In this document: positions 1-32,000 of the stretch, one piece after another
Position numbering within the stretch: position 1 is the stretch's first letter
How the letters are laid out: each line of letters opens with the position of its first letter
Source: Planctomycetales bacterium
GTDB taxonomy: Bacteria > 4484-113 > JAFGCY01
Assembly: GCA_022646745.1 (NCBI GenBank)
Contig: CP060262.1
Location: 930,001-962,000, forward strand
DNA length: 32,000 bases
Reading direction: 5' to 3'
The notes under the pieces: model-generated
Database searches by the model: none
What the model saw: only the letters and a program-made list of their open reading frames with translations
Told to the model about the DNA's origin: nothing
Made by a program: the position numbers and the translations under genes

Positions 1-15
1 AGAATCCGCATGAGC

Positions 16-1350
16 TTAGTTTTCATCATCAGCCATCCCCACGTACAGCTCCGGGTGCTCGAAGTCGAATGTGGCGAGGTGTTCCAGCATCTCCCTGCAG
101 CGCGGCATTTCGTTGTCAATCAGATAGTGGTTGAGGGCGTATTCATCCAGAGCCTGTTGCTTGAGCAGGTTGCCATTACTTTGGCTTCCCGCCAGTGCCA
201 TATAGTCCTGCAATTCAGCTGCTGCGTTGCTGGCTGAAGCACCCCGCAGGTTGTACCAGGTGAAGGCCTCGTTCATGTACGCTGCGAGCCGTGGATCATA
301 CGCAGCGACACGGGCGTGTATGCCCGAACGCCATGCATCGTAGGCCTGCCAGTCCGCCAGCCAGGCCTGCATTCCCTTTACCTGTAGGCTGCCTGGCTCC
401 CAGTCCGTATGAAGAACCACGATTTCCGACAGAACCTCCTGCAATACTATCGGTGCCGTCAACTGCAGGGGATCATCGCTGTCAATCCGCGGGCGCAGTT
501 CCCGCCGCATCAGAGCTGACAATGCCCGGGCCATGCCCAGTTCACTGCCCGCCAGCTCAAGTTCCTTGTATATGTCCTTGAGGCGATTATGGTTGCCATA
601 TTCATAAGTGCTCTGGTAGCTTCGCAGCATTAGCAGTGATCCAGCGATCATTGGATCCAACACCGGTCCAGCTGGGGATCCAGCCCCGACCGCGATCGCC
701 AGGGGGAACAGCTCGCCACTCGCCAGACCATCCAGCGAGTTTCCTCGTTCCAGCATTTCGACATACTGCGCATCCAGGCCATACCAGCTGAGGTGGTCTG
801 CTGCGATGTAGCAGATGGCGGCATTGTCAGGCAGACGCGTGCGGTAGCGCTCGATGATCTCCGCCGTGGCAGCATCTTCCTGCCAGGCATCAAGCTCCAG
901 CGATTCATCGTAACGGATTGCGTGCAGTTCCAGCTTCATTGCGCGTGCCAGCACCTCAGGACCGGCATCATTGCATTCCGTTGCCCGCTGCAGGAAACCA
1001 GCCTCACTGCCCTGCTCATCGACACCGAGCCTGGCCAGACTGGCCCGCAGGCACCAGTAGTCGCTGCGCCCGCTGAATTCGGCTTCCCAGCTGATGACTG
1101 TTTTTAGGTCAGGAGCCCAGGGCCACTGGGACGTCCCCATCAGGTTGGCGAATCTGTCATGTACTGGCTGGCAGCTGGCGGCCAGCACCGCCCGCTGCAT
1201 GCGGTCGATTAAGGGATCCCCGCTGGGCTGAATCCTTTGCTGCGAGCGCAGCAGGAAACCACCGAAGATGATCAGGCTGAGGATGCCGCCCAGAACCAGC
1301 AAGGCGAGTGCGATCCACCTGCCTGTCCTGCCTGTCTGGATCTGCTTCAT
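16..1350 (-). CDS. hypothetical membrane-anchored protein
   Basis: 444-aa ORF. N-terminal basic residues are followed by one hydrophobic helix (WIALALLVLGGILSLIIFGGFLL). No family motif recognised. Confidence 0.6.
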   Translation of the reverse strand: MKQIQTGRTGRWIALALLVLGGILSLIIFGGFLLRSQQRIQPSGDPLIDRMQRAVLAASCQPVHDRFANLMGTSQWPWAPDLKTVISWEAEFSGRSDYWCLRASLARLGVDEQGSEAGFLQRATECNDAGPEVLARAMKLELHAIRYDESLELDAWQEDAATAEIIERYRTRLPDNAAICYIAADHLSWYGLDAQYVEMLERGNSLDGLASGELFPLAIAVGAGSPAGPVLDPMIAGSLLMLRSYQSTYEYGNHNRLKDIYKELELAGSELGMARALSALMRRELRPRIDSDDPLQLTAPIVLQEVLSEIVVLHTDWEPGSLQVKGMQAWLADWQAYDAWRSGIHARVAAYDPRLAAYMNEAFTWYNLRGASASNAAAELQDYMALAGSQSNGNLLKQQALDEYALNHYLIDNEMPRCREMLEHLATFDFEHPELYVGMADDEN

Positions 1351-1510
1351 GTCGTCCCCCGGGGCAGCTGCCCCGCATACCTATTATTACATTGCCTCGC
1401 GGACAGCAGTTTCATGACACCGCATGTCACCTTCTTCCGCCCCTGCGGCACACACCACCCGCGCCGGCAGGGTTAGGATTTCATGAAATTGCGATTACGG
1501 AGTCTGCACA

Positions 1511-3655
1511 GTGCTGAATGCCATCCGTCCCGCCGCGCTTGCGGCCATGTCCATGTGCGTGCTGCTGTCCGCATCCTGTGCGGGAAACGGGAACCGCCCG
1601 GCGCAGTCGCTGCAGCAGGCCCAGCAGCCGGCTGCCGGGCAGGCGGGTACACCCGAGGCCGGTCAACCTGATCCGGCATTTTCCCTGCCCTCCCTGAACA
1701 GCCTGAAGCTGGAGAATGCGCCCGTACGCAGCGGCTCATATGTGGATTCCGACCTGCTGCATGAGGGGGTGGAGTATGAAGCGGGCCTGCCGCATTCACA
1801 TGTGACGCAGGACGGGGCATCACTGATGTTCTCCCCCGACCTGTCGAACCCGGGCAATCCCGGCATCGCATACGCAATCTACCGCTACACGGTGCCGGAC
1901 TATGACCGCGCGCCGGAATTCCGCATCACATACGACCAGACCTTCGAATTCAGCAACTTCTGGCTGGCGCTGGCAAACTGGGAAACGCGGCGTTGGGACC
2001 TGTTCAGCCCGGTGGACCAGGACAAGTTCATCATGGACAGCATGGACCCCTACCTGGACCTCGGTGGCAACCTGCTGGCGGCCGTGATCGTGTATGGCGA
2101 CCCCGAGCTGCTGCTCGGTGCGCTGCGCATGGGGCCCTACCCGCCGGTTCCGGTGATCACGGCTGACCCCAAGACAGGAGACACCCCGCTGTCCGTCACC
2201 CTCGACGCCAGTGCCAGCGACCCGGTGGAGGGCAGCGGGCTGGAGTTCCACTGGGACACTGATGGAGACGGCGTGTTCGAGACGGACACCGGGGCAGTCA
2301 GCATGCTGAATGCCGAGTACCCGGAAAACGGAGTCTGGAGCCCGGCGGTGATGGTTGTCAACGATGCCGGCGTCAGCGCCGTTGCCAGTACGGACGTGAC
2401 GGCATATGGCACATGGTTCCACACATGGGGGCGCAGTGAGCTGGATGAATACTCCGACGTGATCGGCGCGGCGGACGGCAGCGTGTACGCCTGCGGGACG
2501 AGTGACCAGCCCGGTCCGGGAGTGGACTACGACGGCCTGCTGGCTCACTGGAGCGCGGACGGGCAGCTGCTGTGGACGAAACGCTTCGATACGGGCGGGG
2601 ATGACCTGTACCACGCCATCGCCCAGGATAGCAGCGGCGACATCATCGTCTGTGGCCAGACCGGCAGCGGGCCGGATGTTGACATGCTGGTGCAGAAGTT
2701 TGACGCGGACGGCTCGACCATCTGGGGCCGCAGCTTCGGCGGGGCCAAGTTCGACCGCTGCGAGCAGGTACTGGCCGATGGCGGCGACATCTACCTGGCG
2801 GGCCAGACCAGCAGCCTCGGGGCCACCAACGACGTGTTCCTGATGAAGCTGGACAGTGATGGAGCAGTGCTCTGGCAGGCCGCACGTGACCAGGCCGGAA
2901 CCTCCGAGCAGCTGGCTGACATGGCCGGCAGCTACTCGCTGATCGGCGGGCTGAGCGGGCTGGTCGTGCTGTGCGAAAGCAGCTCGGCGGGTACCCCGAA
3001 TGTCTGGAAGCTGGTCTACGGCAGCAGCGGCAGCTTCTCCAGCGGGCAGTTGATGCAGGGCTCGCAGTACCCCAAGACTGACTTCACACTGGTGCACAAC
3101 CGCAATGTCTTCAACAACGAAGTGCACAACTACATCGCCGGGCACATTGTCTACGAAGGCAAGCCCGGGTTGTTCCTGTCCGACACGGATGGCACGGGCG
3201 CGGCAGTCGACTTCCGCTTCATGCCGGACCTGCCCTCCGACCACAGCGCGATGATTGACAACGGCGATGGCAACCTGCTGCTGATGGCAACCGGGAATGC
3301 AGACGGAGATGGCCTGACCGACATCTGCCTGTACTTCTTCACGAAGACCCTGGCCCACCTGGATTCCGTCAGCCTGCTGAATGCCGGCGGGACAATGCGC
3401 GGCACCGGCCTGGCCCCCTACCGCCAGGGAGTACTGGCCTGCGGCTATGCACCGGACATATCCTTCACCGTCAAGCTGCCATCGATTTCGGCGCAGATCC
3501 TTACGATCGGCTTTGACGACGCGGATGGCAATGCTGTGGCGATCAACTGGCCAGCTGATCCGCTGGTGGGCATCTTCGATGAGGTGGCCCAGCAGGGCGT
3601 GCTGGACACGGGAGCCGGCGGAAATGATGGCCTGCTGATGTACCTGATTCCCTGA
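1511..3655 (+). CDS. predicted lipoprotein with PKD domain and beta-propeller (SBBP-like) repeats
   Basis: GTG start. Signal peptide with lipobox LSAS-C. PKD-like segment (PLSVTLDASASDPVEGSGLEFHWDTDGDGVFETDTG). Repeated motifs of the form DG..LWT..FG/GG...D.......D..G.I...G.T are typical of beta-propeller repeat proteins. Confidence 0.8.
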   Translation: MLNAIRPAALAAMSMCVLLSASCAGNGNRPAQSLQQAQQPAAGQAGTPEAGQPDPAFSLPSLNSLKLENAPVRSGSYVDSDLLHEGVEYEAGLPHSHVTQDGASLMFSPDLSNPGNPGIAYAIYRYTVPDYDRAPEFRITYDQTFEFSNFWLALANWETRRWDLFSPVDQDKFIMDSMDPYLDLGGNLLAAVIVYGDPELLLGALRMGPYPPVPVITADPKTGDTPLSVTLDASASDPVEGSGLEFHWDTDGDGVFETDTGAVSMLNAEYPENGVWSPAVMVVNDAGVSAVASTDVTAYGTWFHTWGRSELDEYSDVIGAADGSVYACGTSDQPGPGVDYDGLLAHWSADGQLLWTKRFDTGGDDLYHAIAQDSSGDIIVCGQTGSGPDVDMLVQKFDADGSTIWGRSFGGAKFDRCEQVLADGGDIYLAGQTSSLGATNDVFLMKLDSDGAVLWQAARDQAGTSEQLADMAGSYSLIGGLSGLVVLCESSSAGTPNVWKLVYGSSGSFSSGQLMQGSQYPKTDFTLVHNRNVFNNEVHNYIAGHIVYEGKPGLFLSDTDGTGAAVDFRFMPDLPSDHSAMIDNGDGNLLLMATGNADGDGLTDICLYFFTKTLAHLDSVSLLNAGGTMRGTGLAPYRQGVLACGYAPDISFTVKLPSISAQILTIGFDDADGNAVAINWPADPLVGIFDEVAQQGVLDTGAGGNDGLLMYLIP

Positions 3656-3703
3656 TGAACGTCCGGCCAGCGCTTATAGTCCTCTCATTACAGGGGAGAG
3701 CCG

Positions 3704-4105
3704 ATGCTCTGGCGCAGACGAAGTGGCACGCAATTGCTGATCCTGCTGATCGGTGGGACTGTGCTGTTCGTTGAGTGGATGGACAGTGTCGGGCGAGGCT
3801 TCAGCAGGCTGCCGCAGCGGCAGACACCTTACAGCTCTGACAACCCACAGGATGAACCGCGGCACCAGCGCGGCTACAGCTACTTCCAGAAGCCATACCG
3901 CATCGGCAACTTCGAGGCCATGCTGCGGCAGGGGCCGGACCGGCTGGGCCTGGATGACAGCCTGATCCACATGGAGCCGGAGTGGTCATACGTGGAACAA
4001 AGCCGGCCGACGGATGACGAGCTGCTCAGGCAGCCGTTTGAGTTGTGGGAGTACGGAGTCATTCCAGCCCAGGACGAGCTTTATCCCTGGCCGCCGGAGT
4101 ACTGA
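3704..4105 (+). CDS. hypothetical protein with N-terminal TM helix
   Basis: 133-aa ORF. Purine-rich GGGGAGAG lies about 5 nt upstream of the ATG. N-terminal hydrophobic helix (LLILLIGGTVLFV). No recognisable domain. Confidence 0.45.
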   Translation: MLWRRRSGTQLLILLIGGTVLFVEWMDSVGRGFSRLPQRQTPYSSDNPQDEPRHQRGYSYFQKPYRIGNFEAMLRQGPDRLGLDDSLIHMEPEWSYVEQSRPTDDELLRQPFELWEYGVIPAQDELYPWPPEY

Positions 4106-4454
4106 CGGAACTGGCAAGATCGGACTGTTCAAGCTCACGCGCAGCCGCGCCTGACCTCAGTTGCAGGTGGCGGCGCTGCTTGAGCCGGTGTGCCAGGCGG
4201 CCGAGACTGGAGCCGAGATTTGAGAATGCGATCACCAGCCAGGTGATCACCCGCATGTTTGAGTCAAGCGGAATGATATCGGTATGCATGTAGTACACGA
4301 GCGGGACCAGCGCGAAGCTGCCGATAGTGGCAACCAGCTCCATCGTGTAACCAGCCTCACCGGGGCGGCGCAGCAGCAAGGCGGCCAGCCGTACAGGCGC
4401 TGACAGGGCTAGCGCAGCGAGGATCACCAGGTCATGGAGCGGTAACTGCGGCAC
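4059..4454 (-). CDS. hypothetical small membrane protein
   Basis: 131-aa ORF with 2-3 hydrophobic segments. Its 3' end overlaps the convergent ORF 3704..4105 by 47 nt, so one of the two may be mis-called. Confidence 0.35.
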   Translation of the reverse strand: MPQLPLHDLVILAALALSAPVRLAALLLRRPGEAGYTMELVATIGSFALVPLVYYMHTDIIPLDSNMRVITWLVIAFSNLGSSLGRLAHRLKQRRHLQLRSGAAARELEQSDLASSVSTPAARDKARPGLE

Positions 4455-4742
4455 CTGGCCACTATATCAGCCGTGCATTGCCAGCCGGGCCACGAGCATC
4501 AGGCCGAGCACGATGGAGGCAGTTACAACGATGCGCCTCTGGCGACGCCTGCGGATCCTGCGAAACAACATTCCAGTTCTCCCCGGTTTGGCGCTTAATG
4601 GCGCTGCCCCGTTACAGCTGGAACTTGGAGCATGGAATTTGCCGGAAAGTTGCAGGACTGCACCAGACACATGTAACCGAAACCGGTGGATTTCGTCATC
4701 TGTCCCGGGTGGCCTTCCTGCCGCCCAAGGGTGGAATTGGAA

Positions 4743-7034
4743 ATGGTAAGGAACGCTGTAGGGATAACTTTCCTTTATATCTGCTCGCTGCTGCTCGCTT
4801 CGTGCGGCGGTGGCAACTCCAACCAGGACTCAGTGTCCGTCGATCCCGTCCCCGTTGACCGCCTGGAGCAGGCAGCACTCGATGCTGCGCAGCTCGAGCG
4901 GCCGGATGGCGTGGATCGACAGGACTGGGACAGGCTGGTGGCAGCTTTGACGAAGGCGATCGAGGACCGCCGCGACGGTGTGCTGAAGGCAACGAACATG
5001 CTTGAGCTGCCGGCGGACTTCAGCTACGACGGCGAGAGGCTGACATGGACGCAGCGCCTGCCGGGGGACTATGACAACAACGGCGAGGTCAACATCAGCG
5101 ACCTCGTGCCGCTGGGCATCCGCTTCGGTGACAGCCTGGACGGCTCGGAACCGGCGGGCAGCGCGCTGAGGCGCATCGATGGCAACGGTGACGGGCTGGT
5201 CGGGATCTCCGACATCACCCCGATCGGGATCCACATCGGTGAATCCGTCACGGGCTATGCGGTGTACTACATGGCAACCGCCAGTGCCACGCCGAGCGAG
5301 ATCGGCATCATCGACCCGCCAGCAGCAGGCACCGGTGCCACGGCGGACACGACTGTCTATACCTTCAAGCCTGACAACGTGGGATTCTACGCTGTCAGCC
5401 CGCGCGGTGTCGGCCATTCCGTCACCAGCCGCACGGAATACATCCAGGTCGGCGAGCCCGGTGTCGACCCGGACCCTGATCCTGACCCGGATCCGGACCC
5501 GGACCCCGACCCTGATCCCGACCCCGACCCTGATCCGGACTGGACGCTCAACCCGATGCTGCATTCCGAGCCGGCCCCGCTGCCTGGCGCCGGGACGATC
5601 AACGGCGAAGTTGTTGACATCAATGGCAATCCGCTGGAAGGCATCACGGTCAGCATCCCCGGCATGGGCTCGGTGCTCAGCAATGAGCAGGGCGCTTTCG
5701 CCGGCGGCAACGTGGCGGCGAGCTATGGCGTGCCGATCGGCGTGCAGGGGCCGGGCATCGCGCGCTCAACGGCGATTGCGAGGGTCGACGGCACGCGGGA
5801 GAGCTACCTGCGGGTCACGGTGCTGGCCCAGGGGGTAATGGACACGATTGACGCCGGGGACGGCGGCACGGTCAAGCTCGGCGAAACGGCTTCAGTGACC
5901 TTCCCCTCCTCCGCGCTTGTGGACGGCGGCGGCACCCTACTGGACCGCCCGGTGGACGTGTCAATCACTCCGATTGATGCATCCAACCCCGTGGCGCTGG
6001 CGGCCGTGCCGGGCAACTTCACCGCGCGGCAGATGGACGGTACGGGCGCAATGCTGGAAACCTTCGGCATGATGGAGATCTTCGTGGATGACGGGCTGGG
6101 CAACGCCTGCAACATCGCGGATGGCAAGCTGGCGGACCTGAAGATCCCGATTGCTGACAAGGACCAGGCCACTTCGCCCGAGACGGTCGGGATGTACAGC
6201 TTCGACGAGGTGAGCGGGGAGTGGATCGAGGAAGGGACGATGAGCAAGAGCCCCGACGGGAAGTTCTACATTGCCAACATCCCGCACCTGAGCTGGTGGA
6301 ACCCGGACGTGGTGGTGCCGGTAAACAACACCACCGCGATCGAAGTGACGGTGACGGACACCGAGGGCACCCCGCTCTCCCTGACCCGGGTCGAGGCCCA
6401 GGGCCTGAACTACAACACACTAGTCACCGCGACCACCAATGCCTACGGCAAGGTGGTGATTCCGCTCAGGCGCAATTCCCAGGTGCGGCTGGTGGTGCAT
6501 TCCTTCAGCCGCTCCGAGCCTGTGGAGCAGGTGATAACCACGCCGGATACGATCTATGTGCCGGGCAACCCGGCGACGGTCACCCCGGTGGACGTTGAGG
6601 TGAGCATCGACCGCCAGAGCATGGCGTTCTCACTGGTCTGGAATGAGGAGCCGCAGGACCTTGACCTGCACCTGCTGTCACCCTACGGACACTGCTACCA
6701 CGGTGTGCCAAATCCTGGCAACACGGAACTGTACAAGGATGACAAGTGGCGCTACGGGCCGGAGCGGATCAATGTCTGGCAGGGCAAGGACGGTGTCTAT
6801 GACCTGTATGTATATGACTGGTACGAAGGCCAGACGGGCCTGCTGCCTGGCAGCGGTGCATATGTGGTGCTGACCGGCGACACTGTACCGATGCAGCGGA
6901 TCTATGTGCCATCCAGTGCGCCTGGCCTCGGATTCTGCTGGCATGTGTGCCGCGTCACATTGTCAAACGACGGCCAGGATGCCGACGTGGAAGTGATTAA
7001 CCAGTGGGAGGATGACCCGCCGTTCTTCCCGTAG
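4743..7034 (+). CDS. predicted surface lipoprotein with dockerin-like repeats, (DP)12 linker, CarboxypepD_reg-like fold and DUF2135-like C-terminus
   Basis: An internal Met gives a classic lipoprotein signal (MVRNAVGITFLYICSLLLAS-C). Two EF-hand dockerin-like repeats (DYDNNGEVNISDLVPLG; IDGNGDGLVGISDITPIG). DPDPDP... linker. INGEVVDINGNPLEGITVSIPG resembles the carboxypeptidase-regulatory fold. The C-terminal DLDLHLLSPYG...YGPERI...GVYDLYVYDWY resembles the YfaP/DUF2135 module. The track start at 4686 is judged an upstream extension. Confidence 0.8.
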   Translation: MVRNAVGITFLYICSLLLASCGGGNSNQDSVSVDPVPVDRLEQAALDAAQLERPDGVDRQDWDRLVAALTKAIEDRRDGVLKATNMLELPADFSYDGERLTWTQRLPGDYDNNGEVNISDLVPLGIRFGDSLDGSEPAGSALRRIDGNGDGLVGISDITPIGIHIGESVTGYAVYYMATASATPSEIGIIDPPAAGTGATADTTVYTFKPDNVGFYAVSPRGVGHSVTSRTEYIQVGEPGVDPDPDPDPDPDPDPDPDPDPDPDPDWTLNPMLHSEPAPLPGAGTINGEVVDINGNPLEGITVSIPGMGSVLSNEQGAFAGGNVAASYGVPIGVQGPGIARSTAIARVDGTRESYLRVTVLAQGVMDTIDAGDGGTVKLGETASVTFPSSALVDGGGTLLDRPVDVSITPIDASNPVALAAVPGNFTARQMDGTGAMLETFGMMEIFVDDGLGNACNIADGKLADLKIPIADKDQATSPETVGMYSFDEVSGEWIEEGTMSKSPDGKFYIANIPHLSWWNPDVVVPVNNTTAIEVTVTDTEGTPLSLTRVEAQGLNYNTLVTATTNAYGKVVIPLRRNSQVRLVVHSFSRSEPVEQVITTPDTIYVPGNPATVTPVDVEVSIDRQSMAFSLVWNEEPQDLDLHLLSPYGHCYHGVPNPGNTELYKDDKWRYGPERINVWQGKDGVYDLYVYDWYEGQTGLLPGSGAYVVLTGDTVPMQRIYVPSSAPGLGFCWHVCRVTLSNDGQDADVEVINQWEDDPPFFP
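5466..5540 (+). repeat. in-frame (GAY CCN)n tract encoding a (Asp-Pro)12-Asp linker
   Basis: The translation reads DPDPDPDPDPDPDPDPDPDPDPDPD. Codons vary between repeats, which suggests selection on the peptide rather than recent slippage. Confidence 0.9.
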
Positions 7035-7150
7035 AGAGCAGGGAGCTGAAAGCAGGGAGCAGAAGCAGAATGAGAAACAGGAGCAGGCAGTAAGGAGTGT
7101 GGCATGGGAGCCTCGGCGAAATTCAGCCGGGGCCTTCCATTTTTCAACCT

Positions 7151-7198
7151 TGCCAGGCATTCGTCCTGCCTCCGTTGCCAGACTTTCGTCTGGCCTCC
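7151..7198 (+). repeat. two tandem REP-like units (TGCCAG-RY-N4-RY-CTGGCCTCC family)
   Basis: TGCCAGGCATTCGTCCTGCCTCC (degenerate) and TGCCAGACTTTCGTCTGGCCTCC, located between convergent genes. Confidence 0.7.
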
Positions 7199-7199
7199 G

Positions 7200-8402
7200 C
7201 TAGGCGTGCCCGACCTCGAACAGGCGCACGAACAGGTTGTAGGCCTCGCGGTCGGTCATGCCCGCGATGTAGTCCACGATCACGCGCAGCGGCTCGCGGT
7301 GCAGGCGGTCCTCGCCCTTGCCAACCGCCGTCGAGTAGTCGCCGTACTGCAGCGGTGGCAGCAGGGATGGGTTGTCACGCAGGTGGGTGAACAGGCGCTC
7401 GATGATCATCTGGCCCTTCACCGTGCCGCGCCGCACGCGGTAGTCCTGGTAGAAGCGGTCCATCAGGAAGCGCCCGAGCTCGTCATTGAGCGGCGCGAAG
7501 CCGCTGCTGAAGCCGACGAGGTCGACCTTCGCCGCCGCCACGTCCGCATCCGTTGCCACCTTGGCCTCGCGCATCCGGCGCTGGGTCTCGGCCAGCACGT
7601 CGCCGACCATCAGGTTGATCAGGCGCCGCGTGACCTGCGGCAGGCGCACGCGTTCATCCTCGATCTCCCCCATCTCGTCCCAGACCTGCTGCCAGATCTC
7701 GAGCCCGCTGGTCATCCAGTCCTGGATTGACAGGGTGCCGCTCACGATGCTGTCCTCCAGGTCGTGGCTGCGGTAGGCGATCTGGTCCGCGATGCTCGCC
7801 ACCTGCGACTCCAGGCTGGGGGCCTGGCCCGGCAGGAAGTGGTTGGTGAGCGTCTTGTCGTGCGGGGTGTCGTGCTTCTCCATCCCGGCCAGGGTATGCA
7901 CCGTCAGGTTCAGGCCGGGGAAGTCCGGGTAGCGGTGCTCCAGCTGGCGCACGATCTTCAGTGAATGGTCATTGTGGTTGAAGGAGCGCACAAGCTCCCT
8001 CAGCTTGTCCTCGCCGGAATGCCCGAAGGGCGTGTGCCCGAGGTCATGCGCCAGTGCGATGGCGCTCGCCAGGTCCTCATTGAGCCCGAGCGTGCGCGAC
8101 ATCGAGGTGGCGATCTGGCTCACTTCGAGCGTATGGGTCAGGCGGTTGCGCACCACGTCGCCCATCTCGCCGCCCTCGCCGAACACGATCACCTGGGTCT
8201 TGTACTCCAGCTTGCGGAAGGCATGCGAGTGCGTGATGCGGTGCCAGTCCCGCTGGAAATGCGTGCGGTCCGCCGGCGGGTCCTCGCCATGCTCGCGTCC
8301 TGTGACATTCACCGTGTCGCTGCACACCGCAAAGGGTGCGAGGTAGGCACGCTCCTGTTTTTCGAGCTGCTCACGGCGGCGGATGATCGGGCTTGCTGTC
8401 AC
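7200..8402 (-). CDS. dgt: dGTPase-like deoxynucleoside triphosphate triphosphohydrolase (HD domain)
   Basis: Motifs RT.FQRDWHRI.HS.AFR.L..KTQV, NRLTHTLEVSQIA and ALAHDLGHTPFGHSGE are characteristic of the Dgt/dGTPase-like HD family. C-terminal DYIAGMTDREA. Confidence 0.9.
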   Translation of the reverse strand: MTASPIIRRREQLEKQERAYLAPFAVCSDTVNVTGREHGEDPPADRTHFQRDWHRITHSHAFRKLEYKTQVIVFGEGGEMGDVVRNRLTHTLEVSQIATSMSRTLGLNEDLASAIALAHDLGHTPFGHSGEDKLRELVRSFNHNDHSLKIVRQLEHRYPDFPGLNLTVHTLAGMEKHDTPHDKTLTNHFLPGQAPSLESQVASIADQIAYRSHDLEDSIVSGTLSIQDWMTSGLEIWQQVWDEMGEIEDERVRLPQVTRRLINLMVGDVLAETQRRMREAKVATDADVAAAKVDLVGFSSGFAPLNDELGRFLMDRFYQDYRVRRGTVKGQMIIERLFTHLRDNPSLLPPLQYGDYSTAVGKGEDRLHREPLRVIVDYIAGMTDREAYNLFVRLFEVGHA

Positions 8403-8781
8403 CGCAGCATTATAGGGCAGCCCGCTTGCGCACTTGGTTTCACGCGCTCACTGTTGCTTGAAAAACTGTGCACGCCGCTTGACCGGCAGCCATCGGTTTA
8501 TTGCTCCATTATTGAATTTTGGAGCATTACCCCCACGTTTTTTTCAGTGTTTTTTCCAGTTCCTGCTTAGTTACCAACATACGCACGTGTTATCCACAGG
8601 ATACGAGCCGTTTTTTAACCCGGCACGGGTTTAATTTCTGCCGGTAGCGGCGGATTAGATATGCGAGGCTTGTGGAACGGGTTGATGGGAATGGCCTGTT
8701 TCACGTCCCCTGCGGTAGCCGGGGCAGGCAACTGTTGGGGAGGGTCTCGCGCACAGTCCATAGAAAGGGAAGAACGCACTG

Positions 8782-10263
8782 ATGAGCATGATCAGGCGCC
8801 GCCTGCAGAACATCGTTCTGGCGGGCGCATTGATGTCAGCAGTTATACCGGCCGCCGCCAGCGCACAGGGAAGTGACGCGCAGTCCCCGCGGGCGGCGGA
8901 CTCTTCCGGATTCTCCAATGCAGCAGGCAGTGTCGTCGCCTCGCGTGACGGCTTCGAGCTGCGCAGCCTCGATGACAGCTTCCACTACGGCGGGCAGGCG
9001 GACTACACCCTGCGTGTGCTGCCGGATGGCGACTTCATCAAGGTGCAGGTGCAGGTGTTCGCCTCCGACATGCGGGCCTGCCTCGTGGAACTTGGCTACG
9101 ACGATTCCTACTGGCAACTGGTGGATGGCAAGCGCGGCGACTGGCCGGGCAATGAGCAGCCGCTGCAGCTGAGCGTGCCGGAGATGGCCGGCAGCCTGCA
9201 CCACGGTGCGGTGCTGCCCCGTCCGCAGAAGGCACAGGGCGTGACCGGCACCTTCGAGCTGCTGGAGGCCCGCTTCCGTCCGGTCGGCCAGTACAGCGCC
9301 GTCAAGGGCGTGTCCAGCCCGGACGTTGCCAGCAGTGGTTTGTCAGCAGCGATCGGTGACTACAACGCCGATGGGCAGGTCAACCTGGCCGACATGCTGC
9401 GCGTGAGCGAGTACTGGGGCCAGCGTGCCTCAGACTTCCCGCCGGGCACCCTGTCCAGCGTGGATGGCGATGGCAACGGCGTGATCGATGGCAACGACAT
9501 CCAGGTGATCGCGAACCACCTGCTGATGGTCAGTGGCAACACCCCCGAGGTGAGCATCGCCGCCAGCACCGTCAGCAACGAAACGCTTACGCGCAACCAC
9601 TGGCCGACGAGCCCGGTGGACCTCGACTGGCTGACGAACTACTACCTGACGCTGCCGGCGGTTGACAGCACCTATTCCGTCTATGACGATGCCGAGCAGC
9701 AGCAGTACGCCGAGAAGGTGTTCGAATACACCAACGAGGCCCGCACCGACAAGAAGCACACCCCGCTCAAGCGCGTCCCCTGGCTGGACGCGGTGGCCCA
9801 GGCGCAGGCGAAGCACATGGCGCTCAACGGCTACTTCGAGCATGACAGCCCGCAGGGCATGACGATCTTCGACCGCATCGAGGCCCCGGACGGGCCGGAG
9901 TGGTGGCATGCCGGTGAGAACATCGCCGCCGGCTACCGCACACCGGAGCAGGCCCACAAGTCCTGGATGGACTCCGGCGGCCACCGCAAGAACATCCGCA
10001 ATGAGAACTACCGTTACATGGGCGTCGGGGCCTACTACCTGCCGGGCAGCGAGTACGGCTGGTACTGGGTGCAGGTGTTCGCCACCTACCGCGAGGACCC
10101 GATGACGCATGACTGGATCGACCCCGGCCAGGGCGACCCGGTGATCACCCGTGAGCAGATCCTGCAGATGCAGGGGCAGAACCCGAAGCAGCCGGCCAGC
10201 CGCGCCACCTCCGCTGACAACACGCGGCAGGTGCCGAAGCAGCCGGTGCGCCGCCGTGGTTGA
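8782..10263 (+). CDS. secreted protein with dockerin-like repeats and C-terminal CAP/SCP (YkwD-like) domain
   Basis: Sec signal (..AAASA-QG). Dockerin-type repeats (DYNADGQVNLADMLRV; VDGDGNGVIDGNDIQVIANHL). The C-terminal segment (FEYTNEAR......L.....L...AQ.HA..M...GYFEHDSP.G......I....W...GENIAAGY.TPE.A...WM.S.GHR.NI.N..Y...GVG) is typical of SCP/CAP-domain proteins. Confidence 0.85.
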   Translation: MSMIRRRLQNIVLAGALMSAVIPAAASAQGSDAQSPRAADSSGFSNAAGSVVASRDGFELRSLDDSFHYGGQADYTLRVLPDGDFIKVQVQVFASDMRACLVELGYDDSYWQLVDGKRGDWPGNEQPLQLSVPEMAGSLHHGAVLPRPQKAQGVTGTFELLEARFRPVGQYSAVKGVSSPDVASSGLSAAIGDYNADGQVNLADMLRVSEYWGQRASDFPPGTLSSVDGDGNGVIDGNDIQVIANHLLMVSGNTPEVSIAASTVSNETLTRNHWPTSPVDLDWLTNYYLTLPAVDSTYSVYDDAEQQQYAEKVFEYTNEARTDKKHTPLKRVPWLDAVAQAQAKHMALNGYFEHDSPQGMTIFDRIEAPDGPEWWHAGENIAAGYRTPEQAHKSWMDSGGHRKNIRNENYRYMGVGAYYLPGSEYGWYWVQVFATYREDPMTHDWIDPGQGDPVITREQILQMQGQNPKQPASRATSADNTRQVPKQPVRRRG

Positions 10264-10728
10264 GGCCCCAAGGGCTGCTGACTGGTCAGTCAGATACTCA
10301 CACTCTGAAGAGAAGGCATGGGAAACGCGGGGCATACGCCTCGCGTTTCCTCTTTCATTTTCTACTTCGCCTGAAGGCTCAGCAGCCTTTGTTCGCGCAG
10401 TGGGCCGGAAAGCAAGTTCCCGGTCCCACTGCAGATGCATCAATAACTTCACTCCCAACGGCTCAGCAGCCTTGGTTCGTGCAATGGCTCGATCCTATTA
10501 GGATCGACAGTGTTGGCTGGCGCAGTGAGTTCATGAGAATGGAAGTAGGGATGCGGTAATACCGCATCCCGGCGGCAGTATTACTGCCGCCCTACTTCGA
10601 TTACTTCCCCACTTCCCCCACTTCTCCCACTATTCCAACTATTCAGACATACCTTTGCATCGTGTTCTTCCACCATGATGAATCACTGCTTTACAGTCAT
10701 CTTATTGGCAGGGCATGGAAGCCCTGCC

Positions 10729-12999
10729 CTACTTCGGCGTGTTCGTCGCCACGTAGATACCCCACTTCTTGTCGCCGGCGTCATCCCAGCTGCGCAGGTA
10801 GGCCGTGCGGAACACGCCGCTGTCCCCGAACATCCGTGAGAAGTAGCGCACGTCCACCGTGTTGTCAAAGTTGTCGTAGTAGTAGGCCCACTGCACACCG
10901 TCCAGCAGCGGGTCGTCAACGTACTCCAGCACGAAGGTGTTGGCGGAGGCCCAGACCCCATGGGGCACGGAGATGATCGGGAATCCCTCACGGAAGTACA
11001 GGTCGGCCATCTCAGCGTTCTCGTCGTCATATGTACGGATCTGCCACTGCTCCCAGGGCTCCGAGATCGGGTCAGTCCCCGTGCAGCGGTAGTAGCGCAG
11101 GTCGCCGGTGCCTTCCACCTGGCAACCTCCGACCGAGATGCTGAGGATGCCGTCATTGATGACAAAGTCCAGGTCGCGGTCGCCATCAAGGGTGTTGTCG
11201 ACATTGTTGTTGTCCCAGGCGGCCTGGTCCGTCGGGGCCCCGTTCTTGCCGCGCAGCACGCGCAGGATGTCCTGGCGGGCCATCACCACCAACGGCAGGC
11301 CGTCCAGTTCCCTGAGCATCATCACGTCCGGGAAGCTGCCCAGGCCCGGCGGCAGCATGTCCTTCACCTTCCAGTCCATCTCGGACTGCGGGTCCGCGTT
11401 CAGTGCATAGGCGAACTTGACATCGTACTGGCCGACATCCACCCGAACGGCGAACACGACCGCCAGCTGGCCGTTTATGAAGGACATGCTGACCCTCCTG
11501 CCGACGATGTCGCCTGGGTACAGCAGGTAGTTGTCCCACTCACTGCCGCTCGGGTTGTCATCCTGGCCACGGGCGATCCACAGCCCCTCGGCTTTGATCG
11601 AACTATTGTGGTTGTTGTAGGCGATCCAGGGGCGGTTGAAGTCGGACAGGCAGCTGATGTCCGTCGTGACCTCGGCGTCGGTGACATTCACCCCAAAGCT
11701 GAAGTTGTCATGGTCGTACTTGTGGTAGACCAGCTTGTTGCCGGTTTCGTTGTAGTAGCCGAACACCGGCTGCGAGCTGAAGCCCGCCGTGTAGAACACA
11801 TCGGCATGCGGGTCGTGCAGGTTGTCAAATGAAACGAAGCGGTGCACGTCCACGATCGCCGCATAGCCGTCCACCACCTCGCTGGGCGGACTGTTGCCCT
11901 CCGGCCCCTTGGCGACCACGTGGTAGGCATGGAACTCGCCGTCGTTGGCAGCGGGATCGAAGTCGGCGAAGTATCCGCCATCCGGCGGGATGAAGTTCAT
12001 GTCCGCCTGGCGCAGCACACCGTCACGGTAGATGTCGTAGTCCAGCGCCCCGGTGCCTTCCGGCATGTGCCAGACACAGGGAATGAAGCCGCGGTACAGG
12101 CCCTGTGAGACACGCAGCGTGGGGGCCGGCAGCAAGCGGCTGGCGGTGGCGACCTCGCCCGGATCTGATTCCAGTCCGCCAAGCAGCGCGGTCATGCGGT
12201 AGTCATAGTCAACGCCGTACAGGCAGGGCAGCACCAGGTCCGTGATCGTATGCGTATAGCCCGGCAGCTCCTCGGCACTCTCAAGGATCAGTACGTAGTC
12301 ATCATCCGTGTCGCTGGACTGCTTGGCGTACAGCCTGTAGCCGTCCCACAGTTCCGGCAGCTCCCAGCTAAGCAGGATGCTGTCCCCGCTTTCGCTGCCA
12401 ACAGCCTGCAGGTTGGCGGGCGGCTGCAGGTCCACGTTGTAATCGAAGAAGATGATGTCCAGCGTGACCGTGGCGGAACTGGTCAGCAGGCCGATGTAAG
12501 TGTTGCCATTTGTGCTGATGTGCTGGGCCGGGTCAAAGTCAGCCAAAATGTCGATAGCCGCGGTCGGTGTCTCGAAGCTTACCGGTTTGACATCCCAGCG
12601 GCCGGTTGAGAAGTTCGCCATCAGGCGGTAGTAGGTTTCGTTGAAGAACACGTCGCTGACGTTGATGCGGGCCTGGATGTAATCCGTCGGCTCGCTGGAC
12701 AGGCCATTGAAGCGTCCGATGCCCCAGGCCGGTGCGCCTCCACCGTCCAGCGCGAGCTTGTACCCATCCTTCTCCGTGCCACCGTTGATGATCTCGCACT
12801 GGATGCCGGCCACCGATTCCGTGTAGAGCACGGATGGCTCGCGGACGGGATCGCTGCTGAATACGTCCGGCAATTGCCAGCTGTGATCGGGCTGGACGGT
12901 CTGGACAGCTACCCCGGAGGATGAGCCATTGGAACAGCCGCTGGCTGCCAGCAGGAAAAGTATGCCGACCAGGGCAAGGGTCTGTCTTGCTTGAATCAT
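10729..12999 (-). CDS. predicted large lipoprotein (FN3-like segment, otherwise uncharacterised)
   Basis: Lipoprotein signal MIQARQTLALVGILFLLAASG-C. PPANLQAVGSESGDSILLSWELPELWDGYRLY looks FN3-like. The remainder has no motif I recognise. Confidence 0.8.
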   Translation of the reverse strand: MIQARQTLALVGILFLLAASGCSNGSSSGVAVQTVQPDHSWQLPDVFSSDPVREPSVLYTESVAGIQCEIINGGTEKDGYKLALDGGGAPAWGIGRFNGLSSEPTDYIQARINVSDVFFNETYYRLMANFSTGRWDVKPVSFETPTAAIDILADFDPAQHISTNGNTYIGLLTSSATVTLDIIFFDYNVDLQPPANLQAVGSESGDSILLSWELPELWDGYRLYAKQSSDTDDDYVLILESAEELPGYTHTITDLVLPCLYGVDYDYRMTALLGGLESDPGEVATASRLLPAPTLRVSQGLYRGFIPCVWHMPEGTGALDYDIYRDGVLRQADMNFIPPDGGYFADFDPAANDGEFHAYHVVAKGPEGNSPPSEVVDGYAAIVDVHRFVSFDNLHDPHADVFYTAGFSSQPVFGYYNETGNKLVYHKYDHDNFSFGVNVTDAEVTTDISCLSDFNRPWIAYNNHNSSIKAEGLWIARGQDDNPSGSEWDNYLLYPGDIVGRRVSMSFINGQLAVVFAVRVDVGQYDVKFAYALNADPQSEMDWKVKDMLPPGLGSFPDVMMLRELDGLPLVVMARQDILRVLRGKNGAPTDQAAWDNNNVDNTLDGDRDLDFVINDGILSISVGGCQVEGTGDLRYYRCTGTDPISEPWEQWQIRTYDDENAEMADLYFREGFPIISVPHGVWASANTFVLEYVDDPLLDGVQWAYYYDNFDNTVDVRYFSRMFGDSGVFRTAYLRSWDDAGDKKWGIYVATNTPK

Positions 13000-13062
13000 G
13001 AATGCGCTCCGCTGCTTGCTTGGTTAATTCTGCCTTAAACCAGCGCGTGGCGCAATCCGCGA

Positions 13063-14037
13063 TCAGCCAGCCAGTATCTCTTCTATCTCCGTCAATTGAG
13101 ACCCGTTCAGTTTCCAGTCTCCAGCCGCTGCGTTGGCGATCGCCTGCCCGGGCTTCGTGGCCCCGCTGATCACGCTGGCTACACAGCTGTGGCGCAGCAG
13201 CCAGGAATGGGCCAGTTCCAGCAGGCTGTGGCCCTTGTCGGCACACCATGAGCGCAGTCGTTCCACAGTGTCGATGCGCTCATCGCCGCCGAAGCGCTGC
13301 CAGGCACCGGCGCTGCTCAGGCGGGTGCCATCAGGGGCGGGCTGGCCTGCATGGTACTTGCCGGTCAGTAATCCGCTGGCCAGCGGGAAGTAAGGCACGA
13401 AGCTGATACCAAGCTCATCGCACTGCTTCAGCACGCCGCGCTTGTCCGTTTCCTCACGGGCAACGGAGCCGTCATCCGTGGGGATATCGCCTTCCGGCTC
13501 CCGCACGAACAGGCTGTATTCATTCTGCACGGCCACAAAACGAGGACCGCCGAGCTGCCGGGCCGCCTTGTCCGCTTCCCTGAGCTGGGCTGCGGAGAAG
13601 TTGCTGCAGGCGATTTCGCGCACCTTGCCTTCCGTCACGAGGGCATGCATGGCGGCCAGCGTGTCAGCGATCGGGACCGATGGGTCCGGCTGGTGCAGCC
13701 AGTAGAGGTCGATCGTGTCCATGCCAAGCCGGCGCAGGCTGTCCTCGCAGGCCTGCCGGACATAGGCCGGGGCTGCCCCCTGGCGTTCGTCATCCACGCG
13801 CATGCCGAACTTGGTGGCCACGATGGCACGATCCCGGCGGCCCCTGAGTGCCTGGCCGAGGTACTCCTCGCTTTTCGTGGCACCGTAGATATCCGCCGTG
13901 TCCAGCAGGTTGATGCCGCTGTCGAGTGCCGCGCTGACCACCTCAGTGGTCTGTGCACTGTCCAGCCGGCCGCCGAAGTTGTTGCAGCCCAGCCCGATCG
14001 CCGATACGGACAGCGAGCCGATCTTCCTCATTTCCAT
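13063..14037 (-). CDS. aldo/keto reductase
   Basis: MEMRKIGSL.VSAIGLGCNNFG, LDTADIYG, ..VATKFG.., HQPDP and GAT...Q...N are classic AKR motifs. GGAGGAAGG lies directly upstream of the ATG at 14037, which is preferred over the track start at 14055. Confidence 0.9.
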   Translation of the reverse strand: MEMRKIGSLSVSAIGLGCNNFGGRLDSAQTTEVVSAALDSGINLLDTADIYGATKSEEYLGQALRGRRDRAIVATKFGMRVDDERQGAAPAYVRQACEDSLRRLGMDTIDLYWLHQPDPSVPIADTLAAMHALVTEGKVREIACSNFSAAQLREADKAARQLGGPRFVAVQNEYSLFVREPEGDIPTDDGSVAREETDKRGVLKQCDELGISFVPYFPLASGLLTGKYHAGQPAPDGTRLSSAGAWQRFGGDERIDTVERLRSWCADKGHSLLELAHSWLLRHSCVASVISGATKPGQAIANAAAGDWKLNGSQLTEIEEILAG

Positions 14038-14122
14038 GGTCCTTCCTCCGGGCAATCACTGTAGCAAAGGCGGATTACGCCGATGGACGGAATGTCCTAG
14101 AATCTACGTAAGGAGACTACCA

Positions 14123-14755
14123 ATGAAGAAGACGCTGACACTGCTCGCAGCCCTGCTGCTACTGCTTACCGGCCAGGCCCTCGCCCAGGGTGGCGCCGCC
14201 GAGGCCGGGATTGATGAGGAAGCCACGCGCGAGGTGACCTACGACTGGTGGGAAAGCGAGGACTGGGGCCTGACGATGTTCCTGCCGGAGGGCGGGAACT
14301 ACTTCGCCCCGGAGGACCTCGGCATCATGCCCGAGGATGACCCGATGAGCTATCCGCTGATCTGGATCTCTGAGGATACGAGCCTGCCCTTCAACATGGT
14401 GATGCTTGGCGCGCTCGATATGGATGAAGTGATCACCGACGATGATTACCAGTATTACTTCGAGCAGTTCCTTACGAATGTGCAGGTGGACTTCCCGAAC
14501 CTGCAGGGCGATGTGCTCGGCTTCGACGTGATGGACCGCCTGTGGGACCGCTTCGTGCTGTCCGATGATGAGGGCTCGACGATGGTCAACTACCTGACCT
14601 ACGTGGATGACACCTATTACAGCATCAGCTTCCTCGTCGGCCCGCTGAGCGGGCTTGACGAATCCCTGAATGCCACGGTGGACCAGATGTGGGTGACCTT
14701 CATGGAGGATGACATGCTTCCGGAAGAGGATTTCCTGCTGCCCTGGTACTTCTGA
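14123..14755 (+). CDS. secreted acidic hypothetical protein
   Basis: AAGGAG SD 7 nt upstream of the ATG at 14123. Sec signal MKKTLTLLAALLLLLTGQALA-QG. The mature part is very D/E-rich. The track ORF starting at 13898 overlaps the AKR gene and is judged an extension. Confidence 0.7.
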   Translation: MKKTLTLLAALLLLLTGQALAQGGAAEAGIDEEATREVTYDWWESEDWGLTMFLPEGGNYFAPEDLGIMPEDDPMSYPLIWISEDTSLPFNMVMLGALDMDEVITDDDYQYYFEQFLTNVQVDFPNLQGDVLGFDVMDRLWDRFVLSDDEGSTMVNYLTYVDDTYYSISFLVGPLSGLDESLNATVDQMWVTFMEDDMLPEEDFLLPWYF

Positions 14756-14884
14756 TCCGGCGGGGCCAGCCCCCGTCTCCAGCCAAGTTGACCCACGCGC
14801 GCCGCGTGGACCATTCCCCCGGAGAACTGCATGTGCGCATTGATCAGCGGTGATGGCTGCATCAGCCAGCTCAACGGAGTACGG

Positions 14885-15196
14885 ATGAGCCCGGTCAAGA
14901 CCGACCCCAAGGGTGTGGTAAACCAGGACACCGTGTTCACCTTCAGCATGGAGGACGGCATCGTCACGGCGGACTACCGCGGTGGCAGCGTGCTGCGCGG
15001 CTACCTGATCGGGCGCTGCAGCGGCAGCAGCATGGAGTTCAGCTACTGCCAGATGAACGACACCGGCAACGTGGCCGGCGGCCGCTCGCATGCCGAGCTG
15101 GCGCTGATGCCTGACGGGCGCCTGCGGATGGTGGAGCACTTCACCTTCGATGACGGGCGCAAGGGCGTGAACATCATTGAGCAGCGGACCGACTAG
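14885..15196 (+). CDS. small conserved hypothetical protein (lipocalin-like family often mislabelled N-acetylglutamate synthase)
   Basis: GGAG 5 nt upstream of the ATG at 14885. The pattern DTVF.F...DG.V.A.Y.GG.V..G.L.G.......F.Y......G....G.S.......PDGRLR..E.F matches my memory of that small family. Family assignment is from memory only. Confidence 0.5.
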   Translation: MSPVKTDPKGVVNQDTVFTFSMEDGIVTADYRGGSVLRGYLIGRCSGSSMEFSYCQMNDTGNVAGGRSHAELALMPDGRLRMVEHFTFDDGRKGVNIIEQRTD

Positions 15197-15201
15197 ATAG
15201 C

Positions 15202-15642
15202 GTGCGCACTCAAACCACGGGCCTGGCCCTGCTCCTGCTGTTGATGCTCCTCTGCAGTTCCTGCAGCAAGCCACAGCGTTCGATCGGCGAAGCGCAGCTC
15301 AGTGCCGGGAAGGTCAGCCTGCAGGTGGACACGGATGATGCCGCCAGCCTGCCACTGTATGACAGGGTCGACCTCGTGCTGTTGCCGAAGCAGCCAGACA
15401 CGCTGCTGGCGGAGTTTGCCGGAAGTACGGAGTACTTTGATGCAATCCGTGGTGCGGGCGGATTCTATGTCGGCGGGGACTACCTGGAGGATGCCGAGCG
15501 CGGTTCCAGCTCAGTTACATATGAGCTGGATGCCCCGGTCGGCGCGCTGCCGGACGGCCAACAGGGCTGGCTGCTGCTGCTCGTACTGGATGGCACGGCG
15601 GTGAAGGTGGACGGATTCAGGCCGGTCAGCGGCCTGAAATAG
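15202..15642 (+). CDS. predicted small lipoprotein/secreted protein
   Basis: GTG start. N-terminus MRTQTTGLALLLLLMLLCSSCSK is signal-peptide-like with Cys residues at the expected cleavage region. No domain recognised. Confidence 0.6.
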   Translation: MRTQTTGLALLLLLMLLCSSCSKPQRSIGEAQLSAGKVSLQVDTDDAASLPLYDRVDLVLLPKQPDTLLAEFAGSTEYFDAIRGAGGFYVGGDYLEDAERGSSSVTYELDAPVGALPDGQQGWLLLLVLDGTAVKVDGFRPVSGLK

Positions 15643-15687
15643 CGCATTTTCAGGCAGCCCAGTGTACTGGGCGGTATAATCTCCGCA

Positions 15688-16299
15688 ATGAACAGGCCTA
15701 CAACGAAGAAGGGATGCGAGACACGGGAACGGATCATGGTATCGGCGGCGCGGCTGTTTGCCCGCCAGGGAGCCCGGGGCACGAGCATTGATGAGATCCT
15801 GAGCGAGTCTGGCACAGGCAAGAGCCAGTTCTACCACTACTTCTCCGACAAGGACGAACTGATCCGCTGTGTGCACGCGATGCAGATCGAGCGGATGCTG
15901 GCGCTGCACAGCGTGATCTTCGAACAGCTGGACAGCTGGGAGGGATTCGAGCTGCTGCAGGACACCGTGCTGCACCTGCTGGAGAGCCAGCGCTTCCAGA
16001 ACGGCTGCCCGATCGGCAGCCTCGCCAGTGAGCTTGCGGCCAGTGATGAACTGGTGCGGATCGACACCGAGCAGTACTTCGACCGCAAGAAGGCGGCGAT
16101 CGTGCGCGGCCTGACCTCCATGAAGCTGCGTGGCGAACTGCGGGCGGATACGGACGTGCAGGGCCTGGCCGATTTCGTGGTCACGGTGCTGCAGGGCGCC
16201 AAGCTGATGTGCAAGGTGCGCCGCAGTGCGGACAGCGCTTCCGCCAGCTTCAGGCATATGATGGCCTACCTCCGTTCGCACCGCACGGCACTGGCCTAA
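15688..16299 (+). CDS. TetR/AcrR family transcriptional regulator
   Basis: N-terminal HTH signature (TRERIMVSAARLFARQGARGTSIDEILSESGTGKSQFYHYFSDKDEL), with the length and helical C-terminal part typical of TetR. Confidence 0.9.
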   Translation: MNRPTTKKGCETRERIMVSAARLFARQGARGTSIDEILSESGTGKSQFYHYFSDKDELIRCVHAMQIERMLALHSVIFEQLDSWEGFELLQDTVLHLLESQRFQNGCPIGSLASELAASDELVRIDTEQYFDRKKAAIVRGLTSMKLRGELRADTDVQGLADFVVTVLQGAKLMCKVRRSADSASASFRHMMAYLRSHRTALA

Positions 16300-16507
16300 G
16301 CAGTCCATTTGGACGCTTAATCAGGATTTACTTCGATAATCCGCGAACATTTCCAAGCCTACCCCGGTCTTATGTTGTACGGATGAATAATCCTCACCCC
16401 CTGCGGAAAGGGAATTCCGCAGACGGAATTATCCACCGGACGATGAGTTATTGGCGTCCTGGATGGGTAGAATAATGTACCGAGAGGTACATACAGGAGG
16501 TAGAGCT

Positions 16508-16654
16508 ATGAGCGTTGAGCAAATGGCAGTGGATCTTAAGAACAACATCGAGGAGCTGACAGCGGACCTGTACCGCCGCTACTGTACCAGCACCGCGATG
16601 GTGGACCACTCCTTCGGCGCCGATCTCACCTTCTGCTGCGGCTACGGCGAGTAG
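16508..16654 (+). CDS. 48-aa Cys/Ser/Thr-containing small protein (possible orphan precursor peptide)
   Basis: Consensus AGGAGG (16495-16500) lies 7 nt before the ATG. Third-position GC looks coding-like. Sequence: MSVEQMAVDLKNNIEELTADLYRRYCTSTAMVDHSFGADLTFCCGYGE. A GTACC-GAGA-GGTAC hairpin sits just upstream. Confidence 0.4.
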   Translation: MSVEQMAVDLKNNIEELTADLYRRYCTSTAMVDHSFGADLTFCCGYGE

Positions 16655-16704
16655 CATGAGGCAGGGGCCTGCGGGTCCGAAAGACAGCCACGACACTTAC
16701 CAGT

Positions 16705-16958
16705 TTTCCCAACTTCCCCCCCTGTATGCGGGCGGGTCGGTGAATGCCGGCCCGCCTGCCTCAGAACCCGGGGAGCGGACCAGGAACCGGTTGGCAGGCT
16801 GAATCGCTATCATCGCATATATCCATTTCCCAACTTCCCCCCTGTATCGGGTGGGTCCGGCATGCAGCGCGCATGCCGGGCCTGCCTGGCACGGAAGCTG
16901 GCCGGGTTCCCGGAACTGACAACATAGCCATTTCCAATTTCCCAACTTCCCCCCTGTA
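16705..16958 (+). repeat. three direct copies of a C-rich box TTTCCCAACTTCCCCCC(C)TGTA, each followed by a GC-rich hairpin
   Basis: Boxes at 16705-16726, 16826-16846 and 16938-16958. Each is followed within 1-5 nt by an imperfect 9-12-bp GC hairpin. Confidence 0.85.
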
Positions 16959-16961
16959 ACG

Positions 16962-16997
16962 GGCGGGGCTGCCAAGGCAGTCCCGCCTTTTCTTTTT
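16962..16997 (+). terminator. intrinsic terminator (third box-associated hairpin plus T tract)
   Basis: GGCGGGGCTGCC..GGCAGTCCCGCC stem followed by TTTTCTTTTT. Confidence 0.6.
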
Positions 16998-16999
16998 GC

Positions 17000-17345
17000 C
17001 GCTTCACCCAAGGGCTCAGCGGTCTGACCCTGCGGCTGCGCATTCGCGCATCCGGGTCGGGTTGAAGATGCAGGTGGTTGGAAGATTCCTGGTGCAAGAG
17101 GAGCGGAACTTGTTTCGCTCCGGTTTGCAGACCGTCGAGTGCTTGCATGAGACGGCAATAGAATTCAGTCTGGCGCTGCGCTGGCGCATTCGCTGCCAGC
17201 GGATCGCGCTGAAGGTGCGGGAGGCCAGACCCGTGGTCTGGCAGGAAGCCAATCCCACGGATTGGCAACGGATTGCGGATAACAAATGCTCCGGCAGTCC
17301 ATGGGACTGCAGTCCTGTCAGGCCATGGGCCTGACCTCCTCGTCG
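17000..17345. repeat. mosaic intergenic repeat block (copy A)
   Basis: Contains GGCTCAGCGGTCTGACCCTGCGGCTGCGCATTCGCGCATCCGGGTCG, TGCAGACCGTCGAGTGCTTGCATGAGACGG (17126-17155), ..GCGCTGCGCTGGCGC..CTGCCAGCGG..CTGAAGGTGC and a REP-like unit (17220-17243). All have counterparts at 31425-31800. Confidence 0.8.
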
Positions 17346-17415
17346 CATTGTGCGTCCCGCATTTGCGCAGCTTAGTAACGCTGACGCGTTCCTGCGCTAC
17401 GCGCTCCATTCTGCC

Positions 17416-17464
17416 CATCCCCCATCCCGCATCCCGCATCCCCCATCCCGCATCCCCCATCCCT
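17416..17464. repeat. 7 tandem heptamers CATCCC(C/G/T); G-tracts on the minus strand
   Basis: Read directly: CATCCCC CATCCCG CATCCCG CATCCCC CATCCCG CATCCCC CATCCCT. The tract ends 17 nt before the tenA ATG. Confidence 0.9.
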
Positions 17465-17481
17465 CACCTACAATTCCCCGC

Positions 17482-18153
17482 ATGCCTTCCCTCTTCGAAA
17501 CACTGAAAGCCGGCAGCGGCCCGCTCTGGCAATCCGCCCAGTCCCATCCCTTCGTGGACGGGCTGGCCGACGGCAGCCTGCCGCGCGAGAAGTTCATCCA
17601 CTACCTGAAGCAGGACTATGTGTATCTCATCGGCTATGCGCAGGCCTGGGCCAGGGCCGCCGCCAAGGCACCTGACCTGACCCTGCTCACAGCGGCCAGT
17701 GGCCTGGTACATGACACGCTCGGAATGGAGATGGAGCTGCACCGTTCCTACTGTGAGCAGTTCGGCATCAGCCGCGACCAGCTGAACAGGGAGCAGGCCG
17801 GGCCGATCTGCCGGGCTTACGTGGACTTCTGCCTGGCCACTTCGAACGAGGGTGACTTCATCGACCTGCTGGTTGCCATGATCCCCTGCGGCGTGGGCTA
17901 CGCGGAAATCGGCACACGGCTGGCAACGCAACTCAGCGACGTACAGGAGCATCCATACCGGCAGTGGATCGAGACCTACGCCTCGGCTGAGTTCTGGGCC
18001 TATGCGGACTGGATGACAACGACGCTCGATGGCCTGTCAGATGAGATCGGACCGGCGCGCATCCCGCGCCTGCAGGCGCGCTTCGACCTCGGCTGCCGCT
18101 ATGAATGGATGTTCTGGGAGATGGGCTGGACGATGGGGGAGTGGCCCATCTGA
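17482..18153 (+). CDS. tenA: TenA/thiaminase-II family protein (aminopyrimidine aminohydrolase)
   Basis: LW......HPFV.GLADGSLP.EKF.HYLKQDYVYL..YA.A.A..A.KA, then CRAYVDF, IPC..GYAEIG and YA..EF are characteristic of TenA/PqqC-like proteins. The track start at 17350 would translate the heptamer repeat, so the Met at 17482 is preferred. Confidence 0.85.
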   Translation: MPSLFETLKAGSGPLWQSAQSHPFVDGLADGSLPREKFIHYLKQDYVYLIGYAQAWARAAAKAPDLTLLTAASGLVHDTLGMEMELHRSYCEQFGISRDQLNREQAGPICRAYVDFCLATSNEGDFIDLLVAMIPCGVGYAEIGTRLATQLSDVQEHPYRQWIETYASAEFWAYADWMTTTLDGLSDEIGPARIPRLQARFDLGCRYEWMFWEMGWTMGEWPI

Positions 18154-18302
18154 GTGGACAGTTGGCAGTGGGCAGTAGTCAGTTTGAGTTTGCAGAATCA
18201 GAATGAGAAGCAGCAACAGGTCCGAGGTTCAGGCAACAGCCTTCTGCTGATTCTGTTTCTCATTCTGCCAACAGACCCTGACAACTGCCTACTTTCCACT
18301 GA

Positions 18303-18803
18303 CTACTGATTACTGATCCACTCGTACAGTTCGCGTCGCGTGCGGAATACATGCTGTTCCACCTGCGGGTTGGCAGCGAGGATCTCCAGCGTGCGCCGGC
18401 GGCTGCGCTTTGGATAGTCCCAGACCCACTTCAGGAAGGGCAGGTCGAAGCGCTCGGGGCAGCCCTCGCCGCAGTCAGCGCGCTCCCGTCCGAGGTGAAT
18501 CCGTACACGCCTGAGTACCTGCCACATGCAGAACAGGCGCGGGAAGTCCAGCCAGACAACCATGTCGGCGCGTGCAATGCGCATTGGCAGGCTGCCGGTG
18601 TAGTTGCCATCGACAAGCCAGCGATCAGCCGCCACGATGGCGGCCTCCTGCCGCTCCCACTGCTCATCCGTAGGCTGTTGCCAGCCCGGACGCCAGAATT
18701 CGCGGTCAAGGTGAATGAGCGGCAGATTGAGCCTGCGCGCCAGCTCCACGGAAGCCGTGGACTTGCCGGAGCCGCAGTTGCCGATCACGAGTACGCGCTG
18801 CAT
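18303..18803 (-). CDS. P-loop NTPase, FlaR/topology-modulation/adenylate-kinase-like
   Basis: MQRVLVIGNCGSGKST (Walker A), ..IHLD..FW.PGW, WLVDGNY and VVWLD.P are typical of this family. The track N-terminal extension (to 18866) translates the purine-rich repeat and is rejected. Confidence 0.85.
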   Translation of the reverse strand: MQRVLVIGNCGSGKSTASVELARRLNLPLIHLDREFWRPGWQQPTDEQWERQEAAIVAADRWLVDGNYTGSLPMRIARADMVVWLDFPRLFCMWQVLRRVRIHLGRERADCGEGCPERFDLPFLKWVWDYPKRSRRRTLEILAANPQVEQHVFRTRRELYEWISNQ

Positions 18804-18820
18804 GGACATTGAGTTATTCC

Positions 18821-18995
18821 CAGGATCAGAATGAGAAGCAGAATGAGAATGAGCAGAAGAAGTCATCAGTCTGGAGTCTCAATTACCGGCAGGCTGCCTG
18901 CAAAATACTGCTGCTTCTGCTTCTCATCCTGCTTCTGTTTCTGTTTCTCATTCTGTTTCTGCTTCTGCTCTCAGCTCTCTGCTTTCTGCTCTCTG
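18821..18995. repeat. purine-rich AGCAGAAGCAGAATGAGAA-type low-complexity blocks forming a long imperfect palindrome
   Basis: The left arm (CAGAATGAGAAGCAGAATGAGAATGAGCAGAAG) is complementary in type to the right arm (CTTCTGCTTCTCATCCTGCTTCTGTTTCTGTTTCTCATTCTGTTTCTGCTTCTGC...). Related blocks lie at 7034-7090 and 18192-18269. Confidence 0.75.
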
Positions 18996-19006
18996 CACCC
19001 TCGTTG

Positions 19007-20215
19007 TCAGATCACGCGGCCGCTGGGCAGCGGTGCACCCTCGATCTTCAGCCTCACTTCCTGCACCGCCTGTTCACGCACCGGCAGGCGCCAGATCACG
19101 GCAATCACTGCGATCGCCGCGAACACCCAGCTGCCCATCCCGAGGGCCGCCGCTGCCAGAGCGACAACTGCCATGGCAGGCATCGCATAACCACAGATAC
19201 CGAGATTGAAGTGCCTGTCCCGCACGATGCACAGGGTGAGGAAGAATATCGCCATCGGCACCCCGAGCCACCAGGCGATGTCCGCCTGGCTGGCAGTGCC
19301 GTGGTGTTCGGACAGGTCAAGCTCGGCGGCGATCGCGGCCCCGGTCACGGCCAGCGAGCCGAAGATTAACAGGTGGCCGTAGCCCCAGATGAACACCGTG
19401 TTGAACTCGCGCTTGGGCAGGTGCTCGCGCTCCTCGAAGTACAGCCAGAACAGTGAGAACACTATCAGGAGCGCGGAGATCGCGGTGGATACAGGGGTCC
19501 AGCTCGGATGCTCGCCATACAGCTGGCCGAAGCCCATGCTGATTGCCAGCATGATCTCGCCGAGCGAGATGATCGTCAGCAGGCCGTAGCGCTCAATCAT
19601 GTGGTGGCGGTGGAAGGGCGTGTCCTTTGCCTTCTCGGCGAACATCGGCACACTGAATTCGACAAGGAAGCACACTGCGGCAAGGCCGTAGAACAGGGCG
19701 GGAGATGCATCGCGGGTGATGAAGTAGTAGGCGATCCAGCAGGCCTGGGCGAACATGATGCCACCGGCATAGCGCAGCGTCGTCAAGCGGTACTGCGGGT
19801 TGGCACTGGCCCGCAGCCACAGCGCAGCCATCCCGATGCGCATGATGCACCAGCCGAGCAGGCCCCAGCTGAAGTCATGGCTCTCGAAGATATGCCCCGC
19901 GCCGCCGGCGAACACCAGCTCTCCGCACATGATCAGCATCACGAGCAGGCGGTAGACCGGGCCGTCGTTGTCAAAGGCCGAGGCGAACCAGGTGAAGTTC
20001 ATCCAGGCCCACCAGATGCTGGTGAACAGGAAGATGAAGATCGGCAGGTTCTCCAGGCCATGGCCCTCGCTGATCGCATGGTGCAGGCCGGCGGTGGCGG
20101 CGGCGATCGCGATCACACTGACGAGATCGAAGAAAAGCTCAAGCTGGGTCGCAGGACGGTGCGACTCGTTCGGGTTGCGCGCCGGCAGCGGCAGGATCGG
20201 CTTGAATCGGCTCAT
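19007..20215 (-). CDS. ltrA: low-temperature-requirement LtrA-family membrane protein
   Basis: N-terminal signature ..ATQLELFFDLVSVIAIAAA followed by about 10 hydrophobic helices. Length is typical of LtrA. Confidence 0.85.
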   Translation of the reverse strand: MSRFKPILPLPARNPNESHRPATQLELFFDLVSVIAIAAATAGLHHAISEGHGLENLPIFIFLFTSIWWAWMNFTWFASAFDNDGPVYRLLVMLIMCGELVFAGGAGHIFESHDFSWGLLGWCIMRIGMAALWLRASANPQYRLTTLRYAGGIMFAQACWIAYYFITRDASPALFYGLAAVCFLVEFSVPMFAEKAKDTPFHRHHMIERYGLLTIISLGEIMLAISMGFGQLYGEHPSWTPVSTAISALLIVFSLFWLYFEEREHLPKREFNTVFIWGYGHLLIFGSLAVTGAAIAAELDLSEHHGTASQADIAWWLGVPMAIFFLTLCIVRDRHFNLGICGYAMPAMAVVALAAAALGMGSWVFAAIAVIAVIWRLPVREQAVQEVRLKIEGAPLPSGRVI

Positions 20216-20318
20216 GGATAGATTCTATGCCCTGCCGGGATTGGCAATGGGAGCGGGATTCCCCATTGATCAGCCAGTGATTGCACCAGGCAATTTTCCA
20301 GGGATTCCGGAATCCAGC

Positions 20319-20347
20319 TTGCCAATCCGGGGAAGTACGGGTAAGAT
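20319..20347 (+). promoter_or_regulatory. sigma70-type promoter P1 (TTGCCA - 17 nt - TAAGAT)
   Basis: -35 at 20319-20324 and -10 at 20342-20347. The predicted start (about 20354-20356) coincides with the 5' strand of the module-1 closing stem. A 14-bp perfect palindrome GGATTCCGGAATCC (20302-20315) lies just upstream. Confidence 0.6.
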
Positions 20348-20354
20348 CTCCATC

Positions 20355-20445
20355 TGCCAGCGGCGGAGGTGAGGATTACATCGGTGGCGTTGCTTCGGCA
20401 ACAGCGGGTTCGAAACCCGCAGACCCTCCCTGACAATCCCTGGCA
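20355..20445 (+). ncRNA. Y-RNA-like module 1 (short form with T-arm mimic)
   Basis: Closing stem UGCCAG/CUGGCA. GGAGG/CCUCC pairing. Shared UUACAUCGG motif. GUUGC-UUCG-GCAAC hairpin. tRNA T-arm mimic GCGGG-UUCGAAA-CCCGC. Its 5' and 3' strands align with module 3. Confidence 0.6.
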
Positions 20446-20462
20446 TGATTCAGGCTTCCACA

Positions 20463-20546
20463 GGCCCGGGCGGTGGGTGGCTGGTTTACATCGTCTTGAA
20501 AACGCAAATCACCAGCCCAGCAAATCCCCCGGGCCTTTCCGTTTTC
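20463..20546 (+). ncRNA. Y-RNA-like module 2 (simple stem-loop form, terminator-like 3' end)
   Basis: Outer stem GGCCCGGG/CCCGGGCC. Inner stem GGCUGGU/ACCAGCC. UUACAUCG motif in the apical region. Followed by UUUCCGUUUUC. Confidence 0.55.
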
Positions 20547-20635
20547 TGTGAATCAGCAGCATGCGGCAGCATTGCCAGACTGAGCGGTACCCATTAATTG
20601 CACCAGGCATTTTCCGGGAATTCCCGGATTCCACC

Positions 20636-20664
20636 TTGCCAATTGCTAAAAGCGCGGTTACTAT
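20636..20664 (+). promoter_or_regulatory. sigma70-type promoter P2 (TTGCCA - 17 nt - TACTAT), a duplicate of the P1 cassette
   Basis: -35 at 20636-20641 and -10 at 20659-20664. The upstream block ATTGCACCAGGCA(A)TTTTCC..GGA(A)TTCC..CTTGCCAAT is shared with P1. A 14-bp palindrome CCGGGAATTCCCGG lies at 20614-20627. Confidence 0.6.
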
Positions 20665-20670
20665 TCCCGT

Positions 20671-20804
20671 CCGCCAGCGGTGGCGGGGGGACTACATCGG
20701 GATATCCTGAGGTCGCGGGTTCAAATCCCGCCGCTTCCCAGGAAGCGTAGCTCAGTGGACCAGAGCACAGGACACTGCATCACCCCCCGGCGATTCCCTG
20801 GCGA
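20671..20804 (+). ncRNA. yrlA: YrlA-like Y RNA with circularly permuted tRNA-like domain
   Basis: Closing stems CGCCAG/CUGGCG and GGGGGG/CCCCCC. CUACAUCGG motif. Element order is: UCCUG, T-arm GCGGG-UUCAAAU-CCCGC (20715-20731), acceptor-like stem CGCUUCC/GGAAGCG closed by a short loop, D-arm GCUC-AGUGGACCA-GAGC (20750-20766), then CAGGA, which pairs back to UCCUG. Confidence 0.7.
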
Positions 20805-20814
20805 AAGCATATGT

Positions 20815-20887
20815 GGCCTGGGCGGCGGGTGGCTGGTTTACATCGCCTGTGAACCGAAATTCACCAGCCCGCTTGTACCCCCGGGCT
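20815..20887 (+). ncRNA. Y-RNA-like module 4 (paralog of module 2)
   Basis: Outer stem GGCCUGGG/CCCGGGCU (two G-U pairs). Inner stem GGCUGGU/ACCAGCC. Same UUACAUCG motif and the same 25-nt apical spacing as module 2. Confidence 0.55.
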
Positions 20888-20903
20888 GCGGGACAGTAAA
20901 ATC

Positions 20904-20966
20904 GGGCGGTGGGCAGCCGGAATACATCGGACAGTCACTTCGACATCCGGCTGCGTTATCCCCCCA
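20904..20966 (+). ncRNA. Y-RNA-like module 5 in the rsr 5' leader
   Basis: The 5' strand GGGCGGUGGGCAGCCGGAAUACAUCG aligns with modules 2 and 4. Perfect 9-bp stem GCAGCCGGA/UCCGGCUGC. A C6 tract ends 4 nt before the GGGAGA SD of rsr. Confidence 0.5.
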
Positions 20967-20980
20967 AACGGGAGACAGTG

Positions 20981-22495
20981 ATGGTTCTGTTCAGCAGGGG
21001 CAGGAAGGCCCCGAAGAAGCCGGACACCCATAACCTGGCGGGTGGCCGTGCGTACAGCCTCAGTCCGCAGCGCGAGCTGCTGGACATCGCGCTCACAAGC
21101 AAGCTGCAACGCCAGTTCTACCGCGAGCCGGATGAGACGATGCGGCGTGTGCGCAGGCTCGTGAAGGAAGCCGGGCCGGAGTTCGCCGCGCGCTGTGCAC
21201 TGTACACCCGCCACAGGATGGGCCTGCGCAGCATCAGCCACCTGCTGGCCGCCGAGGTCAGCCGCCGGGCATCCGGTGAGCAGTGGCTGTCGGACTTCTA
21301 CCGCCTGGTTGCCAGGCGGCCGGACGACATGCGAGAGATCATCGCCTGCATCATGGGTGGCCCGGAATTCGGTGAAGGTGTTGCCAGGAAGAGCGGCAAG
21401 GGACGCAAGCGCAACGGCCATGCATTGCCGAATTCGCTGAAGCGCGGATTCGCAAGGCGCTTCGAGCAGTTCGACGAGTACCAGCTCGGTGCTTACCGCG
21501 GTGAGGGTCAGGGCGTGTCGCTGGTTGACGTGATGCGGCTCGTGCACCCGCGTGAGACGGAGGCGATCCGCAAGCTCAAGGACGGCACGCTGCGCAGCCA
21601 GAAGCAGGACGCGAAACTGACGAGGAGCGGGCAGCTGGCTGACAACGCCGAGTCCGCCGCGCAGCTGAAGCGCGAGGTCTGGCATGCCGAGATCGAGCGG
21701 ATGGGCTACAACGCGCTCGTGATGAACGCGCGCGGAATCCTTGCCAGCGCCCCGGAGCTGAAGGGCCGTCTGTGCGAGCGGATCGAGGATGCTGAAGCCG
21801 TGCGGCGCAGCCTGATCCAGCCGCTGCAGATCTACCGCGCCTACCGCGAACTGGAGGACCGCCAGCTGAGGCTGAGCCTGAGCAGGGCGATCGATCTGGC
21901 ATGCGCCAATGTGCCGCGCTTCGAGGGCCGCACCCTGGTGGCATTCGACGAAAGCGGCAGCATGACCGCATGGACGCATGGTGACATGAAGATCCCGGCT
22001 ATCGAGTATGCATCGCTGTTCGCGGCGATCCTCGCCAGGTCGCAGGATGCGGACGTGATCAGCTTTGACACGACTGCGCGCTACCGGAAGTATGATCTTG
22101 GCAACACCACGCTGAGCATCGCTGAAGACTGGCATGTGGCGCGTGGCGGAGGCACTGACATGGGCACGATCTTCAGCAGGATGCGCGGGAAGTATGACCG
22201 CGTGATCGTGCTGACAGACATGCAGAGCTGGTATGGTGTCGATCCGGAGAAGGCGGCAGCGCTGTACGAGAAGAAGCAGCGCAGGCCGCTCAAGATCTAC
22301 AGCTTTGACCTGACCGGCTACGGCACGGCCCTGTTCCGCCCGGGCAGCATCCAGATGCTGTCCGGTGTCAGCTTCGGTGTGTTTGACACCATCGCCAGGC
22401 TGGACCAGGGCGGGGATGTGCTGATGGATGAAGTGAACGCGGTGCGCTTCACCGATGAATGGGTGCAGAGCGTGCGCGACAGCCACGGAAAGTGA
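20981..22495 (+). CDS. rsr: Rsr, Ro60-related protein (TROVE domain plus vWA domain)
   Basis: N-terminus NLAGG.AY.L.....L.......L...FY......T......L. .......FAARCALY.R..MGLRS..H.L.A is TROVE-like. The C-terminal vWA has MIDAS DESGSM and later GGGTDM ... VLTDMQSW. The start at 20981 is preferred (GGGAGA SD) because the track start at 20909 lies inside module 5. Confidence 0.9.
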   Translation: MVLFSRGRKAPKKPDTHNLAGGRAYSLSPQRELLDIALTSKLQRQFYREPDETMRRVRRLVKEAGPEFAARCALYTRHRMGLRSISHLLAAEVSRRASGEQWLSDFYRLVARRPDDMREIIACIMGGPEFGEGVARKSGKGRKRNGHALPNSLKRGFARRFEQFDEYQLGAYRGEGQGVSLVDVMRLVHPRETEAIRKLKDGTLRSQKQDAKLTRSGQLADNAESAAQLKREVWHAEIERMGYNALVMNARGILASAPELKGRLCERIEDAEAVRRSLIQPLQIYRAYRELEDRQLRLSLSRAIDLACANVPRFEGRTLVAFDESGSMTAWTHGDMKIPAIEYASLFAAILARSQDADVISFDTTARYRKYDLGNTTLSIAEDWHVARGGGTDMGTIFSRMRGKYDRVIVLTDMQSWYGVDPEKAAALYEKKQRRPLKIYSFDLTGYGTALFRPGSIQMLSGVSFGVFDTIARLDQGGDVLMDEVNAVRFTDEWVQSVRDSHGK

Positions 22496-22542
22496 CAACA
22501 TGGGCGGGGCAGGGAGGCCCCGCTGCACGGGATGTCGTGGAT

Positions 22543-22715
22543 GGAGGCCAGGCCGTTGGCTTGGCAGCTGCCAGGCTCATAGCCTGGCCTCCGTTGTATT
22601 GCTTGCGTTGGGCCTCCAATCGCCACCTATCTCGCTTCAGAGCCCTCGCAGCTTCCACACGCGCTGGCGTGACTTCGCACCGTGGCTCCCATGCCAGGCT
22701 TACAGCCTGGCCTCC
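22543..22715. repeat. three REP-like units of the same family between rsr and emrB
   Basis: GGAGGCCAGGCCGTTGGCTTGGCA (22543-22566, inverted orientation). TGCCAGGCTCATAGCCTGGCCTCC (22569-22592). TGCCAGGCTTACAGCCTGGCCTCC (22692-22715). Confidence 0.75.
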
Positions 22716-22738
22716 CCTGCTGCCGAAGTAGGAAGCTC

Positions 22739-24334
22739 CTAGTGGGCGGCGGGGGCCGGTGCACCCTTCCTGCGGTTTGCGGCATGGCCCTTGCCAAGGA
22801 TCAGCAGCAGCGGCAGGGCGCAGACGAACAGGCTGGCAACGAACAGGTAGACATCCTCGAATGACAGCACCATCGCCTGCTGCTGCACCAGCCCCGTGAC
22901 GACCTTCAGCGCAGCCGTCTGGCTCTGCAGCATGTCATAGCCGCGGCCCTGCAGGTAGCCCTGGATGCCGCTGAGGAACTGCAGCGAGGCCGGGTCATAG
23001 GCCCCGATGCCCTCCGCCAGGCGCTGGAAGTGGAAGTCGAAGCGCCGGTCCAGCACGAAGGTCAGCACCGCGATGCCGAGGCTGCCGCCGATCTGGCGGG
23101 TCAGGTTGTAGAGCCCGGCCGCGCTGCTCACATCATCCTTCGGGATGGTGCCAAGCGTGGCAACGCTGAGCGGAATGAACATCAGCGGCAGGCCCATGCC
23201 GCGCCACATCAGCGGCCAGAAGAAGAACTGCGCGGTGGTCTGGCTGTTCACATGCGACAGCCTGAGGATCATACCGATCAGGATCAGGCTGCCGATGCCG
23301 ACGAGGATGCGCGCATCGAAGCGGCTCAGCAGGATGCCGGCCAGCGGCATGAAGATCACCATGATCAGCGAGCCGGGGATCATCAATTCGCCGGTCTGGG
23401 TGGCGGTGAAGTGCAGGATGTTCTGCGTGAACACGGGGATCACGAAGGTGGTGCCGTACAGGCCGACGCCGAGCACGATGCTGTACAGGCTGCCGGCCCA
23501 CAGCGGCTTGTACTTCAGCACGCGCAGGTTGACAGCGGGGTTCGGGATGCGCAGCTCATGGCGCACGAAGGCGAACAGCGCCACGACGCAGAGCACCGCC
23601 AGCGTGACGATGTAGCCACTCTGGAACCAGTCGTACTCACGGCCCTGCTCCAGCAGCACCTGCATGCTGCCGAGTCCCGCTGCCAGCAGCAGGATGCCCA
23701 GCAGGTCGACGCGGCCGGTTGCCCTGCGGGGCTTGTCCGGCACGAACATCATTGCCATCAGCACGGCGAGGATGCCGACGGGCAGGTTGATGAAGAAGAT
23801 CCAGCGCCAGCCCATCATGTCAGTCAGGTAGCCGCCCAGCGTCGGGCCGAAGGCCGGGCCGACCACCACGCCGATGCCGAACAACGCCTGGGCCATGCCC
23901 TGCTGGTGCGGGGGGAAGGTCTCGAACAGGATGGACTGCGCCTTCGGCAGCAGCCCGCCGCCGAACAGGCCCTGCATGATGCGAGCGAACACGAGCATCC
24001 CGAGCGATGTTGACAGCCCGCACAGCACGCTGCTGGCAACGAAGGCCACGAGCGTGAAGAGGTAGTAGTTACGCTGGCCGAAGCGGTCGGACAGCCAGGC
24101 CCCGAGCGGGATGATCACCACGTTGGCCATCGCGTAGCCGGTGATCACCCAGCCGATCTGGCTGAGCGTGGCTCCGAGGCTGCTTTGCATGTGCGGCAGT
24201 GCCACGTTGACGATGCTGACGTCGATCACCTCCATCAGCGCCCCGAGGCTGACCGTCAGTGCCACGGCCCATTTGTACCAGGAACTCTCGCGGATGCGCT
24301 GCGCGCGAGCCCCGCCTGCGAGCACTGCCATCAA
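22739..24334 (-). CDS. emrB: MFS multidrug efflux transporter, DHA2/EmrB-QacA family (14-TM type)
   Basis: WKWAVALTVSLGALMEVIDVSIVNVALPHMQSSLGA, G.LSDRFGQR and the length and hydrophobicity are typical of EmrB. It overlaps the emrA stop by 4 nt. Confidence 0.9.
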   Translation of the reverse strand: MMAVLAGGARAQRIRESSWYKWAVALTVSLGALMEVIDVSIVNVALPHMQSSLGATLSQIGWVITGYAMANVVIIPLGAWLSDRFGQRNYYLFTLVAFVASSVLCGLSTSLGMLVFARIMQGLFGGGLLPKAQSILFETFPPHQQGMAQALFGIGVVVGPAFGPTLGGYLTDMMGWRWIFFINLPVGILAVLMAMMFVPDKPRRATGRVDLLGILLLAAGLGSMQVLLEQGREYDWFQSGYIVTLAVLCVVALFAFVRHELRIPNPAVNLRVLKYKPLWAGSLYSIVLGVGLYGTTFVIPVFTQNILHFTATQTGELMIPGSLIMVIFMPLAGILLSRFDARILVGIGSLILIGMILRLSHVNSQTTAQFFFWPLMWRGMGLPLMFIPLSVATLGTIPKDDVSSAAGLYNLTRQIGGSLGIAVLTFVLDRRFDFHFQRLAEGIGAYDPASLQFLSGIQGYLQGRGYDMLQSQTAALKVVTGLVQQQAMVLSFEDVYLFVASLFVCALPLLLILGKGHAANRRKGAPAPAAH

Positions 24335-25605
24335 CCGGCCCTGACGTGCACCACGACGGACATGCCCGGTGCCAGCATTTCGCGCAGGCCCTCGTCAATC
24401 AGCGCGTCGTCAAGCCGGATGCGCACGGGGATGCGCTGCACGACCTTGGTGAAGTTGCCGGTGGCATTCTCCGGCGGGATCAGGCTGAAGGTGGCCCCGC
24501 TGGCCGGGGAGAAACTGTCAACGACGCCGCTGAGCGTCACGCCCGGCAGGGCGTCCACCTCGATCTCGGCTGCCTGCTGCGGATGCAGGCGGCCCAGCTG
24601 GGTCTCCTTGAAGTTGGCCTCGATCCAGATCTCATCGGGCACGATTGCCAGCAGGTTCTGGCCGGGGCTGACCTGCTGCCCGGGCTCGACATTGCGCCGT
24701 CCGACACGGCCGCTGCGCACGGCATGGATCTCACAATGCGAGAGGTCCAGCCTGGCCTGAGCGACCGCAGCCTCATGCACCTCGACCGTTGCCAGTGCGG
24801 TCTCGTACTGCGCCTGGTTGTAGCCGACCTGCCGCTGGGCGGCAACTGCTGACTTGCGGCCGCCGTCACTGCTGGCCTGCAGGGCCGTAGCCTGCTCGAT
24901 GCCTGCCTGTGCCTGGGCGATGCGCCCCTCAGCACTCTGCAGCTCATCATGAGCCGCGTCGACACGGGCCTGGGCGGTGTCACGGGCGGCCGTTGCGTCG
25001 TCAAGTTCCTGGCGCGAGACGATGTTGGCAGCGAACAGGCTGTCCAGCCGACCAAGGTGCGTCTGCGCCTGGTCAAGGGCTGCCTGCAGCTCGCGGATGC
25101 GGGCCTGGGCGGCGTCACGGGCGGCTGTGGCCTGCTCCAGCGTGGCCTGAGCGCCGCTGATCGAAGCACTGGCCTGCTGCTGTGCTCCGTCAGCGCTGCT
25201 GTCCATCGCGCCGGCCTGGGCCGCGCTCACGCCGACCATCGCCTGTGCCGCATCGGACTGCTGCCGGGCGACGTGCAGCTGTGCCTCGGCCTGCTGCAGG
25301 CGGATCTCGAACGGTGCCGGATCCAGCCGCACCAGCAGCTGCCCTTCCTCCACCACCTCATTCTCGCCGACCAGCACCTCCAGCACCTGCCCGCTGAGCT
25401 GGGTGCTGACCGGCAACACGTTGGTGTTGATCTGTGCGTTGTCAGTCGAGACGTACAGCTGCTGGTGCTGCCACCACTGCCAGCCGTAGACCAGGGCCCC
25501 GCCGACGACCAGCATGGGCAGCAGGAAACGCAGCGGCGAGGGACGGCCGTTGCCATTCCCGTTGCCCGCCTTCGGTTCCGGCTGCTTCTGTTCGTTACTC
25601 ATCAT
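24331..25605 (-). CDS. emrA: HlyD-family membrane fusion protein (EmrA-like)
   Basis: N-terminal TM helix, then Y.STDNAQI..NV..V..Q.SG.V..V.V.EN..V..GQLLV.LDP. A long Ala/Gln coiled coil follows. C-terminal ..NFTKVVQRIPVRI... is the EmrA signature. The Met at 25605 is preferred over the 25677 extension, which would overlap padR deeply. Confidence 0.9.
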   Translation of the reverse strand: MMSNEQKQPEPKAGNGNGNGRPSPLRFLLPMLVVGGALVYGWQWWQHQQLYVSTDNAQINTNVLPVSTQLSGQVLEVLVGENEVVEEGQLLVRLDPAPFEIRLQQAEAQLHVARQQSDAAQAMVGVSAAQAGAMDSSADGAQQQASASISGAQATLEQATAARDAAQARIRELQAALDQAQTHLGRLDSLFAANIVSRQELDDATAARDTAQARVDAAHDELQSAEGRIAQAQAGIEQATALQASSDGGRKSAVAAQRQVGYNQAQYETALATVEVHEAAVAQARLDLSHCEIHAVRSGRVGRRNVEPGQQVSPGQNLLAIVPDEIWIEANFKETQLGRLHPQQAAEIEVDALPGVTLSGVVDSFSPASGATFSLIPPENATGNFTKVVQRIPVRIRLDDALIDEGLREMLAPGMSVVVHVRAG

Positions 25606-26119
25606 GTGCTCCGTTGCTTTCCGATTCCAGCTGCGCGTCCGTTTCCGCCAGCAGGCCCTCGAGCCATTCCAGCTCAAGCGCCAGCTTGCGCATCACATAG
25701 CCGCGCATGCTCTGCTGCATCGGTTGGGTGGCCTTGTCGAAGCTGTAGTTCATCCGCTCACGCAGGGCGTCAACGCGCTGCTGGATCAGCTGGCGGCGCT
25801 GGGCCGGATCGAGGCGGTCGCTGAACCACATGCGGGTCATGAAGCGCGCCTGGGCATTGACCCAGCTGTCGTTGGCTTCCTCGGTCATCAGCTCCAGCCA
25901 GTAAGCGCGACCGGCCTCGGTGATTTCATAGACCGTGCGGCGCCCGCCGCTGCCACTCTTGCGGACCAGGCCGCGCTCCGTGAGGCGCTTCAGCAGGGGG
26001 TAGATCGCGCCGAAGTTGGCGCTCAGCGCGGTCCCCATGTAGTGCTCGAGCCACTCCCTGAGCGCATAACCGTGCATCGGCTCACGCAGGAGTGCCCCAA
26101 GTGCGGCAAGTTCCAACAT
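25595..26119 (-). CDS. PadR family transcriptional regulator
   Basis: LGALL.EPMHGYAL.E.L........S.GAIYP.LKRL.ERGLV......GGRRTVYEITEAGR is the PadR winged-helix signature. First gene of padR-emrA-emrB. Confidence 0.9.
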   Translation of the reverse strand: MLELAALGALLREPMHGYALREWLEHYMGTALSANFGAIYPLLKRLTERGLVRKSGSGGRRTVYEITEAGRAYWLELMTEEANDSWVNAQARFMTRMWFSDRLDPAQRRQLIQQRVDALRERMNYSFDKATQPMQQSMRGYVMRKLALELEWLEGLLAETDAQLESESNGAHDE

Positions 26120-26136
26120 ATATCAGATTGATATAT
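26118..26136. promoter_or_regulatory. perfect inverted repeat ATATATCA-GAT-TGATATAT at the padR start (candidate PadR operator)
   Basis: 8-bp arms with a 3-bp spacer. AT-rich in a GC-rich background. Overlaps the padR ATG (26117-26119) and lies between it and a GAGGAG element. Confidence 0.5.
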
Positions 26137-26205
26137 TACTCCTCGCCGCTGATTATTCTCATTGGAGGGAAATTTGCTGCAGATCAGCAGGATTCCCGGT
26201 CCAGC

Positions 26206-26592
26206 TCACTTGCCATCCTTTCCCAGCCCGCGGGCCAGCATGGCCACCTGCAGCTCCAGGCGCTTGATTTCGCGGGCGGTGGCGTTGCGCTCGATCTCCA
26301 GCCAGAACCACAGCTTGAGCATTCCCACCGCCATCATGCCGAAGGCGGCCAGCATCGCCCAGCTGATCAGCTCCTTGGTGTTCTCCGCAGCGATGTAGCG
26401 GGTGATGCACCAGACAGTGGCCCCGAAGATCGCGAACATCACGATGCTGGCAAAGATGCTCAGCAACCTGTTTCGCCCGCGGAAGGTGTCGAGCACCATT
26501 TCGTCAATGCGCTGCTCGCCGCTGAGCTTCTCCCAGTCCGCGCTGTACTCCTGATCCAGTGCCTGCTTCAGCCTGTTGTCAAAGTCTTCCAT
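26206..26592 (-). CDS. two-TM membrane protein coupled to the ECF sigma factor (possible anti-sigma-like partner)
   Basis: The ATG lies 1 nt after the sigma-factor stop (TGAcATG). Two hydrophobic helices. C-terminal coiled segment REIKRLELQVAML. No ZAS or RskA motif seen. Confidence 0.6.
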   Translation of the reverse strand: MEDFDNRLKQALDQEYSADWEKLSGEQRIDEMVLDTFRGRNRLLSIFASIVMFAIFGATVWCITRYIAAENTKELISWAMLAAFGMMAVGMLKLWFWLEIERNATAREIKRLELQVAMLARGLGKDGK

Positions 26593-26593
26593 G

Positions 26594-27130
26594 TCAGTCT
26601 TCCTTCAGCATGCCGCGCAGCATTTTCCTCGCCGCGAACAGCCTTGATTTCACGGTACCGGCCGGCAGGCCCAGCAGGCGGCCGACCTCACTGAGGGCAT
26701 AGCCCTCGTGGTAATGCAGCAGCAGCGGCTCACGCAGCTCATCCGGCAGTGTACGGATTGCGATGCGCATGCTGTCCAGCTCGCCGTCAGGGGATCCGGC
26801 CTGCGAGGAGGTTTCCTCGCTGAGTCGTTCCACGCTGCCGCGTTCACGCTGGCGCCGGTGCACTGCATCCGCCGCCAGGTTGCGCAGGATGTGCAGTGCC
26901 CAGGCCGGGAAACCCGCCGGGTCACGCAGTGAACGGATGCCACGCGAGATTGCCAGCCAGCAGTCCTGGCCCAGCTCGCTGGCCTGCTCCTCAGTGTCAC
27001 AGAGCTGGCGCGCGCGGCGGGACAGCAGGGGCTGCCACAGGTCCACCAGCTGCCCGAGCGCTTCCTCATCGCCGGACTGGCAACGCATCACAAGCAACTC
27101 GCTCAGGACAAACTGTGCAGATCTGGCCAT
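26594..27130 (-). CDS. ECF-type RNA polymerase sigma-70 family factor
   Basis: Region 2 (..L.......L...AR.L..........QD.WL...R.I..LRDP..F..W...I..N...D..RR) and region 4 (LP.ELREPLLLHY.EG....EV...LG.P.GTVKSRL..AR..LR). Confidence 0.9.
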   Translation of the reverse strand: MARSAQFVLSELLVMRCQSGDEEALGQLVDLWQPLLSRRARQLCDTEEQASELGQDCWLAISRGIRSLRDPAGFPAWALHILRNLAADAVHRRQRERGSVERLSEETSSQAGSPDGELDSMRIAIRTLPDELREPLLLHYHEGYALSEVGRLLGLPAGTVKSRLFAARKMLRGMLKED

Positions 27131-27182
27131 TACCGCTTTAGAGGTCTGTTGAGGACAGTGATCGGTTCATTGTGGCAGGGAG

Positions 27183-27215
27183 AAACGAAAAAGGCTCCCC
27201 ATTGCGGGGAGCCTT
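27183..27215 (-). terminator. intrinsic terminator downstream of pilT
   Basis: 10-bp stem AAGGCTCCCC/GGGGAGCCTT with a 5-nt loop. On the minus strand it is followed by TTTTTCGTTTCT. Confidence 0.7.
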
Positions 27216-27284
27216 GTGGTTTCGATAGATGTTGTACGGCTTCTGAAACTTGCAGACAGCGAGAAGCTTTGCTTTGAGCTGTGC

Positions 27285-27314
27285 TGCAGACCGTCGAGCC
27301 CTCGGGCGAGACGG
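27285..27314. repeat. third copy of the TGCAGACCGTCGAG..GAGACGG unit
   Basis: TGCAGACCGTCGAGCCCTCGGGCGAGACGG, between the pilT stop and its terminator. The central hairpin differs but stays self-complementary. Confidence 0.7.
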
Positions 27315-27323
27315 CAGGAAGAA

Positions 27324-28475
27324 TCAGATTCCGCCGGCCGGCGTGCCGTCGCCACGGGTACCGGTGAACTGCTCGACGCGGTTGAGCACCTTGTCGGAGA
27401 AGTCGGTGTTCTGCTGCTCCAGCAGCTTGAAGTCGTGCGGGCTGGAGGCCGCGGCCAGCGCGGTCTCGTAGGTGATCTGGCCGAGGTGGTACATCTTCAG
27501 CAGGTAGCGGTCGAAGGTGATCATGCCCTCGTCCTCACCTTCCTCCATCGCGAGCTTGATCAGCTCCGTCTTCTCCTCGTCCTCGATGAACTCCTTGATT
27601 CGCCCGGTGACCTTCATGATCTCCATCGCGGGGATACGGCCACCACCGACCATCGGCAGCAGTCGCATCGAGATGATGGACTTGATGGTCTCGGACAGCA
27701 TCAGGCGGGCCTGCTTCTGCATCGTCTCCGGATAGAAGTCGATCACGCGGCTGATGGTCTGGGTCACGTTCAGGGTGTGCAGGGTGGACAGCACCAGGTG
27801 GCCGGTGAGGGCGGCCTGGAAGGTGGCGTTGACCGTCTCACGGTCACGCATCTCACCGATCAGGATGATGTCCGGGTCCTCTCGCATGGCGCCACGGATG
27901 GCGTCCATGAAGGAGTTGGTGTCCACGCCCAGCTCGCGCTGGTTGATGATCGCTTCCTTGTCGGTCAGCACGTACTCGATCGGATCCTCGATGGTGAGGA
28001 TGTGCACCGGGCGGCGGTTGTTGACGTAGTCAATCATTGACGCCAGCGTGGTGGACTTACCCGAACCCGTTGTTCCCGTGAGGATGATGATGCCACGGCG
28101 TTCAAGGGAAAGTTCCTCAAGGATCAGCGGCAGGTTCAGTTCCTCAAAGCTCGGCACGACGTCGTTGACCAGTCGGAGAGCTGCGGCGACGGATCCCTTC
28201 TGGCGATACAAGTTGACGCGGAAGCGGCCCTGCAGGCCATCGTCGCCCTTGTACACGTATGCGAAGTCGATCTCGTTCTCCTCCTCCAGGCGGTACTCGC
28301 GCTTTGGGGTGAGCAGCTGCTTGGCGAAGCGCTCCATCTCCTCCTCATCGAGGATGTCCCAGTCGGCGGGCATCAGGTCGCCGTCCAGTCGCAGGAAGGG
28401 CGGACGGCCGGCGCCGAGGTGCAGGTCGGAAGCACCCTTCTTGATCACGATTCTCAGCAATTCGTCAATATGCAT
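27324..28475 (-). CDS. pilT: type IV pilus twitching-motility ATPase PilT
   Basis: MHIDELL......GASDLHL..G.PP..R.DG.L, Walker A (GTTGSGKSTTLA), IEDPIEY, Q.E......F..A.R.A.REDPD.I..GE.RD.ET and HLV.STLHT are all canonical PilT/PilU motifs. Confidence 0.9.
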   Translation of the reverse strand: MHIDELLRIVIKKGASDLHLGAGRPPFLRLDGDLMPADWDILDEEEMERFAKQLLTPKREYRLEEENEIDFAYVYKGDDGLQGRFRVNLYRQKGSVAAALRLVNDVVPSFEELNLPLILEELSLERRGIIILTGTTGSGKSTTLASMIDYVNNRRPVHILTIEDPIEYVLTDKEAIINQRELGVDTNSFMDAIRGAMREDPDIILIGEMRDRETVNATFQAALTGHLVLSTLHTLNVTQTISRVIDFYPETMQKQARLMLSETIKSIISMRLLPMVGGGRIPAMEIMKVTGRIKEFIEDEEKTELIKLAMEEGEDEGMITFDRYLLKMYHLGQITYETALAAASSPHDFKLLEQQNTDFSDKVLNRVEQFTGTRGDGTPAGGI

Positions 28476-28614
28476 CTGAGCTGACTCCAGGCGGATTACA
28501 TGGGGAAGTTGGACCCCTACGGCCGGATGCGTGCCCCGAATTCCGGCGGTACAGAATTATAGCAATATACCGGCGCGCATGCACATATATAGAGATTTGT
28601 ACATGCCCGGGATT

Positions 28615-29016
28615 TCAGGGCTGCACGTTGAAGGTCATCGTGCGGGTGGCGTAGCCATTCCCGACATCGGAAATCTCGACGCGGCAGGTGAACTCGGTGT
28701 CAGCGCTGCCGGAGTTGCTCCAGACCACCGGCAGGGAATAGCTGCGGGTGTCCACGGTATCCCAGACCACCCGATCCTGCACGCCACCGCTGAAGGTCCA
28801 GACCACGCGGAAGGGTGCCGTGCCAAGCTCCCAGCTGACGTTCATGGTGCCCGCCTCGCCGCTGACGGGCTGGGCCGAGCCACTGCGGATCTCGCCGATG
28901 TCCGGGCGCCGGGTCGGCTGCTGGGCGATCGGGACGTAGTGCGAGCTCGAGCAGCCACCGGAAAGCAGCAGCACGCATGCAAGCAATAGTGGGAAAATCC
29001 TGTTCATCACTCTCAT
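28615..29016 (-). CDS. small lipoprotein with Ig/PKD-like beta domain
   Basis: Lipoprotein signal ..IFPLLLACVLLLSGG-C. The mature part is beta-rich (VSWELGTAPFRVVWTFSGG...FTCRVEISD). Confidence 0.65.
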   Translation of the reverse strand: MRVMNRIFPLLLACVLLLSGGCSSSHYVPIAQQPTRRPDIGEIRSGSAQPVSGEAGTMNVSWELGTAPFRVVWTFSGGVQDRVVWDTVDTRSYSLPVVWSNSGSADTEFTCRVEISDVGNGYATRTMTFNVQP

Positions 29017-29091
29017 CTTGCCCCAGACCTTACTGTCCAGCCATCAGGTTAGAATGTAGCGGACGTCGACCAATTCTCGATAGATTCTACC

Positions 29092-29733
29092 GTGAAGATA
29101 AACGCGGAGGTGAGCACGGTGCAGCCAGCCCTGATTGATTACCTGTGGGTGACCGCAAATCCCTATACCTGGATCTTCCCGGCCGCCGGCTTCTTCCTCG
29201 GGATCTGGGTCTGGGTGGACGCCAATGACAAGACTGACTACGCCGCAGTGTGGGGCATCCTCACCATGCTGTGCTTCCCGGTGTTCTTCCCGCTGTACTA
29301 CTTCGCGCTGTTCGCACACAGCCGTACACCGCGCACACGCCACATGGCGGAGGAGCTGGAGATGAAGCGCATGCCGCAGGTGCTGGGCAAGACAGCGATG
29401 GACCGCGAGTACATGCTGGCCAAGCTTACGGAGGGGCCGGGCACGGTGTTCGACCCGCAGTCCGGCATGAGCCGCAAAATGGGCGGGCACCGCTACCGCG
29501 AACTGGCCACGGCCGAGGACCTGCAGGTGACTGACCCGCAGGGCGCATGGGACTACCTCACAGACCTGTACGAAACCTCCGAGCTGGAGAAGGATACGGA
29601 AACCATCGCGACCTGCGAATGGTACATGCGCCGCCTGCCGGATGGCGACAAGCGCTTCACGCACTGGCTGAAGCACCGGCATGATCCGCCGCCGGAGGAT
29701 GAGGAAGCGGAACCAGCCGCCGGCAATGCCTGA
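29092..29733 (+). CDS. membrane protein with PLDc_N-like (cardiolipin-synthase N-terminal-like) two-helix module
   Basis: GTG start. LGIWVWVDAND......AVWGILTMLCFPVFFPLYYF resembles the PLD-nuclease N-terminal domain pattern. The C-terminal half is acidic and soluble. Confidence 0.6.
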   Translation: MKINAEVSTVQPALIDYLWVTANPYTWIFPAAGFFLGIWVWVDANDKTDYAAVWGILTMLCFPVFFPLYYFALFAHSRTPRTRHMAEELEMKRMPQVLGKTAMDREYMLAKLTEGPGTVFDPQSGMSRKMGGHRYRELATAEDLQVTDPQGAWDYLTDLYETSELEKDTETIATCEWYMRRLPDGDKRFTHWLKHRHDPPPEDEEAEPAAGNA

Positions 29734-29758
29734 GCCAGCGCTGCGCTAGAATCGGCTG

Positions 29759-30643
29759 ATGCATGTTGACGACGCCCTGCGCCACTGGTCCGCCTGGCTT
29801 TTGACCGCCCGCGGGCGCAGCCGCAGCACGGTGGGCAGCTACCTGCGGGACATGCAGCAGTTCGTGCATCTCAGTGGACTGGCGGAACTGTCCGGGCTGG
29901 ACCGGGCAAGGGTGGTGGACTGGCTCAATGCACTGGCCGAGCGGGAGATGGCACCGCGCAGCCGGGCCCGCAAGCTCAGTGCGCTGAAAAGCTTTGTCGG
30001 CTGGGCGATGGAATACGGCCACCTGGCGCAGGACCCGGTGCCGGCTGAACTGGCAACGCAGCGCGGGCTGGACCTGCCGCATGCGCTGACCCAGGGTGAA
30101 GTGCAGGCAATCCTCGATGCCACGCGCGGGCTGGATCCACTTTCCGTCCGTGACTCCGCGATGCTTGAGACCCTCTACGCCTCTGGGATGCGGGTCAGCG
30201 AACTGACAACGCTGCGCCTGGCCGACCTGCACCTGCCGGAGGGTTTCGCGATCGTGACCGGCAAGGGCAGCAAGCAGCGCCTGGTACCGCTTGGGCATTA
30301 CGCGATCGAGGGCCTGAAGGCCTATATCGGCCCCGTGCGGGAGTCGATCTGTCCGACAGCGCCCCTGCATCCGGAGGTGTTCCTCACCCGGCGCGGGGCG
30401 ATCAGCCGCTCGATGGTGTTCCGGCTGGTACAGAAGTACGCCCTGCTGGCCGGGGTGAAGAGCCATGTCTCGCCGCATACCTTCCGCCATTCCTGTGCCA
30501 GCCATATGCTGGAGGGTGGCGCGGACCTGCGCCTGGTGCAGGAACTGCTGGGACATTCCAGCCTGACCACCACGCAGATCTACACGCATATCGACAAGCG
30601 GCGGCTGCGGGAGGTCTACGACCGCGCCCATCCCCACGCGTGA
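29759..30643 (+). CDS. xerD: tyrosine site-specific recombinase, XerC/XerD family
   Basis: RD.AMLETLYASGMRVSEL..L...D, GKGSKQRLVPLG, HTFRHS.ASHMLEGGADLR.VQELLGH.SL.TTQIYTHI give the complete R-K-H-R-H-Y catalytic pattern. XerD versus XerC cannot be decided from sequence reading alone. Confidence 0.85.
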   Translation: MHVDDALRHWSAWLLTARGRSRSTVGSYLRDMQQFVHLSGLAELSGLDRARVVDWLNALAEREMAPRSRARKLSALKSFVGWAMEYGHLAQDPVPAELATQRGLDLPHALTQGEVQAILDATRGLDPLSVRDSAMLETLYASGMRVSELTTLRLADLHLPEGFAIVTGKGSKQRLVPLGHYAIEGLKAYIGPVRESICPTAPLHPEVFLTRRGAISRSMVFRLVQKYALLAGVKSHVSPHTFRHSCASHMLEGGADLRLVQELLGHSSLTTTQIYTHIDKRRLREVYDRAHPHA

Positions 30644-30960
30644 AACGATTTCATGCACCCGGCCGGCCTGGGTTGTCAACACGCAGCAGCCTGACAGGTT
30701 GATAAGTCCGCTATCCACTGTTGACAATCTGTGCGCCGGATTGCTTTTGGGAATTTTCCGGGACAGCCCACGCAGCTGCCGGATGTCCGCCAGGCCTGGT
30801 ATCCCCGTATGCCCTGTCCCGGACTGGCCCCAGGGAGATGGCAACCAGCCACATGCCCGTCAGTTGTGCCGATCTATCAACCAGTCAGGTTGACAACACA
30901 GTCCCGTGGTTGATAAGTGAAGGAAATCCAGGGAATTTCAGAAATTACCCGGATTTCTTA

Positions 30961-30989
30961 TTGACAACGGCTTGCTGGGGGAGTATCAT
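30961..30989 (+). promoter_or_regulatory. near-consensus sigma70 promoter (TTGACA - 17 nt - TATCAT)
   Basis: -35 at 30961-30966 and -10 at 30984-30989. Flanked by inverted TTGACAA / TTGTCAA boxes. No ORF with coding character follows. Confidence 0.65.
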
Positions 30990-30995
30990 CACATT

Positions 30996-31416
30996 GTCAA
31001 GGCAGTGATGCTGATGGCGGAAACGCCGGAGTCACCGCCCTCCAGCGAGGCCCCCGGGTCGCGCTGGGGCAAGACAGGCATGCGGTTGGCAACAACCTCG
31101 TGCATCCCGCGGTGGCCTGTCCACCGTCGGGGAAGAGGCGGCTTCTGGGTGGCAACACCCAACTGGCCAGCCTGGGACCGCGCCGCAAGGCAGGTCCATG
31201 GCATGCCGGGACGCCTGGTGGCAACACCGGGCGGGTGCAGTGGCAACACCGCACTCCCGAGATGGTTAGGCTTCGGTTTAACCGGAATGCCGCAGGCCGG
31301 CGGCAACGGTGGCAACACCGATGCTGACGACCAAACCGACAGCGGGTTCGCCCGCTGTCACCCCCGCCCCGTGCGGGGGCCGAAGCCCGGAGCAATCCGG
31401 GCTTCACTATTTTCTT
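30996..31416 (+). ncRNA. candidate ~420-nt highly structured ncRNA rich in GCAA-capped hairpins (family not recognised)
   Basis: Hairpins read directly from the sequence:
- GGCG-GAAA-CGCC, 31016-27
- GGUUG-GCAA-CAACC, 31084-97
- CGGUGG-CCUGU-CCACCG, 31110-26
- GGGUG-GCAA-CACCC, 31147-60
- GGACCGCGCC-GCAA-GGCAGGUCC, 31175-97
- CGCCUGGUG-GCAA-CACCGGGCG, 31212-33
- GUGCAGUG-GCAA-CACCGCAC, 31235-54
- GGUUAGGC-UUCG-GUUUAACC, 31264-83
- CGGUG-GCAA-CACCG, 31307-20
- GACAGCGGG-UUCG-CCCGCUGUC, 31338-59
- CCCCCGC/GCGGGGG, 31361-79
- terminator hairpin
The ends are inferred from the promoter and terminator, not measured. Confidence 0.55.
31382..31416 (+). terminator. intrinsic terminator of the candidate ncRNA
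   Basis: 10-bp stem GAAGCCCGGA/UCCGGGCUUC with a GCAA loop, followed by ACUAUUUUCUU. Confidence 0.7.
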
Positions 31417-31424
31417 GCTGATTC

Positions 31425-31800
31425 GCCCGAGGGCTCATCGGTCTGGCGCTGCGGCTGCGCATTCGCGCATCCGGGTCGCGCGGAAGTTGCGGGGTTCGGC
31501 GGTCTGGCGCTGCAATCCGGCTAAGCCGGATTGGGTCGCGCTGAAGTTACTGGAGGCCAGATGTCAATCTGGCAATATCTTCAAGCGAAAACTCTCCTGT
31601 TTGTGCTATCAGCGATTGGCTAAGCCATGAGCTGTATTGCAGACCGTCGAGTGCTCGCACGAGACGGAAAGAGAATACGGCCTGGGCCTGCGCTGGCGCT
31701 ATCACTGCCAGCGGGTCGGCCGGAAGAAACATCGCTGCCCCTGAAGGTGCATCGCGCAATCAGTCAGGCCGAAGGCGTGATCGGCCTGAAGTTGCGTACT
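31425..31800. repeat. mosaic intergenic repeat block (copy B)
   Basis: GGCTCATCGGTCTGGCGCTGCGGCTGCGCATTCGCGCATCCGGGTCG (near-identical to 17007-17053). REP-like unit at 31552-31574. TGCAGACCGTCGAGTGCTCGCACGAGACGG (31638-31667). ..GCCTGCGCTGGCGC..CTGCCAGCGG..CTGAAGGTGC. Confidence 0.8.
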
Positions 31801-31823
31801 TCTGCAATGACAAGTAGAGACTT

Positions 31824-31998
31824 GTAGCGGTGGCGCCTTGCGCTAATTGAAAGGGCATCTCCCGAAGTTTCCTTGCCGAGAACTACATTTCCCTTGGATT
31901 GGAGTTGAACGGGACAAGAACCTGGCCACATTGATTTGAGCCATCAGCTTCGCAACCCGTAACTGTCACTTCCAGTTGGCGCCAGGCGCCACCGCTAC
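31824..31998. repeat. 175-bp lower-GC element bounded by 15-bp perfect inverted repeats (MITE-like or structured RNA; truncated context)
   Basis: GTAGCGGTGGCGCCT (31824-31838) is the exact reverse complement of AGGCGCCACCGCTAC (31984-31998). The interior is visibly more AT-rich than its surroundings. The window ends 2 nt later. Confidence 0.6.
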
Positions 31999-32000
31999 CC

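What the first reader, a model, noticed from the sequence alone, without database searches (positions are those of the whole stretch)
20270..20983. Rsr (Ro60) gene preceded by a tandem array of five paralogous Y-RNA-like modules
The sequence shows five stem modules on the rsr strand, all sharing a (U/C/A)UACAUCG(G) motif on the 5' side of an apical region.
- Modules 1 and 3 align along both strands: GCCAGCGGYGG..GGA.UACAUCGG on the 5' side and CCYCCC...UCCCUGGC on the 3' side.
- Modules 2, 4 and 5 align as GGGCGGYGGG(Y/C)(G/A)GC(U/C)GG(U/A)(U/A)UACAUCG on the 5' side, with a matching 3' strand.
- The inner stem GGCUGGU/ACCAGCC of modules 2 and 4 echoes the GGCUGGU 5' end of metazoan Y RNAs.

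Established knowledge: Ro60/Rsr binds Y RNAs through a stem formed by their 5' and 3' ends, and bacterial Y RNAs (YrlA/YrlB) are usually encoded next to rsr.

What looks unusual is the number of modules, their two structural classes, and their organisation as two promoter-plus-two-module units followed by a leader module. That layout suggests local duplication and a multi-Y-RNA repertoire. There is no rtcB/rtcR partner in the window.
Basis: partly seen in the sequence, partly recalled or inferred. Interest (0 to 1): 0.85.

Follow-up and report, generated by a model that had tools for sequence, protein, structure and literature searches.

The report
Five Y-RNA-like genes before rsr
Just upstream of a gene for a Ro60-like RNA-binding protein lie five small structured RNA genes of the kind that bind this protein (Y RNAs); they are real and conserved, and such arrays prove common in related bacteria, with the last copy usually sitting against the protein's ribosome-binding site.

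Summary
Window 20355-20969 (+) holds five modules with one architecture:
- a terminal helix, a bulged C and a GG:CC step;
- a YGG loop and an inner helix;
- an invariant UACAUCG, with a 3' strand ending ..AU-CC-helix.

The composite pattern occurs 5 times against 0.02 expected. The ORF at 20981-22495 is a divergent Ro60/Rsr (TROVE + vWA, Ro60 fold).

M3 is a YrlA-type tRNA mimic with T, acceptor-like and D arms (Rfam YrlA 42.9 bits, below the cutoff of 69). M1 keeps only a T arm. M2, M4 and M5 are short hairpins.

A covariance model built from the modules finds 200 matches in 86 rsr loci. All lie on the rsr strand and 198 lie upstream of rsr, with strong covariation.

- Five modules is not unusual. 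14 of 63 other loci have at least 5, and the maximum is 7.
- The GGCUGGU "echo" sits in a freely covarying helix.

Two things appear new. This clade carries a lineage-specific switch in the presumed Rsr-binding motif, shared by all its paralogues. A module ending 8-42 nt before the rsr start codon recurs in more than 20 loci across phyla, which suggests autoregulation or obligatory co-transcription. Expression and Rsr binding remain untested.

The parts
20279..20318 (+). Conserved block upstream of promoter 1 (ATTGCACCAGGCAATTTTCCAGGGATTCCGGAATCC), repeated before promoter 2. It contains palindromes and may be a regulator or UP site.
   Evidence: (D5) and 75: ATTGCACCAGGCA is identical in both copies, whereas the -35/-10 spacers differ.
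20319..20347 (+). Promoter-like site P1 (TTGCCA-17-TAAGAT). The predicted transcript start falls at about 20354-20355, the first base of M1.
   Evidence: position relative to M1 read.
20355..20445 (+). Module M1, a Y-RNA-like RNA with a Rsr-type stem (UGCCAG-C-GG-CGG ... AAU-CC-CUGGCA) and UUACAUCGG. It has a V-like hairpin at 20389-20402 and a T-arm mimic at 20404-20420 (GCGGGUUCGAAACCCGC), but no D arm.
   Evidence: R1 22.3 bits; R2 38.1 bits, E 2.5e-5; T-arm hit.
20463..20535 (+). Module M2, a short Y-RNA-like hairpin: GGCCCGGG-C-GG-UGG..GGCUGGU-UUACAUCGUCUUGAAAACG..ACCAGCC..AAU-CC-CCCGGGCC.
   Evidence: 84.6 bits; 75.9 bits.
20536..20549 (+). U-rich tract (UUUCCGUUUUCUGU) directly after the G+C-rich terminal helix of M2. 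It is a likely end of transcription unit 1.
   Evidence: Read. The simple terminator scan does not call it, so this is inference.
20594..20635 (+). Second copy of the conserved promoter-upstream block.
20636..20664 (+). Promoter-like site P2 (TTGCCA-17-TACTAT). The predicted transcript start falls at about 20671, at the base of M3.
20672..20803 (+). Module M3, a YrlA-type Y RNA with stem CGCCAG-C-GG-UGG..GGGGGG and CUACAUCGG. It has a T arm at 20715-20731, an acceptor-like hairpin at 20732-20747 and a D arm at 20748-20766. The 3' strand is CCCCCC..AUU-CC-CUGGCG.
   Evidence: Rfam YrlA, full model, 42.9 bits, E 5e-8 locally; gathering cutoff 69; z -3.2; R2 26.2 bits.
20815..20887 (+). Module M4, a short Y-RNA-like hairpin. 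It is a paralogue of M2 (84% identity over 56 nt).
   Evidence: D2; 75.4 bits; 62.6 bits.
20904..20964 (+). Module M5, a short Y-RNA-like hairpin in the rsr leader: GGG-C-GG-UGG-GCAGCCGGA-AUACAUCGG..UCCGGCUGC-GUUAU-CC-CCC. Its terminal helix has only 3 bp, and it ends 5 nt before the Shine-Dalgarno sequence.
   Evidence: z -3.0; 60.7 bits; 52.4 bits. The two strain differences (20924, 20948) keep the fold.
20970..20975 (+). Shine-Dalgarno sequence GGGAGA, 5 nt before the ATG.
   Evidence: Read. It is left unpaired in the fold.
20981..22495 (+). rsr, encoding a divergent Ro60/TROVE protein of 504 aa with a vWA domain and a MIDAS-type DxSxS motif.
   Evidence: TROVE 4.5e-11; vWA_Ro60 9.6e-7; Foldseek top 13 hits all Ro60/Rsr, TM 0.58-0.68. 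The start at 20981 is supported by the homologues' M-x-(R/L)-F N-termini.

Best explanation
The 700 nt upstream of rsr encode five Y-RNA-like non-coding RNAs, the RNA partners of the Ro60-type protein Rsr, in two transcription units.

Unit 1 runs from promoter P1 through M1 and M2 and probably ends at the U-rich tract after M2. Unit 2 runs from promoter P2 through M3, M4 and M5 into rsr, so Y RNA and Rsr synthesis are coupled.

Each module pairs its 5' and 3' ends into a helix that carries the presumed Rsr-binding site. This site is G-C pairs, a bulged C and a GG:CC step followed by YGG on the 5' strand and ..AU on the 3' strand. An inner helix then presents an invariant UACAUCG and a variable effector end:
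- M3 has a full permuted tRNA mimic (T, acceptor-like and D arms).
- M1 has a T arm only.
- M2, M4 and M5 have a small hairpin.

By analogy with D. radiodurans Yrn1 and S. Typhimurium YrlA, the RNAs would be cut out of their precursors. They would bind the outer face of the Rsr ring, gate its cavity, and tether it to different partners such as PNPase or tRNA-binding proteins.

Shown here: the sequence anatomy, conservation, covariation, strand and position linkage to rsr, and the Ro60 fold of the protein. Inferred: transcription, processing, Rsr binding and effector tethering.

The five-copy state arose by tandem duplication of a [promoter-long-short] unit. The single-unit state survives in L004.
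For: 1. Specific and non-random: the composite motif occurs 5 times against 0.02 expected, all here and all on +. Model R1 hits nothing else in the 32 kb.
2. M3 matches Rfam YrlA over the full model (42.9 bits, E 5e-8 locally and 1.8e-6 window-wide). It is the only Rfam hit at E<=0.01 apart from its own T arm.
3. The same architecture is found upstream of rsr in L004 (59% Rsr identity; 3 modules) and L085 (44%; 3 modules).
4. Model R2 gives 200 hits in 507 kb across 86 sources. All 200 are on the rsr strand and 198 are upstream of rsr. All five window modules are hit.
5. Covariation on 150 hits: 88.8% of cells are paired, against 60.5% in shuffles and 39-58% in slid controls. There are 850 double-change cells against 259. 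RNAalifold on an independent MAFFT alignment recovers both helices and the bulge, with 8 of 16 pairs compensatory.
6. The pair next to the bulge is A-U in 135 modules and G-C in this clade. Every module of the clade in that alignment (4 of the window's 5, and 3 each from L004 and L085) carries C-GG-YGG where other lineages have C/U-AG-UGA; M3, which is not in the alignment, shows the same motif in its sequence. This is as expected if all paralogues track one protein's recognition surface.
7. The motif resembles the published Ro-binding 5' strand (GNCGAAN0-1G, GGUCCGA) and the conserved YUAY of YrlA (PMC4201824).
8. The protein has a Ro60 fold.
9. The promoter-like sites end 7-8 nt before M1 and M3. 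No promoter-like site lies between M3 and rsr.
Against: - There are no expression data and no binding data.
- None of the modules reaches Rfam's YrlA gathering score, and the short modules have no Rfam family at all.
- The Rsr-site motif is a variant (GGCGGYGG) of the published GNCGAAN0-1G, not an exact match.
- Single-sequence folding z-scores for M1, M2 and M4 are only -1.3 to -1.6.
- M5 has a 3-bp terminal helix, weaker than its L004 counterpart (6 bp).
- The protein is far from characterised Rsr: the NCBIfam Rsr equivalog gives 28.7 bits against a cutoff of 900, so transfer of the PNPase-tether mechanism is by analogy only.
- The near-identity of the array among strains is uninformative, because the whole left flank is identical too.
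- The covariation alignments are model-fitted and therefore lean towards the structure.
Confidence: 0.78

Rival explanations
1. M5, and perhaps the whole M3-M4-M5 leader, acts mainly in cis as a Y-RNA mimic in the rsr mRNA. Free Rsr would bind it and block the adjacent ribosome-binding site, giving translational autoregulation by molecular mimicry. This is not exclusive of the main explanation.
For: - M5 ends 5 nt before the Shine-Dalgarno sequence and 16 nt before the ATG.
- L004's third module ends 15 nt before the ATG.
- A module ending 8-42 nt before the rsr start codon is seen in 23 loci from Verrucomicrobiota, Saprospiraceae, Dehalococcoidia, Thermoanaerobaculia and others. The Shine-Dalgarno sequence, where recognisable, lies in that gap.
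- These last modules nearly always lack tRNA-like arms.
- The RNA alone leaves the Shine-Dalgarno sequence and ATG unpaired, so any control would need a bound protein.
- M5 keeps every family-invariant nucleotide.
Against: - Close spacing may simply reflect a compact precursor from which Y RNAs are cut, as in M. smegmatis where YrlA and YrlB lie upstream of rsr (PMC4201824).
- About two thirds of loci with modules show a larger gap.
- L085 has about 170 nt between its last module and the likely start.
- No experiment bears on this.
Confidence: 0.3
2. The modules are not separated. The polycistronic RNA serves as a multivalent scaffold that loads several Rsr rings at once, forming a higher-order RNP.
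For: - Linkers between modules are very short (8-17 nt).
- Arrays are the rule in relatives.
- Thermus phage phiLo Ro60 forms higher-order and dimeric RNPs with its two upstream Yrl RNAs (PMC12135203).
Against: - Characterised bacterial Y RNAs are processed to single units (PMC4201824).
- The terminal helices pair the 5' and 3' ends of each module, as in mature Y RNAs.
- Nothing here tests processing.
Confidence: 0.1
3. The region is a decayed tRNA gene cluster or tRNA-derived pseudogenes with no functional tie to Rsr.
For: - T-arm and D-arm sequences are present in M1 and M3.
- Related loci carry true tRNA arrays just upstream.
Against: - ARAGORN finds no tRNA in the window.
- The arm order is permuted (T, acceptor-like, D) as in YrlA, and is enclosed in a non-tRNA stem that covaries.
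- Three of the five modules have no tRNA element at all.
- The non-tRNA motifs (bulged C, UACAUCG) are the most conserved parts.
Confidence: 0.03
4. The modules are chance G+C-rich hairpins or a generic repetitive or mobile element (REP/MITE-like).
For: The genome is G+C rich, and single-sequence z-scores for three modules are modest.
Against: - The pattern occurs 5 times against 0.02 expected.
- There are no copies elsewhere in the 32 kb or on the opposite strand.
- 200 of 200 family hits are on the rsr strand across 86 sources.
- Covariation is strong.
Confidence: 0.02

Closest known systems
Mycobacterium smegmatis YrlA and YrlB (Chen et al. 2014, PMC4201824)
   Same: - The Y RNAs are encoded upstream of rsr on the same strand, processed from one precursor, and not under RtcR.
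- One RNA is a full tRNA mimic (T, acceptor-like and D arms) and another carries only a T arm.
- YUAY is conserved at the start of the apical domain.
   Different: - Two RNAs there, five here.
- The Ro-site motif here is GGCGGYGG rather than GNCGAAN0-1G.
- No 7-bp acceptor stem or conserved CCA feature is seen here.
- Three of the five modules have no tRNA element.
- The last module abuts the ribosome-binding site.
Deinococcus radiodurans rsr locus: Yrn1, Yrn2 and RNAs a, b, d (Chen et al. 2000, 2013, 2014)
   Same: - Five small RNAs are encoded upstream of rsr, several with T arms.
- They are made as a polycistronic precursor.
- Both strands of the Ro-binding helix are recognisable, including a bulged helix.
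   Different: Here all five share it.
- A tRNA gene lies inside the D. radiodurans cluster; there is none in this window.
- The tRNA-like arm order differs (Yrn1 vs YrlA type).
Salmonella Typhimurium rsr-yrlBA-rtcBA operon; Rfam YrlA RF02553
   Same: - One long tRNA-mimic Y RNA plus a short hairpin Y RNA are co-transcribed with rsr.
- M3 aligns to the whole YrlA model.
   Different: - The Y RNAs lie downstream of rsr there and upstream here.
- That operon is sigma-54/RtcR controlled and linked to rtcBA. There is no rtc gene here, and the promoters are sigma-70-like.
- All modules here score below the Rfam gathering cutoff (M3 42.9 vs 69).
Thermus phage phiLo Ro60 with Yrl1 and Yrl2 (PMC12135203)
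   Same: - It is the closest solved protein by sequence (9KOP/9L5Y, E 1.8e-8, near full length).
- Two Y-RNA-like genes lie upstream of the Ro60 gene.
   Different: - The context is a phage.
- The RNAs carry a CGAA motif.
- There are two RNAs only.
Translational operators that mimic the protein's RNA ligand (E. coli thrS tRNA-like operator; ribosomal-protein leaders). This is a functional analogy for M5 only.
   Same: A copy of the protein's cognate RNA structure sits in its own mRNA leader, next to the ribosome-binding site.
   Different: No binding or repression has been shown here. M5 may instead simply be a Y RNA cut from the precursor.

Membership tests
Bacterial Y RNA (functional class: Rsr/Ro60-bound ncRNA) | Encoded close to rsr (within 4 kb) on the same strand | tested here: met
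   All five modules lie within 630 nt upstream of rsr on the + strand. Across the family, 200 of 200 hits are on the rsr strand.
Bacterial Y RNA (functional class: Rsr/Ro60-bound ncRNA) | [quoted passage not shown] | tested here: met
   Folds; covariation. The bulge column is C in 120 and U in 29 of 150 sequences.
Bacterial Y RNA (functional class: Rsr/Ro60-bound ncRNA) | Conserved Ro-binding 5'-strand motif (GNCGAAN0-1G in YrlA/YrlB; GGUCCGA in metazoa and D. radiodurans) | tested here: inconclusive
   The window has GGCGGYGG, and its wider family has GGCAGUGA. The topology is similar (G-C pairs, bulged C, purine-rich strand), but it is not the published consensus.
Bacterial Y RNA (functional class: Rsr/Ro60-bound ncRNA) | Stable transcript bound by Rsr in vivo | not testable with these tools
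   No transcriptome or binding data are available.
YrlA (Rfam RF02553) | Score at or above the Rfam gathering threshold (69 bits) | tested here: not met
   M3 scores 42.9 bits and the other modules give no hit. Homologous long modules in relatives score 30-50.5 bits.
YrlA (Rfam RF02553) | Permuted tRNA-like domain: T arm, then a closed acceptor-like stem, then the UA-D arm | tested here: met
   Met for M3 only: T arm 20715-20731, acceptor-like hairpin 20732-20747, D arm 20748-20766. M1 has a T arm only. M2, M4 and M5 have none.
YrlA (Rfam RF02553) | Conserved YUAY at the junction of the stem and the apical domain | tested here: met
   All five modules have (U/C/A)UAC. U27, C29 and C32 of UACUUCG are present in 149-150 of 150 family members.
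YrlA (Rfam RF02553) | tRNA-type modifications (pseudouridine 55, dihydrouridine) and the tRNA L-shape | not testable with these tools
   Needs biochemistry or structure determination.
YrlB-type short Y RNA | [quoted passage not shown] | tested here: inconclusive
   M2, M4 and M5 are long hairpins. Their apical regions are about 25 nt and not notably pyrimidine-rich. No curated model exists to test against.
Metazoan-type Y RNA (Rfam Y_RNA) | Match to the Rfam model, with GGCUGGUCCGA at the 5' end forming the Ro helix | tested here: not met
   No Y_RNA hit at E<=10 in 20150-21050. GGCUGGU in M2 and M4 lies in the inner, freely covarying helix.
Ro60/Rsr protein | TROVE HEAT-repeat ring plus vWA domain with MIDAS | tested here: met
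   Pfam TROVE 43 bits (cutoff 23) and vWA_Ro60 29.3 bits (cutoff 27.7). The DxSxS motif is invariant (D323, S325, S327). The AF2 model has pLDDT 81.6, and the Foldseek top 13 hits are all Ro60/Rsr.
Ro60/Rsr protein | NCBIfam Rsr equivalog NF041674 (cutoff 900 bits) | tested here: not met
   28.7 bits. This is a divergent subfamily, closest by sequence to phage phiLo Ro60.
rsr-yrlBA-rtcBA RNA repair operon | rtcB/rtcA adjacent, with RtcR and a sigma-54 promoter | tested here: not met
   No RtcB, RtcA or RtcR domain in the 23 ORFs scanned. The neighbours are ltrA and an MFS efflux operon. The promoters look sigma-70-like.
Autoregulatory leader by ligand mimicry (for M5) | Cognate RNA motif in the protein's own mRNA, adjacent to the ribosome-binding site | tested here: met
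   M5 ends 5 nt before the Shine-Dalgarno sequence. The same placement occurs in 23 loci.
Autoregulatory leader by ligand mimicry (for M5) | The protein binds the leader and represses its own translation | not testable with these tools
   Needs reporter fusions and toeprinting.

The most novel reading that the evidence does not exclude
The module that abuts the rsr ribosome-binding site (M5 here, with counterparts ending 8-42 nt before the start codon in more than 20 loci from several phyla) may be an autoregulatory operator. In this reading Rsr binds a Y-RNA mimic in its own mRNA leader and blocks translation, and the free Y RNAs made from the same array compete for Rsr. The array would then set the Rsr:Y RNA ratio by a titration circuit. 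That would be the first known feedback control of a Ro60 protein, and a new use of Y-RNA structure as a cis-regulatory element.
Probability: 0.3. Interest if true: 0.75.

Novelty: new variant of a known kind. Interest (0 to 1): 0.55.

Why it matters
Y RNAs are the obligate partners of Ro60, a conserved RNA-quality-control protein and a human autoantigen. In bacteria they have been studied in only three species, and the stated rule is "at least two per species".

This locus and its roughly 70 relatives show four things:
- A large Rsr subfamily (Planctomycetota-labelled MAGs, Verrucomicrobiota, Saprospiraceae, Chloroflexota and others) carries arrays of up to seven Y-RNA-like genes, none of which reached Rfam's curated threshold in the loci scanned.
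- These RNAs share an invariant UAC(U/A)UCG whether or not they carry a tRNA mimic. This points to a recognition element independent of the tRNA-like fold.
- The presumed protein-binding step switches from A-U to G-C in all paralogues of one lineage at once, which offers a natural specificity-swap experiment.
- The last module usually sits against the rsr ribosome-binding site, which gives a directly testable hypothesis for how Ro60 levels are matched to Y RNA levels.

A cultured relative with the same layout (Prosthecobacter fluviatilis KACC 12649, locus L079) makes these tests feasible.

Tried and rejected
1. Near-identity of the array between the window and three 98%-Rsr strains (2 differences in 765 nt) as evidence of selection. 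Rejected: the whole left flank (17350-20215) has 0 differences, while rsr and everything to its right differ by 3-5%. The pattern is a mosaic or recombination boundary.
2. Rfam at gathering thresholds finds nothing in the window. Only the E-value scans find YrlA, at M3.
3. More clade members: the metagenome scan only re-found L085, and a profile protein search added no new members. The contigs for P0004 and P0005 have no retrievable DNA. The genome-collection scan returned only relatives at 35-41% identity, none with the exact window motif.
4. GGCUGGU as a metazoan Y-RNA relic. Rejected: it sits in the inner helix, which covaries.
5. An encoded CCA in the acceptor-like loop of M3 (CCAG) as a sign of RNase P/CCA-type maturation. 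Not conserved: 5 of 45 T+D modules.
6. Intrinsic sequestration of the Shine-Dalgarno sequence by M5. Not seen in folds of the leader.
7. A sigma-54/RtcR-type promoter: there is no TGGCAC-N5-TTGC match by eye in the repeated upstream block, and no rtcR in the window.
8. MAFFT alignment A6 of five short modules was structurally out of register and was not used. A5 was used instead.
9. Two reviews (PMC10870794, PMC6047535) and the supplementary tables of Chen et al. 2014 could not be read. Whether large arrays have been tabulated before therefore remains uncertain.

Full report
**What is there**

Window 20216-20980 is the intergenic region between a divergently transcribed ltrA gene (19007-20215, minus strand; Pfam LtrA 1.8e-75) and an ORF at 20981-22495. 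That ORF carries the TROVE and Ro60-vWA domains.

The protein is a divergent Ro60:
- The NCBIfam Rsr equivalog scores only 28.7 bits against a cutoff of 900.
- Its best solved relative by sequence is the Ro60 of Thermus phage phiLo (E 1.8e-8, nearly full length), followed by D. radiodurans Rsr.
- An AlphaFold model (pLDDT 81.6) matches only Ro60/Rsr structures in its top 13 Foldseek hits (TM 0.58-0.68).
- The MIDAS-type DxSxS motif is invariant among 25 homologues.

A PilT gene 6 kb away is 100% identical to a protein of an NCBI "MAG: Planctomycetales bacterium", so the window probably comes from that uncultured lineage.

All five modules are on the rsr strand and share one plan. From 5' to 3' it reads:
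- a terminal helix of 3-8 bp;
- a bulged C;
- a two-pair GG:CC step;
- YGG;
- an inner helix of 6-9 bp;
- (U/C/A)UACAUCG;
- a variable apical part;
- the returning inner helix;
- 5-8 unpaired bases, usually ending AU;
- CC and the returning terminal helix.

The composite pattern GCGGYGG-N3-20-TACATCG occurs five times in 32 kb, only here, against 0.02 expected.

Each ends 7-8 nt before the first paired base of M1 or M3. Each is preceded by a roughly 40-nt block that is far better conserved between the two copies than the -35/-10 spacer.

M2's G+C-rich terminal helix is followed by UUUCCGUUUUCUGU. M4's is not. Together these points give two units: P1-M1-M2-(stop) and P2-M3-M4-M5-rsr. The transcription model is inference from sequence.

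M3 contains a permuted tRNA mimic:
- T arm GCGGGUUCAAAUCCCGC at 20715-20731;
- a closed 6-bp acceptor-like hairpin at 20732-20747;
- UA followed by the D arm GCUCAGUGGACCAGAGC at 20748-20766.

It aligns to the whole Rfam YrlA model (42.9 bits, E 5e-8; gathering cutoff 69). This is the only Rfam hit in the window at E<=0.01, apart from its own T arm.

M1 has a V-like hairpin and a T arm (20404-20420) but no D arm, like M. smegmatis YrlB or D. radiodurans RNAs a and b (PMC4201824). M2, M4 and M5 have no tRNA element. There are therefore three classes, not two. ARAGORN finds no tRNA in the window.

**Comparative evidence**

The Rsr clade is small. Beyond three near-identical strains (L001-L003), the nearest homologues are 59% (L004) and 44% (L085) identical.
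- L004 has a terminator and a promoter, then a YrlA-type module, a short module, and a second short module ending 15 nt before the ATG. This is the window's layout without the duplication.
- L085 has three modules, one with a T arm.

A covariance model of six short modules (R1) hits only the rsr-upstream region in the window. It also finds L085's second module, which was not in the seed.

Iterating once (R2) over 86 sources (507 kb, both strands) gives 200 hits at E<=0.1. All 200 are on the rsr strand and 198 are upstream of rsr. All five window modules are among them, at 75.9, 62.6, 52.4, 38.1 and 26.2 bits.

On 150 aligned hits, 88.8% of cells pair, against 60.5% in column shuffles and 39-58% when partners are slid. 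There are 850 double-change cells against 259. These alignments are model-fitted. However, RNAalifold on an independent MAFFT alignment recovers the same two helices and the bulge, with 8 of 16 pairs compensatory.

**Why the stem is probably the Rsr site**

Family-wide, the invariant or near-invariant positions are not in the helices. They flank the bulge (GG-C/U-AG-UGA on the 5' strand, UUU-CU-CC on the 3' strand) and form the UACUUCG after the inner helix.

This resembles the published Ro-contact strand: GNCGAAN0-1G in YrlA/YrlB, GGUCCGA in Xenopus, and protected G7 G8 C9 G11 A12 in D. radiodurans Yrn1. It also resembles the conserved YUAY of YrlA.

In the window's clade the pair next to the bulge is G-C instead of A-U, and UGA is YGG. 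Every module of the clade in the 150-sequence alignment (4 from the window, 3 each from L004 and L085) shows this, whatever its class; M3, which is not among those 150, carries the same C-GG-UGG and CC step in its sequence. A concerted change in all paralogues of a genome is what a shared protein-recognition surface predicts. It is still inference; no binding was tested.

First, the number of modules is not unusual in this subfamily. Of 63 other loci with at least 1.5 kb upstream, 21 have at least 4 modules and 14 have at least 5, with a maximum of 7 in L036. The cultured Prosthecobacter fluviatilis has five.

The literature already records five small RNAs upstream of D. radiodurans rsr, a YrlA-YrlB precursor upstream of M. 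smegmatis rsr, and two Yrl RNAs upstream of phage phiLo Ro60 (PMC4201824; PMC12135203). I found no paper describing arrays of this size. However, two reviews and the supplementary tables of Chen et al. 2014 were not readable.

Second, GGCUGGU lies in the inner helix, which covaries freely among sister modules. It is not homologous to the metazoan 5' end.

Third, the near-identity of the array among strains says nothing about selection. The window and L001 differ at 0 positions from 17350 to 20215, at 2 positions in the array (both in M5, both structure-compatible), and by 3-5% from rsr onward. That is a mosaic boundary.

**The leader module**

M5 ends 5 nt before the Shine-Dalgarno sequence GGGAGA and 16 nt before the ATG. 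No promoter-like site lies between P2 and rsr, so the rsr mRNA must begin with M3-M4-M5.

The same placement, with the last module ending 8-42 nt before the start codon, occurs in 23 loci from several phyla. The Shine-Dalgarno sequence, where recognisable, lies in the gap. These last modules nearly always lack tRNA-like arms.

Folding leaves the Shine-Dalgarno sequence and ATG unpaired, so the RNA alone would not occlude them. Two readings fit:
- a compact precursor from which Y RNAs are excised (precedent: M. smegmatis);
- a Y-RNA mimic that lets Rsr repress its own translation, with free Y RNAs as competitors.

I rate the second at about 0.3. It is the most novel reading the data allow, and it is directly testable.

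**Verdict**

This is a real, conserved, rsr-linked array of five Y-RNA-like genes. It is a new variant of a known kind rather than a new kind.

Three things deserve follow-up:
- a large Y-RNA-like family, missed by Rfam's threshold in the loci scanned, with an invariant UAC(U/A)UCG;
- the lineage-wide switch in the presumed Rsr site;
- the recurrent placement of a module against the rsr ribosome-binding site.

Expression, processing, Rsr binding and effector tethering are all inferred by analogy with D. radiodurans, S. Typhimurium and M. smegmatis.

Noticed in passing
window 22543-22715: The 243-nt gap between the convergent rsr and MFS genes holds two copies of a 24-nt hairpin, TGCCAGGCT-NNN-AGCCTGGCCTCC (22569-22592 and 22692-22715), plus a partly complementary arm at 22543-22567. 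There are no other copies in the window. They may be terminators or a small repeat family. Model R2 does not hit them.
   Followed up: partly
window 20235-20247, 20279-20331, 20594-20643: Operator-like repeats surround both Y-RNA promoters. ATTGCACCAGGCA is identical in both copies, next to the palindromes GGATTCCGGAATCC and CCGGGAATTCCCGG. TTGCCAATCC occurs three times, once inverted next to the ltrA start. L004 and L085 have different palindromes at their promoters (ATCTATCTAGATAGA; GCAACATGTTGC). The regulator is unknown.
   Followed up: partly
window 16981-26496 versus L001: Divergence between two strains is mosaic. There are 0 differences across 17350-20215, 2 in the Y-RNA array, and then 3-5% from rsr through the efflux operon. 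The break falls near 20924-20980, which suggests recombination or a chimeric assembly at the rsr locus.
   Followed up: partly
L079 1089-1493 and L066 501-915 (Prosthecobacter loci): Full-length matches to Rfam GOLLD RNA just below the gathering score (143.4 and 146.6 bits; cutoff 150; E about 1e-38). They lie among tRNA genes immediately upstream of the Y-RNA-like array and rsr. A GOLLD-tRNA-Y RNA-Ro60 neighbourhood may bear on GOLLD's unknown function.
   Followed up: partly
L033, L058, L059, L062, L076, L077, L079, L080, L088, L089, L006: Many rsr loci of this subfamily carry arrays of 3-10 or more tRNA genes on the rsr strand next to the Y-like modules. The window has no tRNA gene at all.
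   Followed up: partly
L033 1665-1800; L080 543-678; L059 2196-2348: Some Y-like modules enclose a sequence that Rfam scores as a near-complete tRNA (35-49 bits, above the tRNA cutoff) inside the Y-type stem. These look like intermediates between tRNA and YrlA-type mimics.
   Followed up: no
A8 alignment (150 modules from 86 sources): UACUUCG directly after the inner helix is essentially invariant (U27 and C29 in 150/150, C32 in 149/150) in modules with and without tRNA-like arms. In short modules it is often followed by UCUGNNAAACG. Its reader (Rsr itself or a partner) is unknown.
   Followed up: partly
window 20909-20980: The rsr reading frame is open upstream to a GTG at 20909, which would put M5 inside the coding sequence. 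Homologue N-termini (M-x-R/L-F...) and the Shine-Dalgarno sequence support ATG 20981 instead.
   Followed up: yes
window 20732-20747: The acceptor-like hairpin of M3 has the loop CCAG, so a cut 5' of the G would leave a ...CCA 3' end. [quoted passage not shown] It is not conserved: 5 of 45 homologous modules.
   Followed up: yes

Follow-up and report, generated by a model that had tools for sequence, protein, structure and literature searches.

The rsr locus and its five Y-like modules

The stretch of DNA analysed here (32,000 nucleotides, hereafter the window) carries an rsr gene, a Ro60/Rsr orthologue, whose product contains TROVE (E 4.5e-11) and vWA_Ro60 (E 9.6e-7) domains and matches the solved structures of phage phiLo Ro60 (9l5y/9kop), Deinococcus radiodurans Rsr (2nvo) and Ro60 (9nen), the phage protein being the closest solved relative (E 1.8e-8). 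Five Y-like modules and two promoter-like sites lie 5′ of rsr on the same strand (Table 1). The rsr start codon, at position 20981, is 177 nt 3′ of module 3, inside the 4 kb expected for a YrlA RNA. Further neighbors in the window include LtrA, an MFS/HlyD efflux pair and TenA, among others, and the gene neighborhood looks chromosomal, not phage-like.

Table 1 Features of the rsr locus, with positions counted from the first nucleotide of the window
Feature	Position	Strand	Remarks or evidence
Promoter-like site P1	20319-20347	+	sigma-70-type, 5′ of module 1
Module 1, reduced mimic	20354-20447	+	same stem design, no D-arm or acceptor
Module 1 hairpin GUUGC-UUCG-GCAAC	20389-20402	+	
Module 1 T-arm	20404-20420	+	
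Module 2, short Y-like hairpin (YrlB-like)	20462-20536	+	followed by U-rich tract
Promoter-like site P2, TTGCCA-17 nt-TACTAT	20636-20664	+	sigma-70-type
Module 3, whole predicted YrlA-type Y RNA (Rsr-binding stem and tRNA-like domain)	20671-20804	+	YrlA match, fold, R1 model
Module 3 outer stem strands CGCCAG / CUGGCG	20672-20677 / 20798-20803	+	
Putative Rsr-binding helix, 5′ strand: CGCCAG, bulged C (20678), GGUGG	20672-20683	+	covariation, 12 modules
Inner stem, 5′ strand GGGGGG	20685-20690	+	partner CCCCCC 20783-20788; MFE folds
CUAC, the conserved YUAY motif of YrlA RNAs	20692-20695	+	
tRNA-like core of module 3	20705-20772	+	R1 match
UCCUG, equivalent of anticodon-stem 3′ strand (tRNA positions 39-43)	20705-20709	+	
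AGGUC, 5-nt variable loop	20710-20714	+	last C (C20714) = C48, Levitt partner of G15 (20755)
T-arm GCGGG-UUCAAAU-CCCGC	20715-20731	+	YrlA match, R1, covariation
Closed acceptor-stem hairpin CGCUUC-CCAG-GAAGCG	20732-20747	+	6 bp + tetraloop; MFE fold, covariation
UA linker (tRNA U8-A9)	20748-20749	+	invariant in 47/47 modules, though demanded by the selection pattern
D-arm GCUC-AGUGGACCA-GAGC	20750-20766	+	YrlA match, R1; stem is the near-invariant GCUC/GAGC of the family
A26	20767	+	
CAGGA, equivalent of anticodon-stem 5′ strand (positions 27-31)	20768-20772	+	R1, family alignment
3′ strands: inner stem CCCCCC and bulged helix (..UUCC-CUGGCG)	20783-20803	+	
Module 4, short Y-like hairpin	20813-20889	+	84% identical to module 2 over 56 nt
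Module 5, short Y-like hairpin	20903-20965	+	3′ end lies 5 nt short of the ribosome-binding site of rsr
rsr ribosome-binding site GGGAGA	20970-20975	+	
rsr, Ro60/Rsr orthologue, 504 aa, TROVE + Ro60-vWA	20981-22495	+	domain and structure matches

The two sigma-70-type promoter-like sites found on the + strand compare with 0.3 expected, and P2 would place a transcription start at about 20670-20673, at the 5′ edge of module 3. The same place was also considered as a promoter of the sigma-54/RtcR type known from Salmonella, and this was rejected: the fit is confined to the spacing of the GG and TTGC dinucleotides, these bases make up the -35 box TTGCCA of a sigma-70 site that continues with a 17-nt spacer and a -10 box, and rtcR, rtcB and rtcA are all absent from the window. 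No terminator-like site was found between module 3 and rsr, which fits a precursor made of modules 3, 4 and 5 and rsr.

The block of P1 with modules 1 and 2 and the block of P2 with modules 3 and 4 are tandem duplicates, which share 77% identity and differ by an indel of about 42 nt; the five modules arose by tandem duplication. Module 1 had been described as keeping only a T-arm and a UUCG hairpin; both were found, and the D-arm and the acceptor hairpin are absent. The same design (UUCG hairpin and T-arm) recurs in the third module of locus L205, whose Rsr is 44% identical to that of the window. MAFFT set the UUCG hairpin of module 1 against the acceptor 5′ strand and D-arm of module 3, a match at 12/20 positions that might point to common ancestry but is GC-rich and not significant.

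Module 3 has the architecture of a YrlA RNA

The initial annotation of this DNA had placed module 3 in the YrlA class, as a circularly permuted tRNA mimic built on an Rsr-type stem. When the region 20000-21500 was read, all of the elements that it listed were present on the + strand and in the order given, and the description as a whole is borne out by a full-length alignment to the YrlA model, by the score of a family model built from other phyla, by the position of rsr and by compensatory changes among relatives. The CUAC motif has counterparts in all the modules of the window and of L084, the closest informative relative of the window copy, which read YUAC or RUAC followed by AUC. Module 3 also has the UA linker, a pyrimidine as the variable loop's final residue and the Levitt 15:48 pair expected of a YrlA RNA. 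Its T-arm contains G53, the U54 U55 C56 R57 A58 series and C61, and its D-arm, with the GCUC/GAGC stem and a GG in the loop, is located 3′ of the T-arm, after the closed acceptor hairpin. Although it had been called complete, the mimic has neither a free CCA end nor an anticodon loop. The whole module folds with a minimum free energy (MFE) of -64.6 kcal/mol (z = -3.4), and none of 200 shuffled sequences folded equally well.

One element had to be redrawn. The acceptor equivalent had been given as CGCUUCC paired with GGAAGCG around a tiny CA loop; the closed hairpin is present, but seven pairs with a 2-nt loop are sterically impossible. As such a loop cannot close the helix, the intact acceptor must consist of six pairs and a CCAG tetraloop, which matches the MFE fold, and the seventh G:C pair could form only with the loop cut.

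Curated thresholds and tRNA finders pass over the module

Searches with Rfam at gathering thresholds gave no match anywhere in the window, and ARAGORN found no tRNA or tmRNA in it, in line with the expectation that a tRNA finder would fail on module 3. The comparison with the Infernal YrlA model that had been suggested was made by a permissive scan of positions 20200-21000, in which positions 1-114 of the model (RF02553) aligned end to end with 20684-20792 at 42.9 bits (E 4.4e-8), with the T, acceptor and D helices all matched. This score stays below the gathering score of 69, the curated threshold. Likewise, in 14 other rsr loci the YrlA model gave 20 matches, every one of them at only 35-51 bits, so that a score below the gathering threshold is no argument against membership; the threshold of 69 bits shuts out every YrlA-type module tested in these non-enterobacterial loci.

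As an independent test, we made a covariance model, R1, from 38 rsr-linked cores of other phyla, with the window copy and L084 left out. With filters off, R1 matched the tRNA-like core of module 3 over its full length, every pair being canonical, at 70.3 bits (E 4e-18), far beyond chance. The second-best match in the 32-kb window was the T-arm of module 1 alone (12.5 bits, E 0.07), the remainder being noise, and module A of L084 (L084-A) scored 57.2 bits. Among the rsr loci that were collected, the permuted order of T-loop, hairpin, UA and D-arm was found in about 50; the matches of this pattern in a regular-expression search of rsr loci were all on the rsr strand, as were 39/39 R1 matches in the 43 loci searched. 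The R1 matches of locus L206 proved to be tRNA-tRNA junctions inside an array of 12 tRNA genes, with scores up to about 39 bits, and R1 scores below about 40 bits should thus be read with caution. When the core was un-permuted in silico, ARAGORN called a tRNA, whose identity is meaningless as the anticodon loop was arbitrary.

The tRNA-like pairings covary among homologues

Relatives were compared on a position-anchored alignment of elements covering 47 distinct modules, as MAFFT had placed the linkers of module 3 and L084-A unreliably. Part of the search for relatives was a metagenome scan for the pattern GCGGYGG-N9/10-TACWTC-N12-42-GGTTCRANNCC; among the matches listed, most were chance occurrences in GC-rich coding DNA, and the useful ones were L091/L204, L122, L093, L138 and L142. 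Standard pairs filled 92.0% of the pair cells of the 47 modules, compared with 67.3% in shuffles and 35-48% in slid controls, and the covariation score of 0.675, compared with 0.166, was reached by 0/500 shuffles. The T stem was paired in 99.6% of cases, with double changes in three pairs, and the acceptor hairpin in 98.7%, with double changes in all five of its pairs. The Levitt 15:48 pair was kept in 95.7% (C:G 39, U:A 5), likewise with compensatory changes. The D stem was paired in 100%, a value largely imposed by the selection pattern; indeed, the D stem, G53-C61 and the closure of the acceptor hairpin were criteria by which the set was selected and are not independent tests. The homologues thus retain the T and acceptor pairings with compensatory changes, and the D stem largely by selection, where their loss had been named as the observation that would speak against the mimic.

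The nearest copies, in L081-L083 (Rsr 98% identical), have a module 3 that is 100% identical and hold no covariation information. L084 has a sigma-70-like promoter and three modules, and its module A adjoins an Rsr 59% identical to that of the window. The T-arm of L084-A, GCAGG-UUCAAAU-CCUGC, shows a compensatory change relative to the window (T stem G-C to A-U) and is followed by the hairpin CACGG-GCAA-CCGUG (5 bp, GCAA loop), UA and the D-arm GCUC-AGCGGUA-GAGC.

Two folds for the anticodon-stem equivalent

The pairing of UCCUG with CAGGA, drawn in the initial annotation as the equivalent of the anticodon stem, stands only in part: it can form and has precedents in the family, but the full 5-bp stem is confined to a minority of the relatives, and a local hairpin competes with it. 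In the 47-module alignment, position 27-43 is paired in 98% of modules and 28-42 in 96% (G-C 16, A-U 16, C-G 8, U-A 5), with 70% for 29-41, 32% for 30-40 and 57% for 31-39; only 27-43 and 28-42 are conserved family-wide. All three lower positions can pair in 11/48 modules, window included. Some of these stems are perfect over 5 bp with different sequences (CUGAA/UUCAG, CGAAA/UUUCG, UCAAU/AUUGA and UCCUG/CAGGA of the window), several of them in modules without the hairpin described next. In 26/48 modules, a small hairpin of 3 bp with a 6-7-nt loop is formed between positions 39-41 and the ‘CGN’ after YUAY-UU; this hairpin covaries (A-U 20, U-A 6, C-G 6, G-C 3) and is the ‘V’ arm of Chen 2014. 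Modules with this hairpin, among them L084-A, keep only two anticodon-stem pairs.

Module 3 could in principle fold in the same manner, with UCCUG engaged not with CAGGA but in the local hairpin UCGGG-AUAU-CCUGA, comparable to the ‘V’ arm that most YrlA RNAs have, so that the core would be held only by the T, D and acceptor arms and by the junction to the GGGGGG/CCCCCC stem. Nearest-neighbor folding points this way: the MFE fold with the local hairpin is 3.7 kcal/mol below the fold drawn earlier (-64.6 vs -60.9 kcal/mol), and the ensemble probability is 0.94-1.0 for the pairs of the hairpin and about 0.001 for the anticodon-stem pairs. However, the window hairpin is register-shifted relative to that of the family, of whose three pairs it matches two, and it would disrupt the conserved pairs 27-43 and 28-42. 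The 11 modules in which the lower positions can pair also speak against it; in the isolated core the cloverleaf is the MFE fold, and energy models leave out the tertiary contacts of tRNA. We therefore consider the fold with UCCUG paired to CAGGA probable, and the local hairpin a possible but rather unlikely arrangement of the same RNA.

A putative Rsr-binding helix without the CGAA motif

The five modules of the window share with three modules of L084 and three of L205 a 5′ side, ‘GCGGYGG’ followed after 9-10 nt by ‘UAC(A/U)UC’, and a 3′ side, ‘(A/U)(U/A)CC-C’. In MFE folds, these shared strands pair as an outer helix from which one C bulges. In a small set of 12 modules whose strands were extracted by hand, this helix is 98.8% paired, with double changes in 4/7 pairs and C-GG-Y-GG invariant around the bulge.

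The motif GNCGAAN0-1G is reported to be conserved in the Rsr-binding part of YrlA RNAs, not in the tRNA-like domain (PMC4201824), and its CGAA core contributes to Ro60 binding in phage phiLo (PMC12135203). At this site, 13 nt before YUAY, module 3 reads GGUGGC and lacks the CGAA core. In other phyla the homologous site is mostly AGUGAG (21/48 modules) or AGCGAN (7/48), with GGYGGN in the clade of the window, and a literal CGAA core at the position scored by an R-G-Y-G-R-N search was found in none of the 48 modules. The general pattern at the site is therefore R-G-Y-G-R-N, and the strict CGAA motif is not family-wide. We take GGUGGC in module 3 for a variant Rsr site and see in it no ground for exclusion from the YrlA class.

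Discussion

We conclude with considerable confidence that module 3 is a gene for a YrlA-class bacterial Y RNA with a tRNA-like upper half, located just 5′ of rsr. This conclusion draws on its sequence, its compatibility with the structure, its homology, the covariation and the linkage to rsr. The YrlA architecture was published in 2014 and 2018, the latter with a crystal structure of the tRNA-like domain (PDB 6cu1, Wang et al. 2018, bioRxiv 10.1101/312249), and module 3 is a further example, not a new kind of RNA. Chen et al. 2014, who anticipated that more sequence variants would turn up, listed 355 candidates from 254 bacteria and 22 phages (PMC4201824).

Similar to YrlA of Salmonella Typhimurium (PMC4201824), module 3 adjoins rsr on the same strand, has ends that pair into the stem with the Rsr site, and carries YUAY, the order T-arm, closed acceptor hairpin, UA and D-arm, the G15:C48 Levitt pair, the GG of the D-loop, the UUCRA of the T-loop and an anticodon-stem equivalent that runs into the Rsr stem. 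It differs from the Salmonella RNA by YGG-N in place of the CGAA of the Rsr motif, by a D loop, AGUGGACCA, that as read from the sequence has no U at positions 20/20a, and, in the fold that we favor, by a full 5-bp anticodon stem with a canonical 5-nt variable loop instead of a kinked stem or a V arm. The Salmonella locus also differs in its promoter, which is sigma-70-like in the window, in its rtcR/rtcBA operon, which the window lacks, and in the number of modules, which is five here. In module 3 both strands of the Rsr helix are conserved around a bulged C, whereas in Salmonella and Mycobacterium smegmatis the 5′ strand alone can be recognized; in this respect module 3 resembles D. radiodurans Yrn1 and Yrn2 and the metazoan Y RNAs, where conservation extends to both strands of the Ro-binding helix and a nucleotide is bulged.

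As with M. smegmatis YrlA and YrlB, the RNAs lie upstream of rsr without RtcR control and include a 7-bp-capable acceptor, a common precursor may be proposed, and a counterpart of module 1 exists in YrlB, one of the known Y RNAs with only a T-arm (PMC4201824); M. smegmatis has two modules against five in the window, and the sequence of the Rsr motif is different. D. radiodurans also has several Y RNAs 5′ of rsr, and its Yrn1 has a T-arm, but Yrn1, unlike module 3, has its T and D elements in a different orientation and lacks a full D-arm. The metazoan Y RNAs lack a tRNA-like domain. Thermus phage phiLo has short Y-like hairpins, Yrl1 and Yrl2, 5′ of its Ro60 gene (PMC12135203; PDB 9kop, 9l5y), resembling those of the window, but they were identified by the CGAA motif, and no tRNA-like domain was described in them (PMC12135203).

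The same explanation would have module 3 expressed, processed, bound by Rsr and a partner, and modified. Transcription would most likely start from the sigma-70-type promoter that ends at 20664 and yield a precursor of module 3, modules 4 and 5 and the rsr mRNA, from which module 3 would be processed, its 5′ and 3′ ends pairing into a long stem. The lower stem, 5′-CCAG-C(bulged)-GG-U-GG / UUCC-CUGG-3′, would be the docking site of the Ro60/Rsr ring, and the upper part would be an L-shaped look-alike of tRNA with T-arm, D-arm, looped acceptor stem and 5-nt variable loop, its anticodon-stem equivalent continuing into the Rsr-binding stem. If Deinococcus and Salmonella are a guide, the RNA may tether Rsr to a partner, the exoribonuclease PNPase being the known case, and thereby send structured RNA to decay or repair under stress. 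The tRNA-like half would serve as a partner-binding and nuclease-resistant module and would be a likely substrate of tRNA-modifying enzymes such as TruB. A role of the tRNA-like domain in partner recruitment has not been demonstrated even in model organisms, and D. radiodurans Yrn1 deprived of its T arm showed no clear change in complex assembly (PMC4201824).

It is conceivable that this Y RNA ends up in two pieces, with RNase P cutting 5′ of G20741 to leave a 7-bp acceptor whose 3′ end, ...CGCUUCC-CA, is trimmed and repaired with CCA, as for M. smegmatis YrlA, whose 7-bp acceptor undergoes RNase P cleavage followed by CCA addition (PMC4201824). Seven possible acceptor pairs, the length found in tRNA, is the commonest value in the family (20/48 modules), and the acceptor loop reads CCA-G. 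Yet the loop is closed, and the shorter, GCAA-closed acceptor of L084-A indicates that the two-piece feature is not conserved in the clade. Moreover, cleavage was undetected for Salmonella YrlA and D. radiodurans Yrn1, and most YrlA acceptor stems were judged poor RNase P substrates (PMC4201824, bioRxiv 10.1101/312249). We hold such a fate to be improbable.

About equally improbable, in our judgment, is a mainly cis-acting role of the modules as a structured rsr 5′ leader, for instance in Rsr autoregulation or the stabilization of mRNA, instead of a role as free Y RNAs. The stretch from module 3 to rsr that is devoid of terminator-like sites, the closeness of module 5 to the ribosome-binding site (5 nt) and the putative Rsr-binding helix on every module would all suit a leader. 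However, a single precursor is processed into M. smegmatis YrlA and YrlB, D. radiodurans makes Yrn1 and Yrn2 as parts of a polycistronic precursor (PMC4201824), and the second promoter-module block, P1 with modules 1 and 2, has no gene after it; roles as a leader and as free Y RNAs can also coexist.

Finally, a relic of two adjacent tRNA genes (a 3′ half and the next 5′ half), or a permuted gene for either tRNA or tmRNA, is scarcely credible: tandem tRNA junctions do mimic the T-then-D order, as in L206 and as Chen 2014 cautioned for false positives (PMC4201824), but module 3 scores far above such junctions with R1, its acceptor strands are perfectly complementary and 2 nt apart, its closing hairpin covaries across phyla, neither Rfam (tRNA) nor ARAGORN (tRNA, tmRNA) finds such a gene in the window, and there is no D-arm upstream, T-arm downstream, anticodon loop or tag reading frame. 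A tRNA gene of any kind, permuted ones included, was rejected on the further ground that the anticodon stem opens into a 14/10-nt internal loop and another stem instead of a 7-nt anticodon loop, and a tmRNA on the ground that the Rfam tmRNA model matches only the 18-nt T-arm (17.3 bits vs a gathering score of 47).

Having retained the YrlA-class Y RNA as our reading of module 3, we can only speculate on the clade formed by the Rsr proteins of the window, L084 and L205 (the latter two 44-59% identical to that of the window). It might recognize a CGAA-less helix of its own, conserved on both strands, 5′-NNNNG-C(bulged)-GG-Y-GG / (A/U)(U/A)CC-CNNNN-3′, and keep three to five Y RNAs beside each rsr gene, in arrays made up of full mimics, ‘hairpin + T-arm’ mimics and plain hairpins, which could supply one Rsr ring with several different partners. 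The full mimic of the window, whose geometry is exactly that of a class-I tRNA and whose acceptor stem is 7-bp-capable, could in addition be cut by RNase P and tailed with CCA. Taken jointly, this is a tentative proposal that we think more apt to fail than to hold.

The locus leaves the current understanding of Y RNAs unchanged, and what is new in it is minor: the likely planctomycete host, the CGAA-less Rsr-binding helix with its bulged C, and the five Y-like modules, an unusually large array that tandem duplication has produced. Its main value is for annotation. Module 3 is invisible to Rfam at the curated threshold and to tRNA finders, and the same invisibility holds for every rsr-linked YrlA-type module tested in the 14 loci from other lineages, so that the YrlA family is probably under-annotated in genome records. 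The CGAA motif of Rsr recognition, which is used for finding Y RNAs, is not universal. YrlA-type Y RNAs are now found in a sparsely sampled, probably planctomycete lineage, where a single locus offers a natural series on the same Rsr-binding helix (a full mimic, a T-arm-only mimic and plain hairpins) that could reveal what the tRNA-like domain adds.

Reduced and full-length modules upstream of rsr

Upstream of rsr, the gene for the Ro60/Rsr orthologue, two blocks of the window (20270-20545 and 20587-20895) align with 77% identity and an indel of ~42 nt. Each comprises a promoter-like site, a YrlA-type module and a short Y hairpin and, judged from this alignment, the pair is a tandem duplication; module 1 would thus be a derived, reduced copy of an ancestor resembling the full YrlA-type module 3, or the reverse. 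The hairpin and T-arm design of module 1, which lacks a D-arm and an acceptor, is present in two members of the window's Rsr clade, the window itself and locus L205. This recurrence suggests that module 1 represents a distinct reduced Y RNA type rather than a decayed copy.

Features of the window and of other rsr loci compared
Feature	Locus	Coordinates (nt)	Remarks
Conserved ~45-nt block with palindromes	Window	20280-20335; 20597-20650	Upstream of promoter-like sites
Module 1	Window	20354-20447	Hairpin + T-arm; no D-arm, no acceptor
Module of the same design	L205	about 800-905	No D-arm, no acceptor
Putative Rsr-binding helix	Window	20672-20683 with 20794-20803	Equivalents in modules 1, 2, 4, 5
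Putative Rsr-binding helix	L084	92-398	Relative
Putative Rsr-binding helix	L205	590-910	Relative
rsr + YrlA next to tRNA gene array	L051	874-2854	
rsr + YrlA next to tRNA gene array	L059	117-2825	
rsr + YrlA next to tRNA gene array	L025	1495-2864	
rsr + YrlA next to tRNA gene array	L206	165-2155	
rsr + YrlA next to tRNA gene array	L054		
rsr + YrlA next to tRNA gene array	L035		

The YrlA-type modules follow two designs, as seen in a comparison of 48 of them from loci L003-L122. In 26, a 2-bp AC stem is accompanied by a "V" hairpin (YUAY-UUCGN, a 6-7-nt loop and N'CG); the other design has a full 5-bp AC stem and no V hairpin. Both are found in the window's own clade, in the first module of L084 and in module 3. 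The D loop of module 3 (AGUGGACCA, 20754-20762) has no uridine at positions 20/20a, which are modified by DusA in Salmonella YrlA, and U16 would be its sole D-loop candidate for dihydrouridine.

In the modules of the window, L084 and L205, both strands of the putative Rsr-binding helix are conserved, with a single bulged C, whereas in the Salmonella and M. smegmatis YrlAs only the 5' strand of the Rsr-binding part is published as recognisable. The CGAA motif is absent from this helix in all three loci, which have GG-Y-GG instead.

Candidate regulatory elements

The palindromes in the conserved blocks 5' of the promoter-like sites are ATTGC-N5-GCAAT and, in the second of the two blocks, CCGGGAATTCCCGG; each block looks like a candidate operator for some regulator. 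Unlike in the window, the L084 palindrome, ATCTATCTAGATAGA(C), is placed between the -35 and -10 boxes. Downstream of module 2's outer stem (GGCCCGGG/CCCGGGCC) lies UUUCCGUUUUCU (20537-20550), and the two together could terminate the transcript from P1, the first promoter-like site. The terminator scan did not flag this element, because its "loop" is the entire module.

Genomic contexts and model coverage

A PilT-like ATPase encoded in the window (27324-28475, minus strand) matches, with 100% identity, a protein from a 4.1-Mb contig labelled "MAG: Planctomycetales bacterium" at NCBI. Proteins with PKD, dockerin and CAP domains are among the other products encoded in the window, whose G+C content is 62.6%.

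Matches to the YrlA model in 14 rsr loci score 35-51 bits, and the gathering score of Rfam RF02553 (69 bits) excludes all those tested; the model appears too narrow for the YrlAs of these loci. Three tandem YrlA-type modules lie on a metagenome contig (L093, 112-474), with 40.7, 65.6 and 62.9 bits against R1, our covariance model from 38 rsr-linked YrlA-type cores of other phyla. The rsr of this contig is distant (27.7% identity in the single tblastn segment found, query residues 21-160). In one of the three modules the V arm is long and the D-arm region atypical; ARAGORN called no tRNA there.

Several MAGs, from Verrucomicrobiota, Sericytochromatia and other lineages, have rsr and YrlA immediately downstream of tRNA gene arrays, with about 10 to 20 tRNA-model matches in L025 and L059 and fewer in the other loci. 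In L051, they are also downstream of a GOLLD RNA (RF02032, 159 bits). Such settings for Ro/Y RNA may derive from phages or represent tRNA islands.

Follow-up and report, generated by a model that had tools for sequence, protein, structure and literature searches.

What is encoded in the roughly 420 nt that follow the gene of a XerD-like recombinase and precede a group of REP-like repeats in the 32,000-nt stretch of DNA analyzed here (the window)? A sequence-only reading had proposed that this segment specifies no protein and is a stand-alone non-coding RNA, running from a TTGACA-17-TATCAT promoter to a canonical intrinsic terminator at 31382-31416 and carrying the same hairpin several times. 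Scanning recovered both signals, with 11 of 12 consensus positions matched in the promoter, and both are kept in relatives, where they bracket the conserved RNA exactly. With the 5' end of the RNA placed by the geometry of the promoter and by the point where conservation starts, the locus reads as follows:

30961-30989, + strand: sigma-70-type promoter, near-consensus
30961-30966, + strand: -35 element TTGACA, unchanged in six homologs
30984-30989, + strand: -10 element TATCAT, separated from the -35 by a 17-nt spacer
30996-31416, + strand: structured RNA gene of about 421 nt, transcription predicted
31382-31416, + strand: intrinsic terminator, a 10-bp stem (31382-31405) with a GCAA loop and a U-rich tail

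Seven distinct homologs of 75-96% identity were found in four sub-clades, all from uncultured bacteria (the set comprises L014, L079 (= L205), L203, L204, L009 and L012 (= L071), and a partial L008 is additional to the seven). Every one lies directly downstream of the same XerD-like gene, and the RNA is single-copy per locus. Across the homologs the -10 element is either TATCAT or TAGAAT, with T1, A2 and T6 kept, and the terminator loop (31392-31395) changes from GCAA to GUAA in L203; the tail after the terminator stem reads ACTATTTTCT. In L014, L203, L012 and L009, the genes 3' of the RNA are on the opposite strand. The predicted transcript has the generic attributes of a stand-alone bacterial sRNA, namely a promoter of its own and an intrinsic terminator, and it is not followed by a co-oriented gene.

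The 149-aa ORF that spans 30972-31421 had been judged to lack coding character, and the homologs bear this out. Variable columns are distributed over the codon positions as 0.31 / 0.35 / 0.35, so that substitutions lack codon periodicity; none of the reading frames survives the indels, which are 1 and 22 nt long, and the longest open frame switches between homologs. When ORF translations were compared with libraries of 5.8 billion and 1.8 billion proteins, the 3, 1 and 4 matches all came from the same loci, and the translations held no Pfam domain; a search with the spurious ORFs of both strands as proteins recovered L203, L204 and L205 and none more distant. The earlier opinion that the RNA is not RNase P, tmRNA or a riboswitch also held when the comparison with Rfam that it had called for was made. 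Rfam 15 (4227 models, including those for RNase P, tmRNA, 6S, SRP, CsrB/Rsm, OLE, GOLLD, ROOL, HEARO, raiA and riboswitches) gave no match at the gathering threshold in the window or in five homologous loci, its tmRNA model included, and in sensitive mode on 30600-32000 the best scores (13-18 bits, E values of at least 0.1) stayed under the thresholds of 39-178. ARAGORN found no tRNA or tmRNA in the window. RNase P RNA, 6S RNA, SRP RNA, integron attC sites and a dif site were all weighed and rejected.

The folding and the substitutions both point to a structured RNA. The minimum free energy is -244.8 kcal/mol against -195.2 +/- 6.4 for shuffled sequences (z = -7.7 on the + strand, -4.4 on the - strand). 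RNAalifold predicted 142 pairs, and compensatory changes occur in 26 of these. In the 139 consensus pairs, 96.8% of cells are paired, compared to 32-45% in controls with slid partners, and the 26 pairs with double changes compare with 3-6 in those controls; none of 500 shuffles reached the observed pair counts. G·U cells outnumber A·C cells by 82 to 9, with four G·U pairs invariant, and this asymmetry identifies the + strand as the RNA. Stem-preserving rather than codon-like substitution, which had been proposed as a check, is thus what the alignment contains. No long-range helix or pseudoknot was convincingly backed by covariation in the homolog alignment, and the diversity among the sequences is too low to argue against tertiary contacts. 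Considering the promoter, the terminator, the folding z score and the covarying homologs, the proposed stand-alone RNA is well supported, and 30996-31416 (+) is almost certainly a real structured non-coding RNA gene, its transcription being predicted. Its pairs are conserved and covary, and Rfam 15, ARAGORN and BLAST against phages and plasmids came back empty; it is therefore a genuinely new structured RNA family, belonging to none that has been catalogued.

Seventeen helices make up the RNA, in domains that each fold locally, one after another; its parts are:

31001-31039, + strand: 5' hairpin, with an outer stem (31001-31009 / 31031-31039) and an inner stem with a GAAA loop (31020-31023)
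31010-31014 / 31029-31030, + strand: asymmetric internal loop GCUGA / GA in the 5' hairpin, invariant, k-turn-like
31040-31069, + strand: hairpin H3, strongly covarying, double changes in 5 of 11 pairs
31070-31077, + strand: conserved single-stranded linker CAAGACAG, within the invariant block GGGCAAGAC
31078-31103, + strand: core hairpin copy 1, UGGCAACA at 31087-31094
31106-31131, + strand: hairpin H5, base CCCG...CGGG, apical stem and loop variable
31132-31173, + strand: GAAG linker, outer stem (31136-31143 / 31165-31173) and, enclosed by it, core hairpin copy 2 with UGGCAACA at 31150-31157; linker and outer stem invariant
31175-31197, + strand: generic GNRA hairpin, loop GCAA (31185-31188), GAAA in L012
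31199-31292, + strand: multi-branch domain, closed by 31199-31204 / 31287-31292 and 31207-31210 / 31256-31259
31212-31233, + strand: core hairpin copy 3, core at 31219, in the multi-branch domain
31235-31254, + strand: core hairpin copy 4, core at 31241, in the multi-branch domain
31264-31283, + strand: UUCG hairpin, loop 31272-31275, in the multi-branch domain
31295-31332, + strand: long irregular hairpin whose tip is core hairpin copy 5, UGGCAACA at 31310-31317; also holds GGCGGCAACGG
31338-31359, + strand: UUCG-capped hairpin, loop 31347-31350, double changes in 6 of 9 pairs
31361-31379, + strand: C/G-rich hairpin, second of the pair in 31338-31379

Seven of the 13 terminal loops are GCAA, one is GAAA, two are UUCG and three are C/U-rich, so that 10 of the 13 are GNRA or UUCG. 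The GAAA loop, the two UUCG loops and the two further GCAA-capped stems (including that of the terminator) that had been described were all located, but the statement that almost every nucleotide sits in a hairpin was somewhat overstated, the consensus structure pairing about two thirds of positions. The GGA / ANGGA motif of CsrB/RsmZ is in none of the 13 terminal loops. Parts outside the repeated motif are as conserved as the motif itself, among them the 5'-most 22 nt, junctions such as GGGGAAGAGGCGGCUU, and the multi-branch domain.

In the 5' hairpin, every loop nucleotide is invariant in seven sequences. A k-turn is defined as a canonical helix, a 3-nt bulge and two or three sheared G·A pairs (PMC9723947), and the pattern of a 3-nt bulge with tandem G·A is found here as 5'-GUGAU-GCU-GA-UGGC-3' / 5'-GCCG-GA-GUCAC-3' (31005-31018 / 31025-31035), its bulge and G·A positions invariant in the seven sequences. 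From its sequence the internal loop looks like a k-turn. Next to the bulge, at alignment columns 14-36, U and G form a wobble that never varies, and an A-U pair follows; a Watson-Crick C-G at this point of the C helix has been called essential (PMC9723947).

The feature that most needs an explanation is the repeated hairpin. Five hairpins had been described as sharing GUG-GCAA-CAC; their starts (31084, 31147, 31212, 31235 and 31307, i.e. spaced by 63, 69, 22 and 69 nt) were right in all five cases, but the shared core was not right for hairpin 1, which is GGUUG-GCAA-CAACC, with GUUG...CAAC in place of GUG...CAC. What all five have in common is UGGCAAC(A/G), at 31087, 31150, 31219, 31241 and 31310, in the form U-G-[GCAA]-C-A/G, a GCAA loop on two closing pairs. 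Exact copies of GTGGCAACAC stand at 31149, 31218, 31240 and 31309, with one unrelated copy at 9533, while 0.10 per window would be expected by chance and none of 100 shuffles reached five copies. Tandem Repeats Finder reported no array, only a 9-nt match in two copies.

Comparison between homologs separates this core from its surroundings. UGGCAAC is identical in all 35 orthologous hairpin instances and in two extra copies (37 in total), and farther out in these hairpins the third pair and the outer stem pairs covary (G-C to A-U, C-G to G-C). For example, the third pair of copy 2 changes from G-C to A-U, and where copy 1 has the stem GGUUG/CAACC, the L009/L012 clade has GGCUG/CGGCU. Drift is seen in the RNA's generic tetraloop hairpins, from GCAA to GAAA or GUAA and from UUCG to UUUA. 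Moreover, a 22-nt insertion in the multi-branch domain of L203 and L204 adds a sixth core hairpin, so that three units of 22 nt stand in tandem, each with an outer stem that has diverged with compensation around a constant core. Nine of 10 core pairs never vary, compared to 57% of all pairs (p ~0.03 by our own binomial estimate); since all the sequences belong to a single narrow lineage and 57-66% of the positions in the RNA do not vary among homologs, the invariance of the core between orthologs is only weakly informative. The likeness of the copies to one another could also come in part from duplication and not from selection. With the core invariant in every copy of every homolog, the outer stems covarying and an extra copy in one sub-clade, the reiterated hairpin claimed earlier is real and appears to be under selection.

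The distribution of the RNA is very narrow, being a handful of uncultured genomes of one narrow lineage. BLASTN against plasmid and phage collections gave no match to the RNA, and the invariant blocks GGCAGTGATGCTGATGG and GGGGAAGAGGCGGCTT hit 13 and 28 loci in viral contigs, all of them chance matches (blastn). A metagenome scan with the k-turn block GCTGATGGNNGAAACGCCGGAG returned 25 loci, of which two were real (L071 and L079) and the others were coding sequences for LMxETPE. The pattern TGGCAACA-gap-TGGCAACA-gap-TGGCAACA occurred at no fewer than 120 unrelated loci of a genome collection, with no homolog among the matches listed (nhmmer). Ten of the listed loci have clustered repeats at regular spacing. 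In the literature, the hairpin sequence turned up in unrelated siRNA and miRNA strings only. Three more distant XerD orthologs of 64-68% identity (L010, L011 and L207) have another gene about 50-120 nt downstream of xerD, and nhmmer did not find the RNA in L010 and L011; in a fourth, P0018, the next gene follows after about 110 nt according to the gene table.

Upstream of the RNA, islands conserved across clades mark a region with candidate control sites:

30672-31000, strand not assigned: upstream control region, candidate operator or second-promoter sites
30673, 30721, 30890, 30961 and 30994: five palindromic TTGWCAA boxes within it, the one at 30961 being the -35 and the one at 30994 overlapping +1
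30697 and 30908: two GGTTGATAAGT boxes within it

The window has 13 TTGWCAA sites, compared to 1.8 expected, and five of the 13 are inside these 330 nt. The sigma-70 promoter of the RNA is strong and probably regulated. Besides the XerD-like recombinase, the conserved neighbors are a T2SSE ATPase and two proteins without a Pfam hit, one of them apparently membrane-bound; none has an evident RNA-binding function that would make it a candidate partner for the hairpins, and the conserved neighborhood has no csrA gene. No cas, toxin or nuclease gene adjoins the RNA in any locus examined. The window also contains the gene of a Ro60 (TROVE) protein and, with its match at 20684-20792, a YrlA-like RNA, so that an RNA-chaperone system is nearby. 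The Ro60 gene is 8.5 kb from the RNA and is missing from the neighborhood in L009; a link between it and the RNA was rejected, the Y RNA being located elsewhere.

What, then, could the repeated hairpin be for? We propose, tentatively, that the RNA acts in trans as a multivalent platform, scaffold or decoy, on which several copies of one hairpin-specific partner would dock. The partner would most likely be a protein recognizing the GCAA loop along with its two closing pairs, while the conserved 5' module and junctions might supply either a fixed architecture or another binding site. The invariance of the core beside drifting generic tetraloops, and the sixth copy in L203 and L204, are what we count in support of multivalency, and the lack of a long-range helix backed by covariation fits such a beads-on-a-string platform. 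The earlier suggestion of a sponge or scaffold is plausible. In CsrB-like sponges the spacers evolve freely, and because the non-motif parts here are conserved equally with the motif, a defined scaffold or RNP fits better than a simple sponge of that kind. It is possible, if rather doubtful, that the RNA is the core of a new RNP or RNA particle, in which each of the five or six invariant UGGCAACA hairpins would bind one copy of a dedicated reader protein or dock onto a neighboring RNA, and the k-turn-like 5' module would nucleate assembly. Were this so, OLE, ROOL and GOLLD would be joined by a new class of large scaffold RNA in bacteria. A variant with the XerD-like recombinase as the partner, the RNA scaffolding or guiding recombination, is much less likely and scarcely credible.

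The GCAA loops may also serve the RNA itself. GNRA loops are a standard device for RNA-RNA tertiary contacts, and in an architectural or self-assembling RNA they would engage in intra- or intermolecular contacts to give a compact particle or homo-oligomer, which might have a catalytic or cage-like function without any hairpin-binding protein. The 10 of 13 terminal loops that are GNRA or UUCG, the high conservation of the junctions and the 5' module, and a length of 421 nt, within the size range of "large ornate" RNAs, are all consistent with this, and ROOL, GOLLD and OLE are RNA-only homo-oligomers (PMC12286853). However, the 11-nt receptor motif (UAUGG...CCUAAG) was not seen by eye in the sequence, long-range helices or pseudoknots with covariation support are lacking, and a copy number of five in some loci and six in others is hard to reconcile with a fixed compact fold. 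Docking of a GNRA loop in a tetraloop-receptor contact does not require an identical second closing pair, whereas that pair (U-A) is the same in every copy here, which is more than docking demands. We therefore consider an architectural RNA unlikely. An ordinary lineage-specific regulatory sRNA, for instance one that regulates by base pairing, whose hairpins are stable modules spread by local duplication with no shared ligand, seems to us a shade more unlikely. Hairpins do multiply by duplication, as the tandem 22-nt copy in L203 and L204 shows, the phylogenetic range is narrow, and the conserved single-stranded CAAGACAG and GAAG are possible seed regions; but after the duplication the outer stems diverged with compensation around a fixed 8-nt core while other tetraloops drift, and with 421 nt and 139 conserved pairs the RNA is much bigger and more highly structured than base-pairing sRNAs usually are.

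Recurrence of identical hairpins at roughly regular distances of 63, 69, 22 and 69 nt could also be expected of a precursor that is cut at or near each hairpin into small hairpin RNAs, the hairpin being what a nuclease recognizes, as in CRISPR repeat or ToxI-like processing, and one hairpin weakly resembles a CRISPR repeat model, at a non-significant E of 5.2. Strictly, though, the spacing is irregular, no tandem array was detected, the segments between the hairpins are mutually unrelated and each is conserved and structured in its own right, and cas, toxin and nuclease genes adjoin none of the loci, all of which makes a precursor improbable. Finally, the XerD-like recombinase in all loci, the REP-like repeats that follow and the ORFs that gene callers placed across the RNA might suggest a DNA-level element (recombinase sites, single-strand hairpins or a REP-like repeat) or a 149-aa coding gene. 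These explanations are largely refuted and very improbable: the excess of G·U over A·C (82 to 9) is a strand asymmetry not expected of DNA hairpins, the conserved promoter and terminator frame an element that is single-copy per locus, the ORF has neither codon periodicity, intact frames, relatives beyond the same loci nor Pfam domains, and XerD orthologs of 64-68% identity exist without the RNA (nhmmer on L010 and L011).

The multivalent platform that we tentatively prefer can be set beside several known systems. The locus offers a clean example of a single hairpin core of 8 nt that stays the same in its five or six copies as its surroundings covary; its practical weight is limited, because the genomes are few and uncultured, the neighborhood suggests no pathway and the transcript is a predicted one. 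With the Y RNA (YrlA)/Ro60 system, the RNA shares the window, the YrlA-like match lying outside the RNA. CsrB, RsmY and RsmZ are, like this RNA, sRNAs that stand alone between a promoter and a terminator of their own and have many copies of a motif at hairpin tips, in numbers that vary between relatives (here five and six). They differ in that their motif is a GGA in the loop, where here it is a U-G-[GCAA]-C-A hairpin without an Rfam match, and in that the parts between the motifs are here as conserved and structured as the motifs, with no CsrA-like partner found.

It is rare for a bacterial RNA of more than 400 nt to have a dense structure backed by covariation, and those that do have historically been ribozymes or the cores of RNP machines. 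OLE RNA forms an RNP with OapA, OapB and OapC, and a k-turn is needed for the binding of OapC (YbxF) (PMC9723947). This RNA is similarly a large structured bacterial RNA of unknown chemistry, lineage-restricted and with a k-turn-pattern internal loop that could recruit an L7Ae/YbxF-type protein. Yet it has neither sequence nor Rfam similarity to OLE and no dedicated partner gene adjacent, OLE lacks the reiterated hairpin, and the U·G beside the bulge stands where a C-G pair has been called essential (PMC9723947). ROOL and GOLLD are also large non-coding RNAs of bacteria, densely structured on the evidence of covariation and, again like this RNA, with no known function; at 421 nt it is smaller than they are, consists of local hairpins with no long-range pairing detected, and has no Rfam match. 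In the boxB sites of lambda and P22, bound by N, and in the operators of the MS2 and PP7 coat proteins, a short stem ending in a GNRA or GNRA-like loop is recognized sequence-specifically, loop and closing pairs alike. The core hairpin has the same build, a short stem with such a loop, and its reader is predicted, but those sites are single operators in mRNAs or phage genomes, whereas here five or six are arrayed on a dedicated RNA. If the reader exists, it and the hairpin would together constitute a new RNA-protein recognition module, and possibly a tool for orthogonal tethering in the manner of MS2 or boxB.

The promoter and terminator that the sequence-only reading had proposed for the + strand region 30996-31416 were both recovered by scan, as a TTGACA-17-TATCAT at 30961-30989 that matches 11/12 consensus positions, and as a GC-rich 10-bp stem (31382-31405) with a T-run after it. 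Among the homologues the -35 is invariant, the -10 reads TATCAT or TAGAAT with T1, A2 and T6 kept, and the terminator is nearly invariant. Since the downstream neighbour gene lies on the opposite strand in 4/4 loci having downstream sequence, the element is not a leader. The + strand has an MFE of -244.8 kcal/mol vs -195.2 +/- 6.4 in dinucleotide shuffles (z = -7.7; the - strand of the same region gives z = -4.4), and 10 of its 13 terminal loops belong to the GNRA or UUCG type, in agreement with the dense tetraloops noticed earlier. Judging from the sequence, the region is very probably a genuine structured ncRNA gene, which would be transcribed from these signals.

Relatives were collected via the neighbouring XerD-like recombinase. 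Exact-protein look-ups returned identical DNA only; recombinase homologues at 82-98% identity led to diverged copies of the RNA region in L014, L012 and L009 (96%, 79% and 75% nucleotide identity) and to a partial copy in L008. A metagenome pattern scan added the loci L079 and L071, and spurious ORFs, translated and used as protein queries, added L203 (NCBI MAG GCA_041395205.1, 1.88-Mb contig), L204 and L205. For the resulting alignment A4, of seven distinct sequences in four sub-clades, RNAalifold gave 142 pairs, 26 of them with compensatory double changes; the changes preserve stems and are not codon-like, in keeping with the RNA first proposed. Removal of a long-range A-tail pairing left 139 pairs in 17 helices for the pair counts. 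Standard pairs fill 96.8% of cells vs 32-45% with partners slid by 1-3 columns, and both sides change in 26 pairs vs 3-6 with the same slides; 0/500 shuffles equalled either observed value. The wobble cells, 82 G·U vs 9 A·C, with four invariant G·U pairs, settle that the + strand is the RNA. Its elements, in order, are:

RNA start, +: 5' leading 22 nt, GUCAAGGCAGUGAUGCUGAUGG, invariant in homologues
31001-31039, +: hairpin whose asymmetric internal loop is invariant
31040-31069, +: hairpin with strong covariation
directly after the 31040-31069 hairpin, +: invariant linker GGGCAAGAC
31078-31103, +: core hairpin 1
31106-31131, +: hairpin
after the 31106-31131 hairpin, +: invariant GAAG linker
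31136-31173, +: invariant outer stem around core hairpin 2
31175-31197, +: generic GCAA hairpin
31199-31292, +: multi-branch domain (core hairpins 3 and 4, UUCG hairpin)
31295-31332, +: long hairpin with core hairpin 5 at its tip
between the 31295-31332 hairpin and the terminator, +: two further hairpins
final element of the RNA, +: GCAA-capped terminator

The strands of the first internal loop, GUGAU-GCU-GA-UGGC and GCCG-GA-GUCAC, fit the k-turn pattern of a canonical helix, a 3-nt bulge and then tandem sheared G·A pairs (PMC9723947). The C-G pair adjoining the bulge is called essential there (PMC9723947), and because a U·G pair takes its place here, the loop can only tentatively be called a k-turn. 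Among the seven close sequences, no additional helix convincingly combined pairing kept in all sequences with covariation, and as far as these sequences tell, the RNA is a chain of local domains.

The hairpins described earlier as five copies of GUG-GCAA-CAC lie where they were placed, and four of them contain exact copies of GTGGCAACAC (31149, 31218, 31240 and 31309), while the one at 31084 is a variant, GGUUG-GCAA-CAACC; all five share the core UGGCAAC(A/G). One further GTGGCAACAC copy occurs elsewhere in the 32 kb, where 0.10 copies are expected by chance; none of the shuffles reached five. The five orthologous hairpins read UGGCAACA in 7/7 sequences, apart from hairpin 1 in two of them, where UGGCAACG puts a U·G wobble in place of a U-A pair, and UGGCAAC is present in 35/35 instances. 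The generic tetraloops drift, from GCAA to GAAA in L012 and to GUAA in the L203 terminator, and from UUCG to UUUA in L009, and the pairs flanking the core covary, hairpins 2 and 4 changing G-C to A-U and hairpin 3 showing several changes. Core invariance between orthologues is by itself weak evidence (p ~0.03 by a simple binomial), because the sequences come from a narrow lineage, with 57% of all pairs invariant. In L203 (10000-10021) and L204, a 22-nt insertion, GAUGCAGUGGCAACACGGCAUC (A4 columns 219-240), is a sixth UGGCAACA core hairpin. It makes three tandem 22-nt units whose outer stems differ from one another, have diverged independently and are each self-complementary, which indicates that the hairpins multiply by duplication. 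From these comparisons, the flanks diverge with compensation after duplication and the 8-nt core is held, and this is the main argument for a reader of the loop and its two closing pairs.

A lone GGGCUG-GCAA-CAGCCU hairpin (6-bp stem) that has the UGGCAACA core lies at 18683 (-), in or near an ORF at 18303-18866, and may be due to chance. Clustered TGGCAAC(A/G) with stems of at least 4 bp was also seen in unrelated genomes, at at least ten loci among the genome-scan matches listed (L087, L094, L128, L131, L142, L144, L153, L163, L195 and L202); in several of these the spacing is even, ~14 nt in L202 and ~37 nt in L195, with 26 and 8 nt alternating in L131 and multiples of either 18 or 27 nt in some more.

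Further elements flank the RNA:

30673, 30721, 30890, 30961 and 30994 (region 30672-31000): five palindromic TTGWCAA boxes
30697 and 30908, between xerD and the RNA: two GGTTGATAAGT boxes
30875, same spacer: inverted TATCAACC
31431-31553 and 31557-31576, straight after the terminator (also L009 7680-7740 and L203 10245-10980): two ~60-nt repeat units, then further mosaic repeats

TTGWCAA occurs at 13 sites in the window vs 1.8 expected; the box at 30961 is the -35, and that at 30994 overlaps +1. Two islands of the 355-nt spacer 5' of the RNA are conserved across clades and hold the TTGWCAA and GGTTGATAAGT boxes, which are candidates for operators or for a second promoter and suggest that transcription of the RNA gene is regulated. 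The box sequence TTGACAACAC is identical to the hairpin sequence GTGGCAACAC at 8/10 positions. On the 3' side lie REP-like repeats, where short-read assemblies end. The ~60-nt units consist of GGTCTGGCGCTGC, a variable hairpin and GGGTCGCGC(G/T)GAAGTT, and the mosaic repeat CCAGATGTCAATCTGGCAAT is present three times in L203. Given these contig breaks and the position that the post-terminator repeats keep in other clades, they are probably a multi-copy REP/MITE-like element.

Every locus has the same gene order: a T2SSE ATPase (-), a 134-aa protein (-), a 204-220-aa protein (+), the XerD-like recombinase (+) and the RNA (+). Neither small protein matched Pfam, and the 204-220-aa one looks membrane-bound; no toxin, cas or reverse-transcriptase gene adjoins the RNA. 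In XerD orthologues at 64-68% identity (L010, L011, L207) a gene lies ~50-120 nt 3' of xerD, and nhmmer did not find the RNA in L010 or L011. The gene table of P0018, a relative (JGI 3300056388; XerD 64% identical), has dnaA ~2.4 kb 3' of the xerD stop, which puts xerD near the replication origin region there; the loci that carry the RNA have no dnaA within 10 kb. Only these few loci came out of the JGI metagenome scan and of two billion-scale protein libraries, so that the family is either rare or has distant members beyond exact-match probes, and the sole taxonomic hint is a contig label leading to GTDB phylum 4484-113.

Elsewhere in the window, a YrlA (Y RNA-like, RF02553) match at 20684-20792 (+), which at 42.9 bits (E = 3.6e-8) is below the gathering score of 69, carries a tRNA-like T-arm, GCGGGUUCAAAUCCCGC. 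The ORF that follows ~120 nt downstream (20909-22495, +) has TROVE and Ro60-vWA domains, and with the YrlA match it makes up a bacterial Ro60/Rsr-Y RNA module from an uncultured lineage.

That the region is a coding gene or a DNA-level element is the least probable explanation, and very improbable. Variable columns per codon position are 0.31 / 0.35 / 0.35, with no periodicity, indels of 1 nt and 22 nt break the frame, and the longest open frame shifts from homologue to homologue. Translations match these loci only (5.8 billion proteins; 1.84 billion cluster representatives), and the ORF is non-coding, as first judged. Neither the window nor five homologous loci matched any Rfam 15 family at gathering thresholds, and a sensitive scan of 30600-32000 gave noise only. 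ARAGORN found no tmRNA or tRNA, consistent with the initial exclusion of tmRNA, and plasmid and phage records held nothing similar to the RNA. A Csr/Rsm sponge was rejected by motif, as the terminal loops are without GGA, and a tandem array was ruled out for the hairpin region. The structured RNA family is real, uncatalogued and lineage-restricted, and its reiterated invariant hairpin is unusual; there is strong evidence that it is a new large structured RNA, and it is very narrowly distributed.

For its mechanism, we tentatively favor a multivalent platform, on which each of the 5-6 invariant hairpins would dock one copy of a single hairpin-specific partner and the 5' module and junctions would supply fixed architecture or a second site. 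Such a partner is inferred, both in its existence and in its nature, and the sponge or scaffold idea of the sequence-only reading is plausible. It is unlikely that the GCAA loops instead mediate RNA-RNA docking or self-assembly. Duplication could also have left the hairpins as relics in an ordinary sRNA, and with the core held while flanks diverge, we consider this less likely again. That the RNA is a precursor processed at its hairpins is improbable. In its logic the RNA comes closest to two kinds of RNA and belongs to neither. The first kind comprises the protein-titrating sRNAs, whose hairpin-tip motif repeats in variable copy number; the second comprises large RNP or ornate RNAs (OLE, ROOL, GOLLD), of which OLE binds its partner in a k-turn-dependent manner (PMC9723947), and ROOL and GOLLD self-assemble (PMC12286853).
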